From: a virus
Virus record (IMG/VR): IMGVR_UViG_3300028594_000124
Coordinates: 1-10,796 of that record
Length of the DNA stretch: 10,796 nucleotides
Direction: 5' to 3' (one strand)
Shown here: one piece after another, positions 1-10,796 of the stretch
How the letters are laid out: every line of letters starts with the position of its first letter
Numbering within the stretch: the stretch's first letter is position 1
Notes under the pieces: model-generated
What the model was told of the DNA's origin: nothing
Databases searched by the model: none
Seen by the model: only the letters and a program-made list of their open reading frames with translations
Program-made: the position numbers and the translations under genes

Positions 1-118
1 CACCGGCGCATACGTTGCGCTTGCCGATGCCATCGCCGTGCTCAAAGAACAAGGGGGTCGCTCCACTTTCCCCAATTCTGTGAAACATTGTGAAACATTT
101 GTGAGTGTGTGAAACATT
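1..118. repeat. Left inverted terminal repeat (ITR-L), probable protein-primed replication origin
   Basis: Bases 1-118 equal the reverse complement of 10679-10796; identity stops at base 119 (t versus g). The outer 73 bp hold 46 G/C (63%). The inner 45 bp carry three TGTGAAACA copies (79-87, 89-97, 108-116). Confidence 0.9.
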
Positions 119-158
119 TTGAAAAACATTTGTGAAACTTCGGAAAATTCTGTGAAAT
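79..158 (+). promoter_or_regulatory. Left-end array of TGTGAAACA iteron-like repeats
   Basis: Perfect 9-mers start at 79, 89 and 108. Degenerate copies lie at 131-139 (TGTGAAACT) and 151-159 (TGTGAAATT). Start-to-start spacings are 10, 19, 23 and 20 bp, close to multiples of one helical turn. The array extends past the ITR boundary. Confidence 0.7.
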
Positions 159-214
159 TATTTTAAAAAACATTGTAATTATTGTTAGTTATCTCTGGAA
201 TTATAAATCTATTA

Positions 215-223
215 TGTTATAAT
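215..223 (+). promoter_or_regulatory. Early promoter, extended -10 (TGTTATAAT)
   Basis: TGnTATAAT lies at 215-223, with no good -35 element. The 16-nt core TGTTATAATAGATATA matches 3765-3780 (TGTTATAATAGAGATA) at 15 of 16 positions. It is the only strong promoter-like element upstream of the first gene. Confidence 0.55.
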
Positions 224-320
224 AGATATATAAGGGGGTTGGAAATGTTTAAATATATATCGTTAGAAATCTATCCATCTAACATATCATAAAACAATAT
301 AAGAAAAGGAATGATACAAA

Positions 321-677
321 ATGGGAATTGCAAAATTTAATAAAGGTGAAGTTTTATTTACGAATACTGAAAGATTTGACGAGTTTCTTTCATTAGAAGA
401 ATTGTTTAAACGTGATGGTAAGGGTAAAAAGTACATTGTGTTAGGGGTTTATGATTATACTAGTTCTTATGGACGTGGTGCATTTGCTAAATCAGATGGG
501 TTCAATATTTCATTACCATCACATATGGTAGATACTGTTAAAGATATTAGAAATGATAATGAAAGTGTAGAACAGATTAACAACTCAATCGTATTTTTAG
601 AAATCTACACATACACATTACCTGATAAATACCCTGATAAAACTTTCTATTCTATTAACTTCATTGTTAAAGATTAA
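321..677 (+). CDS. Hypothetical early protein; possible phi29 p5-like ssDNA-binding protein
   Basis: 118-aa ORF and first gene after the left-end promoter, followed by its own terminator. Its size, its position and the C-terminal pattern VFLEIYTYTLPDKYPDKTFYSINFIV loosely recall phi29 p5 (124 aa, ...FKVKVVQGTSSKGNVFFSLQLSL, from memory). The SD (AAAGGA) is weaker and about 10 nt from the ATG. The functional call is weak. Confidence 0.4.
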   Translation: MGIAKFNKGEVLFTNTERFDEFLSLEELFKRDGKGKKYIVLGVYDYTSSYGRGAFAKSDGFNISLPSHMVDTVKDIRNDNESVEQINNSIVFLEIYTYTLPDKYPDKTFYSINFIVKD

Positions 678-690
678 ATACTAATGGATA

Positions 691-724
691 GGTAGGACTG
701 AAAAAGTTCTACCTTTTATTATTT
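691..724 (+). terminator. Rho-independent terminator or attenuator after the first gene
   Basis: The stem GGTAGGAC (691-698) pairs with GTTCTACC (706-713) with one G-U pair and a 7-nt loop. It is followed by TTTTATTATTTT. Confidence 0.6.
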
Positions 725-740
725 TAAAGGGGGGTTAAAA

Positions 741-974
741 ATGAGAATACCAATAGACAGTATAGGTCAATTTTGTAAGATGTACCGAACATACATTCTG
801 AAATTAACACTTGATGAAATGAGTAAATTATCAGGGGTGAAAGTTCCAACTATTTCAAGTTTTGAAAATGGTAGAAGTACCAATGCTAAACACATTGAAA
901 TGTATTATAAACTTTCAACAGATAAACAAAAGATATTTTTCAAAAACAATATTCCATATGGAAAGGGTGAATAA
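741..974 (+). CDS. XRE/Cro-C1 family helix-turn-helix transcriptional regulator
   Basis: 77 aa. LTLDEMSKLSGVKVPTISSFENGRSTN is a classic HTH_XRE signature (helix, turn, recognition helix, then the E-x-G-R pattern). A strong SD (AAAGGGGGG) lies about 5 nt upstream of the ATG. Confidence 0.8.
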   Translation: MRIPIDSIGQFCKMYRTYILKLTLDEMSKLSGVKVPTISSFENGRSTNAKHIEMYYKLSTDKQKIFFKNNIPYGKGE

Positions 975-976
975 TA

Positions 977-1579
977 TTGGCAGGGGTAGAAATTAAAATA
1001 ACTACTGATAAAACGAATATAAAAAAGCTAACAGCAGAAGAACGTAAATTAAGACAGGAAGCGAGTCGATTATCTTCACTAGCGAATAAACGATTGAAAC
1101 GTATGGAACAACAAAATTTAACTGATTCACCTGCTTATAAAAAGTGGGTAGAAGATGGGAAAGCTAAATTTGGGGTACGTGGAAAATCTATGGCACAAGT
1201 ACAGGCAGAAATTGGTAGATTAAACAATTTTATCAATCAGGCAACGTCTACAGTTAGGGGTGCTAAAAACTACTTTAAAAATATAGGTGCTAGTGTCGGT
1301 ATTGTAGAATGGGAAGATATACCTGATTTACAGAATAAACTAAATAACTTTTTTGAAATTACAGGTAAGGTAAAAGAATACTTACATAATTCAAAAGAAA
1401 TTGGTGTAGCGATTGGTTATCAACAGATTTGGAATGCTGTATCAGATTATGTTCAGGAAGTAACTAATGAAGCGATAGATGTAGAATATGCGGTTATGGA
1501 AGTTGCAGCAAAGTTAGTTCCTGCTACAGGGCTTAAACATATGCACGATACATTAGATGATTTTTTAGATAGTTTTTAA
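977..1579 (+). CDS. Candidate terminal protein (TP, replication primer)
   Basis: 200-aa ORF immediately upstream of the protein-primed DNA polymerase, the same order as phi29 gene 3 then gene 2. TTG start with SD AAAGGGTGA 6 nt upstream. Basic helical N-terminus (KKLTAEERKLRQEASRLSSLANKRLKRMEQQ) and acidic C-terminus, as in known TPs. AYKKWVEDGKAKF faintly recalls phi29 TP AQFNKWKEQASSF. The call rests mainly on synteny. Confidence 0.5.
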   Translation: MAGVEIKITTDKTNIKKLTAEERKLRQEASRLSSLANKRLKRMEQQNLTDSPAYKKWVEDGKAKFGVRGKSMAQVQAEIGRLNNFINQATSTVRGAKNYFKNIGASVGIVEWEDIPDLQNKLNNFFEITGKVKEYLHNSKEIGVAIGYQQIWNAVSDYVQEVTNEAIDVEYAVMEVAAKLVPATGLKHMHDTLDDFLDSF

Positions 1580-1614
1580 ATATTCCAACGTGATACATGA
1601 AAGGGGGGTAGCTA

Positions 1615-3717
1615 ATGTTTGCTGATTTAAAATATAAAACGTATCGTAAATATAATTACCATACGAAACAATCTACCGAATATCTAAATATAGAATGTTC
1701 TTTTGATATAGAAACAACTTCTACTTATGTAGATGGTGAAAAGTTTGCTTTCATGTATCTATGGGGCTTTGGAATTGGGAATGATGGAAAACATATATAC
1801 TATGGTAGAACATGGGAAGATTTAATGATATTTCTTAATACCCTATCTAGTGAATTAGGTTTACATAAAAATAGGGTGTTAGTCTGTTACGTTCACAATT
1901 TAGCTTATGAGTTTCAATTCATGAGAAAATATTTTGATTGGGTAGGTGTCTTTTCAGTAGATGATAGAAAACCGTTAAAAGCATTATCCACTTTAGGAAT
2001 AGAATTTCGAGATAGTTATATGCTTTCAGGTTTTAGCTTATCTAATACAGCGAAAAATTTACAAAAACATGAAATTAAAAAATTAGTTGGTGATTTAGAT
2101 TATAGTAAAGTAAGACATCATGAAACAGAAATCACTGAATTAGAATTACAGTATTTAGAAAATGATGTTGTCATTGTGTTAAATTACATTAATGAACAGT
2201 TAGATATTTACGGTAAGATAACTAAAATACCTTTAACGAATACAGGTAGGGTTAGGGAATTTGTGAAAGATAACTGTTACTATTCTAAAGGTAAAAGTAA
2301 ATATAAATCTAGCAAGGGTAAAAGAAACAACTATCGTGAAATTATGGAAAACCTAACTTTAAAAGTAGATGAATATCAGAAATTAAAGATGGCTTTCATG
2401 GGTGGTTTTACACATGCCAATGCTTATTATACAGGTAAGACTTTAGAAAATGTTCATTCAGTCGATTTTACAAGTTCCTATCCTGCTGTTATATTATCCG
2501 AACAGTTTCCAATGGGTAGGGGTTTTAAACCAACTAAAGAAGAAATTTTAAAAAATGGATATGATTATTATCTAAATAATTTTAACTGTTTGATAGGCGC
2601 TGTATTTATAAATTTAGAAAACCAATTTGCACATGATAGTTACTTATCTGAAAGTAAGTGTAGAATTAGGGGTGAAAAATTAATAGATAACGGTAGGGTT
2701 TACAGGGCAGAAATGGTGTCTACCATGATAACAGAAGTTGATTTATGGATAATGAAAAAAGTGTATAGTTACGATAGTTTACACATTACAGATTTAACTG
2801 TTTATCCTAAAACCTATTTACCTAAACCAATTATTGAAAGTGTGTTAGATTTGTATCAGGATAAAACAACCCTGAAAGGTGTAGCAGGTTCAGAAGTTGA
2901 ATATATGTTATCTAAAGGAATGTTAAATTCAGTTTATGGAATGATGGTTACAGATATTGTAAAAGATGAAGTTACTTATGAAGAAGATTGGGGTATTGAA
3001 GAAGTAGACCCTGTAGAAGAAATTAAAAACTACAATGAAAAAGTAAGCAGGTTTTTGTACTATCCATGGGGTGTATGGATAACCGCTTATGCAAGGCGGA
3101 ATTTATGGTTAGGAATATTATCCCTGAAAGATGATTATATTTATTCTGATACCGACAGTATAAAATTTTTAAATTATGAAAAACATGAACCATTTTTCAG
3201 GGAATATAATGAATGGGTAGAAAAGAAACAACTTGCTACTCTTAACCATTATAGCATAGATACTAATTTACTCTATCCAAAAACTATTAAGGGTGATGTT
3301 AAAGTTGCAGGGCTATGGGATTATGAAGGAAATTATTCACGTTTTAAAACATTAGGTGCTAAACGTTATTTAGTAGAAGAAGATGATGAATTACATTTGA
3401 CAGTTGCAGGGCTATCAAAACGTAACGGTATCGAATACATGAAAGAAGTTTCAGGTGATAATTCTAAAGTGTTTAAAATGTTTACTGATGAATTAACAAT
3501 ACCTGCTAACAGAACAGGGAAAAGCACACACACTTATATAGACAGTGAACATGAATTTCCTGTTACTGATTATACAGGTAAGACAGTAACGGTAAATGCT
3601 AAATCAGGGGTTCATTTAGAAGAAGTAGAATATAGTTTAAATATCAATGATTTATATGTAAGGTTCTATGAATTAGCACAACAGGGCTACCTGCTAAAAG
3701 GGGTTATAAAACAATAA
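1615..3717 (+). CDS. Protein-primed family-B DNA polymerase (phi29 gp2-like)
   Basis: 700 aa. Motifs seen: ExoI FDIETT, ExoII HNLAYEFQF, ExoIII YLENDVVIV, YxGG-like FMGGF, motif A DFTSSYP, motif B KGMLNSVYG, motif C YSDTDS and KxY GAKRY. The SD GGGGGG lies 6 nt upstream of the ATG. Confidence 0.95.
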   Translation: MFADLKYKTYRKYNYHTKQSTEYLNIECSFDIETTSTYVDGEKFAFMYLWGFGIGNDGKHIYYGRTWEDLMIFLNTLSSELGLHKNRVLVCYVHNLAYEFQFMRKYFDWVGVFSVDDRKPLKALSTLGIEFRDSYMLSGFSLSNTAKNLQKHEIKKLVGDLDYSKVRHHETEITELELQYLENDVVIVLNYINEQLDIYGKITKIPLTNTGRVREFVKDNCYYSKGKSKYKSSKGKRNNYREIMENLTLKVDEYQKLKMAFMGGFTHANAYYTGKTLENVHSVDFTSSYPAVILSEQFPMGRGFKPTKEEILKNGYDYYLNNFNCLIGAVFINLENQFAHDSYLSESKCRIRGEKLIDNGRVYRAEMVSTMITEVDLWIMKKVYSYDSLHITDLTVYPKTYLPKPIIESVLDLYQDKTTLKGVAGSEVEYMLSKGMLNSVYGMMVTDIVKDEVTYEEDWGIEEVDPVEEIKNYNEKVSRFLYYPWGVWITAYARRNLWLGILSLKDDYIYSDTDSIKFLNYEKHEPFFREYNEWVEKKQLATLNHYSIDTNLLYPKTIKGDVKVAGLWDYEGNYSRFKTLGAKRYLVEEDDELHLTVAGLSKRNGIEYMKEVSGDNSKVFKMFTDELTIPANRTGKSTHTYIDSEHEFPVTDYTGKTVTVNAKSGVHLEEVEYSLNINDLYVRFYELAQQGYLLKGVIKQ

Positions 3718-3725
3718 AAATTCTG

Positions 3726-3762
3726 TGTGAAACAGTATTCCAATGTTTCACATGGGGTTTTT
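3726..3762 (+). terminator. Early-operon terminator whose stem is an inverted TGTGAAACA pair; probable dual-use operator
   Basis: TGTGAAACA (3726-3734) and TGTTTCACA (3744-3752) give a perfect 9-bp stem with a 9-nt loop, followed by TGGGGTTTTTTG. The hairpin starts 9 nt after the polymerase stop codon. Confidence 0.65.
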
Positions 3763-3764
3763 TG

Positions 3765-3773
3765 TGTTATAAT
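3765..3773 (+). promoter_or_regulatory. Late promoter, extended -10 (TGTTATAAT)
   Basis: TGnTATAAT lies at 3765-3773. The 16-nt core is near-identical to the promoter at 215-230. The expected -35 position (about 3745-3751) falls inside the TGTTTCACA arm. Confidence 0.55.
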
Positions 3774-3809
3774 AGAGATAGATAATTATGAATGAAAGGG
3801 GGTTTAATA

Positions 3810-4910
3810 TTGGAAATTTTCAATCGAAACAAGTTCTACACGTTAGATAGAATTTTAAAATTAAATGCTACCTATAATATGATTATTGGTGAACGTTCCA
3901 ATGGTAAAACATATGCCTGTTTGAAACATGGGATAGAAGAATATTTTAAAGATGGTTCACAATTTGCAATTGTTAGAAGATGGCAGGAAGATATTAGGGG
4001 TAAGCGTGCAAGTGAAATCTTTTCAGCTTTAATGGATAATGATGAAATATATAAAATTTCTAAAGGTGAATTTAAAGGTATCTATTATTGGGCAGGTAAA
4101 TATTACCTATGTAATTATAGCGAACAGGGTAAGCCTATCTATAATGAGCAGGACGTGATAGCCTATCCATTTGCTTTATCAGATACAGAACATAATAAAT
4201 CAATCACATATCCAAAAATAAATACAATAATCTTTGATGAGTTCCTAACAAGGCAGGTATATTTACCTGATGAATTTGTGTTATTCATGAATACAATTTC
4301 AACTATAGTAAGACAACGTACAACAGTAAAAATATTTATGTTAGGTAATACGGTAAATAGATACTCACCATATTTCACTGAAATGGGTATTACCAATGTA
4401 GATAGACAGGAACAGGGAACGATTGACGTTTATAAATATGGTAACGGTGAATTAAAAGTAGCTTTAGAATACACTAAATCTACAGGGAAATCTAAAGAGA
4501 ACAATTTCTATTTTGCTTTTGACAACCCTAAATTAGAAATGATAACTACAGGTGCATGGGAATTAGATATTTATCCACATTGCCCTGTGAAGTTTAAACC
4601 TAAAGACATCCTGTTTATTTATTTCATAGAATACAATGACGAATTATTTCAGTGTGAAATAGTAAATAAAGATAACAACCTTTTCACTTTCATTCATAGG
4701 AAAACAACAGAATTACAGAATACAGATACTGATTTAATTTACACTTTTGATTATGTACCGAAAATAAATTATAATAGAAGTATATTAAAACCGAGAAATC
4801 AATTAGAAAACCGAATACGTGAGTTCTTTATGTTTGATAAAGTTTACTATCAGGATAATGAAGTGGGTGATAGCATTAATAATTATCTAACACAATGCAG
4901 GAAAGGATAA
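3810..4910 (+). CDS. DNA encapsidation (packaging) ATPase, phi29 gp16-like
   Basis: Walker A GERSNGKTYA (gp16 GARGIGKSYA), FAIVRRW (gp16 FIYVRRY) and Walker B TIIFDEF (gp16 TIVFDEF). I prefer the TTG at 3810, with SD AAAGGGGG 7 nt upstream, over the track ATG at 3792, which has no SD and lies only about 11 nt from the predicted transcription start. Confidence 0.9.
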   Translation: MEIFNRNKFYTLDRILKLNATYNMIIGERSNGKTYACLKHGIEEYFKDGSQFAIVRRWQEDIRGKRASEIFSALMDNDEIYKISKGEFKGIYYWAGKYYLCNYSEQGKPIYNEQDVIAYPFALSDTEHNKSITYPKINTIIFDEFLTRQVYLPDEFVLFMNTISTIVRQRTTVKIFMLGNTVNRYSPYFTEMGITNVDRQEQGTIDVYKYGNGELKVALEYTKSTGKSKENNFYFAFDNPKLEMITTGAWELDIYPHCPVKFKPKDILFIYFIEYNDELFQCEIVNKDNNLFTFIHRKTTELQNTDTDLIYTFDYVPKINYNRSILKPRNQLENRIREFFMFDKVYYQDNEVGDSINNYLTQCRKG

Positions 4911-4921
4911 GGGGTGAGTGA

Positions 4922-5842
4922 GTGGATAAATTAGATAAACAGAATTTTTATGATTTTCAAAATGGAATTGCATTATATAAACCAACTGATAAACTAAGTA
5001 ACATTAATCATTTAATCAATTCATATCTAAACAAAACTTTAGCAATGTTTCAATACACCAATTTACCTGATACATTACCTGATTTAGAATTAGAAAAGAT
5101 GTTGCAGGTGCAGGGGCAGGTGTTCATAACAAAATACAATGATGATGTTGTTGCTTTGAAAATAGATTTACTTCATGATGATGTAGATGTTTACGGTAAA
5201 GCTAAAGCAGGGAACGTTTATTATCCTGATACTAAAGTATTTAAGAAAGTGAATTTGTCTGATGGGGTTTTGATACAGAATGATTATTTAGGTTTAGGAC
5301 TTTTAGAACTGTTTAAAAAATATGCTTACTTAATTAATGAAAGTGCATTATCTTTAAACATGGCGAATTTCTGGAAACGTACTGAAAAAGTATTTACCGC
5401 AAATGATGACGCTACATCAGAAAGTGTTAAAAACTATTTAGCAAAAACTGAAAGGGGTGAAATTGGGTTAGTTACTAGTAATTTACTTTATGAAAGTATT
5501 AAAGTAAATACACCACAAGCAAATGGTACTAGTTTAGGTGAATTAATAGAATACCACAATTATTTAAAGTCGCAACTGTATGCAGAAATTGGTTTATATA
5601 CCAATGAGAACAGAAAGAAAGAACGACTAATAACAAGTGAAGTAGAAACAGGTTTAAATGCTATCTATCCATTAGTAGATAATATGTTAGATAATCGTGT
5701 GCAGGGAATGGTAAAGGTCAATGAAATGTTTGATTTAGATATTCAAGTTGAATTTATGAGTTCATGGAAAGCGAACAATGAAGATAGTGAAAATATGGAT
5801 CCAAAAATTGAAGATTTAAAAATTTTAGAAGATGATGATTAG
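4922..5842 (+). CDS. Portal / head-tail connector (upper collar) protein, phi29 gp10-like
   Basis: 306 aa (gp10 is 309 aa). FQYTNLPDTLPDLELEKML resembles gp10 FEWENLPPTINPSFLEKSI. NENRKKERLITSEVE resembles gp10 NLEKKERMVTDEVS. GTG start with SD AAGGGGTGAG. Confidence 0.85.
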   Translation: MDKLDKQNFYDFQNGIALYKPTDKLSNINHLINSYLNKTLAMFQYTNLPDTLPDLELEKMLQVQGQVFITKYNDDVVALKIDLLHDDVDVYGKAKAGNVYYPDTKVFKKVNLSDGVLIQNDYLGLGLLELFKKYAYLINESALSLNMANFWKRTEKVFTANDDATSESVKNYLAKTERGEIGLVTSNLLYESIKVNTPQANGTSLGELIEYHNYLKSQLYAEIGLYTNENRKKERLITSEVETGLNAIYPLVDNMLDNRVQGMVKVNEMFDLDIQVEFMSSWKANNEDSENMDPKIEDLKILEDDD

Positions 5843-5852
5843 GGGGTTTTTG

Positions 5853-6083
5853 ATGGAAAGTTCTATTTTAGATGTTGTTAGTAATTTAGGTTTCCCTATA
5901 GCGGTGAGTGTAACATTGTTTTATCAGATGAATAAAACGAATGAAACATACGTGAAATTATTACGTGATTTTCAGGATGTAATAAGTAACAATACACATT
6001 CTATTAAGTTACTAAATGCTACCGTTCATGAATTGAAAAATGATTTAGGTTATAGAGATGTAGATACAGGTGAAAGAAAATGA
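5853..6083 (+). CDS. Small single-pass membrane protein with a YvrJ-like N-terminus; holin candidate
   Basis: 76 aa from the ATG at 5853, with SD AGGGGG 5 nt upstream. ILDVVSNLGFPIAVSVTLFY is a hydrophobic helix carrying the N-x-GFP motif I associate with the Bacillus YvrJ family. It is followed by a polar helical tail. The stop overlaps the next start (ATGA at 6080-6083). Confidence 0.6.
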   Translation: MESSILDVVSNLGFPIAVSVTLFYQMNKTNETYVKLLRDFQDVISNNTHSIKLLNATVHELKNDLGYRDVDTGERK

Positions 6084-6655
6084 AACTAAAAGATTTAGTA
6101 GTTGGTGATTATAATATTTTAGATTACATTTCGTTCTTTGATGATATATCAGACACTAAACCCTATTTTGCAGAATTAACGTTTATGTATGGTGAACGTG
6201 AATTATTAACTAAAGCAGAAGATTTATTTTTATCTAGTGATTTAGGGGGTGTTGGTTTGATGTTTGATTTGAAAAGTCCTGATTGGGAACAGTTGAAAAT
6301 TGTAGCTAAAAGATTAGTAGATGATGGAATGTTAGAAACTACCACCACCAAAACAACTGATAGAACAGATACTGTAGACAGAACAGGTACTAATTCTAGT
6401 GATGTAGCAGATGATGATTTTGTAGTAGCTTATGATGAAACAGTAGACACTAAACAAGCAGGAACAACAAGGTCAGATACTAAAGAAAATATTGAAAATG
6501 TAATCAATGAATTAGCAGGAACAGATACCACTGTTAAAACAGGATATGATAAAAACAGAATGGAATTTATAACGACACTGTTTAAAGAGTATCCTAATTA
6601 TAGGTTAGAAATTTATAAAGATATTGTAAATGGTTTATGTATTCAGGGTTATTAA
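6080..6655 (+). CDS. Acidic T/D-rich virion-module protein; candidate lower collar/adaptor or scaffold
   Basis: 191-aa ORF translationally coupled to the upstream gene, between the portal and capsid genes. A central low-complexity tract (TTTTKTTDRTDTVDRTGTNSSDVADDD...GTTRSDTK...GTDTTVKTG) is present. I recognise no motif, so the function is inferred from position only. Confidence 0.35.
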   Translation: MKLKDLVVGDYNILDYISFFDDISDTKPYFAELTFMYGERELLTKAEDLFLSSDLGGVGLMFDLKSPDWEQLKIVAKRLVDDGMLETTTTKTTDRTDTVDRTGTNSSDVADDDFVVAYDETVDTKQAGTTRSDTKENIENVINELAGTDTTVKTGYDKNRMEFITTLFKEYPNYRLEIYKDIVNGLCIQGY

Positions 6656-6683
6656 AATAAAAAATATAAAGGGGTAGTAAAAT

Positions 6684-7838
6684 ATGAAAGTAGAACAAAT
6701 TCATACAATTTTAAATACAGTTACAAATGAAGTGTTAGGTACAGAAAATTTAGTTAGTGAAGATTTATCCAATATTGTTGATGTTGGTAATGAAATTTTA
6801 AATGCTGAAAAGGTAGATAGTTATGTTAAAAAATTAGTACACCACATTGGGAAAGTAGAATTTTCTAATCGTAAATATAGGGGTAATGCTAAATCAGTAT
6901 TAATGGATAGTTGGGAATATGGTTCAATTTTACAAAAGATTGAAAGTGAATTACCTGAAGCAACTGAAAATGAGTCATGGAATTTAGTAGATGGACAATC
7001 TTATGACCCTAATGTTTTCCATCAACCAAAAGTATCTTCTAAATTTTTTGATAGTAAAGTTACGTTTGAAATTCCTGTATCATTTGCAGAAAAACAAGTA
7101 AAAGGGTCATTCTCAAATGCTAGTCAGATGAACGGTTTCCTAACAATGATTACGAACAACGTTGAAAATTCATTAACGATTAAATTAGATAGTTTAATTA
7201 TGCGAACAATTAATAACTTCATTGGGGCTACATTATTAGATGAAAATTCTAATACTAGTGTAAACTTGCTGAAAATGTATAATGACGCTATGGGTGAAAC
7301 TTTAACAGTTGCAGATGCTTTAACAGATAGTGCGTTTTTACGTTATGCCAACTTCATTATCAATACATACACTGATAGAATGTCACGTATTTCTACACTG
7401 TTTAATAAAGGTGGTAAAGAACGTTTTACGAATAAAGAAAATGCTAATCTAATTCTATTGACTGATTTTGTAAATAGTTCAGATGTGTTCTTACAATCAG
7501 ATGTACGACACAATGAATTAACAGGTGTAGCTAAATTTGATACGGTTCCTTATTGGCAAGGTTCAGGTACAGGGTATTCATTAGATGAAATTTCATCTAT
7601 CAATGTATCTGTAAATGACGGTACAGCGACTTCTAAAACAGTTGAACAATCAGGAATTATCGGAGTACTGTTTGATAGACAAGCACTAGGGGTTACGAAT
7701 TTAGATAAACGTGTTACAACGAATTACAATCCTAAAGCAGAATTTTATACTAACTTCTATAAAGCAGATGGCGGATACTTTAACGACTTTAACCAAAACT
7801 TTGTTGTATTCTACATTGAAGATGATAGTGCTGCTTAA
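6684..7838 (+). CDS. Major capsid protein (HK97-fold, Picovirinae type)
   Basis: 384 aa. It has a strong SD (AAAGGGGTAG) and is followed by a strong terminator, as expected for the most abundant virion protein. GVLFDRQALGV resembles phi29 gp8 AVLVDKDWFMV. There is no Ig-like C-terminal extension. Confidence 0.75.
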   Translation: MKVEQIHTILNTVTNEVLGTENLVSEDLSNIVDVGNEILNAEKVDSYVKKLVHHIGKVEFSNRKYRGNAKSVLMDSWEYGSILQKIESELPEATENESWNLVDGQSYDPNVFHQPKVSSKFFDSKVTFEIPVSFAEKQVKGSFSNASQMNGFLTMITNNVENSLTIKLDSLIMRTINNFIGATLLDENSNTSVNLLKMYNDAMGETLTVADALTDSAFLRYANFIINTYTDRMSRISTLFNKGGKERFTNKENANLILLTDFVNSSDVFLQSDVRHNELTGVAKFDTVPYWQGSGTGYSLDEISSINVSVNDGTATSKTVEQSGIIGVLFDRQALGVTNLDKRVTTNYNPKAEFYTNFYKADGGYFNDFNQNFVVFYIEDDSAA

Positions 7839-7854
7839 TTAAATAACTGAATAG

Positions 7855-7882
7855 GGTGGAATTGACGTTCCACCTTATTTTT
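7855..7882 (+). terminator. Rho-independent terminator or attenuator after the capsid gene
   Basis: The stem GGTGGAA (7855-7861) pairs with TTCCACC (7868-7874) around a 6-nt loop. It is followed by TTATTTTT. Confidence 0.7.
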
Positions 7883-7899
7883 ATATAAGGGGTGAATAC

Positions 7900-8283
7900 A
7901 TGAGTGACAATTTAAAAATATATACGAATAAATCAGACCAAAATATTATCAATAAAGATAAGGAAATAGTATCTACTTTAGAATGTACCTTTAAAGATAA
8001 TATTGATATACTAAATCCTATTCTACTAATTAAAAATTATACAGGTGGAAACTACTGTTACATTTTAGATTTTGAACGGTACTATTTTATAGATGATGTT
8101 AGTTTATTAAAGGGTGGGGTGTATCAGTTGCATTGTTCTGTAGATGTTTTACAGTCATATGCTGATGAGTTAGAAAACAGTGAATATTATTCAAGTGATG
8201 GGGTTTTACATACAGTAGAAAATGAAATCGAATTTACTGAAATATATAATCCTGAAAAATTTATTTTGATTATGGGGGTGTAA
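7900..8283 (+). CDS. Tail knob / distal tail tube protein, N-terminal segment (phi29 gp9 N-terminus-like)
   Basis: 127 aa. NYCYILDFERYYFIDDVSLLKGGVYQLHCSVDVLQSY resembles the phi29 gp9 N-terminal [44 protein letters not shown] is present. The ORF ends at TAA, in frame with the next ORF. Confidence 0.6.
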   Translation: MSDNLKIYTNKSDQNIINKDKEIVSTLECTFKDNIDILNPILLIKNYTGGNYCYILDFERYYFIDDVSLLKGGVYQLHCSVDVLQSYADELENSEYYSSDGVLHTVENEIEFTEIYNPEKFILIMGV

Positions 8284-8286
8284 AAA

Positions 8287-9942
8287 ATGGCAAGTGAATT
8301 ATTACGTATGGTTGAACATGTTGAGTTATGGGGCGACCCTGAAATTGTTAAATTGACAGGTTATTTAACTGAAAGTAAAAAGAATTTATTACTAACTGTT
8401 GAATTAAAAAACCACTATTTCATAGACCCTATAAAATTTACAATGAAACGTGATACAAGGGGTGATTTTAACTATAATCACATTAGTTTTAGTGATTCTA
8501 CACAAGGTGTAATATCTGAAATGATTGACGGTGTAGAAAGAAATACAGGAATTATATCTCTTAATGTTGGGTTAGATACCACCACTACAAAAGTTGAAGT
8601 TATTGTCAGTCCTGATAACATTGTTCAATATGAACCACAAATTGATGGACAATCTTTAATGATTGAAAATTATAATGTTGTAAATGCTTATGTTGATACT
8701 AGTTATATACCGTTTAATTCTAGTGGGGTGATAGTTAGTAATTTCAGTTCTGATGGTGATAACGTTCAAGAAGTTGTGATTGAAGATACTTTACGTGTTA
8801 CAGCAAATGATGGGTATAAATTTGATTTAGATAATTTAGAAGATTATTATTTTGATGTTCAATTTCAACCGTATAATTATAATTTACGTTTGAGTTATGA
8901 TAGTACTGTACCATTCATACGTGTAAATCTTTCAGAATTTAGACCTGCTACAGGTATATCAACTTTTAATTGGATAGAAAAAAGCTCTAGTTATCCACTA
9001 TATCAAAGCGTACCTACTGATGGTACTATGTTCTATACTTATTCTGTAGGTGATACTAAACATTTGTTATTGTTATATGGTGGGTTACGTGAAAATGATT
9101 TACTATTTTTCACTTTCACTAAATCAAAATCAGGTTATGATGATATAGCATTTACTATGAACGGTGAAGAGTGGGTTAGGACAGATTTATTTTCTGCTAG
9201 TCTTTACGATTCTATAACAGATGAACGTCTTGAATTGAGTTTTTTAAATAATCTAAATTTTGTTGCCGTACCATCTACAACTACACCTATAGAAGATACT
9301 TCTAAATATTTATTTAATACTTATTACATTGATAATTCTGATTTGTCTATGTTACGTGAAAATAGTGGGTTAGTGAGTGAAGTGATTATAAATACCTATT
9401 CCTATCCTATAAACTTTTCAGATGATGATTTGGTAGATGTAGATTTTTCAGTAGCGAATATTACACAAAATATTCCTGCTAAACGATTTTTATTTAATAA
9501 TACAGAAGTAGAAATTTTTAAATTTACTATTCCTGATGTTCCTGATGTTTCAGATATACGTATCAGAATACCGTTTAATAATGATGTTACACTACACTAT
9601 GAAGATGTTAGGGGTAAAACAATAACAGGTAGATTTAGTTATGAAGTTTTAACGAATAGTACAACGTTATTTATTAATGATGGGGTTACAGATATTTACA
9701 AAAACATGGTAGGTGTTGGTGTTGTTGTACCATACAGGGCTACAGGTAGATATGATGGGGGTAACGACCCTACAACACGTTTAGCAGTTGATGAACCTAA
9801 GTTATTCATTAAAGGGGTTGGTAAAACGATAAAAGGAAATTACATTCAGGGTACGATTGGTAAAGTAGTTGAAAATATGTTAAATTCAGAACGTGATAAA
9901 TTAAATACATTACTAGAGAATGGGGTGTTTTTCAATGATTGA
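8287..9942 (+). CDS. Tail knob C-terminal segment, probably also the receptor-binding protein
   Basis: 551 aa. The C-terminal NSERDKLNTLLENGVFF resembles the phi29 gp9 C-terminal NNDLQEIRTIFDNGITLW. EIFKFTIPDV...IRIRIPFNNDVTLHYEDVRGKTITGRFSYEV recalls gp9 [23 protein letters not shown]...KIQVRGSLG. It has its own SD (GGGGGTG) 6 nt upstream of the ATG. No other tail or fibre gene is present in the genome. Confidence 0.55.
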   Translation: MASELLRMVEHVELWGDPEIVKLTGYLTESKKNLLLTVELKNHYFIDPIKFTMKRDTRGDFNYNHISFSDSTQGVISEMIDGVERNTGIISLNVGLDTTTTKVEVIVSPDNIVQYEPQIDGQSLMIENYNVVNAYVDTSYIPFNSSGVIVSNFSSDGDNVQEVVIEDTLRVTANDGYKFDLDNLEDYYFDVQFQPYNYNLRLSYDSTVPFIRVNLSEFRPATGISTFNWIEKSSSYPLYQSVPTDGTMFYTYSVGDTKHLLLLYGGLRENDLLFFTFTKSKSGYDDIAFTMNGEEWVRTDLFSASLYDSITDERLELSFLNNLNFVAVPSTTTPIEDTSKYLFNTYYIDNSDLSMLRENSGLVSEVIINTYSYPINFSDDDLVDVDFSVANITQNIPAKRFLFNNTEVEIFKFTIPDVPDVSDIRIRIPFNNDVTLHYEDVRGKTITGRFSYEVLTNSTTLFINDGVTDIYKNMVGVGVVVPYRATGRYDGGNDPTTRLAVDEPKLFIKGVGKTIKGNYIQGTIGKVVENMLNSERDKLNTLLENGVFFND

Positions 9943-10618
9943 TTTATTTATAGCAGGTCATGGTAAAAATTTAAAAACAGGTGGTTTTGATACAGGTGCA
10001 ACAGGTTATATTTCAAAAGGTGAGCATAGATATATGACAGAAGATTTATTCCCTGCCATGAAAAAATATATACCTGATGGTGTTAAACCTATTTTCCATA
10101 CTGAATATAATGTTTATAGTCAGGGAAATATTGTTTCACTTGCTAAGAAGTATGGAAAAGATGTAAGGGTAACAGAATTTCATTTTGACGCAGGCGGTGT
10201 AAACTATTCAAAAGCAGGTGGACACGTTATTATTCAATCAGGGTTAAAACCTGATGAATTAGATTTACGATTAAGAGATGCTATCAAAAATACAACAGGG
10301 TTACACCCTATTCATTCTGATGGTATCAGTAGACGTAACAACTTACTTAATCCACGTTTAGCTATGCAAGGTGGTATTAATTATAGGTTACTAGAATTAG
10401 GAATGAGTACACATAAAGAGAATGCTAACTACATGATTAACAATGTTGATACCATTGCTAAAGAGTTAGTAAAAGCATTTTATTCTACTACTAAATCTAC
10501 ACCATCAACAGATAAATTATACAGGGTACAAGTTGGTGCATTTAAAAAGTTAGATAATGCAAAACAATTACAAAATGAATTGCGTGCTAAAGGTTATGAT
10601 GATTGTTTTATAATCTAA
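9935..10618 (+). CDS. Endolysin: N-acetylmuramoyl-L-alanine amidase (Amidase_3, CwlC-like) with a short C-terminal SPOR-like repeat
   Basis: IAGHGKN..GGFDTGATGY..GEH, FHFDAG and LELGMSTHKENANYM fit the Amidase_3 zinc and catalytic pattern. After a T/S/P linker, the C-terminal YRVQVGAFKKLDNAKQLQNELRAKGYDDCFII fits a SPOR repeat. I prefer the ATG at 9935 (SD GGGGTG 7 nt upstream, an ATGATTGA overlap with the upstream stop) over 9920. Confidence 0.88.
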   Translation: MIDLFIAGHGKNLKTGGFDTGATGYISKGEHRYMTEDLFPAMKKYIPDGVKPIFHTEYNVYSQGNIVSLAKKYGKDVRVTEFHFDAGGVNYSKAGGHVIIQSGLKPDELDLRLRDAIKNTTGLHPIHSDGISRRNNLLNPRLAMQGGINYRLLELGMSTHKENANYMINNVDTIAKELVKAFYSTTKSTPSTDKLYRVQVGAFKKLDNAKQLQNELRAKGYDDCFII

Positions 10619-10629
10619 TAGATATTTGA

Positions 10630-10660
10630 ACGTGGTATAAATATTTATATCACGTTTTTT
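10630..10660 (+). terminator. Rho-independent terminator of the late operon
   Basis: The stem ACGTGGTATA (10630-10639) pairs with TATATCACGT (10646-10655) with one G-U pair and a 6-nt loop. It is followed by TTTTTT (10655-10660) and starts 12 nt after the endolysin stop. Confidence 0.75.
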
Positions 10661-10718
10661 GTTTCACAGACTGCACACAATGTTTCACACACTCACAAAT
10701 GTTTCACAATGTTTCACA
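10660..10718 (-). promoter_or_regulatory. Right-end array of TGTGAAACA iteron-like repeats (read as TGTTTCACA on the plus strand)
   Basis: Perfect copies lie at 10660-10668 (outside the ITR), 10681-10689, 10700-10708 and 10710-10718, with spacings of 21, 19 and 10 bp. The copy outside the ITR mirrors the left-end degenerate copy at 131-139 to within 2 bp. Confidence 0.7.
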
Positions 10719-10796
10719 GAATTGGGGAAAGTGGAGCGACCCCCTTGTTCTTTGAGCACGGCGATGGCATCGGCAAGCGCAACGTATGCGCCGGTG
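10679..10796. repeat. Right inverted terminal repeat (ITR-R), probable protein-primed replication origin
   Basis: Exact reverse complement of 1-118. Carries TGTTTCACA at 10681-10689, 10700-10708 and 10710-10718. Confidence 0.9.

Follow-up and report, generated by a model that had tools for sequence, protein, structure and literature searches.

The window (the whole 10,796-nt stretch of DNA analysed here, a JGI metagenomic contig held as IMG/VR record IMGVR_UViG_3300028594_000124) is best explained as a near-complete mini-podophage genome of the Astrithrvirus/Phanie clade that represents a new genus-level lineage and whose extreme ends are chimeric, a reading to which we assign a probability of about 0.8 as a whole. 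The contig corresponds to an uncultured linear dsDNA phage, appears essentially complete, and has a likely true length of ~10.7 kb.

Gene content and transcriptional layout

Twelve ORFs of 77–700 amino acids were found on the plus strand, to which all features below belong unless stated otherwise. Minus-strand ORFs were all 77 amino acids or shorter and lay within plus-strand genes, with one exception (287–436) that overlaps the start of g1. The GC content is 30.5%, and no tRNA was found in the window. The extended −10 promoter core TGTTATAATAGA (TGnTATAAT) occurs exactly twice, each time upstream of a gene block: an early copy at 215–226 and a second at 3765–3776, heading the packaging, structural, and lysis genes. 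In the related metagenomic genomes L100, L103, L104, and L144, the core is kept as TGGTATAAT. The initial annotation described a linear, protein-primed genome of phi29 type that bears ITRs and has a reduced gene set, laid out on one strand in two promoter-headed blocks; the ITR, ORF, promoter, Pfam, and PHROG results bear this out.

The early block opens with g1 (321–677, 118 amino acids), an SSB-like protein whose terminal location in the genome is conserved among clade members. It gave no Pfam, PHROG, or PDB match, but tblastn returned 94 records, all of them Staphylococcus picoviruses (34–36% identity over 86–95%, E = 1e-9), of which the best-covering are annotated as single-stranded DNA-binding protein. 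A terminator-like hairpin with a T-run follows at 690–714 and may act as an attenuator. The helix–turn–helix regulator g2 (741–974, 77 amino acids; Pfam HTH_3, E = 4.5e-5; PHROG transcriptional regulator) holds a position conserved throughout the clade. The terminal-protein (TP) candidate g3 (977–1579, 200 amino acids), directly upstream of the polymerase gene, is 37–50% identical to the same-position protein of Astrithrvirus-like isolates (13 phage records), which has been named TP in a review (PMC11476376); a TST motif (T90, S91) and Y135 are invariant. Similarity of g3 to phi29 p3 was not detectable, and its candidacy as a clade-specific TP is by position and clade conservation only. The protein-primed family-B DNA polymerase g4 (1615–3717, 700 amino acids; Pfam DNA_pol_B_2, E = 2.4e-15; PHROG 1907, E = 1e-84) shares 48–56% identity with clade isolates and at most 86% with metagenomic relatives.

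The late block begins with the gp16-type packaging ATPase g5 (3792–4910, 372 amino acids; Pfam Podovirus_Gp16, E = 3e-20; PHROG 2150, E = 3e-34), which is 56–74% identical to its relatives from residue ~13 on; its start codon can be placed only to within a few codons. It is followed by the portal or upper collar connector g6 (4922–5842, 306 amino acids; Pfam Phage_connector, E = 7e-10; PHROG 2038, E = 2e-33) and by g7 (5832–6083, 83 amino acids), a holin-like small membrane protein (PHROG 4898 holin, E = 5e-7; a YvrJ match was weak) resembling an Eggerthella phage LE1-1 ORF that adjoins the lysozyme gene. The major capsid protein (MCP) g9 (6684–7838, 384 amino acids) is of the phi29-type HK97 fold (Pfam Phi29_MCP, E = 2e-51) and 49.6–56.8% identical to the MCPs of the 10.4–11.9-kb isolates. 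A hairpin, GGTGGAA/TTCCACC with a T-run, was recognized by eye 3′ of the capsid gene (7855–7874), although it was unlisted by the scan tool. The block ends with the endolysin g12 (9920–10618, 232 amino acids), an N-acetylmuramoyl-L-alanine amidase with a C-terminal SPOR domain (Pfam SPOR, E = 2e-9; PHROG 489 endolysin, E = 5e-20) whose orthologues in two relatives (L105 and L144) match Amidase_3, and with a closing terminator hairpin at 10628–10657. The remaining tail genes are described below; new assignments are g1 as SSB-like, g8 as a lower-collar candidate, and g10 with g11 as a split tail knob.

A short repeat, TGTGAAAC, was present in 10 copies against 0.64 expected, a count reached in none of 200 shuffles. 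All copies are confined to the two ends and the polymerase terminator: four form a left array (79–138, starting at 79, 89, 108, and 131) partly outside the ITR, four form a mirror-oriented minus-strand array at the right end (10661–10718), and an inverted pair followed by TTTTTT makes up the terminator hairpin 3′ of the polymerase gene (3726–3752), which abuts the late promoter. As RNA, the left array region was less structured than shuffled sequence; the repeats are candidate sites for a phage DNA-binding protein acting at the replication origin or early promoter. In the mechanism that we propose, replication would be TP-primed with strand displacement and start at both ends, while the TGTGAAAC arrays, both the terminal ones and that at the early/late junction, would bind a phage DNA-binding protein, possibly the helix–turn–helix protein, that organizes the origins as well as the switch in transcription. 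The DNA would be packaged into a small head, probably T=3, with no detectable pRNA, giving a virion with only a stub tail of collar and knob, without fibers or tail lysin.

Phage and bacterial sequence at the termini

The two ITR arms (1–121 and 10676–10796) are 99% identical and exact over 118 nt, so that the exact repeat previously noted stands; the window's ends, which had been taken as the genome's exact ends, are not its physical termini. Positions 1–54 match a fragment of Corynebacterium rph (RNase PH), frame 2 giving an 18-residue peptide, and the reverse complement of the same segment mirrors it at 10743–10796 (minus strand). A degenerate pattern of this peptide matched 37 GTDB genomes, 35 of which are Corynebacterium/Corynebacteriaceae. 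At the nucleotide level, 50 of 54 positions (92.6%) are identical to C. belfantii, with all four differences synonymous, and identity to other Corynebacterium species is 85–93%; the ORF around the matched Corynebacterium fragment is RNase PH-like. By sequence, the outermost 54 nt on both sides derive from Corynebacterium rph and are not phage DNA.

Only nt ~55–118, the inner and genuine stretch of the left ITR, which contains the conserved box TTTCCCCAATTC, could be aligned with the ITRs of L104, L144, and L001–L003; its mirror lies at 10679–10742. The physical ends of the relatives, established by an adapter junction for L104 and by concordant ends for L001, L002, and L003, lie ~17 nt beyond the point equivalent to nt 55 and read GGGATTAAAG. 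By analogy with L104, a true terminus of ~17 nt, GGGATTAAAGATGAAGA-like, would be missing from the window, and a genuine ITR of ~80 bp is strongly supported by homology. Independent Logan contigs (k = 31) from SRR7705359, 99.7% identical to the window and variable only at the C terminus of g6, stop 30 nt (k−1) inside the ITR boundary at both ends (nt 89 on the left and 10708 on the right; L019), which supports an inner boundary at 118/119.

The rph piece is most likely a chimeric extension of a collapsed ITR node in the assembly. We consider it improbable that the rph-derived termini are biologically real, i.e. that the first ~17 nt were swapped for ~54 nt of captured bacterial DNA then spread by ITR homogenization. 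Such an exchange would account for the fragment being contiguous with genuine ITR sequence at both ends, and GC-rich tips do recur in the clade (62% GC over 60 nt in L056 and 50% in Phanie), where the Shigella isolate L017 starts with CACACCGG rather than GGG. The match between the two ends is not independent evidence, however, because the assembler merges the ITR into one graph node, so a collapsed ITR yields identical ends by construction. Furthermore, four same-clade genomes end at GGGATTA, one of them with an adapter-mapped end and ~86–89% nucleotide similarity, and at the homologous point L144 carries phage sequence without rph. That a phage of 30% GC with an amidase of the staphylococcal type should infect a high-GC actinobacterium is also implausible. 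Known protein-primed replicons use terminal reiteration in their sliding-back step, and the window tip, CACC, lacks it.

The unclean ends could also be taken to mean that a larger genome, such as a ~17–19-kb picovirus, was fragmented or misassembled to give this contig, with the ITR an assembly artifact. We regard this as highly implausible: at least five other samples yielded independent assemblies with the same gene order, lengths of 10.3–10.9 kb, and the same ITR-type bounds, and the SRR7705359 contigs stop exactly at the ITR boundary on both sides. Moreover, dozens of g8 and g11 homologues lie on contigs of ~11.0 kb maximum, and the clade isolates themselves are 11.1–11.9 kb.

Relatives, genome size, and host

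Hundreds of relatives were found in public metagenomes. The window forms, with L100, L103, L104, and L144, a new genus-level lineage among the phi29-related mini-podophages of the Astrithrvirus/Phanie clade; same-genus metagenomic genomes are 86–88% similar and 10.3–10.9 kb long, with the same gene order. The nearest cultured allies, "cluster 23" of Evseev et al. 2024 (PMC11476376), are Salmonella phages astrithr, Astrid, and assan, Pectobacterium phage DU_PP_III, Shigella phage vB_SHGBLB0004, Enterobacter phage Entb_47, and Vibrio phage K58 g2. These have linear genomes of 10.4–11.9 kb, with ITRs in all three complete isolate records examined, and share with the window the order HTH, TP, polymerase, ATPase, portal, small collar, MCP, knob N-part, knob C-part, and endolysin. 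Identities to the window are 49–57% for MCP, 48–55% for polymerase, 56–58% for ATPase, and 37–48% for TP, whereas g8 and g11 relate to their counterparts only at the profile or structure level. Because intergenomic similarity is just 16–24%, these isolates do not belong to the window's genus. They also carry small reverse-strand genes at the right end, which the window lacks; with the SSB-like g1 at its left end, all its genes are therefore on one strand. The holin-like gene follows the portal gene in the window but precedes it, between ATPase and portal, in other clade members, and the amidase–SPOR endolysin bears no relation to the isolates' CHAP endolysin.

The initial annotation placed the genome at or below the size limit known for tailed phages, a claim that cannot be upheld: Astrithrvirus-like isolates of 10.4–11.9 kb have been described since 2020 (PMC7762592), and ITR-bearing relatives include genomes of 9,427 bp (L002), 10,020 bp (L006), and 10,581 bp (L104). 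Its suggestion that the capsid would be smaller than T=4 is a reasonable one, by analogy with the T=3 model published for a ~11.8-kb genome (PMC7762592).

Resemblance to phi29 itself (Salasmaviridae) extends to the protein-primed polymerase, gp16-type ATPase, gp10-type connector, Phi29_MCP fold family, and ITRs, but intergenomic similarity is 0.8%. Phi29 is 19.3 kb long, transcribes its early and late genes divergently, and has an ITR of 6 bp together with a pRNA, p6, p1, p17, a head fiber, gp12, and gp13; as first reported, none of these seven components was detected in the window, where pRNA gave neither an Rfam match nor a candidate. Staphylococcal picoviruses (Rountreeviridae, ~17–18 kb; e.g. 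SLPW, GRCS, and SA46-CTH4) are protein-primed and phi29-type too and are the only cultured phages with a detectable g1 homologue, yet they are ~7 kb larger than the window and carry receptor-binding tail fibers as well as a tail lysin and an unsplit tail knob. None of the 23 matches in an MCP search was a staphylococcal phage.

The Astrithrvirus isolates infect Gram-negative bacteria, whereas the accessory genes of the window suggest Gram-positive cocci. The g12 amidase matched 305 phage records by tblastn, 256 of them Staphylococcus phages; endolysins of this type occur in phages that infect Gram-positive cocci. A Staphylococcaceae-like Gram-positive coccus of low GC content is the probable host, as judged from two horizontally mobile gene types. 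Host clues comprise the exclusively staphylococcal g1 matches, the amidase counts, the low GC content, and the Corynebacterium DNA in the assembly.

Tail architecture and possible helper dependence

The lower-collar (tail tube) candidate g8 (6080–6655, 191 amino acids) was linked by hhalign (87.7%, E = 3e-6) to the family of astrithr gp07, classed in a review (PMC11476376) as a small lower collar, and like astrithr gp07 lies between portal and MCP. No PDB sequence match was found for g8; a low-confidence AF2 model (pLDDT 42) consists of helices, one ~20-residue β-hairpin, and further helices. The N-terminal part of the split knob, g10 (7900–8283, 127 amino acids), is 25–34% identical to Phanie gp9 and astrithr gp09; its family profile matches the "major tail protein" of PDB 4eo2/4ep0 (residues 60–149, E = 4.8e-4) and, weakly, 8egs_Y, and a weak hhalign link leads to residues 91–132 of phi29 gp9. 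The large knob protein g11 (8287–9942, 551 amino acids) comprises a variable N-terminal module of ~125 amino acids, β-sandwich domains, and a conserved C-terminal knob part. It gave no Pfam, PHROG, or PDB match, no tblastn match in cultured phages, and no PDB match in a predicted-structure search, but residues 341–550 align with the astrithr/Phanie gp10 family (hhalign 95.7%, E = 9e-9), and Foldseek retrieved a 568-amino acid Salmonella phage Astrid protein (probability 1.0, E = 9e-12). Most of its 57 homologues have 420–430 amino acids and lack the N-terminal module. The tail is thus a stub of small collar and split knob, with Phanie-like architecture.

Phanie, the one experimentally dissected clade member (J Virol 98:e00667-24, 2024, as relayed by PMC11476376 and PMC13587820), is a satellite in that account, non-infectious without the tail of a helper myophage; its dependence was shown experimentally. 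Phanie is syntenic with the window, and its ITR, 171 bp long, is GC-rich at the tip and includes a subterminal TTCCCCAT box. It also has a small split-knob subunit homologous to g10 and no fiber or spike genes. It differs in its longer gp10 (854 versus 551 amino acids for g11), its endolysin, its reverse-strand right-end genes, and its Gram-negative host. For the window, helper dependence for entry has roughly even odds, although this genome, unlike L002, L006, and L048, has its own holin-like gene and endolysin.

A fully autonomous podovirus, in which the 12 genes are a minimal self-sufficient set with g11 receptor-binding and g12 both endolysin and entry lysin, is a tenable if somewhat doubtful alternative. 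Genes for replication, packaging, head, portal, collar, knob, holin-like protein, and endolysin are all present. The g11 N-terminal module could be a receptor-binding domain, since it is present in some close relatives and absent from others, a frequent pattern for such modules, and g12 overlaps the 3′ end of g11, so translational coupling to the tail gene is possible. Astrid, too, has been called "non-satellite" in a 2025 preprint. Conversely, Phanie shares this tail architecture, with six Ig-like domains in addition, and is still reported as non-infectious without the helper tail (PMC11476376). No homologue of a fiber, receptor-binding protein, appendage, or tail lysin was recognized in the window by Pfam, PHROG, hhalign, or tblastn, and the literature surveyed contains no demonstration of a clade member propagating from a purified single-phage stock. 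Since Phanie, by that account, needs a helper tail and three ITR-bounded relatives (L002, L006, and L048) have no recognizable endolysin, it is questionable whether the window defines a very small gene set for a viable podovirus, as described earlier. Compatible with helper dependence, too, is the recovery of Astrithrvirus-type phages from crude or mixed lysates.

Placement among the protein-primed mini-phages

Open reading frames of 77–700 amino acids tile the + strand of the window as 12 genes (g1–g12), as the initial annotation had described; − strand open reading frames are all ≤77 amino acids and all lie inside + strand genes, except for 287–436, which overlaps the start of g1. The phi29-type gene set proposed there was borne out by Pfam and PHROGs, which recognised the polymerase, ATPase, connector, capsid protein and endolysin (SPOR). 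Protein-primed PolB (g4) was identified by Pfam PF03175 (E = 2.4e-15) and PHROG 1907 (E = 1e-84), and the ATPase (g5), portal (g6) and major capsid protein (MCP, g9) by PF05894 (E = 3e-20), PF05352 (E = 7e-10) and PF25622 (Phi29_MCP; E = 2e-51), respectively. No tRNA was found in the window.

The MCP was 49.6–56.8% identical to those of described 10.4–11.9-kb phages, including Shigella phage vB_SHGBLB0004, Enterobacter phage Entb_47 and Vibrio phage K58 g2. For the cultured isolates compared (Astrithrvirus/Phanie mini-phages), identities to the window were 48–55% for PolB, 56–58% for the ATPase, 35–37% for the portal and 37–48% for the terminal protein (TP) candidate, and the gene order is common to window and isolates. 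A size of 10–12 kb, the synteny HTH–TP–Pol–ATPase–portal–collar–MCP–split knob and grouping of the MCP with that of astrithr place the genome in the Astrithrvirus-like clade, from whose isolates it differs in having no small reverse-strand genes at the right end.

VIRIDIC-style similarity to the window was 86–88% for the related genomes L100, L103 and L104, 71% for L105, 57% for L002, 16–24% for the isolates and 0.8% for phi29. Under the ICTV genus cut-off applied (≥70% nucleotide intergenomic similarity to Astrithrvirus astrithr), the value of 19.5% to astrithr puts the window outside that genus; on nucleotide similarity, L100, L103 and L104 are assigned to the same genus as the window, as different species. 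The window is a new genus-level lineage of a known mini-phage clade and not a size record. The proposal that its length sits at or below the limit for tailed phages does not hold: ITR-bounded clade genomes measure 9,427 bp (L002), 10,020 bp (L006) and up to about 12.3 kb, so even within its own clade the window does not mark the size limit. This clade is a large one: more than 553 PolB relatives turned up in metagenomes, and 112 homologues of g8 and 57 of g11 lie on contigs that reach no further than about 11.0 kb. Overall, the earlier observation was partly confirmed and its interpretation partly supported.

In the literature, astrithr (11.6 kb) ranks as the smallest tailed phage isolated; a T=3 head is predicted for it, and metagenomic contigs of 5–11.6 kb are called a ‘twilight zone’ (PMC7762592; bioRxiv 10.1101/2025.06.18.659913). 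The 9–12-kb protein-primed clade lies at the lower bound of tailed-phage size and bears on minimal HK97-type capsids (T=3) and on satellite–helper biology. Cultured members infect Gram-negative hosts, whereas the uncultured lineage added here carries accessory genes, for an SSB-like protein and an amidase, that point to Gram-positive, Staphylococcus-like cocci.

One relative, L002 (IMGVR_UViG_3300010327_000287), has a 102-bp ITR, 24% GC and 10 genes only; the holin-like gene and the endolysin are both absent, and g11 is shorter (406 amino acids). Few capsid-encoding tailed-phage genomes may be smaller. In another relative, L056, the structural module is flipped to the − strand. No paper citing SRR7705359 or the SMEN-SMEQ projects was found in the literature.

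Composition of the genome ends

The window had been taken to start and end exactly with a perfect ITR. An inverted repeat is present (arms 1–121 and 10676–10796, 99% identity, exact over 118 nt) and the genome is linear, but the ends are chimeric: the outer 54 nt of each arm (1–54 and 10743–10796) are a fragment of the RNase PH gene (rph), and only nt 55–118 are genuine phage sequence. The GC content of the first ~60–75 nt is about 61–63%, against 30.5% genome-wide. A wobble-degenerate search with the peptide encoded by nt 2–43 matched 37 GTDB genomes, 35 of them Corynebacterium or Corynebacteriaceae, and the open reading frame around the matched Corynebacterium segment encodes RNase PH. Over nt 1–54, C. 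belfantii was 92.6% identical, with 4/4 differences synonymous, and many other species were 85–93% identical. The GC-rich terminus had no match in the phage collection, E. coli genomes, IMG/VR or JGI metagenomes, none in an exact 24-mer search of GTDB genomes and only chance-level matches in plasmids. An adapter or vector origin was rejected, as the terminus is not known to match an adapter and the wobble-degenerate pattern leads to Corynebacterium rph. The only two genomes outside Corynebacteriaceae with this pattern were a Staphylococcus chromogenes contig (M79.2 contig08; L120) and a Sulfuriflexus MAG (L118), where contamination of either assembly, or genuine conservation of the peptide, could account for the match.

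The position of the true terminus was provided by related contigs. In the closest relatives a box, TTTCCCCAATTC, is conserved about 30 nt from the ends, and short tandem repeats come after it. These ends read GGGATTA... in three IMG/VR contigs (L001, L002 at both ends, and L003); in the window the box is at nt 67–78. Sequence of the window that can be aligned with the phage ITRs of two same-genus relatives, L104 and L144, starts at nt ~55 (GGTCGCTCCACTTTCCCC); L144 is an independent SPAdes contig from which rph is absent. L104 (ENA ERZ27280539, contig k141_317234; MEGAHIT), with a VIRIDIC-style similarity of 86% to the window and an identity of about 89% across the aligned 95%, carries at nt 1–25 the sequence GTTCAGACGTGTGCTCTTCCGATCT, which we take to be the Illumina TruSeq adapter, joined directly to phage sequence GGGATTAAAG. 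Its phage sequence opens GGGATTAAAGATG, and the opposite end begins at the same GGG. The adapter is a contaminant, yet its junction with the phage sequence places the physical end of the genome. Once trimmed, L104 measures 10,581 bp and has an ITR of 97 bp.

Occurrence of the rph fragment on both arms might also be read as bacterial DNA really captured by the phage, which we consider very improbable. In an assembly graph an ITR collapses to one node, and an outer attachment is copied to either end of the contig; that the two ends are identical therefore adds no independent evidence. We conclude instead that an arm is made up of about 54 nt derived from Corynebacterium and about 64 nt of genuine ITR (nt 55–118), and that it lacks roughly 17 nt of the true terminus. 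The genome would then really measure about 10.72 kb. Logan contigs of SRR7705359, 99.7% identical to the window, stop exactly 30 nt (k−1) inside the ITR boundary at both ends; these breakpoints support the inner ITR boundary and are silent on the outer part.

An ITR taken as proof of a complete genome can thus conceal chimeric termini, here a 54-nt piece of a bacterial gene on both ends, and the public L104 contig is still tipped with an adapter that happens to map the true terminus. L056 (ERZ773147 NODE_3426, 12,063 bp) has a 35-nt GC-rich ITR from AAAGCCCC, with one end running 29 nt past the repeat, and is a further example of contig ends differing from true termini. The astrithr RefSeq record has a terminal repeat of only 18 nt, against 171 nt in Phanie and 97–433 nt in metagenomic relatives, and its ends may be incompletely assembled. 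The 10,390-bp record of Vibrio phage K58 g2 (OZ195715.1) runs from the terminase gene into PolB and has no ITR, as if a linear ITR genome had been deposited as a permuted or circularised assembly; its length is unfit as a genome size.

Early region, repeats and replication

The two promoter-defined blocks proposed earlier were recovered: the window has two copies, and no more, of the extended −10 core TGTTATAATAGA, both on the + strand, at 215–226 upstream of g1 and at 3765–3776 directly after the PolB terminator hairpin. A 15-codon mini-ORF behind a strong RBS (245–292) was rejected, its ATG not being kept in L100, L103 and L104.

The first gene, g1 (321–677, +), matches solely the SSB-annotated protein of ~17-kb staphylococcal picoviruses (94 records, all Staphylococcus phages; 34–36% identity, E = 1e-9). 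It is kept at a genome end across the clade, in the relative L036 at the opposite end and on the opposite strand, and by hhalign has no relation to the right-end genes of astrithr. Pfam and PHROGs identify g2 as an HTH regulator. Clade-specific g3, which always adjoins PolB and in which a TST motif and a Tyr (Y135) are invariant, showed no similarity to phi29 p3; it is a candidate terminal protein by position and clade conservation.

The 8-mer repeat TGTGAAAC is present in 10 copies in the window, against 0.64 expected. Four copies at each end (79–138 and 10661–10718) face inward, and an inverted pair at 3726–3752 builds the PolB terminator, abutting the late promoter at the early/late junction. 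Short direct repeats form a subterminal array in every clade member examined (left ends of L001–L003, L007, L036 and L048), each with units of its own, such as TGTGAAAC, GTAACATATTC, TTTGACACAA and, in L036, one of 27 nt; the relatives' arrays are analogous to that of the window but different in sequence.

By homology, replication would proceed by TP-primed strand displacement from both ends, carried out by PolB, the candidate TP g3 and the SSB-like g1. The TGTGAAAC copies are putative sites for a phage DNA-binding protein, for which g2 is the obvious candidate, and the same protein would couple origin organisation to the early/late switch.

Particle, lysis genes and a possible helper phage

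A pRNA, typical of phi29 (Salasmaviridae), had been reported as unrecognised, and here too the window gave no Rfam match at E ≤ 1 and no structured candidate. Its only non-coding stretch longer than 75 nt (119–320) consists of promoter and unstructured leader (z-scores +0.7 to +2.8), and a pRNA was rejected as far as testable, since stable or conserved structure is missing from the left leader and from both ends; a divergent pRNA is still conceivable. Packaging would rely on the gp16-type ATPase and gp10-type portal, with no pRNA candidate found, and the predicted virion is a small head with a stub tail of g8, g10 and g11.

Differences between the window and the SRR7705359 strain are confined to 5740–5835, the last ~35 portal codons, and include a 9-nt indel; at strain level the portal C-terminus is hypervariable, at the place where the gene runs into the start of g7. 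In L100 (4800–4994), L103, L104 and L144, a DUF3310 gene (64 amino acids) lies between ATPase and portal, where the window has a gap of 11 nt (4910–4922). The holin-like gene follows the portal in the window's genus and precedes it in the rest of the clade.

Among the tail genes, g8 was linked by hhalign (87.7%) to a family of small ‘lower collar’ proteins of the clade; its low-confidence model (pLDDT 42) predicts one very long β-hairpin between helices. Profile searches of PDB sequences with g8 and g11 returned nothing. g10, 31% identical to Phanie gp9, matched the N-terminal part of a 583-residue ‘major tail protein’ (PDB 4eo2/4ep0, E = 4.8e-4), presumably the knob of streptococcal phage C1. 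Over its C-terminal 210 residues, g11 matched the large tail protein (gp10) family of astrithr and Phanie (hhalign, 95.7%), and its AF2 model (pLDDT 69) matched a 568-residue Astrid protein in BFVD (probability 1.0, E = 9e-12); a fold search of the PDB gave loose β-sandwich matches only, none significant. As g10 and g11 each match knob-type proteins, the tail knob is split into two genes, as described for the clade in section 2.6 of PMC11476376. When the g1, g8, g10 and g11 families were aligned by hhalign with 18 phi29 proteins, a weak link of g10 to gp9 (30%) was the only one obtained. In agreement with the initial annotation, no homologue of a fibre, head fibre, appendage, tail lysin, p6, p1 or p17 was detected in the window.

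Pfam and PHROGs identify g12 as an endolysin with amidase and SPOR domains, whereas the isolates have CHAP-type endolysins; hhalign found no relation between g12 and their F16/CHAP family. Similar amidase domains occur in Staphylococcus, Mammaliicoccus and Streptococcus phages; of 305 hits, 256 were to Staphylococcus phages. The best cultured-phage match of the domain (47.7% identity) is to Stenotrophomonas phages vB_SmeS_BUCT702 and BUCT704 (H34/H35), with a recorded Gram-negative host, whereas almost all of the remaining hits are to phages that infect Gram-positive cocci; this may reflect horizontal transfer or host mis-assignment. PHROGs identify g7 as holin-like, and g7 homologues are kept in L006 (about 4911) and L048 (about 4907), two genomes without a recognisable endolysin; speculatively, the protein may serve another role, such as membrane anchoring of replication like phi29 p1 and p16.7. 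Because of g1, g12, the GC content of 30.5% and the co-assembled Corynebacterium DNA, our best guess from these mobile genes is a low-GC Gram-positive, Staphylococcaceae-like coccus as host; the Corynebacterium DNA would suggest a skin, nasal, dairy or livestock sample.

The window encodes its own capsid, collar and split knob, with no fibre, spike or tail-lysin genes found, as in a Phanie-type stub tail. Citing Pourcel et al. 2024, a passage of PMC11476376 describes Phanie, which has the same architecture, as infectious only when attached to a helper myophage's contractile tail, and suggests that its relatives may do likewise; such dependence is known for Phanie alone. We put the probability that the window phage is helper-dependent at roughly one half. 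Consistent with this are the ITR-bounded relatives without a recognisable endolysin (L002, 9,427 bp; L006, 10,020 bp; L048, 10,973 bp), the origin of Salmonella clade members from crude lysates or a multi-phage cocktail, and the lack of a recognisable receptor-binding or wall-degrading tail protein in the window. An autonomous lifestyle is plausible at somewhat less than even odds, given that the window retains its own lysis cassette and that the N-terminal module of g11 is swappable; against it stands the helper requirement reported, in that passage, for Phanie. The stripped-down gene set stands, but it is not demonstrably a minimal, autonomous one.

It is rather unlikely, though worth considering, that the window, L100, L103, L104, L144 and the distant 9.4-kb L002 group form a Phanie-type branch on Staphylococcus-like Gram-positive hosts, borrowing the tail of a co-infecting large phage. 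If they did, capsid-encoding tail-stealing satellites would extend to Gram-positive cocci, and the lysis-gene-free L002 would count among the smallest capsid-encoding tailed-phage genomes. Mini-phages riding on helper tails could be carried along unseen when phages are prepared; one Salmonella cocktail of nine phages did contain an Astrithrvirus-type genome.

Follow-up and report, generated by a model that had tools for sequence, protein, structure and literature searches.

Sliding-back during protein-primed DNA replication requires a nucleotide reiteration at the terminus, and the template ends read 3'-TTT in phi29 and Cp-1 and 3'-CCCC in PRD1 (PMC4974454). Phages of the Astrithrvirus group have been listed among the phi29-like phages in a review (PMC11476376). 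These podoviruses (DU_PP_III, Phanie, Salmonella phage astrithr and assan) have linear genomes of 10-12 kb with the same gene order as the viral DNA studied here and, with polymerases 52-55% identical to its own, are its closest cultured phages. The inverted terminal repeats (ITRs) of two of them are GC-rich over the first 20 nt and start with GGG: that of Pectobacterium phage DU_PP_III, 219 bp long, begins with 5'-GGGAT (GGGATATCC, in a longer read-out GGGATATCCGCCCC), and that of Acinetobacter phage Phanie, 171 bp long, with 5'-GGGTT (GGGTTATCC, in a longer read-out GGGTTATCCGCCCC).

We compared with these phages the window, that is, the whole stretch of 10,796 nt. Unlike theirs, the contig ends are not GGG, and a terminus of the family type is found 37 nt inside. 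The ends read 5'-CACCGG without terminal nucleotide reiteration, as the original prediction had stated for the contig as deposited. Its wider claim, according to which a classic sliding-back terminus is absent from the ITRs, is unsupported for the lineage. We read the missing reiteration as a defect of the contig ends, and not of the phage, because the homologous termini of the relatives are 5'-GGGATTAAAG.

The phage genome and its relatives

The window is a genuine phi29-like, protein-primed podovirus genome of complete-looking size (10.8 kb), a metagenomic contig from JGI/IMG and no cultured isolate. It contains 13 substantial ORFs, all on the + strand, and has the features expected of a phi29-like phage: a protein-primed polymerase, the module of Gp16 ATPase, connector and phi29 major capsid protein, and ITRs. 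The assigned genes, together with a terminator-like element, are listed below.

741-974, + strand: small HTH_3 regulator (Pfam/PHROGs)
977-1579, + strand: candidate terminal protein, 200 aa (assigned from its place directly before the polymerase)
1615-3717, + strand: protein-primed family B DNA polymerase (Pfam DNA_pol_B_2, E = 2.4e-15; PHROG 1907, E = 1.2e-84)
3792-4910, + strand: phi29 Gp16-type packaging ATPase (PF05894, E = 3e-20)
4922-5842, + strand: phi29-type connector (PF05352, E = 7e-10)
6684-7838, + strand: phi29-type major capsid protein (PF25622, E = 2.4e-51)
+ strand: holin-like protein (Pfam/PHROGs)
9920-10618, + strand: SPOR-domain lysin (Pfam/PHROGs)
10628-10657, + strand: intrinsic-terminator-like hairpin with a 13-bp stem and T-run, after the lysin gene and just inside the right iterons

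The 200-aa product of ORF 977-1579 had no family match in the Pfam and PHROG search and is proposed as a candidate terminal protein (TP) from its position in the phi29-like gene order. Pfam and PHROGs gave no match either for the first ORF (321-677, 118 aa), which is a candidate origin-binding or DNA-binding protein. Its early place at the left end and its length of 117-118 aa are kept in the relatives whose gene tables were inspected, and it is followed by a terminator-like hairpin with a 10-bp stem and T-run (690-714, + strand). The hairpin at the right end is kept in four relatives (L088, L161, L162 and L155). An Rfam scan of the window returned no matches.

Relatives were gathered via the capsid protein, from IMG/VR, from metagenome contigs, and from a protein collection followed by contig look-ups. 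Public data hold at least 7,978 relatives of this protein at E<=1e-100, and the samples in which the clade occurs include biogas, rumen, fermentation and gut metagenomes. This clade of 10-11 kb phi29-like phages is very large and little studied; megablast against a GenBank phage collection found no relative of the window by DNA similarity. Two Logan contigs, L006 and L007 (SRR7705359), are 99.7% identical to it. The connector of L006 (4834-5763) has 309 aa versus 306 aa in the window (4922-5842), owing to a short in-frame indel close to the acidic tail at the C-terminus, and mismatches elsewhere are sparse (11 in 6.2 kb).

Termini of the contig and of its relatives

The ITR of the window is perfect over 118 nt. 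A recount agreed with the original prediction on the base composition of the ends: 46 of the first 73 bases (63.0%) and 27 of the first 40 (67.5%) are G or C, against 30.1% for bases 74-10723. Internal segments of 73 nt have a mean of 30.0% GC (sd 4.8%) and a maximum of 49%, which places the ends about 6.8 sd out. The two Logan contigs, which were built with k=31 and break at 89 and 10708, reproduce the inner limit of the ITR at 118; for this k a stop 30 nt into the ITR is expected, and the outer block lies beyond their span.

Seven independent clade contigs that reach a genome end stop exactly at 5'-GGGATTAAAG, namely L003 and L156 (both at the two ends), L015, L013, L088, L161 and L162. Their capsid proteins are 75-93% identical to that of the window (90% for L088), and L162 has about 90% DNA identity to the window over most of the genome. 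For 9 out of 9 termini from these contigs the best ungapped offset is window base 38, with 22-30 identities over 40 positions, which were matched by 0-7 of 1000 shuffles; likewise, in a MAFFT alignment of the four full-length termini, position 1 falls at window base 38. From this base on, the relatives and the window have in common AAAGA at nt 7-11 of the relatives' numbering. The six nucleotides before it are GGGATT in all seven contigs and GTGCTC in the window. Independent ends that start further in, an outcome which had been named beforehand as telling against the block, are essentially what is seen in the seven contigs and in two cultured relatives, with GGG at base 38.

The junction would lie between 37/38 and 43/44, and most likely at 43/44, because GTGCTC stands where all seven relatives have GGGATT; bases 38-43 would then still belong to the add-on. 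Bases 38/44-118 are the true ITR and carry the origin of the clade. The add-on would probably comprise bases 1-37 and, beyond these, probably bases up to 43, and from the comparison of termini the real genome most likely ends about 37-43 nt inside the contig ends. The ends of the window can thus be divided as follows.

1-37, + strand: GC-rich (68%) terminal add-on, probably non-genomic, with no counterpart in relatives
38-43, + strand: GTGCTC at the place of the clade-invariant hexamer GGGATT, 3 of 6 identical (alignment and termini listing)
44-118, + strand: genuine left ITR with the replication origin, corresponding by homology to nt 7 to about 80 in the relatives' termini
10679-10753, - strand: bona fide right ITR and origin region (perfect ITR, termini comparison)
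10754-10759, - strand: GTGCTC again, in mirror image, where the family has the hexamer GGGATT (ITR and alignment)
10760-10796, - strand: mirror copy of the add-on (perfect ITR)

The left end of L162 (ENA ERZ27280539, k141_317234) marks the terminus in another way, as there a 25-nt sequence, GTTCAGACGTGTGCTCTTCCGATCT, is fused directly to GGGATTAAAG. GTTCAGACGTGTGCTCTTCCGATCT is identical to the 3'-terminal 25 nt of the Illumina TruSeq read-2 adapter. Because the adapter was ligated directly to it, the first G of GGGATTAAAG in L162 is the physical end of the DNA; the same fusion indicates that non-genomic sequence does get assembled onto these termini. More widely, GGG starts 13 of 168 contig ends of relatives, versus about 2.6 expected, and more distant metagenomic relatives start with GGGTTATCCCACC, GGGATATACCCACC, GGGACTCACCCC and GGGTACCCCC. 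Since the termini of the relatives and of the cultured phages begin with GGG, the lineage has a classic terminal GGG reiteration.

Two other approaches to the terminus were of less use. An internal GGGGG at 53-57, considered as the true end on the model of the distant relatives L072 and L082, was rejected, as closer relatives put the terminus at base 38. A scan of IMG/VR for GGGATTAAAG-N17-22-TTTCCC returned 62 unrelated internal matches plus L003, and was uninformative.

The same comparison divides the GC-rich block of 73 bp, which had been described as one unit with a composition boundary at about base 74. That boundary is wrong, as homology to the relatives' termini starts at base 38-44; bases 38-73 (58% GC; 50% for the same stretch in L088) are part of the conserved origin region and only bases 1-37/43 are left unexplained. 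A moderately GC-rich first 20-36 nt is normal for this group, the first 20 nt having 70-80% GC in L064, L067, DU_PP_III and Phanie, and this accounts for bases 38-73. The description of the block as coding-like did not hold up: G or C does occupy 10 of 14 third positions in frame 2, but it also occupies 11 of 14 first and 7 of 13 second positions, and there is no third-position-specific signal. Similarly, the two short palindromes that had been pointed out do exist, but bases 1-73 fold no better than shuffled sequences (z = +0.33; 119 of 200 folded at least as well).

Source of the outer block

The outer 43 nt have about 67-68% GC, without low-complexity or index-like structure, and the composition breaks abruptly at the block (68% versus 30% GC). 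With bases 1-78 or 1-130 as blastn queries, matches to phages, plasmids and E. coli genomes were at chance level or absent; the phage collection should include common laboratory phages such as phiX and lambda. One match to a "phage" record (MT836153) was discarded, being to an unrelated Bacteroides-like scaffold that aligns only to the iteron region. Exact scans with a 27-mer (bases 18-44) and a 24-mer (bases 6-29) found nothing in IMG/VR, a metagenome collection and 185,579 species genomes, and when the fetched loci, roughly 160 in all, were searched by BLAST with bases 1-43, nothing scored below E = 0.5. Six-frame translations of bases 1-118 had no match at E<=10 among 5.8 billion proteins, a search that is underpowered for 13-17 codons. 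The best local match between the block and 16 common adapters and primers was 7 nt. In all, no donor of the outer block was found among phages, plasmids, E. coli, viral and metagenome contigs, the 185,579 genomes and proteins, and the match to an adapter, a vector or a host that had been foreseen was searched for (16 adapters, plasmids, E. coli, phages, genomes) and did not appear. The block is possibly a gene fragment from a higher-GC organism.

From the sequence comparisons, we consider it likely that the outer 37-43 nt are a non-genomic appendage that was mirrored to both ends through a collapsed ITR. An unrelated fragment of high-GC DNA would have been joined, in a chimeric library molecule or a chimeric read, to a fragment of the phage end that lacked its first 6 nt, and the assembly would have extended the dead-end ITR path along the foreign DNA. 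The true tip, of just 6 nt, would easily be lost in graph cleaning and may be poorly sampled too, for we reason that TP-capped ends ligate badly. The two ITR copies would collapse into one path of the k-mer graph, and the junk would be written at both contig ends, creating an apparent ITR of 118 bp with a strange terminus. Because a collapsed ITR writes the same path twice, the presence of the block at both ends is not independent evidence. The loss of GGGATT fits a join to a broken end and not a functional origin, and the CACCGG end itself counts for an artefact because the reiteration needed for sliding-back is absent.

A chimera of the same class is found in a sister assembly and sets a precedent. 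The first 111 nt of L154 (ENA ERZ27276667, k141_383204) are foreign DNA of about 75% GC, joined on within the connector gene; at this place L155 has normal phage sequence, and the two contigs are 100% identical from the junction onward. L154 also passes, at 5404-5737, out of the lysin gene and into the first early one via a folded-back piece of ITR, and is thus doubly mis-assembled (with 1-111). These ITRs evidently confuse assemblers, as this passage from the right to the left end through folded-back ITR indicates.

What speaks against an artefact is that the collections searched yielded no donor of the 43 nt, and that the add-on is equal in sequence and length at both ends, which needs collapse of the ITR by the assembler. 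With a final k above 118 (metaSPAdes k=127, MEGAHIT k=141), each end would have been assembled on its own, and a single chimeric read should not then give such symmetry. The possibility of a k above 118 is what chiefly favours a real, homogenised extension or a constant ligated oligonucleotide. In the case of a real extension, foreign high-GC DNA would have taken the place of the last 6 nt at one end and then been copied to the other by panhandle formation or ITR homogenisation. Panhandle repair of the adenovirus type would indeed transfer a change at one terminus to the opposite one; in adenovirus, however, it restores functional origins, whereas here it would spread a terminus without the conserved hexamer. 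The phage would have to replicate from 5'-CACCGG, either with no simple reiteration, by a Bam35- or adenovirus-like jump-back via C1/C3/C4, or from an internal origin. That the block has the same sequence and end point at both ends, that GC-rich termini occur in the wider group (as in L064, L067 and DU_PP_III), and that neither adapter, vector nor host was matched are all in its favour. We nevertheless regard a real extension as improbable, since every relative with a complete end, including the one with about 90% DNA identity, ends at GGG 37 nt further in, and since the symmetry comes free if the ITR collapsed in assembly. The invariant GGGATT would moreover have been destroyed and the ancestral origin left internal and mutated, but protein-primed origins must be at the end of the molecule with a terminal reiteration (PMC4974454). 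If true, a real extension would mean that a protein-primed replicon had exchanged its origin in nature, and would challenge the rule of terminal reiteration.

Ligation of a constant synthetic or laboratory sequence (a linker, a spike-in or a non-standard adapter) to the natural DNA ends seems to us somewhat less probable again. A defined oligonucleotide would give equal length at both ends without ITR collapse, and L162 illustrates that adapters on these natural ends do get assembled, but the block has no similarity to the common adapters and primers or to plasmid and vector backbones, would be an atypical adapter (43 nt, 67% GC, no low-complexity or index-like structure), and is not joined at the natural terminus, GGGATT being missing. 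Least credible, and in our view very unlikely, is a genuine, lineage-specific outer ITR domain on a truncated contig, with the true GGG end still further out. Metagenomic contigs of TP-capped genomes do often lose terminal bases (9 nt at the right end of L161, 21 nt in L089), but the homologous terminus, including the spacing of the TTTCCCCAA box, falls at base 38 in 9 of 9 comparisons, and no relative goes beyond GGG except by an adapter. Of the three readings offered at the outset, a new kind of origin, a captured segment and an artefact, it is the last that is best supported; the other two are less so.

Origin architecture and known systems

With the appendage set aside, the following elements of the origin, and a related element between two genes, can be described.

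66-77, + strand: box CTTTCCCCAATT, conserved throughout the clade at about 30 nt from the true terminus
79-138, + strand: left iteron array with four TGTGAAAC(A) copies, of which three fall within the ITR and one immediately outside it
3726-3752: inverted iteron pair TGTGAAACA-N9-TGTTTCACA, copies at 3726 and 3745, between the polymerase and ATPase genes
10661-10718, - strand: right iteron array, four copies of TGTGAAAC

The comparison thus defines the real origin architecture of the clade: a GGGATTAAAG terminus, a TTTCCCCAA box and lineage-specific iterons. In the ITR of the window the TTTCCCCAA box lies about 30 nt from the end and is followed by TGTGAAACA iterons. The CTTTCCCCAATT form of the box is also present at 10720-10731 in the window and at nt 29-40 in the relatives. 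The window has 10 copies of TGTGAAAC versus 0.64 expected, its array beginning at base 79, and the same array is found in L088, L161 and L162. Beyond the box, the iterons differ by lineage, with TGTGAAACA in the window, TTCACACAA in L003, and GGTTACACAA.

By analogy with PRD1 and phi29, a heterodimer of TP and polymerase would recognise the TP-capped GGG terminus, start synthesis with dGMP paired to an internal C within the 3'-CCC end of the template, and then slide back. An early phage protein, with the HTH_3 protein and the product of the conserved first ORF (118 aa) as candidates, probably binds to the TTTCCCCAA box and to the lineage-specific iterons. The inverted pair lies just upstream of an extended -10-like TGTGTTATAAT (window 3726-3774), and L089 has a similar ACGTGAAACA...TGTTTCACGT at the same place between the genes. 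The iteron-binding protein may also control late transcription. More speculatively, the abutment of the inverted pair on the promoter-like TGTGTTATAAT suggests that one protein serves both for the organisation of the origin and for a transcription switch, a dual role with a loose likeness to phi29 p6 and p4.

The useful product of this analysis is a corrected terminus. Metagenomic phage contigs that are flagged as "complete" from their ITRs can carry mirrored junk at both ends, and the true end can be recovered when the termini of independent assemblies are compared; read-through into an adapter, which L162 shows, helps to mark the physical end. Like the adapter of L162 and the chimera of L154, the add-on would be non-genomic sequence on a contig end with an abrupt compositional break; unlike them, it is at both ends in mirror image and no source was matched.

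As for the cultured Astrithrvirus-like phages, Phanie has a TTCCCCA box about 30 nt in, as in the clade of the window, and its AATTCCCCA is at the same distance from the end as the CTTTCCCCAATT box. The clade differs from them in its GC content of about 30%, its SPOR/Amidase_3 lysins and the absence of minus-strand genes at the right end. The Astrithrvirus isolates, the nearest ones, have been reported on Gram-negative hosts, and lysins of the clade's genomes are of the SPOR/Amidase_3 or the CHAP type. Like phi29, Cp-1 and PRD1, the window encodes a protein-primed family B polymerase, and its relatives share with those phages terminal origins within ITRs and a homopolymer reiteration, which is GGG here versus AAA in phi29 and Cp-1. 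The ITR of this clade is about 81 nt long (63 nt in L156) and contains iterons, compared with an ITR of 6 nt in phi29.

Follow-up and report, generated by a model that had tools for sequence, protein, structure and literature searches.

The ends of the window (the whole 10.8-kb stretch of DNA analysed here) carry one-directional arrays of the 9-mer TGTGAAACA, which consists of a T followed by GTGAAACA, one of the two arms of palindromic parS (TGTTNCAC|GTGAAACA), and this terminal motif is very probably derived from parS. The initial annotation had proposed that the repeats are selected binding sites at both ends for a protein encoded by the phage. The first part of this proposal stands, given that the half-sites are conserved between diverged spacers, that a copy lies beyond the terminal repeat on each side and that the polarity is strict. 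The second part is not supported, since the motif is a parS half-site and sister genomes have full parS at homologous positions. The two central copies, which had been read as an inverted pair of protein-binding sites, are the arms of a probable RNA terminator hairpin with compensatory changes and are not of the operator type.

Genome organisation

The window is a complete genome of a phi29-like podovirus with protein-primed replication. All of its genes lie on the + strand, with 12 long ORFs, and non-coding DNA amounts to 775 bp (7.2% of the window); no near match was found among GenBank phages. For the two relatives closest by capsid protein, the contigs come from metagenome bins that bear the labels Clostridiaceae and Tissierella, a weak indication of the host. 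The features discussed below are as follows.

1-121: left terminal inverted repeat of 121 nt, 99% complementary to 10676-10796
79-116, + strand: three perfect copies of TGTGAAACA (79-87, 89-97, 108-116) within the left terminal repeat, reading inward
131-159, + strand: two more copies beyond the terminal repeat, namely TGTGAAACT at 131-139, whose GTGAAAC heptamer is perfect, and TGTGAAATT at 151-159, which is degenerate
215-223, + strand: early promoter predicted from sequence and alignment, extended -10 TGTTATAAT, conserved in relatives
321-677, + strand: ORF1, 118 aa, no assigned function
690-714: terminator
741-974, + strand: XRE-type helix-turn-helix (HTH) protein, 77 aa
977-1579, + strand: terminal-protein-like ORF (ORF3)
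1581-1597: mutated parS relic TATTCCAACGTGATACA, between ORF3 and polB, just upstream of the polB ribosome-binding site
1615-3717, + strand: protein-primed DNA polymerase, polB
3716-3763, + strand: RNA hairpin of the intrinsic-terminator type, AAAAAUUCUGUGUGAAACA / UGUUUCACAUGGGGUUUUU and a U-tract
3765-3773, + strand: predicted late promoter, extended -10 TGTTATAAT, just 3' of the central hairpin, conserved in seven genomes
3792-4910, + strand: gp16-type packaging ATPase
4922-5842, + strand: connector
5832-6083, + strand: holin
6684-7838, + strand: phi29-type capsid protein
9920-10618, + strand: endolysin
10628-10657, + strand: terminator 3' of the endolysin gene, directly followed by the first right-end half-site
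10660-10718, - strand: four perfect copies of TGTGAAACA at the right end, reading inward from the terminus

The left array of half-sites is situated some 60-140 bp upstream of the predicted early -10. A consensus promoter scan of the window returned 54 matches where 67 were expected. An Rfam search of the window identified no pRNA and no other RNA family, despite the presence of a gp16-type ATPase and a phi29-type connector, and its only two matches, to miRNA families and due to chance, both fall on the central hairpin. Downstream of the early promoter, a 15-codon ORF (245-292) is preceded by a strong ribosome-binding site, AAGGGGG. Its counterpart in L180, L182, L187 and L188 is a protein of 58-62 aa, for which the L188 copy gave no Pfam match, and most of this ORF has apparently been lost in the window and in L178/L179.

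Distribution of the 9-mer

An exact count over both strands recovers the nine perfect copies of TGTGAAACA that had been reported by eye, at 79, 89, 108 and 3726 on the + strand and at 3744, 10660, 10681, 10700 and 10710 on the - strand, against 0.23 expected; in 200 dinucleotide-preserving shuffles a count of nine never arose. As had been claimed, every copy is outside the 12 long ORFs, and one-mismatch copies in coding DNA are at chance level (seven against 5.6). Six of the nine are three terminal-repeat copies, each counted twice, and the central pair makes up the two complementary arms of a single hairpin, so that there are about five independent occurrences, which is still far above chance.

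The other positional claims of the initial annotation also hold. The spacings are near multiples of 10 bp on both sides (10, 19, 23 and 20 on the left; 21, 19 and 10 on the right), and no left copy deviates by more than about 2.5 bp from one helical face, though this phasing is not kept in relatives, whose spacings also include 13, 16 and 26. Beyond the repeat boundary, the copy at 131-139 mirrors that at 10660-10668 with an offset of 2 bp, both being outside the 1-121/10676-10796 repeat, while the remaining right-end copies (10681-10689, 10700-10708 and 10710-10718) are inside it. The flanking context AATTCTGTG does recur three times, at 74-82, 146-154 and 3719-3727.

Relationship of the 9-mer to parS

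parS is the universal centromere site of bacterial chromosomes, and its B. subtilis consensus, which ParB/Spo0J binds, is TGTTNCACGTGAAACA. The half-site positions that separate parS from the Noc site are G2 and A7 of TGTTTCAC. The chromosomal parS consensus is given as TGTTTCACGTGAAACA (PMC7022226, Table 1), and the same 16-bp palindrome, which we identified as parS by full-text search, is found within the terminal repeats of many relatives of the window. In the window itself no site matches the full parS TGTTNCACGTGAAACA with three or fewer mismatches, and the 16-bp palindrome is thus missing. The half-parS heptamer, defined as GTTTCAC/GTTCCAC (PMC5961200; PMC7022226), is on the other hand enriched over chance, with 12 copies of GTGAAAC against 1.3 expected, 10 of them non-coding. 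Positional homology with bona fide parS can also be traced, at the central pair and at the relic at 1581-1597.

The comparison drew on about 170 related loci from IMG/VR and the GTDB genome collection, the latter mostly contigs from metagenome bins with capsid proteins 46-75% identical to that of the window. About 50 loci are complete, and their terminal repeats measure 66-900 bp. In 163 of these phi29-like loci (1.69 Mb) we found 59 perfect 16-bp parS sites, distributed over 30 loci, and 163 matches with up to three mismatches, compared to 5-10 in shuffled sequences. The perfect sites are situated mostly in terminal repeats and between genes: 52 of the 59 fall outside ORFs that are 100 aa or longer, though 88% of the sequence is taken up by such ORFs. 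In L024, internal parS sites adjoin hairpin-like inverted repeats at gene ends. One locus, L170 (11840 nt), has about 18 parS-like sites (up to three mismatches) along its whole length, far above other members of the family.

Full parS sites in the closest relatives and their loss in the window

Close relatives were found by searching with ORF1, and their contigs were then compared. Five of them (L173, L175, L180, L182 and L188), with ORF1 76-84% identical to that of the window, have two to four perfect parS sites each. Two full parS sites occupy the spacer between polB and the ATPase gene, just upstream of the extended -10 TGTTATAAT, and are arranged as TGTTTCACGTGGAACA-N11-TGTTTCACGTGGAACA in L188 and as TGTTCCACGTGAAACA-N9-TGTTCCACGTGGAACA in L173. 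The central copies of the window align with the inner arms of the two palindromes of its relatives; the 9-nt spacer is the same, and the outer arms have been replaced.

A third position tells of the same loss. The relic at 1581-1597 differs from parS in that one G has become A, one A has become T and 1 nt has been inserted between these changes, and its position is taken by a perfect parS in all five relatives and by a site with one mismatch in L187. In L191, the closest relative covering the centre, the right arm is gone at this position, the centre has half-sites only, as in the window, and no parS is present. The sub-lineage of the window and L191 has lost all three internal full parS sites, while the terminal half-sites are still perfect. 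In our reading, the ancestors of the window carried complete parS sites between genes together with one-directional half-site arrays at both ends, and the complete sites were subsequently lost, one by mutation to the relic at 1581-1597 and two by remodelling into the hairpin at 3716-3763, with four to five half-sites per end kept in perfect form.

The central pair forms an RNA hairpin

The hairpin at 3716-3763, which has the copies at 3726-3734 (+) and 3744-3752 (-) as the core of its arms, is derived from two tandem full parS sites. Its 19-bp stem stands between an A-tract and a U-tract, and its folding energy is -24.2 kcal/mol (z -6.55). The structure, ending in UUUUUU, occupies the 0-45 nt that follow the polB stop, as expected of the stem-loop and U-tract of an intrinsic terminator. 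Five G-U pairs in the stem mean that the pairing exists only in RNA of the + strand. A consensus terminator scan missed this hairpin, owing to its 9-nt loop.

An equivalent hairpin, of -21 to -26 kcal/mol, is present in all seven genomes of the sister group. The six relatives fold as well as the window, and there two palindromic parS sites pair with each other. Neither the window nor L191 has intact palindromes any longer, and the pairing is retained, with four pairs changed on both sides. These compensatory changes come from two lineages only and lend modest support to a terminator. Taken with the structure, they make it likely that the central hairpin is a terminator and, from its sequence and position just upstream of the predicted late promoter, it is probably that of the early (replication) operon.

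Half-site arrays at the ends of related genomes

Comparison of the ends of related genomes, a check that had been proposed with the initial annotation, reveals one-directional half-site arrays at the ends of sister genomes as well. The left ends of L188/L189 have six half-sites (one TGTGGAACA and five TGTGAAACA), that of L173 has four followed by a full parS, and the truncated ends of L175, L180 and L182 begin within the array. One array member in the sister genomes is the variant GTGGAAC, which the parS consensus allows. More distant phages share the feature: L014, whose capsid protein is 51% identical, has five or more copies of the TGTGAAACA type at one end and 10 or more at the other, and L006 (capsid protein 32% and polB 27% identical) has six tandem copies at its end.

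Across the window, L173, L175, L180, L182, L188, L014 and L006, and excluding the two arms of the full parS of L173, all 40 of 40 terminal half-sites point inward and none is reversed. Their spacings cluster at about 10, 20 and 29 bp, and 13, 16, 23 and 26 bp also occur. The half-sites of the window, L173 and L188 are conserved, but the spacers between them vary in both length and sequence. A sister clade (L002, L093, L183 and L185) has repeats of the TTCACACAA type instead, in the opposite orientation and with no parS.

Candidate binders of the terminal arrays

Being half of parS, the 9-mer most likely recruits host ParB rather than a phage protein, and from the sequence we give host ParB about an even chance of being the present binder of the terminal arrays. 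Several ParBs are known to bind GTTTCAC/GTTCCAC half-sites without spreading (PMC5961200; PMC7022226), though a re-analysis of ChIP-seq data found no half-site enrichment for B. subtilis ParB (PMC7022226). We propose that host ParB would bind the arrays through its helix-turn-helix domain in this non-spreading 'half-parS' mode, and that a small ParB cluster would form on roughly one face of each terminus. The linear genome could thereby be tied to the host ParB/partition complex and carried along at division or sporulation, as would be the case for phi29 with its parS sites, of which there are five and for which there is evidence that Spo0J helps the phage genome into the prespore (PMC2731898).

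The array of L006, a phage that has no XRE gene, points to a factor common to the hosts. Three further observations sit less easily with ParB. First, in having no parS at up to three mismatches, the window is without a site at which ParB normally loads, and the fact that its sub-lineage lost full parS yet kept the arrays indicates that the two classes of site may serve different partners. Second, the strict polarity of the arrays is unexpected for descendants of a symmetric site, though tandem duplication could give rise to it. Third, the repeats of the sister clade (L002, L093 and L183) look like drift together with a phage-specific binder, which counts against ParB.

The phage itself encodes one candidate for sequence-specific binding, viz., the XRE-type protein at 741-974, which had been named in the initial annotation. 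It would bind the direct repeats for protein-primed initiation and/or for control of the early and late promoters, and the resemblance to parS would then reflect an origin from, or a competition with, ParB sites. Its gene is in the early operon at the position of phi29 p4, it has a sequence-specific DNA-binding fold (HTH_3, E 4.5e-5, SinR-like), and the sister group with TGTGAAACA arrays shows no variation in its recognition helix. The persistence of terminal arrays after the loss of all full parS sites would also suit a phage protein. So would the lineage-specific short direct repeats found within the first 250 nt, in the terminal repeats of many family members (L059, L065, L044, L037/L052, L084, L086, L057/L062, L068 and L103; for example TTTTGACAC, TAAAGTGATAAAG, GGACAGCC, TAAGTCAG and ATAGGAGCAATT), often alongside parS, which suggest a second class of end-binding sites and that phage-encoded end-binding proteins exist.

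The recognition helix does not track the repeats, however. XRE homologues are found alongside terminal repeats of quite different kinds, both in phages that have parS and in phages that do not, L014 combines the motif of the window with the recognition helix of a clade that has different repeats, and no co-variation between recognition helix and repeat type was found. L006, with its six tandem copies, lacks an XRE gene, and the first gene of this phage is weakly RHH-like. Moreover, small XRE dimers normally bind palindromes with half-sites about 10 bp apart near promoters, whereas the terminal repeats of the window are direct and lie 60-140 bp upstream of the early -10 on the left and, on the right, downstream of the final terminator, and the central arms are 18 bp apart. 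We consider the XRE protein an unlikely binder.

The other protein that had been put forward, the product of ORF1 (321-677), is not supported as the binder either. It has no sequence match in Pfam, PHROG or the PDB, and its AF2 model (pLDDT 86) is a beta-rich fold with three helices, for which Foldseek found nothing significant. The top weak matches are all to single-stranded-DNA-binding proteins, viz., PRD1 P12 (probability 0.54) followed by LEF-3, PURA and RPA70N, and on this model ORF1 may be a single-stranded-DNA-binding protein of the phage. ORF1 is widespread, with 131 clusters, and most of the 120 listed are 59-92% identical.

Rather improbable, in our estimate, is that the one-directional arrays are a distinct element separated from ordinary parS function. 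Such an element might hold host ParB at the ends without loading or spreading, as a helper, supplied by the host, for protein-primed initiation like NFI/Oct-1 in adenovirus. Alternatively, a phage protein might have evolved the DNA specificity of ParB, so as to occupy or compete for centromere-type sites. Either version would explain why every complete parS was discarded while the arrays were kept perfect.

Very unlikely is recognition of TTCACA/TGTGAA by another host factor for direct repeats of about one helical turn, such as a response regulator of the OmpR/PhoB type, by which phage replication or transcription would be coupled to host physiology. The repeats are direct with 10-bp and approximately 20-bp spacing, the motif is common to unrelated phages, and TTCACA would fit the B. 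subtilis PhoP half-site, TT(A/T/C)ACA. However, the conserved unit is 8-9 nt long, is a parS arm and is positionally homologous to full parS in sister genomes, and the spacings vary (13, 16, 23 and 26) unlike those of response-regulator boxes.

It is similarly very doubtful that the terminal copies are functionless parS remnants, multiplied by slippage and homogenised by the terminal repeats. The internal parS sites have clearly decayed in the lineage of the window, and six of the nine copies are terminal-repeat duplicates, but copies just beyond the terminal repeat have been kept on both sides within diverged flanks, half-sites have been kept among the differing spacers of the window, L173 and L188, and the arrays recur in distant phages. 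The DnaA, Rex and Spo0A boxes and the sites of CRP, WalR and PhoP were set aside as candidates given that the motif is a parS arm that aligns with the full parS of relatives.

Comparison with known systems

The closest likeness is to the parS sites of phi29, which is also a phi29-type protein-primed phage with a host centromere sequence in non-coding DNA, and in relatives of the window, perfect parS sites of 16 bp are likewise present, both terminally and in the spaces between operons. The window differs in that it has no complete palindrome and only one-directional half-site arrays at both ends. In phi29 the sites are linked to spore entrapment through Spo0J/ParB, a role that, like a spore-forming host, would be only putative for the window. 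With the half-parS sites of chromosomal ParB (P. aeruginosa and others) the window shares the heptamer GTTTCAC/GTTCCAC with no palindromic partner, but those are single and scattered over chromosomes, while here four to six are packed into about 90 bp in one orientation at both ends.

Short direct repeats at about one helical turn are also seen in R1 parC/ParR, the omega heptads of pSM19035 and the iterons of plasmid Rep proteins, and in each case such an array would line up a protein on one side of the DNA. The window has no ParR, omega or Rep gene, its repeat has the sequence of a ParB half-site, and it replicates by terminal protein and polB, so its direct repeats do not qualify as plasmid-type iterons. 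In adenovirus, sites for the host proteins NFI and Oct-1 lie within the terminal repeat, internal to the terminal core origin. The window may resemble it in having host-protein sites in the terminal repeat of a protein-primed linear genome, but the proteins and sequences differ, the analogy is functional only, and any link of the repeats to initiation would be by that analogy.

An analogy to the phi29 p6 complex, also suggested initially, was not borne out. The likeness lies in a protein coating of the terminal 100-200 bp or so at each end. The p6 protein binds without sequence specificity and with a 24-bp period, whereas the repeats of the window are an exact 9-mer spaced at 10-23 bp, and no ORF of the window has a Pfam or PHROG match to p6.

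To our knowledge, which here and below rests on a narrow literature search, phi29 and its close relatives are the only lytic phages documented to use a host centromere. The survey above suggests that this strategy is widespread in small uncultivated phi29-like phages of gut, rumen and environmental origin, usually with the sites inside terminal repeats. We know of no description of half-site-only, one-directional arrays at both ends of a linear phage, or of a parS pair turned into a terminator, though we make no firm claim of priority for either. The window is a natural case of separation of function, with half-sites only and no loading site, and its array of about 90 bp offers a compact substrate for the effect of ParB on half-parS, an open question in the ParB literature; at its centre, a centromere pair has probably been converted to an RNA terminator. 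Should the binder be other than ParB, the arrays would point to a phage protein converging on centromere specificity.

Genome ends and further repeat arrays

The outer 40 nt of each end (1-40 and 10757-10796) have 68% GC compared to 31% in the genome, and the contigs L188/L189, L173 and L002 begin at the equivalent of about position 41 of the window (GATTAAAGAAC...). These 40 nt found no match in IMG/VR and only chance matches in plasmids, and they may be a linker or chimeric artefact, and perhaps not phage sequence, or a lineage-specific extension. Sliding-back initiation of the phi29 type uses reiteration of the terminal base, and the end of the window has no such reiteration. In L033 the apparent terminal repeat (1-50) starts with what we take to be an Illumina Nextera adaptor (...GTCTCGTGGGCTCGGAGATGTGTATAAGAGACAG), and thus some 'terminal repeats' in public phage contigs include library adaptors.

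Arrays of TGTGAAACA also occur in non-coding DNA of two larger phage contigs of 50 and 86 kb (L010 at 1240-1380 and L015 at 4230-4360), as pairs 10 bp apart repeated every 32 bp and with no partition genes nearby. In L006 (1-340), a gap of 10 bp separates the last of the six tandem TGTGAAACAA units from a consensus promoter, TTGACA-N17-TATAGAAT, which drives the gene for the weakly RHH-like protein of 54 aa, an arrangement typical of an auto-regulated repeat-binding repressor.

Follow-up and report, generated by a model that had tools for sequence, protein, structure and literature searches.

Gene order and the polymerase/ATPase junction

The DNA analysed here (10,796 nucleotides, hereafter the window) formed a complete linear genome, phi29-like and roughly 10.7 kb in size, whose ITR is 121 bp long. 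All genes in the ORF list lay on the plus strand, beginning with a 118-aa SSB-like protein, a 77-aa XRE-type HTH protein (741–974, plus strand), a 200-aa protein in the terminal-protein position and a type-B DNA polymerase. These were followed by a gp16-type packaging ATPase, a phi29-type connector, a holin-like protein, a phi29-type major capsid protein, tail proteins and an amidase. Comparison with GenBank phages by megablast returned no match to the window. Structure prediction was run on database hits; the AlphaFold model of the 118-aa first gene product (pLDDT 86) resembled a phage SSB, that of a phi29-like Staphylococcus phage (E = 2e-9, TM 0.74), and had a weak match to P12, the SSB of PRD1. 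As an SSB-like protein, and not a duplex-DNA binder, this product was rejected as a candidate binder of the repeats described below. The terminal 78 nt of the window were GC-rich, which was odd; no match to them was found in plasmids, and their 19-nt core (positions 8–26) was absent from all fetched loci.

The type-B, protein-primed polymerase gene (1615–3717; ORF list, Pfam PF03175, PHROG 1907) ended with a TAA at 3715–3717, immediately upstream of the junction examined here (3718–3780). Reading the sequence again reconfirmed a perfect 9-bp inverted repeat, TGTGAAACA at 3726–3734 and TGTTTCACA at 3744–3752, around a 9-nt loop (3735–3743), with an extended -10 element downstream, all as the earlier note had described. 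The right arm was followed by a G-run (GGGG, 3754–3757) and a T6 tract (3758–3763), the last T of which doubles as the opening base of the promoter element. The pairing proved longer than had been noted: the plus-strand RNA could form 13 pairs (3722–3734 with 3744–3756; -14.9 kcal/mol), or 17 pairs when those between the A-tract and the U-tract were counted (3718–3760; -17.7 kcal/mol), and this extension beyond the 9-bp arms paired only as plus-strand RNA. The hairpin had z-scores of -4.2 (13 bp) and -5.2 (17 bp), and none of 200 shuffled sequences folded as well. A stable stem-loop followed by U6 on the transcribed strand is the usual form of an intrinsic terminator, the loop of 9 nt being larger than the usual 3–8; the hairpin and T6 tract therefore fit the anatomy of a putative intrinsic terminator (t2, plus strand). 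An automated terminator scan did not list the hairpin at 3722–3756, because its loop limit was 8 nt. Termination may be partial, since the loop is larger than typical and many of the pairs in the stem are A-U or G.U. When the whole window was scanned against Rfam, only two microRNA-like matches were returned, both of them below threshold and falling on the hairpin; a prohead RNA (pRNA) was not found.

Hairpins with T-runs occurred at three other places on the plus strand: after the SSB-like gene (690–714), after the capsid gene (7849–7880) and after the last gene (10628–10657). The first two were directly followed by an RBS, without a promoter, and their stems covaried in relatives. Together, the three indicate that the genome uses attenuators of this kind.

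The promoter at the junction (P2, plus strand) was a TRTG-type extended -10 element, TGTG-T-TATAAT, reading TGTGTTATAAT at 3763–3773; within it, TGTTATAAT occupied 3765–3773 and the TATAAT hexamer 3768–3773. It had no -35 hexamer, and its start would lie near 3780. With a 17-bp spacer the -35 position falls at 3745–3750, within the right arm of the hairpin, as had been proposed. The combination of a TG, a consensus hexamer, an intergenic position and a downstream gene with an RBS is that of a sigma-A extended -10 promoter. A second such element, P1 (TATG-T-TATAAT-AGA, 215–226, plus strand), lay at the left end, where it aligned with the promoters of relatives; it had the same extended -10 and discriminator as P2, and the two had the 12-mer TGTTATAATAGA in common. 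Both have the TRTG form that the extended -10 takes in Gram-positive bacteria. TGnTATAAT occurred on the plus strand of the window only at 215 and 3765, both intergenic, and among clade genomes that held both regions on the contig and had an intact left-end -10, the motif was likewise found on the plus strand only at the places of P1 and P2. The extended -10 of P2 was conserved in 10 related genomes; it was invariant in four near-identical genomes and, with a constant spacing from the upstream site, conserved in six sisters. On sequence grounds, P2 is a real and conserved promoter-like element. The layout alone provides no temporal control of early and late genes, because the sequence of P2 is as good as that of P1.

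Downstream of P2, an RBS (AAAGGGGG, 3795–3802) preceded the gene for the gp16-type packaging ATPase (Pfam PF05894). The listed start of this gene (ATG, 3792) is probably an over-extension and its true start the TTG at 3810 (RBS and start together 3795–3812, plus strand), since relatives begin at an aligned ATG, GTG or TTG followed by GAA, and the closest proteins of its cluster have 366 aa. As annotation, then, the junction is ordinary: a terminator and then a promoter.

The repeated motif as a parS half-site

The 9-mer forming the arms had been described as an iteron shared with the ITRs, and the shared motif was borne out, exact copies being present at the junction and at both ends of the genome. 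There were nine in all: two at the junction, three in the left ITR and four at the right end. When one mismatch was allowed, 17 copies were observed against 5.6 expected, a number reached by none of 200 shuffles, and the enrichment is not due to chance. The underlying 8-mer, GTGRAACA, which is a parS half-site, had 10 copies, of which seven were at the genome ends, two at the junction and one in coding sequence. The left-end array of direct half-sites (79–159, plus strand) comprised exact TGTGAAACA at 79, 89 and 108, these first three being inside the ITR, and the variants TGTGAAACT at 131 and TGTGAAATT at 151; homologous arrays of 6–9 half-sites were present in the relatives L103 and L192. 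At the right end, four exact half-sites (10660–10718, minus strand) directly followed the last terminator.

Judged by its letters, this motif is not a repeat private to the phage but half of the bacterial centromere parS (TGTTNCACGTGAAACA), to which ParB/Spo0J binds. A full-text literature search for TTTCACGTGAAA returned only papers on ParB and parS, and TGTTNCACGTGAAACA is the chromosomal parS consensus in B. subtilis and in many other phyla (PMC7022226, Table 1). Phi29 itself is reported to have five parS, through which the Spo0J of its host segregates phage DNA into the prespore (PMC2731898). A scan of phi29 (EU771092) located TGTTTCACGTGGAACA at 10445, 15903, 17243 and 18760, and a site with three mismatches at 11796. 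The copy at 17243–17258 sits between the stop of gene 16 and the terminator TD1, abutting the latter. The earlier note had contrasted the junction with phi29; that contrast holds for p4, but phi29 carries the same motif, with one copy beside a terminator. In the window, by comparison, no complete parS was found within two mismatches, and the single match with three mismatches was in a coding region.

Three other assignments of the motif were dismissed by inspection. A CRP/FNR/Rex-type site (TGTGA-N6-TCACA) does not agree with the spacing here, which is N17; an ECF-sigma -35 element (TGAAAC) would be accompanied by a downstream CGT element, which is missing; and a LexA Cheo box has its half-sites in the wrong orientation.

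Relatives were collected by protein-guided scans, which yielded about 190 loci, from phi29-like contigs of roughly 10–13 kb originating in digesters, guts and fermentations; the window's own clade was retrieved by searches with the SSB-like and ATPase proteins and then by fetching contigs. Across the fetched family loci there were 74 strict parS in 1.57 Mb, where 0.003 were expected, and 26 of the 94 contigs of at least 9 kb had at least one. A subset of the family bore, at the same junction as in the window, a 16-bp palindrome with the abutting halves TGTTYCAC and GTGRAACA, a single half of which is the 'iteron' of the window. Elsewhere in the family the palindrome was found in the ITRs, at the XRE/terminal-protein-like and SSB-like/XRE junctions, between the capsid gene and its downstream neighbour, and, as codons for VSRET, within the connector gene. 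The ITRs of the window's clade held between three and nine oriented direct half-sites (TTCTGTGAAACATTT), and those of L094 and L095 also had one full palindrome.

It was considered whether the palindrome might act as RNA only. This reading was discarded: hybrid sites (TGTTCCACGTGAAACA) would produce C.A mismatches, abutting halves form no stable hairpin, and some copies occupy untranscribed positions in the ITRs. The hybrid sites, the abutting halves and the copies upstream of the early promoter show that selection has acted on the palindrome as duplex DNA rather than RNA.

Tandem sites in sister genomes and the origin of the hairpin

In most family loci the polymerase stop and the ATPase start abutted or overlapped, with no intergenic element; the relatives of 70% identity (L001–L003) were among those without an intergenic region here. 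The distance from the polymerase stop to the Walker A motif, typically 56–70 nt, exceeded 90 nt in 67 of 152 distinct junctions, and a palindrome was present in 19 of the 152. Five sister genomes (L094, L097, L100, L102 and L103), with polymerases 83–87% identical, had a common arrangement: the TAA stop, a first parS (O1), a spacer of 9–11 nt, a second parS (O2), 5–8 nt, and the extended -10. O2 was perfect in all five and spanned about -35 to -20 of P2, while O1 lay at about -60 to -45 and its right half was often degenerate. The O2 sequence of L097, L100, L102 and L103 was identical to the TGTTTCACGTGGAACA of phi29. L192 had O2 alone, that is, one parS, with the promoter, and the interval of 5–8 nt from O2 to the extended -10 applied to the five sisters, to L192 and to L023. 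All six of L094, L097, L100, L102, L103 and L192 also had a perfect parS between the terminal-protein-like gene and the polymerase RBS.

When the window was aligned with these sisters, the left arm of its hairpin corresponded to the right half of O1, the loop to the former spacer, and the right arm to the left half of O2. The remnant of O1 (3719–3734, plus strand) thus consisted of a decayed outer half (AATTCTGT, 3719–3726) and an intact inner half-site (GTGAAACA, 3727–3734), the latter being the 5' arm. The remnant of O2 (3744–3759, plus strand; about -36 to -21 of P2) consisted of an intact inner half-site (TGTTTCAC, 3744–3751), which is the 3' arm, and an outer half that had been replaced (ATGGGGTT, 3752–3759). 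The same derived form of the junction was seen in four genomes, namely the window, L096, L194 (with L195 and L196) and L197. In a neighbour-joining tree of polymerases, built before L194 and L197 were fetched, the window and L096 were nested inside the palindrome-bearing clade, from which it follows that the form found in the window is derived. An exact search of IMG/VR with the derived right arm (AATGTTTCACATGGGG) returned only five unrelated chance matches.

Relative to the state in L103, 11 of 16 positions had changed in the outer halves and one of 16 in the inner halves (Fisher p = 6e-4). The new outer halves paired at all eight positions in the plus-strand RNA (four Watson-Crick and four G.U) and at four of eight on the other strand; the chance of eight in eight is 8e-4. 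Their replacement also created the G-run and a tract of five or six Ts, this being T6 in L194 and L197 and T5 in L096. Over the four derived genomes, 92% of the cells of the 16-pair helix were paired, compared with 34–64% in slid controls, and the only variation consisted of three one-sided U/C changes opposite G, which preserved the pairing; there were no double compensatory changes. Complete parS had been lost elsewhere too. The site between the terminal-protein-like gene and the polymerase RBS, perfect in the six sisters, was decayed in the window (TATTCCAACGTGATACA, 1581–1597, plus strand). In all four derived genomes it had become TATTCCAACGTGR.. and gained 1 bp at its centre, and these genomes had no parS within two mismatches, against 2–5 in each sister.

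These observations are best explained, with a probability of about 0.7, if the junction is a compact terminator-promoter element separating the replication genes (SSB-like, XRE, terminal-protein-like and polymerase) from those for packaging, structure and lysis, the arms of its hairpin having come from decayed tandem parS. Both termination and initiation at the junction in vivo are predicted from its anatomy. Transcripts from P1 would pass the attenuator that follows the SSB-like gene, fold the hairpin of 13–17 bp (3718/3722–3756/3760) and terminate, partly to largely, in the U6 tract; host sigma-A RNA polymerase would then restart at the -35-independent extended -10 of P2 (3763–3773) to transcribe the late module. 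In the sister phages, ParB bound to O2, across the -35 position and spacer, should be an obstacle to RNA polymerase. All complete parS have decayed in the window's lineage, where control by ParB would have been given up. The outer halves were overwritten while RNA pairing was kept, and with the G-run and U-tract added, two sites for a protein would have turned into, or been cut down to, a more effective RNA terminator.

A neutral origin, in which the hairpin is a chance product or fossil without terminator activity and the genes on either side are co-transcribed as in most of the family, could draw on the many relatives that have no intergenic element between polymerase and ATPase. It would nevertheless have to account for outer-stem pairing that survived 11 substitutions while a G-run and T6 were gained, for a structure (z about -5) conserved in four genomes, and for a promoter directly downstream, which makes sense only if transcription from upstream is curtailed. 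This explanation is accordingly considered extremely improbable.

A different question is whether the remaining half-sites still function, with ParB or another factor bound to the ITR arrays and to the arms at P2, in which case the junction would be a protein-controlled promoter as well as a terminator. The inner arms were invariant in the four derived genomes (16 of 16 positions), while the loop and flanks varied, and in each genome the arms were the same as the ITR repeats; this hints, mildly, at a sequence-specific constraint beyond RNA pairing. The identity common to the junction arms and the ITR repeats extended over GTGAAACATT, and the three to nine half-sites in the ITRs of the clade keep a consistent orientation. 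There is a precedent in chromosomal ParB proteins, those of P. aeruginosa and others, some of which bind the half-sites GTTTCAC and GTTCCAC in vivo (PMC7022226, section 4); these are the same heptamers, bound without a full palindrome. Such binding is known for chromosomes and depends on the species, whereas the present case concerns the ITRs of a phage, and for several ParBs, B. subtilis Spo0J among them, no half-site binding was reported (PMC7022226, section 4). Moreover, the invariance of the arms may simply reflect the constraint of pairing combined with a short time of divergence, and the loss of every complete site from the lineage of the window looks more like the abandonment of ParB binding. 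Retained function of the half-sites is therefore regarded as unlikely, and the preferred reading remains that of a terminator derived from parS, followed by a promoter.

Candidate binding proteins and comparison with phi29

The earlier note had proposed that the iteron motif of the junction combined an early terminator with a 27-bp palindromic operator, suited to class-II activation or repression, in a compact switch. Taken as an operator for the phage XRE protein, the palindrome would be centred at about -41.5. The terminator anatomy (folding energy, z-score and T6) and the promoter were upheld; the palindromic operator for XRE was not. The proposal had some appeal, in that no gene of the window other than XRE encodes a recognisable sequence-specific binder of duplex DNA, the centre of dyad (3739) lies about -41 from a start placed at 3780, and the arms equal the ITR repeats. 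Yet the motif is the universal parS half-site, and parS and XRE occurred independently of each other (odds ratio 1.4, p = 0.51) in the 94 contigs of 9 kb or more: 11 parS-bearing genomes had no detectable XRE homolog, and 36 with XRE had no parS. The XRE of the window was 79–83% identical to its counterparts in genomes that keep full palindromes, with an HTH segment almost unchanged. No pattern emerged when variants of the XRE recognition helix, or XRE presence, were compared with the palindrome.

Geometry was also against an XRE operator. In the sisters each site is a palindrome whose two halves abut head to head, and the centres lie at about -27.5 and at -52 to -54, not at -41.5; a dyad near -41 exists in the decayed form only and is a by-product of which halves survived. 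In the window the half-sites are everted and separated by 18 bp from centre to centre, a distance that a dimer fitted to a 16-bp palindrome could not span. In the sisters, full DNA palindromes do cover the -35 position and spacer of this promoter; the window has no complete site left. An XRE operator at the junction is very unlikely. From the independence of parS and XRE, the parS genomes without XRE and the near-unchanged HTH segment, it is inferred that host ParB is the binder of the complete sites in relatives.

It might be supposed further that ParB regulates the late genes throughout this family of small phages, through tandem parS over the -35 position and spacer of the only internal promoter, with further parS at the polymerase gene and in the ITRs. 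This is quite unlikely. Were it true, ParB occupancy would govern the expression of packaging, structural and lysis genes, and perhaps the segregation of the genome into spores; replication might titrate ParB away, providing a timer based on a host factor; and the lineage of the window would be a natural escape mutant, in which full parS had been dismantled and an RNA terminator placed at the control point while the arrays of half-sites at the ends were kept.

Three known arrangements in phi29 invite comparison. The first is its parS: the 16-bp sequence is the same, both are lytic, protein-primed podophages, and several copies occur in phi29 as in the family. Most phi29 copies, however, are inside genes and none has been described as overlapping a promoter, whereas those of the window's family are in the ITRs, at gene junctions and in tandem over the promoter of the late module, the window itself having half-sites only. 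Phi29 also represses through Spo0A boxes (TGTCGAA), none of which occurred in the window. The second is the use of Rho-independent terminators as attenuators, such as TD1 and one within gene 4 (PMC11476376), which are likewise stem-loops with a U-run at a module boundary, setting relative expression in a polycistronic layout. The stem in the window differs in being derived from two protein-binding palindromes and in sharing one base with the promoter at which transcription would restart. The third is the p4/p6 switch at A2c, A2b and A3, which resembles the family's layout in having a late promoter without a -35 and regulator-bound sites upstream of or over the promoter; in the linking of genome ends and transcription by p6 there is a further likeness to the window. 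Unlike phi29, the window has its genes on one strand and host-type parS instead of p4 boxes, and none of its ORFs had a family match to p4 or p6 homologs. Plasmid iteron/Rep systems show the same formal pattern, in which a half-site is repeated directly at the origins (here the ITRs) and inverted at a promoter inside the genome, but the window has no Rep, its inverted copies control no replication-initiator gene, the gene downstream is a packaging ATPase, and the motif belongs to a host partition system.

Phage-borne parS, terminators and extended -10 promoters are all familiar when taken singly. What is new is the placement of tandem parS across a promoter, the arrays of parS and half-parS in the ITRs of a large family of uncultivated phages, and a terminator made out of two parS. 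The 'iteron' is thereby corrected from a phage-private repeat to a bacterial centromere, and the carriage of host parS, as practised by phi29, is seen to be widespread in an uncultivated family of phages of roughly 10–12 kb, in placements not described for phi29: in ITRs, at gene junctions directly 5' of an RBS, and as tandem copies spanning a promoter. The junction would be a worked example of how two palindromes that bind protein can give rise to an RNA terminator. Between the window and its sisters there is also a clean natural comparison, of full parS with half-sites plus a terminator, for the roles of ParB in transcription and in spore entrapment.

The binning of phage contigs is unreliable; with that reservation, the nearest relatives of the window were binned with MAGs of Tissierella and Clostridiaceae, a hint of spore-forming hosts that would fit spore entrapment of the phi29 kind.

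parS sites at gene junctions and within genes

Behind the terminal-protein-like gene, ahead of the ribosome-binding site of the polymerase gene, lay a decayed copy of parS, the 16-bp ParB/Spo0J centromere palindrome, carrying a central 1-bp insertion (TATTCCAACGTGATACA, window 1581–1597). The aligned site was a perfect parS in six sister genomes, and it was decayed in all four of the genomes that possess the derived terminator-promoter junction (window 3718–3780) between the polymerase and ATPase genes. In phi29 (L191, EU771092), a perfect parS was located at 17243–17258, exactly between the stop codon of gene 16, encoding the ATPase, and the bidirectional terminator TD1; this adjacency parallels that of parS and terminator in the phage family to which the window belongs.

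Occurrences of parS were not confined to gene boundaries. Among the fetched loci, the motif was embedded in coding sequence at L038 5907, L068 6056, L072 5183, L079 2590 and L082 5076, and also at L007 3680 and L058 1009, the placements being in the connector gene close to its 3' end, where it was read as V-S-R-E-T, and within an N-terminal extension of the ATPase. Therefore, the DNA motif was maintained even within genes.

Genome termini and end arrays

Each end of the window consisted of a GC-rich sequence of approximately 41 nt (CACCGGCGCATACGTTGCGC..., 1–41 and 10756–10796). The genomes of relatives were without this GC-rich end, beginning instead with GGGATTAAAG... and aligning to the window from position 42 onward. 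A plasmid search with the terminal sequence returned no match, and its 19-nt core was matched nowhere among all fetched loci; the GC-rich ends are either a real extension of the inverted terminal repeat (ITR) or an adapter or assembly artefact.

The arrays of parS half-sites or parS-like sites at genome ends had three extreme cases. The first was L192, a sister genome with nine direct half-sites per ITR (43–173 and the right end); the second, L144, had four parS-like sites per ITR (27–125 and the right end). The third, L080, had three parS-like sites in tandem at one of its ends (10861–10920), where the SSB-like gene lay on the opposite strand.

Left-end genes and attenuator-type terminators

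The first gene (321–677) encoded a product of 118 aa with no Pfam or PHROG match. Its predicted structure matched the SSB of Staphylococcus phage JBug18 (E = 2e-9), with a weak match to P12, the SSB of PRD1, and on this modelled fold the protein is regarded as SSB-like. Upstream, the region behind P1, the extended -10 promoter at the left end (215–226), showed no significant structure between 224 and 320. It included a 15-codon ORF (245–292), which is the remnant of a 54–62-aa gene that L100, L102, L103, L192 and L197 have in the interval from P1 to the SSB-like gene; this gene was also lost from L194.

Canonical terminators followed the SSB-like gene (690–714), a position consistent with high expression, and the capsid gene (7849–7880). 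In both instances the ribosome-binding site of the next gene came directly downstream, without a promoter, and the stems covaried among clade members (e.g., GGGTGGAA/TTCCACCT versus GAGTGGG/CCACTC). This arrangement is the logic of an attenuator.

Polymerase and packaging ATPase genes

An antisense TGnTATAAT was identified on the minus strand within the polymerase gene (3248–3256) and was kept in several other clade genomes (L096, L097 and L102); its conservation may reflect coding constraint only. Despite the gp16-type packaging ATPase, phi29 prohead RNA (pRNA) had no Rfam match across the whole window. The ATPase ORF was listed from ATG 3792, but within the region 3792–3812 a ribosome-binding site (AAAGGGGG, 3795–3802) preceded TTG 3810, and the latter is most likely the true start. 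The aligned start in relatives was ATG/GTG/TTG-GAA, and the ATPase of the nearest homologs was 366 aa in length.
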